Below are positions 1 to 43,827 of a DNA stretch of 43,827 nt, one piece after another; position 1 is the first letter of the stretch; every line of letters starts with the position of its first letter. Where the stretch lies: NCBI GenBank assembly GCA_001577055.1, contig LSCG01000004.1:1-43827 (forward strand), read 5' to 3'. Position numbers and translations under genes: made by a program. Under the pieces are notes generated by a model. The model was not told the DNA's origin and did no database searches. It saw only the letters and a program-made list of their open reading frames with translations. This DNA is from Fidelibacterota bacterium TCS56 (lineage in GTDB: Bacteria > Fidelibacterota > Marinisomatia > Marinisomatales > TCS56).

Positions 1-104
1 CACGGTGCAGTCCCCTTTTTTGTTAACTTGCGCACTTGAAATCGGCAAATCATGGTGTAATTTCAATCAAATTTGTTCCCAACAATTTCGGTGGAGGATC
101 AGGT

Positions 105-2330
105 ATGCGTGTTACCCACAGAATTATCCTGTCATTAATCGTGCTGGCCAGCCTGGCCTGGTGTGAACCCATTGCCCGCGTTATCAAAACCAGCGGTACC
201 GTCAGGATTAAAAAGGTCCAAAATAACGATTTTTCGCTGCTGGCCAAGCCGGGCGTGGCCATCGAAAACGGTGATTTGTTAAGAGTTGAAAGCGCCAGTT
301 TTGCCGTGGTGATGTATCTGGACGATAAGTCCATCGTCAAGATGAAAGAAAATAGTCAGTTCCAGTTTGTTGATACTGAAAACACACGCACGATTGAAGT
401 CGAAATCGGAACGGTAATCAATGAAATCAAAAAGGAGAACCGCACCAAAACCTTTCGCGTGGAGACCCCCACGTCGGTGGCATCGGTCAAAGGGACTATC
501 TTTGCCGTATTGGTAGATGCTTCGGGTGTGGATCAGTTTTTCGGTCAGGAGGGCGTATTTGAAGTATTTAATATGGTGAGTGGCGAGACGATAAACGTTG
601 GTGCGGGCCAGAAGGTGCTATCCAGCTCCACCGGAAATATGATCGCCGCCCAGGCCGCCCCCAGTGAATTCCCCGCCGACCCTGATCCCAACCTGAAAGT
701 GGAAGATGCCAGTGAGCTGCTGGAAGATTTGCCGGAAGTCGAACCGGAAGTGATCGAGGAAGCACCGGAACCTGAAGCTGATCAGCCCGAAAGTCAGCAG
801 CCGGAAGAAACCGAACGGTTGGAAGGGGAGGAAGAAACTCCTCAGGTCCCTGAAAACGCCGAACCCAGCGGCAAACCTTTCGAGCTGGGGGCCGGTGTGG
901 GATCTGCCACGATTGACGGCACGGATTACAAACAGTTCTCCCTGCGCCCGGTGATCAATTTCGGTAAGTTGGGAATTGGTCTTGATTTGGTATTTTACCT
1001 GGATAATGACGGCAATTTTCGGAAAGAGGAATGGGACGACGCCAGTGATATTGTTGATAAGATCCAGTTTATTCGCTGGGGAAGTAAAGGCGAACCATTC
1101 TGGCTAAGGCTGGGCACGCTGGAGAATGTGAGTCTGGGGTATGGTGGTTTGGTGAACGGTTATTCCAACATGATGGAATTTCCCACCGTCCGGCGGGTAG
1201 GGATCAATGGCGGATTCGGTTTTGCCGGATTCAAAGCGGAATTATTCCTGGCTAATGTAAAGGATTTTGCCCGTGGCGGAACGTTAAGCGGTATCCGGGG
1301 ATCTTACACGATTTCGGATAATTTCCCCTTGGAAATCGGCGCTAATTTTGTAATCGATATGAATCAGTTAGCAGGATTTATCGATACTGATGGAGATAAT
1401 TATCCGGATATTTTCGATGATTTTCCCAATGACCAAAAACTGGTGAACGACACCGATGGTGATGGTTTGTCCGATCCTGTGACCGGGTTGGATTCCAGTT
1501 ACTGGGACATTGATGCCGATGGCGATAATATTTTGGATTCCTGGCATGGTGGTAGCGACACTTCCGTGACACTGAAAGAACTGCCACTGCGATTAGCCGA
1601 AAATCAGGTCCAGGCATTGGGTTTCGGCTTCGATATTGGCTATCCGATAATAAAATCTAAATTGGTCAATCTGACGATATTTACCGAATGGAGCCAATTA
1701 TCTTTCCCCCGGGAAGGAGATCCCCAGGCGGATTTCTACCGCCCGGTTGATCGCAATGGGACCAATCTCACCATTCCCGGTCTCAGAGCTACGTTGTTTA
1801 AAATGCTTCATTTAAAATTGGAATACCGCTTGAAATCCGGGTACTACGTACCGGGTTTCTTCGATCAGTCCTACGATATTTCACGGGCGGTGCCGGTTTA
1901 CGGCGACAGCACCAGTCTGTTTACTAAAGATATGTTGGTTTTCCAGGATGAAAACAGCGATGCTTCCCTCAGTGGGTATTTTGGGTCCGCCGGTATGGAT
2001 TTGTTCAATTTCGTTTCTTTCCAGGCTTCCTATTCCAGCATGGTGCGCGATACCCTCAAGTTCAACAGTTTCAACGCCAATCTGGGTTTGAATACTGCGG
2101 TTATTCCCAAGTTGAGCGCCGCCAGTATTTATTATCAGCGCAATAATGATGAAAATCCCTTTGATTTCAGAAATCCGTCGATTAATACTATCATCGGTTA
2201 CCGTCTGGGTTATGAAATGGCTCCCGGCGTCAGTTTGATATGGGATTTCCGCCAGTTCTATCGTGATGACGGCACCGGTAAATTGAAAGCCGTGCCCCAG
2301 ACCAGAATCGAAACGGCATTCAAACTTTAG
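105..2330 (+). CDS. Secreted FecR-domain protein with acidic linker and probable outer-membrane beta-barrel region containing TSP3-like Ca-binding repeats
   Basis: ORF 36..2330. ATG at 105 follows GGAGGA (93-98) and begins a signal peptide. FecR-like motifs (GDLLRV, FRVETPTSVASVKGTIF), Glu/Pro-rich linker, alternating beta-strand pattern, and repeats DTDGDNYPD, DTDGDGLSD, DADGDNILD. Confidence 0.7.
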   Translation: MRVTHRIILSLIVLASLAWCEPIARVIKTSGTVRIKKVQNNDFSLLAKPGVAIENGDLLRVESASFAVVMYLDDKSIVKMKENSQFQFVDTENTRTIEVEIGTVINEIKKENRTKTFRVETPTSVASVKGTIFAVLVDASGVDQFFGQEGVFEVFNMVSGETINVGAGQKVLSSSTGNMIAAQAAPSEFPADPDPNLKVEDASELLEDLPEVEPEVIEEAPEPEADQPESQQPEETERLEGEEETPQVPENAEPSGKPFELGAGVGSATIDGTDYKQFSLRPVINFGKLGIGLDLVFYLDNDGNFRKEEWDDASDIVDKIQFIRWGSKGEPFWLRLGTLENVSLGYGGLVNGYSNMMEFPTVRRVGINGGFGFAGFKAELFLANVKDFARGGTLSGIRGSYTISDNFPLEIGANFVIDMNQLAGFIDTDGDNYPDIFDDFPNDQKLVNDTDGDGLSDPVTGLDSSYWDIDADGDNILDSWHGGSDTSVTLKELPLRLAENQVQALGFGFDIGYPIIKSKLVNLTIFTEWSQLSFPREGDPQADFYRPVDRNGTNLTIPGLRATLFKMLHLKLEYRLKSGYYVPGFFDQSYDISRAVPVYGDSTSLFTKDMLVFQDENSDASLSGYFGSAGMDLFNFVSFQASYSSMVRDTLKFNSFNANLGLNTAVIPKLSAASIYYQRNNDENPFDFRNPSINTIIGYRLGYEMAPGVSLIWDFRQFYRDDGTGKLKAVPQTRIETAFKL

Positions 2331-2379
2331 TGGAAACCGGGTTAAATTTGAAATACAGAATATGAAATAAGGAAAAGAA

Positions 2380-2601
2380 ATGATCATCAAGATTGAGTAT
2401 TGTAACGAGTGAAATTATTTACCTAGAGCGGCCAGTTTGGCCAGCGATATTTTAAGTAGATATGGTACGGCGGTGAAGGAAATGACCCTGATTCCATCCG
2501 GTGGTGGAGTATTTGAAATTACCAAAAACGACCAATTGATTTTTTCCAAACGGCAAAATGGACGCTTCCCGGAAAAGGATGAGGTCTTCGACCAATTATA
2601 A
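2380..2601 (+). CDS. Rdx family (SelW/SelT/SelH-like) selenoprotein, 73 aa, CxxU motif
   Basis: Hand translation: MIIKIEYCNE-U(TGA 2410-2412)-NYLPRAASLASDILSRYGTAVKEMTLIPSGGGVFEITKNDQLIFSKRQNGRFPEKDEVFDQL*. Family hallmarks IEYCxxU/C, GGVFEI and SK..GRFP present. AAGGA upstream. Not in the ORF track. Confidence 0.9.
2413..2445 (+). promoter_or_regulatory. Putative bacterial SECIS element
   Basis: Hairpin GGCC-AGTTT-GGCC (2430-2442). The loop begins about 22 nt after the UGA and has G at position 2, which fits the general bacterial SECIS model. Confidence 0.65.
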
Positions 2602-3352
2602 AACGATTTACCTTATCCTGCTGGTGGCTTGTGGAATGGTTGCAGCCCGGGAGGTGGTTCCCCTAAGCTCCAAGGTGGGAATGACGGTTGATGCGGAAGA
2701 AAATTCCATTTATGGTATCTTTCCGGAAGTGATTGGATTTCATGATGCTCAGTTCATTCAGGTTTCAATCGACCACTATCAGGCCCGTATTTCCTATCAA
2801 TCAAAAGGGCGTGTAAAGGTTGTTAACCGACAATTCACCGCCCGGCAGTTTATCGCCTTAAAACACCGGGTGGACAAACTGCCACCGATCACGGAAACCA
2901 TGCGACTGGATTTACGGGAAAACCTGACATACCTGCACGCCGTCGATATCCTGGAAGCAATACCTACGGGGCAATTTGTGGTTGTGGGGCATGTCAATGG
3001 ACAACGGATGAGGGGAATTCTGCTGCCATTCAGTAATCAGCAGCTCAATCTGCAGACGACGGTTAAGAAAATCAGCGTCCCTTACCACGAGGTAGAGACC
3101 ATCGCCTATCGAGAGCAGATTATCGCCCGGCCCGGACTGCAAAAATGGATCTACGGTATTTGTGCCGCGATTGGCGTCGGACTGGCTGAAATCTGGAATT
3201 CCCAGACTGCGGACCGCGGCGATCAGCAATGGCATTACCGTTCAATGGGGGTGCTGCTGGGTCTGCTGGCCGGGAGTGAGTTGGGCGAAGCGGTAAATAT
3301 ATTGGCTTCACCAAAAACTAGTTTTAGCTTAATACCCGAAGCTGCTCAATAA
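2579..3352 (+). CDS. Hypothetical exported/membrane protein
   Basis: ORF 2558..3352. The second Met (2579) begins a signal-like N-terminus. Two Gly-rich hydrophobic segments near the C-terminus. Confidence 0.6.
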   Translation: MRSSTNYKTIYLILLVACGMVAAREVVPLSSKVGMTVDAEENSIYGIFPEVIGFHDAQFIQVSIDHYQARISYQSKGRVKVVNRQFTARQFIALKHRVDKLPPITETMRLDLRENLTYLHAVDILEAIPTGQFVVVGHVNGQRMRGILLPFSNQQLNLQTTVKKISVPYHEVETIAYREQIIARPGLQKWIYGICAAIGVGLAEIWNSQTADRGDQQWHYRSMGVLLGLLAGSELGEAVNILASPKTSFSLIPEAAQ

Positions 3353-3381
3353 ATTAGGAATTTTGACAAACAGGAGGATAT

Positions 3382-3756
3382 ATGCCGGTCAGTAAAACCA
3401 CTAAAAAGACCGCTGATAAAAAAGCACCGGAGAAGGATAATCAAATCAGCAATAAGCTGGCGAAGGTGTTGGACAATATCGGTTCCCAGTATGGTGAATC
3501 CCTGCAGAATGAGCTTATGAATCGTCTGGAGCGCACCATCAGCGAATTCAACGATGAAGTCAACGAGATGATCGAAGAGTTACAGCGCCGCTCTCTGGAG
3601 CGCAAGGAGCAGCTCAGCACCTTGTGGGAAAAACGCAATGAGGAGGAGCCGGAGGAAGTCAAACCGGAGGCCAAAGAAACGCCGGCGGAAACTGATGTTG
3701 AAGAAATGAGCGATTGGGAAAAACGATTGGAAATGCTGGACGCGAAAAACCGTTAG
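3382..3756 (+). CDS. Small acidic helical protein of unknown function (paralog of 27999..28322)
   Basis: Strong AGGAGG RBS. Shares core and tail motifs with the ORF at 27999. Confidence 0.8.
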   Translation: MPVSKTTKKTADKKAPEKDNQISNKLAKVLDNIGSQYGESLQNELMNRLERTISEFNDEVNEMIEELQRRSLERKEQLSTLWEKRNEEEPEEVKPEAKETPAETDVEEMSDWEKRLEMLDAKNR

Positions 3757-3790
3757 ACTGTCTCTATCAATTTGATAATTCAGCGGATCA

Positions 3791-4159
3791 ATGTATTATC
3801 GGCTGCACCTGGTAATCCTGGGATTGCTGCTTGGATTTATCTATGGTCAGAGTAGTCATAAGTTCAAGGAGATCACTGAATTAAAGAAGAGAGTGTATAA
3901 TTTTACCAAAGTTGAATTCATTACTGAGGAAGGGGAGTTCAACGAGTCCATCCGCACTCTGGTTATTCCCGATTTCAAGGCCGACAGCCCACCATATGTT
4001 GCCATCTATTACCGGCGGAATGAATCAGAATGGTTTACCGAGTCTTTATATCGTAAACGGGTACGCTTCAGATTCCAGGACGGAGTGATAAAGCTGGATC
4101 GGGCTAATTTCTGGGACTGGACGGAATTGGATGAGATTCGGGTGATTATCATTTATTAA
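3791..4159 (+). CDS. Hypothetical secreted protein
   Basis: 122 aa with an N-terminal hydrophobic signal and a beta-rich remainder. Confidence 0.65.
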   Translation: MYYRLHLVILGLLLGFIYGQSSHKFKEITELKKRVYNFTKVEFITEEGEFNESIRTLVIPDFKADSPPYVAIYYRRNESEWFTESLYRKRVRFRFQDGVIKLDRANFWDWTELDEIRVIIIY

Positions 4160-4260
4160 GTTTGGCCGCCGGTCAGTGAAATCAAATGGATTTTGAATAG
4201 ACTTCTGTTTTAAGCCTGTAGTAAGTTTACGTTTGTCTTTAGCAGACAATTATTGACATT

Positions 4261-4333
<73 letters not shown>

Positions 4334-4362
4334 CATACACTCGCGCAGAGTTAATTGACATT

Positions 4363-4636
4363 GTGGTCGTACTAGACGGGGAGGTAGCGGTGCCCTGTGA
4401 CCTGCAACCCGCTATAGCAGGGTTTAATTCCAGCAGGCGGTTAAGGCTGCATCGGCTTGATCCAAAAAGCGATGTTGAAGTTTCAATCCGCGGCGATGGT
4501 CTTTGATTGAACCCCGTCAGGACCGGAAGGGAGCAGCGGTAAATCAGAAACCACCCGGCCGTGGTATCCTGGAGCGGAGTTGGCTCTTGGGTCCAGGCGG
4601 ATATCCAGAATTAATCAAATAATGGTGTACGGCCAC
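4363..4636 (+). ncRNA. ffs: Large (Alu-domain-containing) bacterial SRP RNA
   Basis: 5' GGGGAGGTAGCGGTGCCCTGTGACCTGCAACCCGCTATAGCAGGG resembles the Bacillus scRNA Alu domain. Helix 8 core GTCAGGACCGGAAGGGAGCAGC near 4516-4537. Terminal helix GTGGTCGTAC/GTACGGCCAC. Lies directly upstream of dnaX. Confidence 0.93.
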
Positions 4637-4653
4637 TTCTTTTCGAGCTAAAA

Positions 4654-6309
4654 ATGGCATATCAGGTATTATCACTCAAATGGCGCCCGCATAAATTTTC
4701 AGAAGTCGTCGGCCAGGAGCACGTGACCGCCACTCTGGAAAACGCTTTCCGCAAAGAACGGATTGCCCAAGCCTACCTGTTTACCGGTCCCCGGGGCGTA
4801 GGTAAAACCACCGCTGCCCGTATCCTGGCGGCGACCCTGAATTGCCAATCCGAAGACATTGATCATCCCTGCAACCAATGCAGCAATTGTCAGGAGATCG
4901 CCGGCAGCCGCAACATGGATGTGCTGGAAATCGACGGCGCCTCCAACCGGGGTATTGAAGAAATCCGCAACCTGCGTGAGATGATCAAATATGCTCCGGT
5001 CAACGCCACTTACAAGATTTTTATTATTGACGAAGTCCACATGCTGACGGGACCGGCATTCAACGCTTTGTTAAAAACACTGGAAGAACCGCCGCCCCAC
5101 GGCAAGTTTATCCTGGCAACCACCGATATCCATAAAGTGCCGCCTACGATTATATCGCGCTGCCAGCGCTATGATTTTAACCGTATTTCTGTGCAGAATA
5201 TCAGCCAGCGACTGGAAGAAATCCTGGCTGCCGAAAAAATTGAATTTGATCGTGAATCCCTGGCTGCAATTGCCCGTAAAGCCGATGGCAGTATGCGCGA
5301 CGGTCTCAGCTACCTGGACCAGGTCATCGCTTATTGCGGCGACAAAATTGATTATCCATCGGCCGCCAAAGTACTTGGTGTAATCCCGCTGGATTTACAG
5401 TTTAACCTGACTGAAGCAATCCGTAATCGGGATGTGGAGGCGGCTTTAAAGATTTTGAATAAAATCCATTTTTCCGGCACGCCGGTGGTTGATTTCCTCG
5501 ACAGCCTGAATCAACACTTGCGCAGTCTGTTGATCGCTGCCAAAATCCAGGCCGGTACCGGTATCAGCGAGGAAATATTGCCCCTTTATCAACAAGAGGC
5601 CGCGAACTGGGATTATCGTGATTTGTTGCGCTTGTTGAATATGGTAATGGGTATCGATGCCGGTATTCGCCGTGCCAGCCATCCTTATCTGCAATTGGAG
5701 GTTCTGGTACTGAAGATGCTGGAAATGGACCGGGCCGTGAGTCTGGATAAAGTATTGTCACAAATGAACAGCGGACAACCGGCCGGAGTGCCGGCCACAC
5801 CGCCCCAGGCCCCAAAAAAGGCCGCGCCACTGCAGGAAACGCCCGCTGCACCACCACCGGTAAAGCAAAAACCGGAAACGGCTGAAGACTCTGCCGCCCA
5901 ACCGGAGCAAGCCCGCTCAAAGGTATCGCTGACCGGGCTTCGCAAGCAATGGCCGAAAATTGTAGGTTCAGTTAACAAAGATAGCGCCTCGCTGGGGACG
6001 ATTCTGGAACAAAGCGCCGTGCTGGCAGTTGAGGGTAATCGTGTGACTGTCGGCGTAGTAAATTTATCGAATTTCAATGCCCGGCGACTGGAAAAGAAAA
6101 CCAGTTTAATTACCTCAGCCGCCGAAAAATTACTGTCCGCGGCAATGCGTTTTGAATTTCAGGCTACCGTGGCTGAGGAACAGCAAGAGTTGATCGAAGA
6201 GCCTGACCCGCCGGAAGCGTCATCCCCGCCGGACGAGAATCCCCAGGCTCGGCGGGAGGCGGTAGTCGATAGAATTGTGGAATTATTTGATGGCGAGCAG
6301 TTAAGATAG
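4654..6309 (+). CDS. dnaX: DNA polymerase III subunit gamma/tau
   Basis: KWRP..F.EVVGQ, GPRGVGKTT Walker A, Zn cysteines, EIDGASN, DEVHML, NALLKTLEEPP, SRC. Confidence 0.98.
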   Translation: MAYQVLSLKWRPHKFSEVVGQEHVTATLENAFRKERIAQAYLFTGPRGVGKTTAARILAATLNCQSEDIDHPCNQCSNCQEIAGSRNMDVLEIDGASNRGIEEIRNLREMIKYAPVNATYKIFIIDEVHMLTGPAFNALLKTLEEPPPHGKFILATTDIHKVPPTIISRCQRYDFNRISVQNISQRLEEILAAEKIEFDRESLAAIARKADGSMRDGLSYLDQVIAYCGDKIDYPSAAKVLGVIPLDLQFNLTEAIRNRDVEAALKILNKIHFSGTPVVDFLDSLNQHLRSLLIAAKIQAGTGISEEILPLYQQEAANWDYRDLLRLLNMVMGIDAGIRRASHPYLQLEVLVLKMLEMDRAVSLDKVLSQMNSGQPAGVPATPPQAPKKAAPLQETPAAPPPVKQKPETAEDSAAQPEQARSKVSLTGLRKQWPKIVGSVNKDSASLGTILEQSAVLAVEGNRVTVGVVNLSNFNARRLEKKTSLITSAAEKLLSAAMRFEFQATVAEEQQELIEEPDPPEASSPPDENPQARREAVVDRIVELFDGEQLR

Positions 6310-6317
6310 GAGTAACA

Positions 6318-6644
6318 ATGTTTAATAAAGGTAATATGACCAATATTTTAAAACAGGCACAGGAAGTGCAAAAGAGAATTGAATCCGTCCAGAATGAATT
6401 GGATGATCTGACCATCGATGCCGAAGCCGGCGGTGGACTTATCACCGTCAAAGTGAATGGCAAACAGGAAGTACTTGAGTTGAAAATTCAACCGGAAGCC
6501 CTGGAAGAAGAAGTGGAAATGCTGGAAGATTTAATCATCTCTGCCGTAAATATGGGACTGCGGAAATCGCAGGAAGAATCGCAGAGTCGTATGAATTCCG
6601 CCACCGGCAATATGCTGGGAGGAATGAAAATACCCGGAATGTAA
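6318..6644 (+). CDS. ybaB: YbaB/EbfC nucleoid-associated protein
   Basis: AGGGLITVKVNGKQE and LEDLIISAVN motifs. dnaX-ybaB-recR synteny. Confidence 0.95.
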   Translation: MFNKGNMTNILKQAQEVQKRIESVQNELDDLTIDAEAGGGLITVKVNGKQEVLELKIQPEALEEEVEMLEDLIISAVNMGLRKSQEESQSRMNSATGNMLGGMKIPGM

Positions 6645-7238
6645 ATGGGAATTATACCAGACAGTGTCAATCGACTGATCGAGGAATTAGCCCGATTTCC
6701 GGGCATCGGCCACAAGACTGCCCGCCGCCTGACTTTTCATATTTTAGGCGCGCCGGAGAAAAATGCCACTGATCTGGCCCGGGCCGTGATCGATATCAAA
6801 GCCAAAATCCGTTTCTGCACTATCTGTGGCGGAATAACCGAAGATGATGTTTGTGGAGTATGCCAGGATACTAAACGCGATCCCCGATTGATATGCGTAG
6901 TGGAAGAACCGGCCGATATTTACACCTTCGAGCGCACCAATAGTTTCAGTGGTCTTTACCATGTACTCGGTGGCGTATTATCACCGCTGGATGGCGTGGG
7001 ACCGGATGAATTGAATGTTGATTCGCTGCTGGAACGCGTTAGTGACGGCTGTGAGATAATCGTAGCCACCAATCCCAGTGTTGAAGGTGAAACCACCGCT
7101 CTATACCTGGCAAAATTGTTCAATGAACGCGGCTGTACCGTGACCCGTTTAGCCCGCGGGTTGCCGGTAGGTGGAGATTTGGAGTATATTGATGACGCCA
7201 CCTTAATCCGTGCAATCGAAGGAAGAACTTCTTTATGA
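6645..7238 (+). CDS. recR: Recombination mediator RecR
   Basis: PGIGHKTARRL HhH, C4 zinc finger, YHVLGGVLSPLDGVGP, TOPRIM motif ATNPSVEGE. Confidence 0.98.
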   Translation: MGIIPDSVNRLIEELARFPGIGHKTARRLTFHILGAPEKNATDLARAVIDIKAKIRFCTICGGITEDDVCGVCQDTKRDPRLICVVEEPADIYTFERTNSFSGLYHVLGGVLSPLDGVGPDELNVDSLLERVSDGCEIIVATNPSVEGETTALYLAKLFNERGCTVTRLARGLPVGGDLEYIDDATLIRAIEGRTSL

Positions 7239-7825
7239 TCCTGACACTACCGAATATTCTAACGGTCTTGCGAATCATCATGACCCCCTTTTTTATTATC
7301 TTTTTATTCTATGATCATCCCTGGGCACGTACCTGGGCTCTGATCATCTTTATCGTGGCATCGATTACCGATGCCTATGACGGTTACCTGGCCCGGAAAA
7401 ACGACCAGGTTACCAATACCGGCCGCTTTCTCGATCCGCTGGCGGATAAAATCCTGGTGTCATCGGCCTTTATTTCCTTTGCCGTCATTGGTATTGTGGA
7501 ATACTGGATGGTAGCCTTGATCATCTTCCGCGATCTGTTTGTCACCGGTTTACGAGTGGCTATGTCGCATAAGGGTTTTACGATGATTACCAGCCGGATC
7601 GCGAAGTTGAAGACCGGCACACAGATCGGCATCATCATTTTCATCCTGACATTTTTAGGTTTGAAAGCCCTGAACCTTGAGCCATTACGCTTCATCCTGC
7701 ACGTCATCATGGATTACCACCTGATTTACTGGCTGACCCTGGCCGCCACAATTTTCACCGTTATAACCGGTTTAACCTATTTGAAGTCCAACCGTCGGGT
7801 TATCCGCCAGTTTTTTTCGGCCTGA
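7235..7825 (+). CDS. pgsA: CDP-diacylglycerol--glycerol-3-phosphate 3-phosphatidyltransferase
   Basis: LPNILTVLRI and TDAYDGYLARK...GRFLDPLADK (CDP-alcohol phosphotransferase motif). Confidence 0.93.
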   Translation: MILTLPNILTVLRIIMTPFFIIFLFYDHPWARTWALIIFIVASITDAYDGYLARKNDQVTNTGRFLDPLADKILVSSAFISFAVIGIVEYWMVALIIFRDLFVTGLRVAMSHKGFTMITSRIAKLKTGTQIGIIIFILTFLGLKALNLEPLRFILHVIMDYHLIYWLTLAATIFTVITGLTYLKSNRRVIRQFFSA

Positions 7826-7826
7826 A

Positions 7827-8282
7827 GTGATACAATCAATCTGTGAATGGATCGCTACCGTCGGCAAACTGGGCAAGATTCCGGGAGCACCCGGGACCTA
7901 CGGCAGCCTGGCCGCCGTGCTGGTCTGGCTGATATTGCCTCATCCGCTCAATCCCATAATTTTCATAGCAATACTGGTGATATTATCAATGATCGGTTGG
8001 TACACTTCCGCCAGGGTCGAGGCCAGCACCGGCCGGATTGATCCTTCTGAAGTAATCATTGATGAATGGGTCGGACAGTGGATCGCCCTGATAGCCGTGC
8101 CGCTTCACTGGCCGCTGATTGTACTGGCCTTTATCGGATTCCGCCTGTTTGATATTGTGAAACCCTGGCCAATTCGTCAGTTGCAGCATTTACCCGGCGG
8201 CGTGGGCATTATGATTGATGATATTCTGGCTGGCGGGGCAGCCTTGCTGTTAACGCACCTGGCACGCTACTGGTGGTTTTGA
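7827..8282 (+). CDS. pgpA: Phosphatidylglycerophosphatase A
   Basis: APGTYGSL, DPSEVIIDEWVG, FRLFDIVKPWPI, GGVGIMIDDILAG. Confidence 0.95.
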   Translation: MIQSICEWIATVGKLGKIPGAPGTYGSLAAVLVWLILPHPLNPIIFIAILVILSMIGWYTSARVEASTGRIDPSEVIIDEWVGQWIALIAVPLHWPLIVLAFIGFRLFDIVKPWPIRQLQHLPGGVGIMIDDILAGGAALLLTHLARYWWF

Positions 8283-9493
8283 TGTTGGGAATTCTGACGA
8301 TCGGGACCGAATTGCTCACAGGTTTCATCGACGACACCAATTCCTCCTGGCTGGGTCGTGAGCTGACTACGGCCGGGTTGTCTCCCAAGATTAAGATATC
8401 CGTCTCCGACGGTGTGGCCGACATTGTCAAAGCCATAGAAAGCTTTCCTGATGATGTGACCGACCTGATCATCACCGGTGGACTGGGACCCACCCACGAC
8501 GATATAACCCTGAAATCCATCAGCGATTATCTGGGCATCGAATTGGAATTCGATCAACAATACTGGGAATTCCTCAGGGAACGCTTTCGCCGGCGCGGTC
8601 GGGAAATTCCCGAAATAAATCGAAATCAGGCGCTGGTAGCCGCGGATCAGGACATTATTCCCAATCCCGTGGGTTCGGCCCGGGGGACGATTTTCAAGAG
8701 CGGTAAACGGCGGATTTTCCTGTTGCCCGGCGTACCGGATGAGATGAAAGCCATGTTCACAGCATCGGTTTTACCGTTGCTGTCAACCGCTTCAGAAGAT
8801 ATGCAGGTGAAAATTATCCGCACCACCGGAATCTGGGAATCGGTCCTGGCGGAGAAGCTGGCAGCTATATTAGAGCGCTACCAGGATATTCAGGTGGCGT
8901 TCCTGCCGCGGATGATCGGCGTGGATATTCGGCTGATTTCGTCGGATACGGCGCGGATTGAAGCCCTGAAGCTGGCGCTGGTAAACAAATGCGGACCGTA
9001 TTTCTACGGCTTCGATGAAACCGGTCTGGAAGAAGTGGTGGGAGAAAGGCTGGTGGAAAAAGGCCTTACGATCGCCACGGCGGAATCCTGCACTGGTGGC
9101 TTGATTAGTCACCGGCTCACGGAAACACCCGGCAGTTCGCGATATCACCTGGGAAGTGTGGTGGCCTACAGCAATGCGGTGAAAATGAAGCAATTGGGCG
9201 TAAATCAAGATACTTTGGCAACCCACGGTGCCGTCAGTGAAGCCACAGCGCTGGAAATGGCCGGCGGTGTGCGGCAGGCGCTGGGAGCCGATGTGGGTAT
9301 TGCCACCACCGGTATAGCCGGTCCCGACGGGGGCACGGCCGAAAAACCGGTGGGCACGGTGTATATTGGATATGATGATGGGGACACGCGCCGGGCCAAT
9401 CGTTATCAATTCCATTTTAACCGCTACTGGAATAAACGCATTAGTAGCCAAGTTGCCCTGAATATGATTAGACTCGAGCTGGAAAATGCCTGA
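8282..9493 (+). CDS. cinA: Competence/damage-inducible protein CinA (MoCF domain + NMN deamidase domain)
   Basis: IGTELLTG..DTN, TGGLGPTHDDIT, LPGVP.EM, AESCTGG, GAVSE, TGIAGP. Start placed at the TGATG overlap with the pgpA stop. Confidence 0.95.
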   Translation: MLGILTIGTELLTGFIDDTNSSWLGRELTTAGLSPKIKISVSDGVADIVKAIESFPDDVTDLIITGGLGPTHDDITLKSISDYLGIELEFDQQYWEFLRERFRRRGREIPEINRNQALVAADQDIIPNPVGSARGTIFKSGKRRIFLLPGVPDEMKAMFTASVLPLLSTASEDMQVKIIRTTGIWESVLAEKLAAILERYQDIQVAFLPRMIGVDIRLISSDTARIEALKLALVNKCGPYFYGFDETGLEEVVGERLVEKGLTIATAESCTGGLISHRLTETPGSSRYHLGSVVAYSNAVKMKQLGVNQDTLATHGAVSEATALEMAGGVRQALGADVGIATTGIAGPDGGTAEKPVGTVYIGYDDGDTRRANRYQFHFNRYWNKRISSQVALNMIRLELENA

Positions 9494-10058
9494 GAGACTG
9501 CTGAGAACCTTCATAGCCATCGCCGTTCCTCGTACCGTAAACGAGGTGCAGGGAATGTTGAAAACCACGATTGACAAACGTGATAAAGCTATCAAATGGG
9601 TGAAACCAAATTCGATTCATCTGACGCTGAAGTTTATCGGTCCCACACAGCCGGACATGGTGCCAATAATCAGCGAACGTCTGCAGAAATTGGTGCTTGA
9701 TTTCCAACCATTGGAACTACGTATTACCGGTACCGGCTGCTTCCCGGACCCCCGGCGTCCGCGGGTTCTGTGGCTGGGAATGGAGGGTGATACAGACGGG
9801 TTAAAATCAGTGGCGAAGGCCGTGCACGGTTCGCTGGTTGATTTAGGCTTTCCTGACGAGAGCAAGAAATTTGTTCCCCATATCACCCTGGCGCGCATCC
9901 GGTATCCGCAAAAGAAAACACCGGATATTGATTCTTTCCTGTCCAGTGAATACAATAATATTACCATGCGTACCGATCGCATCCATTTACTTTCCAGTGA
10001 ATTATTACCGTCGGGAGCGGTGTACAGTAATCTGGGGACTTTTCATTTTACATCTTAA
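9486..10058 (+). CDS. thpR: RNA 2',3'-cyclic phosphodiesterase (2H family)
   Basis: RTFIAI plus two HxT motifs (HLTLKFIG, PHITLAR). Confidence 0.93.
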   Translation: MPERLLRTFIAIAVPRTVNEVQGMLKTTIDKRDKAIKWVKPNSIHLTLKFIGPTQPDMVPIISERLQKLVLDFQPLELRITGTGCFPDPRRPRVLWLGMEGDTDGLKSVAKAVHGSLVDLGFPDESKKFVPHITLARIRYPQKKTPDIDSFLSSEYNNITMRTDRIHLLSSELLPSGAVYSNLGTFHFTS

Positions 10059-10075
10059 TCTGATGAGGAGGTATT

Positions 10076-11101
10076 ATGGCCGACAAAGATAAAAAAACCA
10101 GGGCTTTGGAATTGGCAATCACGCAGGTGGACCGCCAGTTCGGTAAGGGCTCGATAATGCGTCTGGGCAGTGACAAGCCGCGTATTTCCAGTAATGTGGT
10201 TTCCACCGGTAGTTTATCGCTGGATATCGCTTTAGGCGTTGGGGGCGTACCCCGGGGCCGGATAGTTGAAATCTACGGACCGGAAGCCGGCGGGAAAACC
10301 ACTCTTGCGCTGCACATAATTGCCCAGGCCCAGAAAAATGGCGGCTATGCCGCTTTCATCGATGCTGAACACGCCCTGGATCCGGAATATTCCGGCAAGC
10401 TGGGTGTGGATACGGAGCAACTGCTGGTTTCCCAACCGGATACCGGTGAACAGGCGCTGGAGATCACCGAAACGCTGGTGCGCAGTGGCGCCCTGGATGT
10501 AATTGTAATCGATTCGGTGGCCGCCCTGGTACCACGGGCCGAACTGGAAGGAGAGATGGGAGATTCATTTGTTGGACTGCAGGCCCGTCTCATGTCCCAG
10601 GCCTTGCGTAAATTGACTGGTACGGTTCACAAATCCAATACCTGTGTCATCTTTATCAATCAGATTCGTGAAAAAATCGGTGTCATGTTCGGTAACCCCG
10701 AAACTACTTCCGGTGGCCGGGCCCTGAAATTCTATACCTCGGTTCGCATGGAAATCCGACGGATCACCTCGATCCAGGACAGTGGCGAGAATGTCGGTAA
10801 CCGGGTACGGGTGAAAGTGGTGAAGAACAAGGTGGCTCCGCCTTTCAAACAGACCGAGTTCGATATTATGTTCGGATCGGGGATTTCCTATGAAGGCGAT
10901 ATTCTCGATCTGGCAGTGAAGGGCGATATTATCCAGAAAACCGGATCGTGGTACTCGTTCGGTGATGAGCGCATCGGACAGGGGCGGGAAAACGCCAAGA
11001 ATTACCTGAAAGATAACGAGGATACACTGGCCAGCGTAATTTCCCAGGTCCGTTTGTTCATGGGTCTCGATGAAGAATCTGAGGAGAAGGCCGACGACTA
11101 A
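10076..11101 (+). CDS. recA: Recombinase A
   Basis: [47 protein letters not shown]. Confidence 0.99.
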
Positions 11102-11714
11102 AATTCTTAAAATTACCGAGCAGAAACGTCGGAACGACCGGCGGACCGTATTTTTGGACGATGGACGCGTCTTCGGGATTTCCGGAGACGTTTTCATTAC
11201 CAGCGGGATTGCCGCCGGTGACGAGTTGTCCGAGCAGGATATTACCCGGTTGGAACAGGCCGAGAATCGGCAGAAAGTTTTAGCGGCGGCCTTGAACCTC
11301 TTAAGCTATCGTCAGCGTAGCCGCGGAGAACTGGCCGACCGCCTGCGGAATAAGGGCTGGCCGGCGGATGCGGTTGTTCCCGTTCTGGATCAGTTGGAAG
11401 AACAGGGTTATCTGAATGACAGGGAGTTCGCCCTGGCCTTTGGCCGCGACAAAATACGGTTCCGGTCACTTGGTCCACAAGCCCTGCGGGCAGAGTTACG
11501 CCAAAAACGCGTGGAAGCCTCAGTAATCGACACGGTGATAAATGAGCTGTATCCGGAAGGGTTTGAAGCGGAATTGATTACCAATCTGCTGGAAAAAAAG
11601 CGGATCGATCGGCATAATTTGTCGGCCGGGGAATGGAAGAAGATCAGCGACTTACTGGCCCGCAAGGGCTTTAACTGGTCAGTTATTAAACAAGTTTTAC
11701 AGACCAACGAATAA
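11070..11714 (+). CDS. recX: RecA regulator RecX
   Basis: [30 protein letters not shown]. Follows recA. Start uncertain. Confidence 0.92.
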
Positions 11715-11716
11715 TT

Positions 11717-13678
11717 ATGAATAAGAGCGGAAACACCGGACATTTGCACCAAACGGATATTGAAATCCTCAATCGAACACTGGGGCGGGCTGCTTCAGAA
11801 GCGGAAAAGATAGTTATTGGCGAAATTTGGGGTAGTTATAAACGGGATTTTCCTTATCAGGATATGATAAGAAGGTCCCACTCCAGTTCCGATGAGGTCC
11901 CGATTTATGAAGAGCAGCATACCGAATCGGAACAACACCTATTTTCGTTAGTCCGGGGTAATATTACCAAGAGTAAAGTCGGTGAAGCAATATTGGCGGG
12001 TTTACAACAAATGATCAGCCGTCGAGTTTACCCTTCCGTTGTGGCGGTTAACCGGAATGTACCTGATGTTGCCGGGTCTGCGGAAAAATCTAATATTGCC
12101 AAACCCCGCTTTCTGGCCGGGATACCCGCTTTGCACTGGTCGGAACTTATGCCGGTCATGGCGGCCGATATCAAGAGGGAAACAGCTAATTTGATAATTG
12201 CCGGCCAACCTGCTACGGTGGATATCAATGCTGACTATACGGGAACCGGCAAGTTAATCGCCCTGCAGGAACCGGCAACAAGTTCGGTAAAAGCGAGTGA
12301 GAAAATACTGACATTCCTGGTTGATTTGATTGCCAGACCGTGGATTTACGGAATAATAGAAAATACTGATAAAAAGGCAATTACAGCGATTACCTCATAC
12401 TTAGGTGAAAGTAAAACAGGTCTCCGGGTTAGACTGCCGCAAAACGCTGAAGCACACCATTATTATCTGGGGCAATTCGATCAAATGCTCGGTTTTATCC
12501 ACCTGCAGGCAGGATTTGAGCAGGAGTTGCAGACCGGCGCCAGCGCTGCCGGAATATCAACCAGAGAAGTGGGTAATATTACCAGGCAACCTATCCTGGA
12601 AATCGGGACCAAGCTTAATAAACAGGTTGAGATGCCAATCGCCATTTTCACGCCTGACAGCCAGATTTTGACTACCTATGATTTGCATCCCCCGGGACAG
12701 CGGCCGCAGGCAACCTCGGCTGACACGACGTTAAAAACAGCGGGTGTTCAGGATTTTAATAAAATAATCAAACGCCTTTTACCAGCAGTTGTAATGGATA
12801 TCAGCAAGAATTATCAGGGAGAAACTCCTGCCGACGCCGATGGCTCAATCCATGTCAGCCTTTCCCGTAATCAGTGGTTGGGAAGGTCAAATCCACAGTT
12901 GGCAGCCATGATGGCCGTGGCCGAAGGAGCCCGCTGGGTGGCATGTCGCGGTGGTAAACCGCAGGCGGTCGCCGGCCACCTGCCGGTCTCAGCCGTACAC
13001 CAGAGCAAGCGACTGGGTATATTTCAACAGGTGGCACGGGGCATTGCCGAGGCCGGGCGAAACCTGGGATTATCCACTCATGATTTAACCATCGATTATA
13101 CGGCCGGCGATGGTATCACTCAACCGGTGGTTGGAGTGACGGGATTTTGTAAAAACCGCGGCAATGATCTGCCGGCCCGCCGTTTTCGGTCCGCCGAGCA
13201 GTTTATTACAATCCTGGGAAGTTTGCGGGGAGAGTTGGGAAACTCACTTTATCGTCAGCAGATTTATGATGACGATGCTGGTACGCTGCCTGCTATTGAT
13301 TTCGGCATGGAACGACGCCTGGGTGAAGTACTGACACAGGGCACGCAGGAAAGATTAGTGCAGTCAGCCTGTGCCATCGGGCGGGGCGGACTGGCAATGG
13401 CTTTGGCCGATTGTTTGATCAGGTCTGAGGCGGGAATCGGCGCCCGCATTCACCTTTCCCGGAAATTGCTGCCCGAAGAATTGCTGTTTGGCGAAACCCA
13501 GGGGACGGTGATGATCGCTCTGGAGGAAAATGATTTGATGGAATTTGAGCGGATATGCATGAATGTGGGGATTCCTTCAACAACCATCGGGCGGGTCACT
13601 GATGATGATCATTTTCGCTTTAATGATTTAATCGATATAGCGGTTAATGACTTACGAAAGGTGCTGGGTAATCAGTGA
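11717..13678 (+). CDS. Degenerate PurL-like (AIR synthase fold) protein, probably not an active FGAM synthase
   Basis: The C-terminal half matches PurL (NPQLAAMMAVAEGAR..ACRGGKP, PVVGVTG, GGLAMALAD, LLFGETQG, TIGRVT). The N-terminal WSEHCSYK motif is replaced by WGSYKRDF. Confidence 0.75.
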   Translation: MNKSGNTGHLHQTDIEILNRTLGRAASEAEKIVIGEIWGSYKRDFPYQDMIRRSHSSSDEVPIYEEQHTESEQHLFSLVRGNITKSKVGEAILAGLQQMISRRVYPSVVAVNRNVPDVAGSAEKSNIAKPRFLAGIPALHWSELMPVMAADIKRETANLIIAGQPATVDINADYTGTGKLIALQEPATSSVKASEKILTFLVDLIARPWIYGIIENTDKKAITAITSYLGESKTGLRVRLPQNAEAHHYYLGQFDQMLGFIHLQAGFEQELQTGASAAGISTREVGNITRQPILEIGTKLNKQVEMPIAIFTPDSQILTTYDLHPPGQRPQATSADTTLKTAGVQDFNKIIKRLLPAVVMDISKNYQGETPADADGSIHVSLSRNQWLGRSNPQLAAMMAVAEGARWVACRGGKPQAVAGHLPVSAVHQSKRLGIFQQVARGIAEAGRNLGLSTHDLTIDYTAGDGITQPVVGVTGFCKNRGNDLPARRFRSAEQFITILGSLRGELGNSLYRQQIYDDDAGTLPAIDFGMERRLGEVLTQGTQERLVQSACAIGRGGLAMALADCLIRSEAGIGARIHLSRKLLPEELLFGETQGTVMIALEENDLMEFERICMNVGIPSTTIGRVTDDDHFRFNDLIDIAVNDLRKVLGNQ

Positions 13679-14340
13679 TTAATCCGGCAACCGTAATCAA
13701 TCCCGTCACCGGAAAACACCAAGCGGTGCGTAATATCTATTGTGTTGCGCGGAATTATATCTCACATGCCGCTGAACTAGGCAATTCGGTACCTTCAGAA
13801 GCGGTCTTTTTCCAGAAATCCACCACCAGCCTGACCACCGACCGGGTGGTGGAACTGCCGGATTCGGGAATGATCCATCATGAACTGGAAATCGTGGTTT
13901 TAATCGGTCAGGCTGGGAAGAATATCACCAGTGAAAAAGCCTGGGAACATGTTGCCGGTATCGCCCTGGGATTGGATTTCACCGATCGATCTGCTCAACA
14001 ACGCTTGAAAGAACGGCGGCTACCCTGGTTCTGGGCCAAGTCCTTCAGTAACGCCGCTTTCGTGACATCCTTCGAACAATTTGATGAAGCGCGCTGGCAA
14101 CAGCCCTTCACCCTGACTGTCAATGATAATGATGTTCAACGGGGTATAATGGCCGAGATGGTTTTCCCGATTCCCGAACTGCTGACCAGGCTGTCATCCC
14201 GGATACCGTTGGTGAGCGGTGACTTGCTATTCACCGGCACCCCCGATGGCGTGGGGCAAATAACCGATGGTGACCGGTTGGGCATTTCACTGGGCAATAA
14301 ACAATTTGCCACGATCATGATTAAAATGACGGAGCATTGA
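13675..14340 (+). CDS. Fumarylacetoacetate hydrolase family protein
   Basis: IYCVARNY..H..ELGN, HHELEIVV, LDFTDR..Q, AKSF, GDLLFTGTPDGVG. Confidence 0.93.
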   Translation: MINPATVINPVTGKHQAVRNIYCVARNYISHAAELGNSVPSEAVFFQKSTTSLTTDRVVELPDSGMIHHELEIVVLIGQAGKNITSEKAWEHVAGIALGLDFTDRSAQQRLKERRLPWFWAKSFSNAAFVTSFEQFDEARWQQPFTLTVNDNDVQRGIMAEMVFPIPELLTRLSSRIPLVSGDLLFTGTPDGVGQITDGDRLGISLGNKQFATIMIKMTEH

Positions 14341-14343
14341 GGT

Positions 14344-15063
14344 ATGCGAAGATTAGTGTTATTAAGTAACTCAACCAATTACGGCCAGCCGTTTTTGCTC
14401 TATCCGGAGCATGCCATTAAACAATTTCTGGGCACGATTGACAAACCGCTCCTATTTTTTCCTTTCGCCGGAGTTACGATTTCCTGGGATCATTATTATC
14501 AAAAGGTTAATGATCGTTTTTCAGCCATGGGATATGATCTTCAGGCAATCCATCTGGCAGATGATAAAGAGTCGATAATAGCTCAAACTGGTGGGATCAT
14601 AATCGGTGGCGGAAATTCATTTCAATTGATTGCGAAACTACATGAGTATGGATTAATTGAACCGATTCAACAGGCAGTCGAAAACGGCACGCCCTATATT
14701 GGCTGGAGCGCCGGATCCAATGTTGCCTGTCCCACGATAATGACTACCAATGATATGCCGATTGTGGAGCCTGTTTCAATGCAGGCATTAGATTTATTTC
14801 CCCATCAGATTAACCCCCATTATACCGGTGATACAATTGCCGGACACGGTGGTGAGTCCCGGGACGATCGACTTAAAGAATACTGTCTCCTGAATCCGCA
14901 TCAAACGGTAATTGGTCTTCGTGAAGGAACGATGCTGCAGGTAAGCGGTAAGAAAATTGTTTTAAATGGGAAAAATAGTGCGCGGATCTTCAAACATGAT
15001 TATGATCCTTACGAGCTTGAGCCTGGTGTGGTAAGCTTTGAAATACCCCTGAACCGTGAGTAA
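14344..15063 (+). CDS. pepE: Dipeptidase E (peptidase S51)
   Basis: LLSNST, GGGNSFQL, YIGWSAGSNVACPTIMTTNDMPI, QINPHY, GHGGESR. Confidence 0.95.
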   Translation: MRRLVLLSNSTNYGQPFLLYPEHAIKQFLGTIDKPLLFFPFAGVTISWDHYYQKVNDRFSAMGYDLQAIHLADDKESIIAQTGGIIIGGGNSFQLIAKLHEYGLIEPIQQAVENGTPYIGWSAGSNVACPTIMTTNDMPIVEPVSMQALDLFPHQINPHYTGDTIAGHGGESRDDRLKEYCLLNPHQTVIGLREGTMLQVSGKKIVLNGKNSARIFKHDYDPYELEPGVVSFEIPLNRE

Positions 15064-18000
15064 CAGCAAAAACATGTCCACTGACAAATTTGACGCTCAA
15101 ATTACAGCCGCCTGGCAGGCGATTGTAGCCAGTTCGCCCAATACTGTGGTGGTGTTAGATAAAGATTACATCATTCGCTATATCAATCATTCCTATCGCG
15201 GACAATCGGTTTCCGACTTGACTGGAAGCCCGGTATTAGAAACGGTATTTAATTCGCAGACCAGCGATATTGCGGCTGCTAATCTGGCCCGGGCCCAAAG
15301 CTCAGATGACTTACTCTCATTCCAGATCGAGCAGCGGGATAATGATGTTCAGGTCACCAGTCAGTTAATCTACATCAAGACTGTTCGTGGCGACGATGAT
15401 GACGATTTGAGCTACACATTGTTAATCACCGATATCAGTGATCACGCCAAAATCAAATCGGAATTGGACCGCAGTGAACAGGAGTGGAAGAATACTTTTA
15501 ATGCCATGTCCGACTGGGTGGCTATAATTGATGTTGAATCAAACCGGATAATCCGTTCCAATGATCGCTGGCATGAAATTTTCCCTGGCAAAGAGTCAGT
15601 TTTGGACGTTACCTGCTATGAGGTTGTCCACGGTACTCTAAAACATCATCCGAATTGCCCGCTAGTTCGTTGTAAAAAAACTAAGATGCGGGAGAGCATG
15701 GAATATGAGCTGGAAACGGGTAAATGGATTTTGATTACCGTCGATCCGATCTTTTCGCCGGACGGGGAAATCACGCAGTTTATACATAATGTTCGCGATG
15801 TCACCAGCCGCAAATTGTCGGAAAAGGCCTTAATCAGCAGTGAACGCCGTTACCGTCTGCTTATTGAAAATACGGCCCAGCCTATTATCTATCTGTCGCT
15901 GAAAAAGAAAGTCATGGTGATCAATGCGGTGGGCGCCGTTCACATTGGCGGAGTACCGGACGACTATATTGGCAAGTCTATCTCTGAAATACCCGAGCTG
16001 GTTCCAAAACGGCTTAATAAATATTTATCGGTAGTACAGACCAGCGAGCAAGGATCAGAATTCGAGGCCTGGTACGACTTACCGGCGGGGCAAATGTGTT
16101 TTTCCACCGCCATCCAACCGGTTTTTGACCGGCAGGGCTTGCTGTTTGCTTTTCAAATAATTCTGCAGGACATTACCGAGCGGAAAACGGATGAGCTGAT
16201 AATTGCCCGGAAAAATCAGGAACTGGCGGCAGTCAATGAAATTGCCATGTCGATTACCGCTTCCCTGGACCTGCAAACCATCCTGATCGACGTACAGAAA
16301 CAAGTTCTGAAAGTATTCAAAAGCAAGTTTGCACCAATCTTTTTGTTTTATTACGATGAACAGGATTTGTTGTCGGTTATGTTGACCGATATTCAGAGTG
16401 ATCGTGTCGCCGATCTGGAGAATATCCTAAAAGGAAAGTTAGATCAATCAGTGATTCCACTGAGTGATTTGAATCCGGAGTTACAGAAGGCGATTAGAAA
16501 TCACCAGCCCTGGACAACCGACCAGGCTATCTCCCTGGCGGACAATTTTTACGATCCCTCCTTGTTGGAAAAAGCTCAGAAAACCATGGGTGTTCAACAT
16601 ATTGTGATTTTTCCGCTGTGGTCTAAAGATAACCTGATCGGTGTCATGATGCACTTCAGCATCAGCGATCAGGAACATCTGGAAGATGAAATCTCTTTTC
16701 TGACGGCTTTGGGAAACCACTCGGCGATTGCCATCGATAATGCCCGCCTGTATGAGGCTTCACAACGAGCCCTGGCGGTTGAGTCGGTCCTCTATGGCAT
16801 TACCCGGGCCGGGCATCAGGCAATGAATATTGATGTGTTTTTCGAGACAATCCGGCTCGAACTGAGTAAAGTCCTGAATACTGATAATATGTACATTGCC
16901 TTATACGATAATCACAGCGAAACTCTGAGTTTTCCATTATGGTATGATCAACATGATCGTCCGGATGACCGGATGCCCCTGGGGAAAGGGATTACGGCCT
17001 ACGTTATTCGCCAATGCCGGAGTATTCTCTTAAAGAAGGATGATATTGAAGATTTAGTCAAGAAGAAACTCATTGAGACACACGGGACATCAGCCAAAAT
17101 TTGGTTGGGCGTACCGCTAATGGTTGGCAAGGAAATTTTGGGCGTGGTATCGGTCCAAAGCTACATGGATGAAAATGCTTATTCCGATCGTGACCTTGAG
17201 TTACTGGAATTTGTATCGAATTCAGTCAGTGAAGTGATTATCAAAAGACGATCCGCCGAAGCGTTGCGGGAATCAGAGGAACGTTTTCGCCAGTTGAATG
17301 CCCTGGCCCCGCTGGGTGTCTTTTTAACCGATGTGGACGGGAATTGTATCTATGTCAATGAGCGCTGGCGTGAGATGTCCGGTATGAATATGCGCTCCAT
17401 TCGCGGCCAGGGATGGACCCAGGCCCTGCATGAGGATGATCGTCAGTGGGTGACCGAAAAATGGTATGAATCCAAAGCAGCCCGCCGCGGCTGGGATGAG
17501 GAATACCGTATCATGAACCAGAAAACCGGTGATGTAACCTGGGTTTACGGACTGACCAATCCTTTGCGTGGTGGTGATGGAGAAGTGACTGGATTTATCG
17601 GGGCAAACGTTGATATTACCGATCGCAAAGAAGTTGAAGACGAGATTCGGCGCTACAGCAATGAATTGAAAAATTTATCCACTCATTTACAAAATGTGCT
17701 CGAGAATGAGCGCACCCGGATTGCCCGGGAGATACATGACGAACTGGGGCAGGCGTTAACGGCCTTGAAATTTGATGTTTCCTGGCTGGAAAAAAATGTG
17801 CCGGACTCCCAGGCTGTGGATGCCAAGTTTGATACGGTGAAATCCCTGATTGATGTCACCGCTAAAAAAATTCAGCGTATTACCAGTGAGTTAAGACCAG
17901 GCCTTCTGGATGACCTGGGTCTGGCGGCGGCAATCGAATGGCAGGCCCGGGAGTTTGAAGAACGGACCGGAATTAAGGCAAGTATCCACATACCTGAGCC

Positions 18001-18322
18001 TGAGATAGCAGTGGATAATCCCAGATCAACTGCTATTTTTCGGATTTTCCAGGAAGCTTTGACCAATATTGCCCGTCATTCTCAGGCCACTGAGCTGAAA
18101 GTCAGTTTGATTGAAGGCCAGAACACTATATATTTAACCGTTATCGATAACGGTATCGGCATCGATAAAAGCGATCTTGAAGATAAAAGTGCCTTCGGGT
18201 TAATGGGGATTAAAGAGCGGATCAGTTTTTTTCATGGTTCAGCCAGGCTTTCCGGTAAACAGGGAGAAGGTACCACAATCGAGGTCAGTTTACCAAAACA
18301 GGAGAATAACGAATCGCAATAA
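15056..18322 (+). CDS. Cytoplasmic multi-PAS/GAF sensor histidine kinase (HisKA_3/NarX-like)
   Basis: Repeated PAC ends (DISD, DVTSRK, DITERK, DITDRK), two GAF domains (AIAIDNARLY; WLGVPL), H-box RIAREIHDELGQ, IFQEALTNIARH, DNGIG. No TM segments seen. Confidence 0.95.
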   Translation: MSNSKNMSTDKFDAQITAAWQAIVASSPNTVVVLDKDYIIRYINHSYRGQSVSDLTGSPVLETVFNSQTSDIAAANLARAQSSDDLLSFQIEQRDNDVQVTSQLIYIKTVRGDDDDDLSYTLLITDISDHAKIKSELDRSEQEWKNTFNAMSDWVAIIDVESNRIIRSNDRWHEIFPGKESVLDVTCYEVVHGTLKHHPNCPLVRCKKTKMRESMEYELETGKWILITVDPIFSPDGEITQFIHNVRDVTSRKLSEKALISSERRYRLLIENTAQPIIYLSLKKKVMVINAVGAVHIGGVPDDYIGKSISEIPELVPKRLNKYLSVVQTSEQGSEFEAWYDLPAGQMCFSTAIQPVFDRQGLLFAFQIILQDITERKTDELIIARKNQELAAVNEIAMSITASLDLQTILIDVQKQVLKVFKSKFAPIFLFYYDEQDLLSVMLTDIQSDRVADLENILKGKLDQSVIPLSDLNPELQKAIRNHQPWTTDQAISLADNFYDPSLLEKAQKTMGVQHIVIFPLWSKDNLIGVMMHFSISDQEHLEDEISFLTALGNHSAIAIDNARLYEASQRALAVESVLYGITRAGHQAMNIDVFFETIRLELSKVLNTDNMYIALYDNHSETLSFPLWYDQHDRPDDRMPLGKGITAYVIRQCRSILLKKDDIEDLVKKKLIETHGTSAKIWLGVPLMVGKEILGVVSVQSYMDENAYSDRDLELLEFVSNSVSEVIIKRRSAEALRESEERFRQLNALAPLGVFLTDVDGNCIYVNERWREMSGMNMRSIRGQGWTQALHEDDRQWVTEKWYESKAARRGWDEEYRIMNQKTGDVTWVYGLTNPLRGGDGEVTGFIGANVDITDRKEVEDEIRRYSNELKNLSTHLQNVLENERTRIAREIHDELGQALTALKFDVSWLEKNVPDSQAVDAKFDTVKSLIDVTAKKIQRITSELRPGLLDDLGLAAAIEWQAREFEERTGIKASIHIPEPEIAVDNPRSTAIFRIFQEALTNIARHSQATELKVSLIEGQNTIYLTVIDNGIGIDKSDLEDKSAFGLMGIKERISFFHGSARLSGKQGEGTTIEVSLPKQENNESQ

Positions 18323-18335
18323 ACTCCGGGGTATC

Positions 18336-18968
18336 ATGATTAATATATTTATTGCCGATGATCATCCTGTGGTACGGGCAGGACTGAAACAGGTCATCAA
18401 TGAAACGTCAGATTTAGCAGTAGTTGGCGAAGCTTCGCAGGGAGGCGAAGTTATCGCTTCTGTAATGGAAAGCAAGCCTGATGTAGTCATTCTTGATTTA
18501 TCAATGCCCGGTCGCGACGGGATTGATATCCTCAAACAATTAGTCGGTTTGAAGCCGGAATTGCCAATCCTGATATTAAGTGTTTATCCGGAAGAGCAAT
18601 ACGGCATCCGCGTGTTGAAGGCCGGTGCAGCCGGGTACATGAATAAAAATGAAGCACCTGACAAATTGATTGAAGCCATCCGGCGCATTGCAGCCGGCAG
18701 AAAATACATCAGTCCGGTTATTGCCGAACGCCTGGCTCTGGACCTGGATTCGGGCCACCGGGCCACCGGGATTGAAACTCTATCTGATCGTGAATTGCAA
18801 GTCCTTAAGATGATTGCCGGCGGTAAAACCATCTCTGAAATTGCCGATGAATTGATGCTAAGCGTTAAAACCATAAGTACTTATCGCTCACGGATTTTGG
18901 AAAAACTGAATCTGCGCACCAATGCCGAGATTACCCATTACGCCTTCCAGAATAATATTATCGAATAG
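18336..18968 (+). CDS. NarL/UvrY-family response regulator (REC + LuxR HTH)
   Basis: IADDHPVVRAG, LDLSMPG, LSDRELQVL, LSVKTISTYRSRILEKL. Start moved from 18234 to ATG 18336. Confidence 0.95.
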   Translation: MINIFIADDHPVVRAGLKQVINETSDLAVVGEASQGGEVIASVMESKPDVVILDLSMPGRDGIDILKQLVGLKPELPILILSVYPEEQYGIRVLKAGAAGYMNKNEAPDKLIEAIRRIAAGRKYISPVIAERLALDLDSGHRATGIETLSDRELQVLKMIAGGKTISEIADELMLSVKTISTYRSRILEKLNLRTNAEITHYAFQNNIIE

Positions 18969-18993
18969 TTTGATACCGGATTTTGTATTTTTT

Positions 18994-19035
18994 TGTAGGA
19001 CAAACCCTGACATATCACTACCGGTATTTCTTACA
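18994..19035 (+). promoter_or_regulatory. Putative response-regulator operator (GacA/UvrY-box-like)
   Basis: Imperfect palindrome TGTAGG-ACAAAC-CCTGACA plus a second half-site CTTACA 23 nt downstream. Confidence 0.4.
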
Positions 19036-19123
19036 ATGAAATCAGAATGAGTCTGATACCTTAGGTCATATATTCCCAATATAATTGAGTGCGAATATGG
19101 TTGCCGATAAGGAAAAAAGGAAA

Positions 19124-19498
19124 ATGCGAGTCTTTATTGCCGATGATTCAGATTTGCTGCGTGAGCGCCTGATTGGCCTCATTACTGAGATTCCCGGTGT
19201 CATGATTAGTGGTCAGGCTGATAATGTCGGTGACGCTATAAGCGCCATTCAGATTGAAAAGCCGGAAGTAATTATCCTTGATATTAGAATGCCGGGCGGT
19301 AGCGGGATTGATGTGTTAAAGACGGTCAAGTCCGATCTCCCCGCCTCGGTGGTTATCGTTCTTACCAATTATTCTTATTCCCAGTATCGCAAGATTTGTC
19401 TGGATGCCGGCGCCGATTATTTTTTTGAGAAAACCAGTGAATTTGATCGTATTCCCGCCATTCTGAACGAGCTGCGCCTACCCATCGCCGAATCTTGA
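19124..19498 (+). CDS. Single-domain response regulator (REC only)
   Basis: MRVFIADDS, ILDIRMPGGSG, VLT, GADYFFEK. No output domain. Confidence 0.9.
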   Translation: MRVFIADDSDLLRERLIGLITEIPGVMISGQADNVGDAISAIQIEKPEVIILDIRMPGGSGIDVLKTVKSDLPASVVIVLTNYSYSQYRKICLDAGADYFFEKTSEFDRIPAILNELRLPIAES

Positions 19499-20305
19499 AT
19501 TGACCTGGTTTTCCCGCTCCAGCTCTTCTTGAAGTATATTGTGCAGTAACCCGTTGGATGCTAAAATCTGATCATCGAAGATGGAATAGGCACTGCCATC
19601 GAATCGGGAGATACAGCCACCGGCTTCCGTAACCAGCAATAATCCTGCTGCCGTATCCCAGGGATGGAGATCGTACTCCCAGAAACCATCTGCCTTGCCA
19701 CTGGCTACGTGGGCCAAATCAACGGCAGCGGCTCCCAGCCGGCGAACGCCCTGAGTAATGTCTGTCAGGTGTTTAAAAAGGCCCATATTCTTTTCCCATT
19801 TCCGGCCATGGTGGTAGCCAAAACCAGTTACCAGCAGTGATTTCCTCATTTCGGTGGTCCGTGAAACGCTAATAGACTGGCCGTTACAAAAAGCGCCTTT
19901 CCCGACACTGGCGGTATAAGTGTTGCCGGCCGGTAGTTCAACGATTACCGCTACCACCGGTTGGCGTTGGAAAAATATGCCGATCGAAACCGCATACGAA
20001 GGGTAGCCATGGACAAAATTAGTGGTCCCGTCCAGCGGATCGATGACCCACAGATAATCTGACTTCAAGGCACTCCAGCCGCTTTCTTCCGCCAGAATTT
20101 GATGATGGGGATATACAGTCCTGATTCGATCAGTGATAATTTGTTCGGAATTATGATCGACTTCGGTAACCAGGTCGGTTGCGCCTTTGTAATCTATCTC
20201 AAGTACTTTATCGCTGCTTCTACGAATATATTCGGCCGCTGTTTCTCCCGCTTGAACGGCCGTCCGTTCTAATTCCGTCAGGATAGCCGGGTCACAATCA
20301 ATCAT
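19478..20305 (-). CDS. suhB: Inositol monophosphatase family protein
   Basis: DLVTEVD, ILAEE, WVIDPLDGTTNFVHG, RRLGAAAVDL, WDTAAG. Start placed at the ATG overlapping the symporter stop. Confidence 0.9.
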   Translation of the reverse strand: MIDCDPAILTELERTAVQAGETAAEYIRRSSDKVLEIDYKGATDLVTEVDHNSEQIITDRIRTVYPHHQILAEESGWSALKSDYLWVIDPLDGTTNFVHGYPSYAVSIGIFFQRQPVVAVIVELPAGNTYTASVGKGAFCNGQSISVSRTTEMRKSLLVTGFGYHHGRKWEKNMGLFKHLTDITQGVRRLGAAAVDLAHVASGKADGFWEYDLHPWDTAAGLLLVTEAGGCISRFDGSAYSIFDDQILASNGLLHNILQEELERENQVNSRFGDG

Positions 20306-21905
20306 TATAGGTTTTTTTAATGTAAGGCTGGTGATCCCGGGCAAAATACGATTTGCTCATCTTTCGCAGTGCGCCGGCCAGCAGGATGATTGATATCAAA
20401 TTGGGAAAGGTCATAAATCCCAGGGCCGCATCGCCGAAAGCCCAGGCCGCCTCCAGCGGAATAATCGCCCCGAGAAAAATAAAGACCACGTACACCCAGC
20501 GATAAGGCAGGATGGCCTTATTCCCGAACAGATATTCGGAGGCGCGGTCACCGTAAAACGACCAACTGATAGCAGTGGAAATGGCAAACAACAGCACCGA
20601 AATTGTTACGATTTTATCACCACCAGGAAACAGCCAGGCCAGACCTGATTCAAAAGCCATCGAGGTTAGCAGGCTGCCATTGAGTAATTCGGTGGTGAAA
20701 TTTGGATCGATTCGATTGACATAGAAGGCTGTATGCTTCCAGGCGCCGGTGGTTAAAATCGTCAGGCCGGTGAGCGTACAGATCGTAATCGTATCGATAA
20801 ACGGTCCCAGCATAGCAACCGTCCCTTCACGAACCGGGTGTTTTGTCTTCGCGGTGGAATGGGCGATGGCAGCGCTGCCCTGACCGGCTTCATTGGAATA
20901 TAATCCTCTTTTGATTCCCCAGAGCATCGTGTTCATGAACACCAGAAAAGCACCACTGCCTACACCGGCAATCTCGGCCGGCGGATTAAAGGCCCAACGG
21001 AATATCATTCCCAGACTGGTGCCTAAAGCTCCCAGATGTGACAGTACAATTAAAAGCGTGGCCGATACGTAAACCAGCGCCATAAACGGAGCCAGGATAC
21101 CGGTTACATGACCGATCCGCCGGATACCGCCGATAATTACCATGGCCACCAGCACCGCCATGATAATACCATTGATCACCTGCTGGACGGATAGTGCGAA
21201 TCCGTCGAATAACTGGTGCTTTAAAGTCAGGAAATGGGTGGTTCCCACAATTTGCGAAACTTCAGAATATACCTGGTCCGAAACAGTGAATGACTGCACG
21301 GCATTGCCGGTGGCAAATGAACAAATGATGGCAAAAGCAGCAAAAGCCACCGCCAGCCAGCGCCATTGCCGGCCCAGGCCATGTTCGATCGTGTACATGG
21401 GGCCGCCGGCTGTGGCCCCATCAGGGCGTATTTCCCGATATTTCATGGACAGGGTACATTCAGCGTATTTCAGGGTTGTGCCGAAAAAGGCTGTTATCCA
21501 CATCCAGAAAATGGCGCCCGGACCACCGTAGTAAATGGCAGTGGCCACCCCGGCGATATTGCCGATGCCGACCGTGGCCGAAAGGGCGGTTGTTAAGGCA
21601 CGGAAATGATTGAGGTCCCCGGCGTCTTGGGGATCATCATAAACACCCATGGTAACTTTAACACCATGCCAGAAATGGCGGATTTGGGGAAAGCCCAGTT
21701 TTACCGTAACAAAAACCCCGGTACCCACCAGAACCAGTACCATGAGCGGGATGGCGCCCAGTGGTAAATCTTCACTGGGGAAATTCTTGATAAAATCGAA
21801 ATTGCCCGGGAATGACCACACCGCCTCAAAGGGGCCGATGCCCAGTATAATTAAGATAGTGGCAATAATCCCAAATGCAATCAGTCCGGCGGTGGCGCGA
21901 TTCAT
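20298..21905 (-). CDS. Sodium:alanine/glycine symporter (AGCS family)
   Basis: ALSATVGIGNIAGVATAI..GGPGAIFWMW, GGPMY, RGLYSNEAGQGSA, FIDTITICTLT. Confidence 0.95.
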   Translation of the reverse strand: MNRATAGLIAFGIIATILIILGIGPFEAVWSFPGNFDFIKNFPSEDLPLGAIPLMVLVLVGTGVFVTVKLGFPQIRHFWHGVKVTMGVYDDPQDAGDLNHFRALTTALSATVGIGNIAGVATAIYYGGPGAIFWMWITAFFGTTLKYAECTLSMKYREIRPDGATAGGPMYTIEHGLGRQWRWLAVAFAAFAIICSFATGNAVQSFTVSDQVYSEVSQIVGTTHFLTLKHQLFDGFALSVQQVINGIIMAVLVAMVIIGGIRRIGHVTGILAPFMALVYVSATLLIVLSHLGALGTSLGMIFRWAFNPPAEIAGVGSGAFLVFMNTMLWGIKRGLYSNEAGQGSAAIAHSTAKTKHPVREGTVAMLGPFIDTITICTLTGLTILTTGAWKHTAFYVNRIDPNFTTELLNGSLLTSMAFESGLAWLFPGGDKIVTISVLLFAISTAISWSFYGDRASEYLFGNKAILPYRWVYVVFIFLGAIIPLEAAWAFGDAALGFMTFPNLISIILLAGALRKMSKSYFARDHQPYIKKTYND

Positions 21906-22027
21906 CTTGACCCCTCAAATATGGTTTTAAGTGAGCGACAAATTATAATTTCTGTTTTACCAGACAAAACAGAAAAAGGCCCAAAACTGTAATTTGATAC
22001 TTTGTAATTATTAATGCAAATTATGCT

Positions 22028-24514
22028 ATGATTTCTAATCGAATATATACGTACTATAGGACATATCCGGCGGTATTCCTGGCAGGCTGTCTGATTATCG
22101 GAATTCTTATCGGTCGAAATATTAATTCAATTATACCGGCATTTATGCTGATGTTAATCTGCGGACTGTTGTTGATTGTCGCAGGTCGCCCCGCATTGAC
22201 CTGGTGGCTGGTCCTGGTGATTGGCTGCGGTTGGTTAGGCAGCGGGTTAGACATGATCGAGAGGAGGGCAAAAAGTAAGGCGATTCACCATTTCCAGCGT
22301 AACCAGGTTCGATATCGCGGGGTGGTAAACCATGTTAGTTCAAGTAGTGACCGGCAGCGGATAGAGATGATTAATTTGTCACTCGTGGCGAACGGGCAGC
22401 GATATACCGGTGCTGCTAAATTTCTGGTTTACCTCGAGGAAAACTTACCGGTGGCGATCGGAGATACCGTCAGCGGCTCTGGTCGGTTTTATGAATTAGC
22501 CGGGAAGCGTAATCCCGGTGACTTTGATTTCAGAAGCTACTACCAGCGGCAAAATATCTTCGGGCGGATCTATCAGGGGAATAAAACAAATCCAGTGATT
22601 TATCCGGACAGTAGTGTTTCGGCGCGGCGAACCTTGGATAATATCCGGCAGGCGATTCGTCTGATGATTGATCGTCAGGCAGGTGGCCAGGCCGGCGGAT
22701 TGGTCAACGCCCTGATTCTGGGAGACAAATCAGGCATCGATCCGGATACAAGGGACGCTTTCATTATCTCCGGTGTTGTGCACGTACTGGCGGTGTCAGG
22801 CTTGCATGTGGGGTATGTTTTATTGATTTTTACTGCCATCGGGGGAGACAAATCAGGCATCGATCCGGATACGCGGGACGCCTTTATTGTCTCCGGTGTT
22901 GTACATGTGCTGGCGGTGTCAGGATTGCATGTCGGATACGTATTACTGATATTTACCGCCCTCGGCCGCATACTACGTCTTCCCTGGGGCTGGGATAAGC
23001 TGATGGTAATATTAGCCTTGATGGCCTTTGCCACCCTCACCGGCGGCAAACCCAGTGTGGTTCGCGCAACTCTGATGGCAGCGGTCTATGTTCTAGCCCC
23101 GCTGGTCAACCGCAATTCCAATTTGGCTAATATTATCGCGGTCTCCGCTCTGGTTTTGTTGTTGATTAAACCGGATTATATCGTTGATCCCGGGTTTCTG
23201 CTAAGCTTCACTGCCGTTATCTCGATTGTCATCTTCTATAACCTGTTCAATAATCTATTGCCGCTCAATTGGCGCGTGAATGAAATTAAGAACCCTGGAC
23301 TTAAAACGCTTTGGGGATTGACACTGGTTTCATTAAGCGCCCAGTTAGGCACGCTTCCATTGACAATTATGTATTTTCAAAGGATTCCGGTGATTGCCTT
23401 ACTGGCCAACCTGATGGTGGTGCCGCTGGTGGGAGTGCTGGTAGCCTGTGGTTTCCTGTTATTGCTGGTCGGGTGGTTCCCATTGATCGGGTTTATCGTC
23501 GGCAGTGCGGCTAAACTGGTGGCAGAGACCATAATTATCCTGACCAGCGGACTGGCACGGATACCCAACGCCTCACTTAATTTCACGCAACCGGACTGGC
23601 TTGATCTCACCGTATATCTGGCACTCGTCTCGATTCTGTTCCTGATCAAATATCAAAAATTCAGCAAAGTGCTCATCATTAGCCTGGTAACCGCAAATTT
23701 AGTTGTCTGGCAATGGGCCGTTGAGCGCGATACCATGGATCTGGTTTTTATGGATGTGGGTCAGGGAGATGCCTGTTTAATTGTGACTCCCGATCATCAG
23801 GCTGTGCTGATAGATGCAGGAGAGAAAAACTATAGGGTTGATATGGGATCCAGGGTGGTTTTACCGGTATTGCGGCAGTTATCGGTGGAAAGAATCAAAT
23901 ACCTGGTGATGACCCATCCCCACAGTGATCATATCGGCGGTGTGACGTCGGTATTAAATGAGGTCTCGGTGGATACCATCTGGGATACAACGATAGATCA
24001 TCATTCGCAAATGTACGATGATATCAAAACGCAACTGCAGGTGAACGAAACTGCTTTAATCCATCCATTTGCCGGTGATACTCGCTGGTTGTTTCCAGCC
24101 CTGCATTTAGCCGTGCTGCTGCCAGACAGCGCGTATTTCAATCATTTGAAAAGTATCAATAATCGCAGCATCATTATTAAACTTATTTACGGAACTTGCA
24201 GTTTCCTGTTAATGGCCGATCTGGAACAGGAGGGTGAGGAGATTCTGTGCAGCCTGGGCGGGGGACTTAAAGCGGATATATTGAAAGCCGGTCATCACGG
24301 ATCAATCACCAGCACCCGGCCACGGTTTTTAGATCTGGTCGATCCTGAAATTGCTGTTATCTCTGTCGGAACGGGGAATAAGTTTCAACATCCATCGGCA
24401 ACCGTTATCAGCAGATTAACTGCGGCCGGTGTTCAACTTCACCGTACTGACCGGCAGCAGGCTTTGTGGCTCAGATCGGATGGCAGAAAAATATGGAAAA
24501 TGAACTGGAAATAA
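22028..24514 (+). CDS. comEC: DNA uptake channel ComEC/Rec2 (OB + Competence + metallo-beta-lactamase domains) with an internal 41-aa duplication
   Basis: RNPGDFDFRSY, HVLAVSGLHVG (twice), SVVRA, GFLLSF, DVGQGD, THPHSDHIGG, KAGHHGS. Confidence 0.95.
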   Translation: MISNRIYTYYRTYPAVFLAGCLIIGILIGRNINSIIPAFMLMLICGLLLIVAGRPALTWWLVLVIGCGWLGSGLDMIERRAKSKAIHHFQRNQVRYRGVVNHVSSSSDRQRIEMINLSLVANGQRYTGAAKFLVYLEENLPVAIGDTVSGSGRFYELAGKRNPGDFDFRSYYQRQNIFGRIYQGNKTNPVIYPDSSVSARRTLDNIRQAIRLMIDRQAGGQAGGLVNALILGDKSGIDPDTRDAFIISGVVHVLAVSGLHVGYVLLIFTAIGGDKSGIDPDTRDAFIVSGVVHVLAVSGLHVGYVLLIFTALGRILRLPWGWDKLMVILALMAFATLTGGKPSVVRATLMAAVYVLAPLVNRNSNLANIIAVSALVLLLIKPDYIVDPGFLLSFTAVISIVIFYNLFNNLLPLNWRVNEIKNPGLKTLWGLTLVSLSAQLGTLPLTIMYFQRIPVIALLANLMVVPLVGVLVACGFLLLLVGWFPLIGFIVGSAAKLVAETIIILTSGLARIPNASLNFTQPDWLDLTVYLALVSILFLIKYQKFSKVLIISLVTANLVVWQWAVERDTMDLVFMDVGQGDACLIVTPDHQAVLIDAGEKNYRVDMGSRVVLPVLRQLSVERIKYLVMTHPHSDHIGGVTSVLNEVSVDTIWDTTIDHHSQMYDDIKTQLQVNETALIHPFAGDTRWLFPALHLAVLLPDSAYFNHLKSINNRSIIIKLIYGTCSFLLMADLEQEGEEILCSLGGGLKADILKAGHHGSITSTRPRFLDLVDPEIAVISVGTGNKFQHPSATVISRLTAAGVQLHRTDRQQALWLRSDGRKIWKMNWK
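22721..22966 (+). repeat. In-frame tandem duplication, 2 x 123 nt
   Basis: 22721-22843 versus 22844-22966. First 29 nt identical. 18 differences counted by hand: 16 synonymous, 2 conservative (I/V, I/L). Confidence 0.97.
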
Positions 24515-25437
24515 TTGCGGGCGTGGATGAAGCCGGACGGGGTCCGCTGGCCGGGCCGGTGACGGCTGCGGCGGTGATCCTGCCAGAAGAATACGATTTG
24601 CCTGGACTTAACGATTCCAAAAAATTAACCACAAGGCGCCGCAATATTCTCTACGATCAAATCAAAAACTGCGCCATTGGTGTCGCTGTCGGCTGGGTCG
24701 AACCGGGGGAAATTGATCAAATAAATATTCTGAATGCCACCTTTAAGGCCATGAAGATCGCCTTGGGAAATTTACCGGTGACTCCAGATCGCGCCTTGAT
24801 TGATGGCGTCCCACTACCCACCCAGTTTATTCCCAATGAAGGCATCGTTAAAGGCGACGAGCAGATTGATTGCATCAAAGCCGCCTCGATTGTGGCCAAG
24901 GTGGAGCGTGATCGATACATGCAGCAGATGGAAGTTGTTTTCTCCGGGTATGACTTCGCTTCCAACAAAGGATATGGAACCGCGCGCCACCTGGAAGCAT
25001 TAGCAGAAAATATGGCCTGCCCAATTCATCGTCAGAGTTTTAATCCGGTTGCCAAGTACTATCCTACCGTAAATAGTCTCAGAAAATCCAATCGTCTGGG
25101 GTGGTGGGGTGAAAGGCTGGCCTGTCTTCACATCAATCGCCGGGGTGGCAAAATCCTGCAGACAAATTGTAATTGTCCGCCTTTTGGTGAGATTGATATC
25201 GTAGCTCAATGGGAGAATGAACGGGTCTTCACCGAGGTAAAAACCATAGCCAAATCTCAAATGGGTACTCCGGAGGAGAAAATCCAGAGAAGTAAGTTGG
25301 AGAAACTGCAACGTGCGATTGATAGGTATTGCCAGGAGAATGATTATCAGGGCGATATACGCCTGGATGCCTGCATTGTTAGAATCGACCGTGATGCGGC
25401 TCATCTTAAGTATTACCCGGGACTGTGGCTGGATTAG
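24493..25437 (+). CDS. rnhB: Ribonuclease HII fused to a C-terminal YraN (UPF0102) nuclease domain
   Basis: AGVDEAGRGPLAGPV, LNDSKKL, AASIVAKVERD, NKGYGT, HRQSF. Continues in frame into GWWGERLA...GEIDIVA...VFTEVK...IRLD (YraN). Confidence 0.92.
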   Translation: MENELEIIAGVDEAGRGPLAGPVTAAAVILPEEYDLPGLNDSKKLTTRRRNILYDQIKNCAIGVAVGWVEPGEIDQINILNATFKAMKIALGNLPVTPDRALIDGVPLPTQFIPNEGIVKGDEQIDCIKAASIVAKVERDRYMQQMEVVFSGYDFASNKGYGTARHLEALAENMACPIHRQSFNPVAKYYPTVNSLRKSNRLGWWGERLACLHINRRGGKILQTNCNCPPFGEIDIVAQWENERVFTEVKTIAKSQMGTPEEKIQRSKLEKLQRAIDRYCQENDYQGDIRLDACIVRIDRDAAHLKYYPGLWLD

Positions 25438-25482
25438 AAAAAATGGTATAGCGTTGAAATTGAATGGTCTAAATTTGACGAT

Positions 25483-26457
25483 ATGAATAATAAAGTAATT
25501 CGCGAAATCAAGTCAATCGGCATCATAATTGTAATTGCCTTCACGCTGAAGGCCACGATTATCGAGGCCTATATCGTACCTACCGGCAGCATGGAAAACA
25601 CGATCATGACCGGTGATTTTTTAATCGGATCGAAATTTGTTTACGGAATGCGCACTCCGGATTGGCTTGGGATTCCCTATACCGATATCGGCATTCCTTT
25701 GCCCTATATCCAGTTTCCTGAATTTCGCGAACCACGACCCGGTGATGTGATAATTTTTAAGTATCCACGGGATATTTTCCAAAAATATGTCAAACGCTGT
25801 GTTGCCGGTCCTGGCGATACGGTGGAGGTGCGCGATAAACTGTTATACGTGAACAGGGAGGAGTTTATACTGCCACCGGATGGAAAATACCTGGCGCCGG
25901 CCCTCTCAGCCGATTTTCGTCAGCCGGGTATATTTTTGCACGATCAGGGTAATCGTGATTATTTCAAGCCCTTGCGAATACCCGCCCAAGGTGATATAAT
26001 TCCTATTAACGAAAACACTGACTGGGAATATCTGCTTCCCATCCTGCTGCTGGACGACCATCGAGTCACGGTGAAAAAAGGCGATATGGAATATGAGTTT
26101 ACCATGTTTGAGCCCCAGGATGTTATCCGGCGTAAAAAACGGACGTCACCCCAGGAAATACTGGCGGAATATTTTCCTCAGGGCAAAAAACTGACGCCGT
26201 GGTCAGTCAAATACGATCCTTCCGTGGTAGCCGCCATATTGATTGACGGAAAGCCGGTAAACGAAATCTCGTCCTATGCGGTGGAACAGGATTACTACTG
26301 GATGATGGGCGACAACCGTGACGACAGTGCTGATTCACGTTTCTGGGGTTTTGTGCCCCGTAAATATGTTTTAGGCGAAGCAGTTTTCTCCTATATGTCC
26401 ATTGATTTCAATACCTGGTTACCCAGATTAAATCGAATAGGAACGATAATTCATTAA
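25483..26457 (+). CDS. lepB: Signal peptidase I with a large internal insertion
   Basis: VPTGSMENT, YVKRCVAGPGD, MMGDNRDDSADSRFWGFVP. Confidence 0.96.
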   Translation: MNNKVIREIKSIGIIIVIAFTLKATIIEAYIVPTGSMENTIMTGDFLIGSKFVYGMRTPDWLGIPYTDIGIPLPYIQFPEFREPRPGDVIIFKYPRDIFQKYVKRCVAGPGDTVEVRDKLLYVNREEFILPPDGKYLAPALSADFRQPGIFLHDQGNRDYFKPLRIPAQGDIIPINENTDWEYLLPILLLDDHRVTVKKGDMEYEFTMFEPQDVIRRKKRTSPQEILAEYFPQGKKLTPWSVKYDPSVVAAILIDGKPVNEISSYAVEQDYYWMMGDNRDDSADSRFWGFVPRKYVLGEAVFSYMSIDFNTWLPRLNRIGTIIH

Positions 26458-26557
26458 CTTGTTTGGACTTGCGTCTCTTAAGATAGCGCTGTATTTTGCC
26501 CTGTTTATCGGGCTAAATTTCCCTTAACAAGAATTATCGGAATCGAGGAGTATCCGT

Positions 26558-27448
26558 ATGCGAAAGACCACTATCGTGTTGACCTTTATCCTGGTTGCGG
26601 CCCATGCCCAGGAATTAGCCGATTCGGCCCAGGTAACCACCCCTGCCGATTCCGTTCAGTTGGCTGTTGATTCCGTCGCTGTAGCGCCAGACACAAATGT
26701 CGTTGTGCAAATGGACTCGGCTGCCGTGGGCGATTCGCTGGCTGTCCAGTCGGATTCGGATACTACCGCGATTTTGACCGAAGCCGGTGAAACGGACACG
26801 GTGGTCGCAGGCGAAGCGGCGCTGGTTCCTGAAATCATGCTCCATGATTCAATTCTGGCAATAATAAAATCTCCCGGGGGAAATGTACCTCCTGAATTGA
26901 GTTACGGGTACAAAGGATATCAGTGGGGCAGTACCAGCAATCAGATTCCGCGATTGGAATTTGCAGACTCCGTCCTGCAGTATGACACTACGATGCTGAG
27001 TTTATTGGCTACCCTCGGTCTTGATAATGTTCAAATGTCTTATTTCTATGCCGACAGCGGATTCTGGAAAATGGAAATTGTGTATCGTAACCTTGGATTT
27101 GATGTGGATTCACAGATTGATCAATTTTTAAGAATTGAAAAGAGCATCAGCGAGATATATGGTGTGCCGGCCAATACCAACCAGATTTTCAGTGGTCCGT
27201 CACCGTCATATAATGACCCACTGGATGTCAATTTTGCCCGGGTATTCTACCGCTCATCCTGGGTGCCGATCCCGGCGCGGATTGAGTTGCTGCTAACCAG
27301 TAATTTGGAACAAACCGCCATGGCCCTGCCGGTGTTTAGCGGTGATTTCAGTACTTTGCGCCTGGTGTATTATAATCCTGATTATCTCTACCATGATCCC
27401 GATTATCGCCAGGCCCGGGAAGTACCCAGTATTTTCGAAATATACTAG
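26558..27448 (+). CDS. Hypothetical secreted protein with a D-S/T-rich N-terminal linker
   Basis: GAGGAG RBS, signal peptide ending AHA-Q, low-complexity segment followed by a globular domain. Confidence 0.75.
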   Translation: MRKTTIVLTFILVAAHAQELADSAQVTTPADSVQLAVDSVAVAPDTNVVVQMDSAAVGDSLAVQSDSDTTAILTEAGETDTVVAGEAALVPEIMLHDSILAIIKSPGGNVPPELSYGYKGYQWGSTSNQIPRLEFADSVLQYDTTMLSLLATLGLDNVQMSYFYADSGFWKMEIVYRNLGFDVDSQIDQFLRIEKSISEIYGVPANTNQIFSGPSPSYNDPLDVNFARVFYRSSWVPIPARIELLLTSNLEQTAMALPVFSGDFSTLRLVYYNPDYLYHDPDYRQAREVPSIFEIY

Positions 27449-27450
27449 TT

Positions 27451-27897
27451 ATGCGGATTAATCCCGCCTTCTTCGGTGCGGTAATATTGTCAATCCAGTT
27501 TTCGTCTTGTCCGGAGCCAACCCGCATGGCCTGGCAGTTTGAATTTAACCAGCCCAAAGCCCGGGCATTCGCCCAATGCAGGACGGTGCTGGAAGATAAC
27601 GGCTACGATATTGAGGTCTATGCACCGGAAAGCTATTTCATTGTTACGACCGAGCGCAGCGATCACCATTTGCTGCAGAAATTTGATTACGCCCTGGTAC
27701 TGGTTTTCAATGACCGCTTGGATATTTATATCACAGCCAGCAAATATGTTTATAAACGTGGTTCTCAGTTGGCCTTACTGGGGCGTGAGATGTTGAATCA
27801 GGAAGCGGCTGATCGCCTACCTTATCGCCTGCAACGAAAAATTATCGAGCCGCTGCAATTATCCTTACAGGAATATCAAATTCTGCCAGTGCAATGA
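27451..27897 (+). CDS. Hypothetical protein, possible lipoprotein
   Basis: Hydrophobic N-terminus followed by FSSC (lipobox-like). Confidence 0.6.
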   Translation: MRINPAFFGAVILSIQFSSCPEPTRMAWQFEFNQPKARAFAQCRTVLEDNGYDIEVYAPESYFIVTTERSDHHLLQKFDYALVLVFNDRLDIYITASKYVYKRGSQLALLGREMLNQEAADRLPYRLQRKIIEPLQLSLQEYQILPVQ

Positions 27898-27998
27898 ATT
27901 TTGTGGGAAAACCGTGCATAGGGGCTGATTTATCCCGCAGGCATAATTAAATTAGATTTCAATTTTCACGCTTCCATAGGTAAACTCGAGTCAAGAAA

Positions 27999-28322
27999 AT
28001 GGCACTTGATTTTCAAACAGAGACCGGCCGCAAGGATTATCTGATCGAAAAATTAGATGATCTGACGGACGGTATAAATGCCACTTACGGCAAATCATTA
28101 TTAGACGAATTAGTAAATCGTCTCGAAAACACTGTGCAAGATTTTAATGATGAAGTCACTGAATTGATGGGACAATTAAAAGAAAACATGGCCCGCAAAC
28201 AGCAGATGCTTCACAATATTAAATCCGTAAAACCTGAACCTGAATCACCAACTCCCGTTGAACCTGCAAGCTCCGATTCCAATTTGAGTGAATGGGAGAA
28301 ACGCCTGGAGAATTTGGGATAA
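27999..28322 (+). CDS. Small helical protein of unknown function (paralog of 3382..3756)
   Basis: Shares the YG.SL..EL.NRLE.T...FNDEV.E core and S.WEKRLE.L tail with the ORF at 3382. Confidence 0.8.
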   Translation: MALDFQTETGRKDYLIEKLDDLTDGINATYGKSLLDELVNRLENTVQDFNDEVTELMGQLKENMARKQQMLHNIKSVKPEPESPTPVEPASSDSNLSEWEKRLENLG

Positions 28323-28343
28323 TAACTACCTACAGGGGATAAC

Positions 28344-28883
28344 ATGAACGTCAAGGATAAAATCATATTTGGATTAATCGTCGTATTATTAGTCGGAGGC
28401 GGGTATATTTATTATACTTATACCCAAATTATTGACACGATGGACCTGCTGGCCTCACAGGATGCTTTTACCAACGCTAGCGTGGAAAATCCTCTGATCG
28501 ATACTCATGTTACCGATGTTAATACCGATTTCGAAGAGCGTCTGGAGAAATTACGCCTGCAGTTTATTGGTCGTGCCAAACACGTGCGCAATAATAAGCT
28601 TGGCATAGAGGCCAACACCGAATTGATTGATTACAACACCGATTCGCTGTCCACACGCATCAGCGACGTGCAATTCAATCTGGATGAATTCGCCCGTGTT
28701 ACCGAGCGCGATTTGAAGAACCTGGAGCGTGATATTGAAGATGCCCAGGCCAGTTTTGATAATTATCGTCGCCGCACTTCCCGCAAAATTAGTGATATCG
28801 AGCAGACTGTTACTTCAGTTCAGAATGATGTGACCAAGTTGAACGAAGAAGTTTTCGAGAAGGAGAACGGGAAGGACCGCTAA
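28344..28883 (+). CDS. Single-pass membrane-anchored coiled-coil protein
   Basis: N-terminal TM helix followed by heptad-rich sequence. AGGGGA RBS. Confidence 0.75.
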   Translation: MNVKDKIIFGLIVVLLVGGGYIYYTYTQIIDTMDLLASQDAFTNASVENPLIDTHVTDVNTDFEERLEKLRLQFIGRAKHVRNNKLGIEANTELIDYNTDSLSTRISDVQFNLDEFARVTERDLKNLERDIEDAQASFDNYRRRTSRKISDIEQTVTSVQNDVTKLNEEVFEKENGKDR

Positions 28884-28902
28884 GCAATAATATCGCTAAG
28901 AT

Positions 28903-28935
28903 AAAAAAAGGGTCTTGAAAAAGACCCTTTTTTTT
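28903..28935. terminator. Bidirectional intrinsic terminator
   Basis: A7-GGGTCTT-GAAA-AAGACCC-T8, between a convergent CDS and tRNA-Leu. Confidence 0.9.
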
Positions 28936-28936
28936 G

Positions 28937-29020
28937 TGCCGAGGGCCGGGATCGAACCGGCACTCCACGAATGGAACTGGTTTTTGAGACCAGCGCGTCT
29001 ACCAATTCCGCCACCCCGGC
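28937..29020 (-). tRNA. tRNA-Leu(CAA)
   Basis: Reverse complement GCCGGGGTGGCGGAATTGGTAGACGCG CTGGT-CTCAAAA-ACCAG, long variable arm, GGTTCGATCCC. Confidence 0.95.
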
Positions 29021-29112
29021 ATATTTTCCAAAAAACCAGTGCAAAAATTACGAGAATCTCTTAATATATTGTCAATATATTTGACTCAATTTCATTCAGT
29101 GGAGGAGCTATC

Positions 29113-30903
29113 GTGGAAATTCAAACCATACCTCAGTTATTTCTGCGCTCGGTAGAAAGTCTGCCCGATCATCCGGCCTATTATGATAAAATAGACGGCC
29201 AGTGGCAAGAAATTACCTTCGGCCAGGCCGGAGAGATTGTCGCTACCCTGGCGGCAGGCTTATCGGCCATCAATATTGCTAAAGATGATAAAGTCGCCAT
29301 TCTGGCAACCAATAATTCCAAGTGGAACCTCAGCGACTATGCCATTGCCGGTATCGGCGCCGCCACCGTCACTGTTTACCCGACCCTGATTGCGTCGCAA
29401 ATCAAGTATATCCTGGAAAACTCCGACTCACAGGCCATCTTTGTTGAGAATCAGGAACAATTCGATAAAGTCGATGAAATCCGCTACCAGCTTCCCAAGC
29501 TGAAATCAATCATCCAGATGGATCAGAAACAAATGGACGGCGACGATCTTTATGGATTTGACGAATTTCTGGAAAAGGGGCGCCAATACCAGCAGGATGA
29601 AGGATTTGATTTTAAAAAGATTTCTGAGAAGGTACATCCGGATGATCTATTGACCCTGATATACACCAGTGGAACAACCGGCGATCCGAAGGGCGTTATG
29701 TTGTCCCATCGCAATTTGGTATCCAATGTAACCAATGGGCGCAAGGCAATTTTGATCGGGCCGGAAGATTCCATGCTTTCCTTCCTGCCGTTGAGTCACA
29801 GTTTCGAACGGATGGTAGGCCATTTTTCCGCCTTTTCCGCTAACAGCACGGTCTATTTCGCCGAAGACCTGGATTCGGTCGCCGCCAATATGGTGGAAGT
29901 ACATCCCACAGTGGTAGTGGCCGTACCACGGTTCTTTGAAAAAGTCCACGGTCGTGTTCTGGAAAAGGTCAGTAATGATCCGGCTCTGCGTCAAAAGATC
30001 TTTAACTGGGCATTAAGCGTGGGACGTGACAGCGCCAAATACCTGACGCGCGGCAAAAAACCCACCGGTTTCCTGGCTGCCAAATTCGCCCTGGCCGATA
30101 AGCTGGTTTTTTCCAAGCTGAAGGAGCGCGTTGGTGGCAAATTGCGGTTCTTTGTCTCCGGGGGCGCCCCCTTGTCGAAGGAGATCGGTGAATTTTTTGC
30201 TTCGGCCAATATTCCCATTCTGGAAGGTTACGGCCTGACAGAGACCAGTCCGGTAATTACCGTTAATCGGGTGGAATTATTCAAATTCGGTACAGTCGGG
30301 TCAACCATTGAGGGCGTGGAAGCCAGGATTGCCGACGATGGTGAGATTCTGTGCCGTGGCGATAATGTGATGCAGGGTTATTATAAAAATCCTGAAGCCA
30401 CGGCCAAGGCGATTGACGCCGAGGGCTGGTTCCACACCGGTGATATCGGACATTTTGATGATGAAAATTATCTGATAATTACTGATCGCAAGAAAAACCT
30501 GTTAGTGACTTCCGGCGGCAAGAATATTGCCCCTTCACAACTGGAAAATGCCCTGCTGTTATCCAGATATATCGAACAGTGCATTGCCATTGGCGACCGA
30601 CGCAAATTTGTCAGCGCCCTGATTGTCCCATCCCAGGAAAATCTCACCTCCTGGGCTGAAGAGCAGGGATTGCCAGTGGATGATTACCCGGCATTACTGC
30701 AACAGACGACGGTTATGGAGCTGCTGGAAGGGGAGGTGGAACGGGCCATGGGACCCTTCGCCCGTTATGAAAAAGTGAAGAAAATTGCCTTGCTCCCCGA
30801 TCTGTGGACGATTTCCGGTGGTGAAATTACGCCGTCACTTAAAGTTAAAAGACGGGTGGTGGAAGATAAATATTCTGATCAAATTGAGGCGATCTATTCC
30901 TGA
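29113..30903 (+). CDS. Long-chain fatty acid--CoA ligase (AMP-binding)
   Basis: LIYTSGTTGDPKGVMLSH, FLPLSHSFER, EGYGLTETSP, GWFHTGDIG, ITDRKK. Confidence 0.93.
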   Translation: MEIQTIPQLFLRSVESLPDHPAYYDKIDGQWQEITFGQAGEIVATLAAGLSAINIAKDDKVAILATNNSKWNLSDYAIAGIGAATVTVYPTLIASQIKYILENSDSQAIFVENQEQFDKVDEIRYQLPKLKSIIQMDQKQMDGDDLYGFDEFLEKGRQYQQDEGFDFKKISEKVHPDDLLTLIYTSGTTGDPKGVMLSHRNLVSNVTNGRKAILIGPEDSMLSFLPLSHSFERMVGHFSAFSANSTVYFAEDLDSVAANMVEVHPTVVVAVPRFFEKVHGRVLEKVSNDPALRQKIFNWALSVGRDSAKYLTRGKKPTGFLAAKFALADKLVFSKLKERVGGKLRFFVSGGAPLSKEIGEFFASANIPILEGYGLTETSPVITVNRVELFKFGTVGSTIEGVEARIADDGEILCRGDNVMQGYYKNPEATAKAIDAEGWFHTGDIGHFDDENYLIITDRKKNLLVTSGGKNIAPSQLENALLLSRYIEQCIAIGDRRKFVSALIVPSQENLTSWAEEQGLPVDDYPALLQQTTVMELLEGEVERAMGPFARYEKVKKIALLPDLWTISGGEITPSLKVKRRVVEDKYSDQIEAIYS

Positions 30904-30905
30904 AT

Positions 30906-31925
30906 ATGACTGATACAAATTTAAATATCTCCGTGCTGGGTTGTGGATCCTGGGGTGGTACGGTAGCCCAGATGCTGGCCGAGACCGGGTACCCGGTCAC
31001 CGTTTGGCATAAATTTCCCGATGAACTGGCCGAGATGCAAGCCACTCGCCGTCATCCGTTTATCTCTGATTTGACCTTCGATTCCAAGATTGAATTCACC
31101 GGTGACCTGGGCACGGCTGTTACCGGATTCGATTATATCATTGTGGCCGTTCCCTCGCATATTGTCAGGGCGATCATGGGTGAAATCCGTTCGCTGGTGG
31201 ACCCTGAGGCCGTAATTGTTAACCTGGCCAAGGGTGTGGAGAATGACAGTCTGCTGACCATGAGTGCCGTGATCAGGGATGCCGGTGGCATCGAAGCCCG
31301 GCAGGTGGTAACGGTTTACGGTCCCAGTCATGCCGAAGAAGTGGCGCGCAGGGTGCCGACTACACTGGTGGCGGCCGGATCGGATCTGGCTGTGGCGGCC
31401 CAGGTTCAGCGGATATTTTCCAACCCCCGTATGCGGGTCTATACCAATGACGATATTCTGGGAGTTGAACTGGGTGGTTCCCTGAAAAATGTCATCGCTA
31501 TCGCCGCTGGTATCTGTGACGGTATAGGTTACGGCGATAACACCAAAGCGGCTCTGCTGACACGCGGTATTACCGAGATGACCCGTTTAGGGACCAAGAT
31601 GGGCGCCAGTCCCGAGACATTCGCCGGTTTGAGTGGAATCGGTGATTTAATAGTGACCTGTCTCAGTCGCCATAGCCGTAACCGGCATGTGGGTGAGGAA
31701 ATCGGCCGCGGGCGATCTTTGGATGAAATACTGAGCAAAATGAAAATGGTGGCAGAAGGAGTGAAGACCGCCACCTCGGTTCATCAATTACGGGAAAAAT
31801 ATGCCGTTGAGATGCCCATATCCGAAGCTATTTATAAAGTGTTATTTGCTGGTTTAAATCCCGAAGTTGCTGTCCGCAATTTGATGACCAGGGATTTGAA
31901 ACACGAATCAGATTTTATCGTGTAA
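30906..31925 (+). CDS. gpsA: NAD(P)H-dependent glycerol-3-phosphate dehydrogenase
   Basis: GCGSWG, AKG.E, GPSHAEEV, GGSLKNVIAIAAG, GDLIVTC.S.HSRNR. Confidence 0.97.
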   Translation: MTDTNLNISVLGCGSWGGTVAQMLAETGYPVTVWHKFPDELAEMQATRRHPFISDLTFDSKIEFTGDLGTAVTGFDYIIVAVPSHIVRAIMGEIRSLVDPEAVIVNLAKGVENDSLLTMSAVIRDAGGIEARQVVTVYGPSHAEEVARRVPTTLVAAGSDLAVAAQVQRIFSNPRMRVYTNDDILGVELGGSLKNVIAIAAGICDGIGYGDNTKAALLTRGITEMTRLGTKMGASPETFAGLSGIGDLIVTCLSRHSRNRHVGEEIGRGRSLDEILSKMKMVAEGVKTATSVHQLREKYAVEMPISEAIYKVLFAGLNPEVAVRNLMTRDLKHESDFIV

Positions 31926-31970
31926 TTTACTGTTTATCCTAATATCAATCTTGAATTAATTTCGTTGGCT

Positions 31971-32044
<74 letters not shown>

Positions 32045-32086
32045 CGGTTTTTTATCATTGTTTACAGGACGAAAACGGGAGTTTTA

Positions 32087-32776
32087 ATGCTTAAACCGAA
32101 GAAAAAGATTACCAGAAAAGAAATTAAACGCGATCCGCTGATTGAATCGACATACAAGGTGCAAAATTATATCAATGAAAATAAATCAATGCTGATCCGC
32201 CTCGGTACTGGTATTGTAGCGGTGATCGTTATCCTGATCTTGATCATTGGCAAAAATAATCGTACTAATGCCGAAATACAGACGGCCATGGGCAAGGCAG
32301 TAACAGCTTATGCCCGGAGTGATTTTGAAAATGCACAATTTCAATTCGAATACTTGATCGATCAGTATGGCAGTAATAAGCATGCACGCCAGGCTGGGTT
32401 TTACCTGGGGAAAATATTTCACGAGCAGGATAATGCTGAGTTGGCCCGTCGCTATTTGGAAGAATTCCTGAAAGTGGCTGAAATCGATATGCTGATCAGC
32501 GCCGCCCATATTATCCTGGCTGATATTGATCAGCGTGCCGGCAACCTGCCTCAGGCGATCAAGCATATGAAATCCGCGGTAAAATCCGCCGAAACCAACG
32601 CGAAGCAAGTACGAGCCAAGGTTGAATTGGCGCGATTGGAACTTATTGACAGCGATGTGGAAGCGGCGAAAAAACTGATTACCGGCATTCTGGAAGATGA
32701 AGAAATTCCACCCAATTTGAAACAACCGGCGGAGGAACTCTCCGGGCTGTTATTAGCGTCCGGTGCTCGACGATAA
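32087..32776 (+). CDS. Membrane-anchored TPR protein (YfgM-like)
   Basis: Basic N-terminus KKITRKEIKRD, one TM helix, TPR-like helices. ATG 32087 follows GGGAG. The ORF-track start overlaps the tRNA. Confidence 0.8.
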   Translation: MLKPKKKITRKEIKRDPLIESTYKVQNYINENKSMLIRLGTGIVAVIVILILIIGKNNRTNAEIQTAMGKAVTAYARSDFENAQFQFEYLIDQYGSNKHARQAGFYLGKIFHEQDNAELARRYLEEFLKVAEIDMLISAAHIILADIDQRAGNLPQAIKHMKSAVKSAETNAKQVRAKVELARLELIDSDVEAAKKLITGILEDEEIPPNLKQPAEELSGLLLASGARR

Positions 32777-32818
32777 TTGGCTTGATAAAGTAAATAAATA
32801 CAAGTAATATCAAGGCTG

Positions 32819-32850
32819 AAAAGTGGGTTGACAACGCCCACTTTTCGTTT
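32819..32850 (+). promoter_or_regulatory. rimP leader hairpin/attenuator
   Basis: AAAAGTGGG-TTGACAACG-CCCACTTTT-CGTTT, 15 nt before rimP. Resembles the widespread rimP leader. Confidence 0.65.
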
Positions 32851-32865
32851 ACTTGAGCTGCAAAT

Positions 32866-33306
32866 ATGGAATTGGAAAAACTGGTAAAAGAACTGGTAGC
32901 CACTGAAGAAGTGGTGGTCTTGGAAGTACGCGGTGACGGTATTAACTCACCGTTAAAAGTGATTGTAGATGCGGAAATACCGATCTCAATTGACCTGGTA
33001 ACCAGAATTACCAAACTGATTCGTGACAGCGCTGAAATGGAAACGGTTTTTCCCGACGGATTCCAGTTGGAGGTTTCTTCTCCCGGGATCGAAGCTCCGT
33101 TACAGTTTCCCTTTCAGTATCGAAAGAATATTGAGCGAAAATTGAAAGTAGCATTTTTTGAACAACAGGTTGAAAAGGAGATTACTGGCAAACTTACCCG
33201 TGTAGATGACGACGGGATTTTTTTGAACAGTCGCACGAAACAGAATTTGTTCATTGCGTTTGAGCGGATTCTGCGAGCTAAAACAATTATTTCCTTCAAA
33301 GGTTAG
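32866..33306 (+). CDS. rimP: Ribosome maturation factor RimP
   Basis: LEVSSPGIEAPL motif. Upstream of nusA. Confidence 0.9.
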   Translation: MELEKLVKELVATEEVVVLEVRGDGINSPLKVIVDAEIPISIDLVTRITKLIRDSAEMETVFPDGFQLEVSSPGIEAPLQFPFQYRKNIERKLKVAFFEQQVEKEITGKLTRVDDDGIFLNSRTKQNLFIAFERILRAKTIISFKG

Positions 33307-33317
33307 CGGAGGTTTCC

Positions 33318-34637
33318 TTGATTAACCGTGAGTTAATTGAAGTTTTTTCCGAGATTGCTCGGGAAAAAAATGTTGAGCGTTCAGAACTGGGTTCAATTAT
33401 CGAGCAATTGTTTCTATATATCATTGAAAAACAACGTGGTGATTCAGAGAATTGCAGTGTAATTGTCAATATTGACAAAGGCGAAATTGAGATTTATGCT
33501 GAAAAAACCATCGTGGAAAAAGTCGATGATCCCACCCATGAGATTTCCCTGGATGATGTCCGCCGCCTGGAACCGGATATTGCCGACCTGGATGTGGGGG
33601 ATGATTATATTGAGGTGATTGATCCTACCGTTTTCGGCCGCCGCCTGGTGGCAACTGCCAAGCAATTTTTTGCCCAGCGCATTCAGGATGTGGAGAAGAA
33701 ATATATCTACGAAGATTATAATCAGCGTGTGGGCGAGATTGTAATCGGCGCCGTCCATCAGGTCCAGAAGGATAATATTTTTATCAATATCGAACATGCC
33801 GAATTGCGCTTGCCGAAAAGGGAGCAAATTCCATCGGAACGCTACCGCCGCGGCGACACTGTACGAGCGATAATCAGATCAGTGGAAGTAACCGCCAAGG
33901 GTCCCGATATTGTCGTCTCACGCAGCAGCAATGAATTCCTGTACAAATTATTCGAAATGGAAGTGCCAGAGATTGAAGATGGCATCATCGAAATTACCAA
34001 GATATCCCGGCAACCGGGCGAACGGGCAAAAATTATTGTCAAATCGCAGGACCGGCGGATTGATGCCGTCGGCGCTTGTGTGGGGATGCGCGGCAGCCGA
34101 ATTCAAGCGATCGTGCGGGAATTGAATAACGAGAAAATTGACATTATCAACCATAGCGAACAGTCTGAGATATTGATCAGCCGGGCCCTGTCGCCGGCAA
34201 AACCCATGAATCTGTATATTGACGACGACCGCATGTATTGCGCCGCTATTTTTGGTAATGATGATTTGGATACGGCGATTGGAAAAGGTGGTGTTAATAT
34301 CAATCTGGCCGCCCGTGTCACCGGTTACCGTATCGATGCATACGGTAAAGACGAATATGAAAAACAGCAACGTGACCAAGGTACGGCGTTGTCGGAAATC
34401 CCCGATTTTGACAGTGACTTGACTGAGAAGCTGTCCGCGGTCAATATTAATACCGTTGCTGAAGCGCTGGCCGCCGATGAGGACCAATTCCTGGCTGCGG
34501 AAGGAGTTACGGCAGAACAAATAGATATCATCTATGATAGTATTCAGAATTTTATCGAAGGAACCACGGAGTCGGAGCAGGTTGAAGAAACCGCTGAAGA
34601 AATCGAAACCGACCAGGAAGCCGTCAGCGAAGATTAA
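33318..34637 (+). CDS. nusA: Transcription termination/antitermination factor NusA
   Basis: FGRR....AKQ, S1 domain, LFEMEVPEI, VGACVGMRGSRI, AIGKGGVNI. TTG start after GGAGG. Confidence 0.98.
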   Translation: MINRELIEVFSEIAREKNVERSELGSIIEQLFLYIIEKQRGDSENCSVIVNIDKGEIEIYAEKTIVEKVDDPTHEISLDDVRRLEPDIADLDVGDDYIEVIDPTVFGRRLVATAKQFFAQRIQDVEKKYIYEDYNQRVGEIVIGAVHQVQKDNIFINIEHAELRLPKREQIPSERYRRGDTVRAIIRSVEVTAKGPDIVVSRSSNEFLYKLFEMEVPEIEDGIIEITKISRQPGERAKIIVKSQDRRIDAVGACVGMRGSRIQAIVRELNNEKIDIINHSEQSEILISRALSPAKPMNLYIDDDRMYCAAIFGNDDLDTAIGKGGVNINLAARVTGYRIDAYGKDEYEKQQRDQGTALSEIPDFDSDLTEKLSAVNINTVAEALAADEDQFLAAEGVTAEQIDIIYDSIQNFIEGTTESEQVEETAEEIETDQEAVSED

Positions 34638-34651
34638 GGTGAATTGATTAT

Positions 34652-37183
34652 ATGGCCAAACGACCAATGCGAATTTTCCAGATAGCGAAGGAATTAAATA
34701 TCTCGCATCAGGAAATTATGACCTTCCTGAAAAATGATGGGATGGAGATATCCAGCCACATGTCGCCGGTGGATGATGAGGCATATCAGAAAATATTAGC
34801 CGAATTTGCCAAAGACAAAGAGGTGGTGGATCGCTATCGCAAGGACCAGGTGCGACGTGAAATTCATGAATCACGCCTGAAAGAAGAACAGCGCTCCGGG
34901 ATGAAGATCCTGTCGCTTGAAGAACAGCGCGCATTGGAAGAAGAAGAAAAGGTCAAGGCGCAGAAGGAAGCGGAAGCGGCACGCAAACGGGCTGAGGAAG
35001 AAGAAAAAGCGCGACTGGCAGAGGAAAAGCGCCAGCAGGAGGAAGAGCGAAAAGCCAAAGAGGCAGCCGAAGAAGCGGCCAAGCAAGCGGCGAAAGCAAA
35101 AGAAATTGGCAAAAAGCCCGGGAAGAAACCAATTGAAACCAAGAAAGCCGATAAATCCAAGGATACCACACCCAAGCCTGGTAAGAAACGCAAGCTGCGA
35201 AAGATCGACCTGTCAGAAATCGAATCGCAGATCGGCGTCAGTGGAGGCAAAGGCAAGGATAAGAAGGGTAAGGGCAAAAATAAATCCAAAACGGTTAATG
35301 CAAATGTAAAAGATGCCGTTCGACGTACACTGGCGGGAATCGACAGCAAATCCAAGAAGAAATCCTATTCTAAATCGCGCGGCGGCAAGCGTGGTGACGC
35401 CGAAGTGAGCGAAATCGATCAGATTCTGCAGATACCGGAATTCTCCAATGTGGAAGAATTATCAAAGATTTTTGAAGTACCACCCAGTGATATTATCCAG
35501 AAGTGTTTCGCATTGGGGGTGCTGGCTACGATCAATCAGCGATTGGATTGGGATACAATTGAGTTGCTGGCCAGTGATTACGGCTTTAAAGCCGAGCAAT
35601 TGACCGAGATCGGAGAGGATTTATTCTCGCTGGATACGACTGAGGAAGATTTTGAGAAAGCCCAATCGCGCTCACCGGTTGTGACGGTAATGGGGCATGT
35701 TGATCATGGAAAAACTTCGATCCTGGACTACATTCGCAAGACCAATGTGGTGGCGGGAGAATCGGGTGGAATTACCCAACACATCGGTGCCTATCAGGTA
35801 GAAACCGACGAGGGAAAAACGATCACCTTCCTGGATACGCCCGGTCACGAGGCCTTCACCGCCATGCGAGCCCGAGGCGCTCAGGTTACTGATATTGTGG
35901 TACTGGTGGTGGCGGCCAATGATGCGGTCATGCCGCAAACGGTTGAAGCCATCAATCATGCCCGGGCCGCCAATGTCCCGATTATTATTGCCATCAATAA
36001 GATTGATCTGGCCGGAGCCGATATTGATAAAGTCAAGCGTGAGCTGTCGGAAAAAGAAGTACTGGTGGAGGACTGGGGCGGAAAAGTCCAGGCTATACCA
36101 GTTTCGGCCAAGACCGGTGAAGGTCTGGAAGATTTACTTACAGCGATTGTGATGGAATCGGAACTGCTGGAACTGACAGCCAATTATGATACGCTGGCAC
36201 GGGGTACGATCGTGGAAGCCAGGCTGGATAAAGGACACGGACCCATTGCCACGCTGCTGATTCAAAAAGGTACTTTGCATGTAGGCGATCCCTTTATCTG
36301 CAATAATTATCCCGGCAAAGTACGCGCCATTATGGATGAGCGGGGCAAGCGCATTAAGGAAGCTGTTCCCTCGGATGCCGTCCAAATTCTGGGCTTCGAT
36401 CAGGTGCCCCAGGCGGCGGACATTTTTGCCACTGTAGAAAATGAACGTGACCTGAAACGGGTTGCCGCCGATCGTCAGCGGGTAAAACGTGAAATAGACC
36501 AGAAGAAGATTGCCACCCAGTCACTGGATGCCATCTCCGCCAAAATCAAAGAAGGCAGCATGAAGAACCTGCCATTGATTATCAAAGGTGACGTTGACGG
36601 ATCGGTAGAAGTGTTGGCCGAAACGCTGGAGAAATTGAATACGGAAGAAGTGGGGGTCCAGATAATCCATAAGGCTGTCGGCATGGTGATGGAGTCAGAT
36701 GTATTCCTGGCGGTAACCTCCGGTGCAGTCATCATTGGCTTTCAGGTTCAGGTGCATTCCAATGCGACATTATTGGCCAAGCAAGAAGGTATTGAAATTC
36801 GGGCCTATAGCATTATTTACAATGTTGTAGAGGATATACGTCTGGCACTTGAAGGTATGCTTGAGCCTGATTCAGTGGAAGAGGTTATTGGACGTGCCGC
36901 AGTTCAAGCAGTGTTTAAGATACCCAATCAAGGTTATATCGCCGGCTGCAAAGTAAATGAAGGATTGATTAAACGCAGCGCCAAAGCCCGCTTGATTCGT
37001 GATGGAGAGGTTATCAGCACCGGAACTATTTCTTCACTGAAAAGATTTAAGGACGATGTGAAAGAAATCAAAGAAGGCATGGAGTGCGGTATTGGGATTG
37101 ATTCGGTCTCAAAATACAAAGAGGGTGATGAAATCGAATCATTTGTGATCAAGAAAATAAAGCGAAAACTTGCAGCGAATTGA
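34652..37183 (+). CDS. infB: Translation initiation factor IF-2
   Basis: MGHVDHGKT, GGITQHIGAY, DTPGHEAF, NKID, SLKRFKDDV. Confidence 0.99.
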   Translation: MAKRPMRIFQIAKELNISHQEIMTFLKNDGMEISSHMSPVDDEAYQKILAEFAKDKEVVDRYRKDQVRREIHESRLKEEQRSGMKILSLEEQRALEEEEKVKAQKEAEAARKRAEEEEKARLAEEKRQQEEERKAKEAAEEAAKQAAKAKEIGKKPGKKPIETKKADKSKDTTPKPGKKRKLRKIDLSEIESQIGVSGGKGKDKKGKGKNKSKTVNANVKDAVRRTLAGIDSKSKKKSYSKSRGGKRGDAEVSEIDQILQIPEFSNVEELSKIFEVPPSDIIQKCFALGVLATINQRLDWDTIELLASDYGFKAEQLTEIGEDLFSLDTTEEDFEKAQSRSPVVTVMGHVDHGKTSILDYIRKTNVVAGESGGITQHIGAYQVETDEGKTITFLDTPGHEAFTAMRARGAQVTDIVVLVVAANDAVMPQTVEAINHARAANVPIIIAINKIDLAGADIDKVKRELSEKEVLVEDWGGKVQAIPVSAKTGEGLEDLLTAIVMESELLELTANYDTLARGTIVEARLDKGHGPIATLLIQKGTLHVGDPFICNNYPGKVRAIMDERGKRIKEAVPSDAVQILGFDQVPQAADIFATVENERDLKRVAADRQRVKREIDQKKIATQSLDAISAKIKEGSMKNLPLIIKGDVDGSVEVLAETLEKLNTEEVGVQIIHKAVGMVMESDVFLAVTSGAVIIGFQVQVHSNATLLAKQEGIEIRAYSIIYNVVEDIRLALEGMLEPDSVEEVIGRAAVQAVFKIPNQGYIAGCKVNEGLIKRSAKARLIRDGEVISTGTISSLKRFKDDVKEIKEGMECGIGIDSVSKYKEGDEIESFVIKKIKRKLAAN

Positions 37184-37560
37184 ACAACGAACCGTACAGA
37201 CGGCCCGATCGGGTCGCTCAGCAAATTCTTCAGATAATAGGTGAAATAGCAACCAAGTATATTGACCTGAGTTATCTGGGCTTTATTACTTTTTCAAAAG
37301 TTCTACTTTCTAACGACCTGAAGTATGCCAAAGTGTTTTACAGTGTTATCCAGCCGCGCTATTCGCAGGCTGAACTAAATGAAAAACTCAACCACCAGGC
37401 CAGTGTGTTTCGCAAGCATCTGGGAGCGGAAATGCGCATCAAGCATACACCGGAAATCAAGTTTATCCACGATGAGTCATTTGAATACGCTGAGAAAATG
37501 AACCGCCTGATTTCACAGGTAATCCACGACGACACCGCCGATGATACTGATGCTGAATAA
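37180..37560 (+). CDS. rbfA: Ribosome-binding factor A
   Basis: RPDRVAQQI, LSNDLKYAKVF, HTPEIKFIHDES. Confidence 0.95.
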   Translation: MNNEPYRRPDRVAQQILQIIGEIATKYIDLSYLGFITFSKVLLSNDLKYAKVFYSVIQPRYSQAELNEKLNHQASVFRKHLGAEMRIKHTPEIKFIHDESFEYAEKMNRLISQVIHDDTADDTDAE

Positions 37561-38194
37561 GCCGGCGGGTTGGACTTCCTTCGACGTGGTACGCAAAATT
37601 CGCAACGTAACAAGGGAGAAAAAGGTTGGCCACGGCGGGACCCTGGACCCCTTTGCCACGGGTCTGCTGATTCTGGGCACGGGCCGGGATACCAAACGAC
37701 TGTCAGCGATTACCCAGAGCCGGAAGACCTATGAAGCCCGCTTGTTATTGGGCAAAGCAACCGATACCATGGATTCCGAGGGTAAAATTGTGGAAACCGC
37801 TGACGTACCACCGTTAACAACCGATTCGATTACAGCAACCCTGAAAGCTTTCCACGGAATTCAGAAGCAAGTTCCGCCCATGTATTCGGCCAAAAAAATT
37901 GATGGTAAACGGCTGTACAAACTGGCACGGCAAAATATCGAGGTTGATCGTCCGGCCGTTGAGATTGAGGTCCACAAGATGGAATTAATGGCCTGGAATG
38001 ACCCGGTTCTGGATTTCCGTGTAACCAGCAGCAAGGGTACTTATATCCGCGTTCTGGGTGCCGATCTGGCGCGGGCCTTAGGTTCGGTAGGGCATCTAGT
38101 GGAATTAAAGCGGACTGCGATCGGTGATTATCAACTGGGGGATGCACTGACAATCGAAAAATTCATACAGCAATGGAAATCTACCGCAACATAG
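37541..38194 (+). CDS. truB: tRNA pseudouridine(55) synthase, short form without PUA domain
   Basis: NKPAGWTSFDVV, KVGHGGTLDPFATGLL, PPMYSA, SKGTYIR. Confidence 0.96.
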   Translation: MILMLNKPAGWTSFDVVRKIRNVTREKKVGHGGTLDPFATGLLILGTGRDTKRLSAITQSRKTYEARLLLGKATDTMDSEGKIVETADVPPLTTDSITATLKAFHGIQKQVPPMYSAKKIDGKRLYKLARQNIEVDRPAVEIEVHKMELMAWNDPVLDFRVTSSKGTYIRVLGADLARALGSVGHLVELKRTAIGDYQLGDALTIEKFIQQWKSTAT

Positions 38195-39111
38195 CCGAAT
38201 TACCGGGAAATACCGGCAGTTTCCTGACGATTGGATCTTTCGATGGGTTACATCGTGGTCATCAGGAAATTATCAAGAAAACTGTGTCATACGCCCAGGC
38301 CCAGGAACAGCAGTCAGTTGTAATTACCTTTGACCCCCACCCGCGCCATGTCTTAGGGAATACCGGCGACCCTCTGCCCTTAATCATGGGAATTGAACAA
38401 AAGATCGCCATCCTGGAGCAATTACAGGTGGATCAATTACTGATAATTCCCTTTACCTGTGAATTTTCGCAGATGACCGCCGCTGATTTTCTCGATGAAG
38501 TGGTAATCAAATATTTTGCCCCGCAGAAAGTGATTATCGGTTACGACCACCATTTTGGACATCGACGTGAAGGATCGCCTGAGTTCAGTCAGGGATTCCT
38601 GGAGCCGCGGGGCATCGATGTGGAAATCATTGCACCTTTCCGTGATGAAAACTTGATTATCTCCAGTACCCATATTCGCGAGCTGATCATGCAGGGATTT
38701 GTCCGTCGGGCATCTTTCGAGCTGGGCTGGGTTTATGGTTTCGAAGCCCAGGTGGTAAGCGGCGCCGGTCGGGGCCGGGAGTTAAATTATCCCACGGCCA
38801 ATTTTATTCCATTGGTAAAAAACCAGTTGCTGCCCGGCCCGGGGGTATATCTGACCCGTGGAAGACTTAATTCCAAAAATATCTATGGCATGTGTAACTT
38901 AGGTACTCGCCCGACCTTCGGGGAGGATATTTTTGTCATGGAAGTCCATTTTTTCGGTGAAAGTGACCACGATTTATACGGTACTCAAATCACGATCGAG
39001 TTTCTTGAAAGAATTCGCGATGAGCACAAATTCTCATCGCCAGCAGCTTTAATAAAACAATTGAACGAAGATAAAAAGTCATGTTTGTTATTGATTAGCA
39101 AATATAAATAG
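38173..39111 (+). CDS. ribF: Bifunctional riboflavin kinase/FAD synthetase
   Basis: IGSFDGLHRGHQ, TFDPHP, ISSTHIR, GRELNYPTAN, GTRPTF. Confidence 0.97.
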   Translation: MEIYRNIAELPGNTGSFLTIGSFDGLHRGHQEIIKKTVSYAQAQEQQSVVITFDPHPRHVLGNTGDPLPLIMGIEQKIAILEQLQVDQLLIIPFTCEFSQMTAADFLDEVVIKYFAPQKVIIGYDHHFGHRREGSPEFSQGFLEPRGIDVEIIAPFRDENLIISSTHIRELIMQGFVRRASFELGWVYGFEAQVVSGAGRGRELNYPTANFIPLVKNQLLPGPGVYLTRGRLNSKNIYGMCNLGTRPTFGEDIFVMEVHFFGESDHDLYGTQITIEFLERIRDEHKFSSPAALIKQLNEDKKSCLLLISKYK

Positions 39112-39119
39112 GAGTGACT

Positions 39120-39395
39120 ATGCCCCTTAGCAATGAGAAGAAAAAGGAATTGATTTCTAAATTTGGCAAGGACGAAAACGATACCGGTTCCGTTGAAGCA
39201 CAGATAGCGATGCTGACGCAGCGCATTCGTGACTTGACCGAACATGTGAAGACGCATAAAAAAGACAGCCATTCCCGGCGGGGACTGGTGATGTTGGTAG
39301 CCAAAAGAAGAAAATTGATTAAGTATTTAAGAAAAACAAATCAGCAGTCTTACGTGAATCTGCTGAAAGAATTGTCCATACGAGGTAATATTTAG
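39120..39395 (+). CDS. rpsO: 30S ribosomal protein S15
   Basis: DTGSVEAQIAMLT.RI..LTEH...HKKDSHSRRGL. Confidence 0.98.
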   Translation: MPLSNEKKKELISKFGKDENDTGSVEAQIAMLTQRIRDLTEHVKTHKKDSHSRRGLVMLVAKRRKLIKYLRKTNQQSYVNLLKELSIRGNI

Positions 39396-39398
39396 CAT

Positions 39399-41567
39399 AT
39401 GATAAAACATGAAATGGAAATCGGCGGTCGTACACTGTCGATACAAACTGGCCATGTGGCCAAGCAGTCCTCTGGTTCGGTCTTGATCACCTATGGCGAG
39501 ACTACAATTTTAGCGGCAGTAAATGCTGCGAAAACATTACGTGAGGATATTGATTTTTTCCCTTTACAGGTTGAATACCGTGAACGTTTCTATGCCGGCG
39601 GTAAAATCCCCGGAGGATTCTTCAAACGTGAAGGACGTCCCAGCGAAAAGGAAATTCTGACCTGCCGTTTAACCGATCGACCAATCCGGCCCCTCTTTCC
39701 CAAAGAGTTCAGGTATGAAACTCAGGTGATTATCACCGCCCTGTCAAGTGATGGAGAAAATGCTCCCGATATCCTGGCAGGAGTCGGCGCTTCGGCAGCC
39801 CTGATGATTTCGGATATCCCCTGGGATGGACCCATTTCCACGGTCAAAGTCGGACGGATAAATGGCGAATTCATCATTAATCCCACCCTGGATCAAATGG
39901 ATATCAGTGATTTGGAAATCACCGTTTCCGGGACCAAAGAGTCGGTTGTCATGGTTGAAGGTGAATCTGATGAAATCTCAGAAGAAACTTTAATAGACGC
40001 GCTGGAATTTGGTCATAAATACATCGTGCAGTTGAATGAATTGCAGATGAAGCTGGTTGCTGATTGTGAGATCACCAAACGTGAAATCCCCGTTGCCGAG
40101 GTAAATGATGAATTGACCGCCGCCGTGGATAAACTGGTGGGGAACCAGGTTAAGGATATTGTTGCCATTGAAGATAAAATGGCCCATTATGAAGCGCTGG
40201 ACAACCTGATCGCCGAGACCCAGGAAAAGCTGGAGGAAGAATACCCGGAAAACGAAGGGGTAATCGCCGAGCAGATTCATGACCAGCATAAAGAGATTAT
40301 GCGTGATCGTATCTTGTCGCGCGGGGTCCGAATTGATGGACGTGATACTAAAACTGTCCGTCCGATTACCATCGAACCCGGATTTCTGCCGCGCCTGCAC
40401 GGTTCAACCCTGTTTACCCGGGGTGAAACCCAGGCCCTGGTGACGATCACCCTTGGTACCAAGCGCGATGAACAGATCATCGATGATATCGACCGTGACA
40501 CGACTAAGCGCTATATGCTGCACTATAATTTCCCACCTTATTGTGTTGGGGAAGTCCGGCGATATTTTGGCACCAGTCGCCGGGAAGTCGGTCATGGAAA
40601 TCTGGCGGAACGAGCATTGAAACCCTTTATCCCCAGTGCCGAAGATTTTCCCTACACCGTTCGGATTGTGTCTGATATAATGGAATCCAACGGATCATCC
40701 TCAATGGCTTCAATCTGTGGCGGTTCGCTGGCCCTGGCCGATGCCGGAGTCCCGATTAAGCAACATGTGGCCGGAATTGCCATGGGCTTGATTAAGGATG
40801 AAGATAAACACGCCGTTCTCACGGATATACTGGGTACCGAAGACCATCTTGGTGATATGGATTTCAAAGTGGCCGGGACCCGCGACGGTATTACGGCCAT
40901 TCAGCTTGATCTCAAAATAGCCGGTATCAGTTTTGATCTGATGCGGGAAGCGCTGTCCCAGGCACGGGAAGGACGCCTGTTCATCCTGGATAAGATGTAT
41001 CAGGCCTTGCCAGAGGCGCGGACCGAGTTATCACCTTATGCTCCCAAGATTCTGACACTGCAAATCAGTCCGGAGAAAATCGGAGCATTGATCGGTCCAC
41101 AGGGTAAAAATATTAAGAAGATCATTGCTGATACTGAGTGTGGCATTGATGTTGACGACGACGGCACGGTAGTCGTTTCCGGTATAGATATCGAGAAATG
41201 CCGTGACGCTGTCGATTGGATCAAAGCAATTGCCTTCGAACCGGAAGTGGGTCAGGAGTTTGACGGGGTGGTCACCCGCTTGATGACCTTTGGCGCTTTT
41301 GTAGAATTCGCTCCCGGTCGGGAAGGTCTGGTTCATATCTCTGAACTTGACTGGAAACGTGTTGAAAAAGTAGCGGATGTCCTCAATCCCGGTGATAACG
41401 TCAGAGTTAAACTGATTAAGGTGGATGACCAGGGCCGCTACGATTTCAGTCGCAAGGCACTCTTGCCAAAACCCGAGGGTTGGGTTGAGCCTCCCAAACG
41501 TCACAGCGACCGTAATCGCCGTGGCGGCAACCGAGGCAACCGGCCCCCACGTAAGAAGCGTTTTTAA
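39399..41567 (+). CDS. pnp: Polyribonucleotide nucleotidyltransferase
   Basis: DFFPLQVEY, GGFFKREGRP, FTRGETQ, SNGSSSMAS, GDMDFKVAG, KH and S1 domains. Confidence 0.99.
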   Translation: MIKHEMEIGGRTLSIQTGHVAKQSSGSVLITYGETTILAAVNAAKTLREDIDFFPLQVEYRERFYAGGKIPGGFFKREGRPSEKEILTCRLTDRPIRPLFPKEFRYETQVIITALSSDGENAPDILAGVGASAALMISDIPWDGPISTVKVGRINGEFIINPTLDQMDISDLEITVSGTKESVVMVEGESDEISEETLIDALEFGHKYIVQLNELQMKLVADCEITKREIPVAEVNDELTAAVDKLVGNQVKDIVAIEDKMAHYEALDNLIAETQEKLEEEYPENEGVIAEQIHDQHKEIMRDRILSRGVRIDGRDTKTVRPITIEPGFLPRLHGSTLFTRGETQALVTITLGTKRDEQIIDDIDRDTTKRYMLHYNFPPYCVGEVRRYFGTSRREVGHGNLAERALKPFIPSAEDFPYTVRIVSDIMESNGSSSMASICGGSLALADAGVPIKQHVAGIAMGLIKDEDKHAVLTDILGTEDHLGDMDFKVAGTRDGITAIQLDLKIAGISFDLMREALSQAREGRLFILDKMYQALPEARTELSPYAPKILTLQISPEKIGALIGPQGKNIKKIIADTECGIDVDDDGTVVVSGIDIEKCRDAVDWIKAIAFEPEVGQEFDGVVTRLMTFGAFVEFAPGREGLVHISELDWKRVEKVADVLNPGDNVRVKLIKVDDQGRYDFSRKALLPKPEGWVEPPKRHSDRNRRGGNRGNRPPRKKRF

Positions 41568-41590
41568 CCTAAAAAGACAGGGGGCACACT

Positions 41591-42709
41591 ATGCGAATTG
41601 GTGTACCAAAAGAAATTAAGAATAACGAATCCAGGGTCGCTCTGACGCCCCACGGCGCACTGGAACTGGTGAATCAGGGACATGAAATACTGGTCCAGAA
41701 GAGCGCCGGGATCGAGAGTGGTTTTACCGATGAAACTTATAGTGATGTAGGCTGCCGTTTGATTGACACGGCCAAGGAAGTCTTCGATAATGTGGAAATG
41801 ATAGTGAAGGTGAAAGAACCACAGCCGGTGGAAATCGAGATGTGCCGGCCGGATTTGACCATGTTTACTTATTTTCATTTTGCCGCCGAAGAAAAATTGA
41901 CCCGTGATTTTCTGGCTACCGGCGCCACGGCCATCGCTTATGAAACCATCATGACCGATGATGGCAAACTGCCGTTGTTAATCCCCATGAGTGAAGTAGC
42001 CGGCCGGATGGCCACCCAGGAAGGAGCCAAATATCTGGAACGACCATTCGGCGGGAAAGGTATCCTGCTGGGCGGCGTTCCAGGTGTGAAACCGGCTACG
42101 GTCACCGTGCTTGGTGGTGGTGTGGTCGGTACCAATGCCGCTAAAATTGCGGCCGGGTTCGGGGCCAAGGTGTATATCCTGGATAATAACCTGGATCGCC
42201 TGCGTTACCTGGACGATGTCATGCCGCGCAATGTCCGCACCTTGTACAGCAATCAATACAATCTGATGGAATTACTGCCGATTACCGATCTGCTGATTGG
42301 CGCCGTCCTGATTGTGGGAGCCAAAGCACCCAAGCTGGTGACCCGCGATATGCTGAAATTAATGAAACCGCGCAGTGCCATCGTTGATGTTTCGGTGGAC
42401 CAGGGTGGTTGTATCGAAACCTGCAAACCCACTACTCACGAGCATCCCACATTTGAGGTGGATGGCGTGATTCATTATTGTGTGGCCAATATGCCCGGTG
42501 CCGTTCCGTTTACATCCACGGTAGCCCTTACCAATGCCACCGCGCCTTACATGCAGAAACTGGCCAATAAAGGCGTTCTGGAAGCATTGAATTCCGACCC
42601 TTCACTGTTGTTAGGTTTGAATACCTATCGAAAGCAGATCACCCATCTGGGTGTGGCGGAAGCTTTCGGCATGGATTATGTCGATCCAGCCACTGCAATT
42701 TCCGGCTGA
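41591..42709 (+). CDS. ald: Alanine dehydrogenase
   Basis: IGVPKEIKNNESRV, KVKEP, PMSEVAGR, GGGVVG, HYCVANMPGAVP.TST. Confidence 0.97.
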   Translation: MRIGVPKEIKNNESRVALTPHGALELVNQGHEILVQKSAGIESGFTDETYSDVGCRLIDTAKEVFDNVEMIVKVKEPQPVEIEMCRPDLTMFTYFHFAAEEKLTRDFLATGATAIAYETIMTDDGKLPLLIPMSEVAGRMATQEGAKYLERPFGGKGILLGGVPGVKPATVTVLGGGVVGTNAAKIAAGFGAKVYILDNNLDRLRYLDDVMPRNVRTLYSNQYNLMELLPITDLLIGAVLIVGAKAPKLVTRDMLKLMKPRSAIVDVSVDQGGCIETCKPTTHEHPTFEVDGVIHYCVANMPGAVPFTSTVALTNATAPYMQKLANKGVLEALNSDPSLLLGLNTYRKQITHLGVAEAFGMDYVDPATAISG

Positions 42710-42805
42710 TTCCGCAACAATATCTTTGACAAAATGGCTTGTATTGATTCCCGATAGGGAGTTAATATCAAGTGTTGCTTTAATTCCGAATTCGGAGAAT
42801 CGATT

Positions 42806-43204
42806 GTGGATCAGGGCATAAAAAAACTGTATTATTCAATCAGTGAGGTCAGCAAAATTACCGGCCTTAAGGCCTATGTACTGCGGTACTGGGAGACTGA
42901 ATTCAAGCAGTTGGCCCCGCCTAAAAATCGTGCCGGCAACCGGACTTATCGACAAAAGGATATTGATTTTATTCTACTGTTAAAGGACCTGTTGCACGAA
43001 CAGAAATTCACAATTGAAGGTGCTAGAATAAAGCTGGCGGAGAAACCGGTCAAAACCGAAGAGGTTTATTCGGAGCCGGTGAGCGCACCGACGGTCGATG
43101 AAAATCTTGATACGTCCGATGATGAAGTCGATTCAAGTCATAAAAAAATCCTGCGCCATATCCGTCAGGAATTGGAAGCCGTTTTAGAAATATTGCAAAG
43201 ATAA
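42806..43204 (+). CDS. MerR-family HTH regulator (type usually adjacent to tRNA-Pro)
   Basis: KLYYSISEVS...YVLRYWETEF..L.P.K...NR.Y...DI...LL....FTIEGA. Confidence 0.92.
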   Translation: MDQGIKKLYYSISEVSKITGLKAYVLRYWETEFKQLAPPKNRAGNRTYRQKDIDFILLLKDLLHEQKFTIEGARIKLAEKPVKTEEVYSEPVSAPTVDENLDTSDDEVDSSHKKILRHIRQELEAVLEILQR

Positions 43205-43206
43205 AT

Positions 43207-43281
43207 CGGGGCATGGCGCAGCCCGGTTAGCGCGCATGACTGGGGGTCATGAGGTCGGGAGTTCAAATCTCCCTGCCCCGA
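43207..43281 (+). tRNA. tRNA-Pro(GGG)
   Basis: Acceptor CGGGGCA/TGCCCCG. Anticodon arm CATGA-CTGGGGG-TCATG. T-arm GGGAG-TTCAAAT-CTCCC. Confidence 0.95.
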
Positions 43282-43827
43282 CAATAAAGCCTGGCCGTTT
43301 GGCCGGGCTTTTTTTTTATTGAGGATAGAGGTCACCTGCACCGCTTACCAGCGGTCTTCGGTGGGCAGGCACGGGGCAAAGAGCTTAGAGCTGAGAGCAA
43401 AGAGCAAAGAGCAAAGAGCAAAGAAGAGCAGGGGGTGTCGGTGGGATGAGAAGTTTACAGTTAATCGGTCGGGAGTTCCCTGCCCGCCAAAGTACGTCGC
43501 AGACGGGCGTCGGCGGGAAATCTCCCTGCCCCGACAATAAAGCCTGGCCGTTTGGCCGGGCTTTTTTTTTATTGAGGATAGAGGTCACCTGCACCGCTTA
43601 CCAGCGGTCTTCGGTGGGCAGGCACGGGGCAAAGAGCTTAGAGCTGAGAGCAAAGAGCAAAGAGCAAAGAGCTTAGAGCGCAGAGGTGCCGGGGAGATGA
43701 GGTGATGAGGAGAAAAAACTTGTTTGTCGGGAGTTCCCTGTCCGCCGTAGCTTTAGCGCAGGCGGGCCTGCCCGCCAAAGTACGTCGCAGACGGGCGTCG
43801 GCGGGAAATCTCCCTGCCCCGACAATA
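43265..43827 (+). repeat. Tandem array of tRNA-Pro 3'-end units with periods of 253 and 288 nt, truncated by the window end
   Basis: AAATCTCCCTGCCCCGACAATA occurs at 43265, 43518 and 43806. 43265-43419 is identical to 43518-43672. Units contain AGAGCNN heptamer tracts and CCTG-headed hairpins. Confidence 0.95.
43286..43317 (+). terminator. Intrinsic terminator after tRNA-Pro, repeated at 43539-43570
   Basis: AAAGCCTGGCC-GTTT-GGCCGGGC followed by T9. Confidence 0.85.

What the first reader, a model, noticed from the sequence alone, without database searches (positions are those of the whole stretch)
43253..43827. tRNA-Pro 3'-half copies with 0, 1 and 2 hairpin cassettes inserted at the same T-loop position
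Seen: the intact tRNA reads GTCGGGAGTTC^AAATCTCCCTGCCCCGACA. Copy 2 has the same sequence with a 39-nt cassette at the caret (43479-43517, CCTG-CCCGCC...GGCGGG). Copy 3 has two stacked cassettes there: a different 30-nt one (43737-43766, CCTG-TCCGCCGTAGCTTTAGCGCAGGCGGG) followed by the identical 39-nt one (43767-43805). There is no target-site duplication. Both cassettes have a CCTG foot plus a GC-rich hairpin with a variable interior. Known: a tetranucleotide foot plus hairpin and insertion without duplication are features of REP elements and HUH (RAYT/IS200-like) transposase substrates, and integrases often target tRNA T-loops. Inference: an ordered, site-specific system inserts tiny non-autonomous cassettes into decoy tRNA T-arms. 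No mobilising enzyme is encoded in the window.
Basis: partly seen in the sequence, partly recalled or inferred. Interest (0 to 1): 0.85.

Follow-up and report, generated by a model that had tools for sequence, protein, structure and literature searches.

The report
Tiny hairpin insertions in tRNA remnants
Downstream of a proline tRNA gene lie partial copies of its 3' end whose T-loops carry one or two 30-40-base GC-rich hairpin insertions, members of a small mobile hairpin family found in many bacterial phyla whose mobilising enzyme is unknown.

Summary
tRNA-Pro(GGG) is at 43207-43282. Two partial 3' copies follow, with 39 nt (43479-43517) and 30+39 nt (43737-43805) inserted exactly between TTC and AAAT of the T-loop, with no duplication. 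The cassette pattern occurs 3 times in the window and 0 times in 100 shuffles.

The cassettes belong to a dispersed CCTG-footed hairpin family. It was found in 53 of 121 genomes of the same order, with up to 66 copies per genome. Filled/empty pairs in relatives show precise insertion without duplication: an Aquimarina tRNA-Ser, and two in-frame sites inside IS200-like genes.

A 185,000-species scan for TTC+cassette+RAWYC gave at least 120 hits in many phyla. Of the 82 matches read, 33 lie 12-300 nt downstream of an intact tRNA, and only 1 interrupts an otherwise complete tRNA. In two loci the interrupted copy is the far end of an element integrated into a tRNA gene, once with a serine and once with a tyrosine recombinase.

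T-loops are a recurrent landing site but a minority one: 1 of 87 in a flank-unbiased sample.

- "Decoy" and "ordered system" are not supported.
- The mobilising enzyme is unidentified. The genome's Y1 transposase genes are flanked by other hairpins.

The parts
43207..43282 (+). intact tRNA-Pro(GGG); the 'empty' T-loop reads TTC^AAAT
   Evidence: ARAGORN; Rfam tRNA 63.1 bits
43288..43317 (+). terminator-like hairpin plus T-run after the tRNA; repeated at 43541-43570
   Evidence: sequence; inverted repeats I20/I21
43265..43424 (+). 160-nt repeat block, copy A (T-loop 3' half, tRNA end, terminator, reverse hairpin, heptamers)
   Evidence: the repeat finder D1, 99% identical to 43518-43677
43335..43369 (-). 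related CCTG-CCCACC-type hairpin in reverse orientation; second copy at 43588-43622
   Evidence: I23; fold of 43330-43375 minus strand, -10.4 kcal/mol, z -3.16
43376..43424 (+). GCAAAGA heptamer tandem repeat, 7 copies; second array at 43629-43679
   Evidence: TRF
43467..43478 (+). copy 2, 5' piece: tRNA positions 47-58 (variable loop end, T-stem 5' strand, TTC)
43479..43517 (+). 39-nt cassette: CCTG foot, CCCGCC/GGCGGG stem, inner hairpin
   Evidence: fold
43518..43536 (+). copy 2, 3' piece: tRNA positions 59-76 plus A
43518..43677 (+). 160-nt repeat block, copy B
   Evidence: D1
43726..43736 (+). copy 3, 5' piece: tRNA positions 48-58
43737..43766 (+). 30-nt cassette; variants 83-93% identical occur in other genera and phyla
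43767..43805 (+). second copy of the 39-nt cassette, stacked head-to-tail on the 30-nt one
   Evidence: D2 (61 nt, 100% identical)
43806..43827 (+). copy 3, 3' piece; the contig ends here

Best explanation
The 30- and 39-nt blocks are copies of a very small non-autonomous mobile hairpin element. It has a CCTG foot, a YCCGYC/GRCGGR stem and a variable apex, and is REP-like but carries a different tag. It inserts in one orientation, without target duplication, between a pyrimidine-rich left flank (TTC, CTG, CAG) and a purine start (GA/AA). The T-loop sequence GGTTC^RAWYC fits this target. Insertions there survive only where the T-arm no longer serves a working tRNA. The two pseudo-3' ends downstream of tRNA-Pro are such dead copies: left-over or duplicated tRNA ends of the kind made by elements that integrate into tRNA genes, here multiplied as ~255-nt tandem units. 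The 39-nt cassette probably entered one copy, the unit was duplicated or homogenised, and the 30-nt cassette then entered the same TTC^ site of copy 3. Shown: insertion character, defined ends, absence of duplication, stem covariation, recurrence at T-loops, and near-absence from complete tRNAs. Inferred: the order of events, the origin of the pseudo-copies in this window, and mobilisation in trans by a single-strand-specific HUH/Y1 (IS200/RAYT-like) transposase. I put that last step at only about 0.3.
For: Insertion and precise ends. (1) Aquimarina tRNA-Ser(TGA) is empty in L215 and carries a 40-nt cassette at TTC^GA in L191. (2) Y1_Tnp genes 89-90% identical to the filled one (L342, L323) read AAAATCTG|GATGCAC, where L322 carries 33 nt in frame. 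(3) The IRNQ^EEHH site is filled by near-identical 30 nt in L322 and L325 and empty in L350 and L323. Family: 53 of 121 order genomes match, up to 66 per genome, with 0-3 for the reversed-pattern control. Stem covariation over 117 instances: C-G 99, T-A 8, C-A 6, T-G 4. T-loop recurrence: at least 120 hits across phyla. Of the 82 matches read, 33 have an intact same-strand tRNA within 300 nt upstream, and 1 gives a full tRNA when the cassette is removed. In 16 of 82 the 14-nt 3' piece recurs with at most 2 mismatches at that tRNA's end. In a 301-genome phylum sample the forward pattern gives 20 matches in 13 genomes, control 0. The reverse-orientation pattern gives 6, of which 3 are the same sites read on the other strand. 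Dead-copy context: L239 holds tRNA-Glu, a large serine recombinase, 4.8 kb and then the interrupted copy. L180 holds tRNA-Leu, 5.2 kb with a tyrosine integrase, and then two interrupted copies. The same architecture occurs in relatives at tRNA-Pro (G004:C8 and G013:C12). An uninterrupted pseudo-copy in G004:C66 and G001:C38 serves as an empty state.
Against: No mobilising enzyme was found. None of the 6 Y1_Tnp loci of this genome has the cassette nearby; they are flanked by other hairpins. In relatives the cassettes next to Y1 genes proved to be insertions into the genes, not flanking repeats. G053 has 25 cassettes and no PF01797 hit at 95% completeness. Two 0.6-0.7 Mb genomes with 5 and 3 cassettes also have none. 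The target consensus is weak. A 22-nt insert of another kind sits at the same TTC^AAAT in G004:C66, and a 28-nt insert of another family sits in a T-loop on C114, so the site itself may attract insertions. Only 4-6 cassettes exist in this genome, so there is no sign of current activity. The cassettes alone fold no better than shuffles (z -0.85 and -1.40). The array order is unverified.
Confidence: 0.58

Rival explanations
1. Site-driven capture. The T-loop of a displaced att copy is the place where the element's recombinase or a homing endonuclease cuts. Breaks there are repaired with whatever short hairpin DNA is abundant, so the position is set by the site and not by the cassette.
For: Interrupted copies sit at the far end of elements with a serine recombinase (L239) or a tyrosine integrase (L180). 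Unrelated inserts occupy the same or neighbouring T-loop positions: 22 nt in G004:C66 and 28 nt on C114. GIY-YIG mini-genes lie between the tRNA and pseudo-copies in G001:C38.
Against: The same cassette, with the same exact ends, is found inside coding sequences and at many non-tRNA sites. Two unrelated recombinase families would have to produce the same junction. Many interrupted copies lie 12-130 nt from the tRNA with no element in between.
Confidence: 0.15
2. Selected structural module. The hairpin in the pseudo T-arm is kept because it does something, for example disabling attR so that an island cannot excise, blocking re-integration, or acting as an RNA stabiliser or terminator for tRNA read-through.
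For: The stem covaries. An interior motif (GAAGCCTTGGCGCA and near variants) is nearly identical in distant phyla. The orientation is constant relative to the tRNA in T-loop sites. The pseudo T-stem plus cassette folds into one long hairpin (z -2.2).
Against: There is no Rfam match. In D-arm remnants the cassette is antisense to the tRNA. It also sits in frame in genes and among intergenic repeats. No expression data could be obtained.
Confidence: 0.1
3. Part of the attachment site of an integrative element: the cassette-bearing T-arm arrives ready-made as attP.
For: Pseudo T-stems often differ from the neighbouring tRNA while still pairing (for example L186), as expected for foreign att DNA.
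Against: The T-loop+cassette pattern has 0 hits in 2.9 million viral contigs, although the cassette itself occurs in 84 of them. It occurs with two unrelated recombinase families. The window holds no recombinase.
Confidence: 0.07
4. The 0/1/2 series is an assembly product: two strain alleles, one with 39 nt and one with 30+39 nt, chained through the shared 160-nt repeat.
For: The contig ends inside the repeat. The 160 nt are 99% identical while the flanking ~45 nt are diverged. The best-holding runs contain only 62-68% of sampled words.
Against: Tandem interrupted copies lie inside contigs of other genomes: G004:C8, G074:C125, G258:C89 and G100:C11 and L180.
Confidence: 0.2

Closest known systems
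REP elements / REPINs mobilised by RAYT (Y1 HUH) transposases
   Same: A 20-40-nt GC-rich imperfect palindrome with a conserved 4-nt tag at one end, dispersed in tens of copies. It can lie nested in other palindromes and inside ORFs, as described for GTAG/CGTC REPs in PMC3733652 (passages read).
   Different: The tag is CCTG, not GTAG or CGTC; neither CCTG nor CAGG occurs in that paper. Copies stack head-to-tail rather than as inverted pairs. No RAYT gene was seen flanked by them. A T-loop target is not described in that paper (its 4 tRNA mentions that I saw concern other things), and a search for 'repetitive extragenic palindromic' + 'tRNA gene' + 'T-loop' returned 0 papers.
IS200/IS605-family mini-derivatives (PATE-type elements)
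   Same: No terminal inverted repeats, no target duplication, a hairpin with a short 5' extension, one orientation at a given target, and repeated insertion at the same site giving stacks. The family's properties are recalled, not tested here.
   Different: It has a single hairpin of 24-50 nt instead of two distinct end hairpins. No fixed tetra- or pentanucleotide target was found, only T at -2 and R/A after the joint.
Rickettsia palindromic elements (RPE)
   Same: Palindromic repeats inserted in frame into protein genes (mentioned in PMC3733652).
   Different: RPEs are longer (about 100-150 nt, recalled) and restricted to one genus. This family is 24-50 nt and occurs in many phyla.
tRNA-gene att sites of integrative elements (T-loop sublocation)
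   Same: Direct repeats of the tRNA 3' end starting at the T-arm, with the displaced copy downstream of an intact tRNA (L239, L180).
   Different: In the window the copies are 214-258 nt apart with no recombinase, and the displaced copy is split in the loop by a hairpin.

Membership tests
REP/RAYT system | short GC-rich imperfect palindrome, many dispersed copies | tested here: met
   Up to 66 per genome in the order, controls 0-3; stem covariation. Only 4-6 copies in this genome.
REP/RAYT system | conserved GTAG (or CGTC) tetranucleotide tag | tested here: not met
   The tag is CCTG in all copies; CCTG/CAGG are not among the tags in PMC3733652.
REP/RAYT system | a RAYT gene flanked by the same REPs | tested here: not met
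   0 of 6 own Y1_Tnp loci and 0 of 8 loci in five other genomes have it. In G012 and G011 the adjacent cassettes are insertions inside the gene.
REP/RAYT system | inverted pairs (REPIN organisation) | tested here: inconclusive
   The stacks seen are head-to-tail (window; G126:C49; L429). Each window unit also has a diverged reverse copy ~110 nt upstream (I23). No systematic count was made.
IS200/IS605-type single-strand transposition | no target-site duplication | tested here: met
   Window junctions; three filled/empty pairs.
IS200/IS605-type single-strand transposition | insertion 3' of a fixed 4-5-nt target, strand-specific | tested here: inconclusive
   Left flank consensus CCT[G/A], with T at -2 in 49 of 87. 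T-loop sites: 20 forward against at most 3 unresolved reverse. No consensus in viral contigs.
IS200/IS605-type single-strand transposition | mobilisation by a Y1 HUH transposase | not testable with these tools
   Y1_Tnp genes are present in this genome, but cassette-bearing genomes without any exist.
integron attC site | R''/R' boxes RYYYAAC...GTTRRRY, 57-141 nt | tested here: not met
   Read from the sequence: no such boxes, length 30-39 nt. The consensus is recalled.
att remnant of a tRNA-integrating element | direct repeat of the tRNA 3' end bounding DNA that encodes a recombinase | tested here: not met
   The window has no recombinase: the PF00589 hits are on other contigs, and ORFs in the array have no Pfam hit. 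The feature is met in L239 and L180.

The most novel reading that the evidence does not exclude
A pan-bacterial class of ~30-nt 'nano-transposons' with conserved CCTGCCCGCC...GCAGGCGGG ends, present from Patescibacteria to Bacteroidota and Fidelibacterota and on virus-like contigs. It would be moved by an enzyme that is not a RAYT. It would home to the TTC^RA step of T-arm hairpins (and to AGCT^CAG of D-arms) in tRNA-gene remnants, and so permanently disable the attR sites of integrated islands.
Probability: 0.22. Interest if true: 0.85.

Novelty: new variant of a known kind. Interest (0 to 1): 0.62.

Why it matters
If the reading holds, these are among the smallest mobile DNA units with defined ends. 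They are shared by very distant phyla, including tiny-genome Patescibacteria. They show a landing preference, the T-loop of dead tRNA ends, that is not described in the REP survey I read or in my searches. The filled/empty pairs give concrete test substrates for finding the mobilising enzyme. The finding also bears on how integrated islands become fixed, because an insertion in the crossover region of attR should block excision. In practice it explains why tRNA-proximal regions of these metagenome genomes break assemblies: several relatives' tRNA-Pro genes lie at contig ends.

Tried and rejected
Rfam at E<=10 over 42700-43827 found only the tRNA; the other rows are terminator look-alikes below their thresholds.

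Integron attC: no R boxes and too short (consensus recalled).

RAYT flanking. Own Y1_Tnp loci are flanked by other hairpins (CCACGGGC..., CCCACGnnnnnnCGTGGG, CACCCCTTCGGGGT). Of 32 Y1 loci scanned, 4 had a cassette in the locus. The two that abut a gene start proved to be in-gene insertions.

GIY-YIG as partner. tblastn of two GIY-YIG mini-proteins against 43200-43827 gave no hit at E<=100. GIY-YIG counts do not track cassette counts: five cassette-rich genomes have 7-10 hits and five cassette-free genomes have 2-9.

A pair of identical cassettes 2.4 kb apart in G046:C157 encloses a weak Wzi-like ORF and a GIY-YIG ORF, not a transposase.

Flank-stem idea. 9 of 87 cassettes have a flank stem of 6 bp or more, against a mean of 3.55 and a maximum of 9 in 200 permutations. 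This is weak.

Literature. Searches found nothing on T-loop hairpin insertions. Only listings were seen, except PMC3733652, where I read passages; its supplements were not seen and may list further tags.

Habitat. Runs labelled brine metagenome hold 62-68% of sampled words.

Phylum. Records titled Fidelibacterota and Marinimicrobia (L173, L172) carry the same T-loop cassettes as two same-order genomes. The order probably belongs there, but this was not checked further.

Full report
**What is in the window.** The window is an entire contig (C77) of a 1.94-Mb, 161-contig, 87.6%-complete genome.

An alanine dehydrogenase gene (41591-42709) and a MerR-family gene (42806-43204) precede tRNA-Pro(GGG) at 43207-43282.

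After the tRNA comes a terminator-like hairpin with a T-run. It is followed by a hairpin related to the cassettes in reverse orientation (43335-43369), GCAAAGA heptamers (43376-43424) and ~45 nt of unique sequence. Then comes a copy of tRNA positions 47-58, the 39-nt cassette, and tRNA positions 59-76.

The unit repeats. 160 nt are 99% identical (43265-43424 against 43518-43677). The next ~48 nt are diverged. Copy 3 carries 30 nt plus the identical 39 nt at the same TTC^AAAT step.

The cassette pattern is absent from 100 shuffles of the window. As single-stranded DNA, each cassette folds with a free 4-nt CCTG foot, a 5-6-bp outer stem, an internal loop and a small apical stem. The pseudo T-stem extends that hairpin.

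The contig ends at 43827 inside copy 3.

**The same thing elsewhere in this genome.** A scan of all 27 tRNA/tmRNA genes for nearby fragment copies found four further cases.
- tRNA-SeC (C55) is followed by two copies of its T-arm and acceptor strand, with a 34-nt CCCACC-type hairpin between them.
- tRNA-Asn (C87) is followed by two copies of its last 14 nt, each preceded by a hairpin.
- tRNA-Arg(CCG) (C114) has a 3' copy whose T-loop holds a 28-nt insert of another repeat family.
- The same tRNA-Arg also has, upstream, a 5' fragment ending in AGCT followed by a CCTG cassette in reverse orientation.

With the narrow pattern the genome has 4 cassettes, all next to tRNA pieces. The looser pattern gives 6.

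**The cassette is a dispersed family.** In 121 genomes of the same order, 53 have CCTGYCCGYC-N8-34-GRCGGR. The highest counts are 66, 57 and 46 copies, against 0-3 for the reversed-pattern control. The paired stem positions covary: C-G 99, T-A 8, C-A 6, T-G 4 of 117.

Among 87 instances collected without regard to flanks:
- the left flank tends to CCT[G/A] and the right flank to AAGG;
- 4 end in TTC and 1 is a full T-loop context;
- many lie beside short heptamer tandem repeats, or between flanks that pair with each other.

**It is an insertion.** Three filled/empty comparisons are clean.
- Two Aquimarina records share a tRNA-Ser(TGA). One is intact and the other has 40 nt exactly at TTC^GA.
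- IS200-like genes that are 89-90% identical differ by a 33-nt in-frame cassette between AAAATCTG and GATGCAC. The same site is filled in two more distant homologues and uninterrupted in at least 15 others, including this genome's C147 gene.
- A second site (IRNQ^EEHH) is filled by near-identical 30 nt in two genes that are only 51% identical as proteins, and is empty in two others.

No duplication is seen at any junction. The cassettes that at first looked like REPs flanking a transposase gene are therefore insertions into that gene.

**T-loops as a landing site.** These come from Patescibacteria/Saccharibacteria, Ignavibacteria, Bacteroidota, Marinimicrobia/Fidelibacterota, Planctomycetota and others. 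Some hits in GC-rich coding regions look like chance.

I read the 82 matches that lie in the 80 loci returned.
- 33 have an intact tRNA on the same strand 12-300 nt upstream.
- Only 1 becomes a full tRNA when the cassette is removed.
- In 16 the 14-nt 3' piece recurs at that tRNA's end with at most 2 mismatches.

In a 301-genome sample of the phylum, the forward pattern gave 20 matches in 13 genomes and the control gave none. One of these is a T-loop with two stacked, different cassettes. The reverse-orientation pattern gave 6. Three are the forward sites read on the other strand. The other three also read as forward cassettes on the other strand; I did not fetch their flanks.

In relatives of the window, tRNA-Pro(CGG) of G004 is followed by two tandem 120-nt units with a 30-nt cassette that carries compensatory stem changes. 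G013 has a 39-nt variant at the same step.

**What the tRNA pieces are.** In L239 the interrupted copy lies 4.8 kb from tRNA-Glu, with a large serine recombinase gene abutting the tRNA. In L180 two interrupted copies lie 5.2 kb from tRNA-Leu, next to a tyrosine integrase. These are the displaced ends of integrated elements.

In G001 a GIY-YIG mini-gene fills the space between tRNA-Pro(CGG) and an uninterrupted pseudo-copy, and the unit repeats. The window's units contain no ORF with a Pfam hit and no GIY-YIG remnant. Their origin as remnants or local duplications is therefore inferred.

The T-loop+cassette pattern is absent from 2.9 million viral contigs, while the cassette itself is present in 84 of them. 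This argues that the cassette enters after integration rather than arriving as part of attP.

**Mechanism.** Several features fit a single-strand, HUH-type route: defined ends, a 4-nt foot next to a hairpin, no duplication, one orientation at a given target, and head-to-tail stacking at one site. The genome has 5-6 Y1_Tnp genes.

No Y1 gene is flanked by this cassette, however. Cassette-bearing genomes without any Y1_Tnp hit also exist. The enzyme is open.

That T-loop insertions are almost confined to incomplete tRNA copies is best read as purifying selection against hits in working tRNAs.

**Known and new.** REPs tagged GTAG or CGTC, nested in palindromes and inside ORFs, are described in PMC3733652 (passages read). 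A CCTG tag does not appear there. A T-loop or D-arm preference was not described in the passages I read, nor in four searches. I file this as a new variant of the REP/mini-transposon kind, not as a member of the RAYT system, because two defining features were tested and not met.

Noticed in passing
G000 contig C55, downstream of tRNA-SeC (2529-2622, minus strand): Two copies, 87 nt apart, of the tRNA-SeC T-arm and acceptor strand. A 34-nt CCCACC...GGTGGG hairpin sits between T-stem and acceptor strand, set in AAAGATA/AAAGTAT heptamers. A relative (G013:C55) has a CCTG cassette in the T-loop of a tRNA-SeC remnant.
   Followed up: partly
G000 contig C114, 480-790: tRNA-Arg(CCG) has a 3' pseudo-copy whose T-loop holds a 28-nt insert of another repeat family, also seen beside a cassette in G053. 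A 5' fragment ending AGCT is followed by a reverse CCTG cassette. The same AGCT^CAG D-arm site is used in Ignavibacteriaceae genome G123.
   Followed up: partly
window 43376-43424 and 43629-43679; G000 C147:806-848, C113, C11, C123: GCAAAGA heptamer tandem repeats recur in this genome, twice near Y1_Tnp genes. In relatives, other heptamer or nonamer tandem repeats flank cassettes.
   Followed up: no
L036 (G001:C38), L436 (G046:C157); G012:C127, G010:C72, G021:C24: Small GIY-YIG-only ORFs (82-120 aa) occur in tandem arrays with 320-440-nt periods. In G001 each ORF starts at the tRNA-Pro 3' end and stops inside a pseudo-tRNA D-arm, like a homing unit that carries a spare tRNA end.
   Followed up: partly
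L036, L038, L010, L228: In pseudo-tRNA copies that extend to the D-arm, the anticodon arm is replaced by a TCCCGA-loop-TCGGGA hairpin. This occurs in three genera of the order and in a Bacteroidota record. One copy elsewhere has the same hairpin with a CCTG foot (L063).
   Followed up: no
G000 C79:16040-16396, C147:217-561, C123:4151-4495, C122, C29: Five IS200/RAYT-like genes, each flanked by its own kind of short GC hairpin, so several REP-like families live in one 2-Mb genome.
   Followed up: partly
G000 C138:4390-4530 and C129:7022-7291: A truncated GIY-YIG ORF lies ~200 nt downstream of the tmRNA gene. An intact 108-aa GIY-YIG ORF is flanked by ~27-nt direct repeats.
   Followed up: no
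L191 and L215 (Aquimarina records): Arrays of 12-15 tRNA genes in a row. In one record the tRNA-Ser(TGA) of the array is split by a cassette and in the other it is intact.
   Followed up: partly
L351 (G010:C63) and G000 C85:8600-8800: Another Y1_Tnp gene carries a cassette-like block on the opposite strand inside the coding region. The weak Y1-like ORF on C85 is expanded by tandem repeats.
   Followed up: no
L003, L005, L009 (relatives' tRNA-Pro loci): In three relatives the tRNA-Pro gene lies within about a dozen bases of a contig end, as in the window. This suggests that repeats downstream of this tRNA often break assemblies.
   Followed up: no
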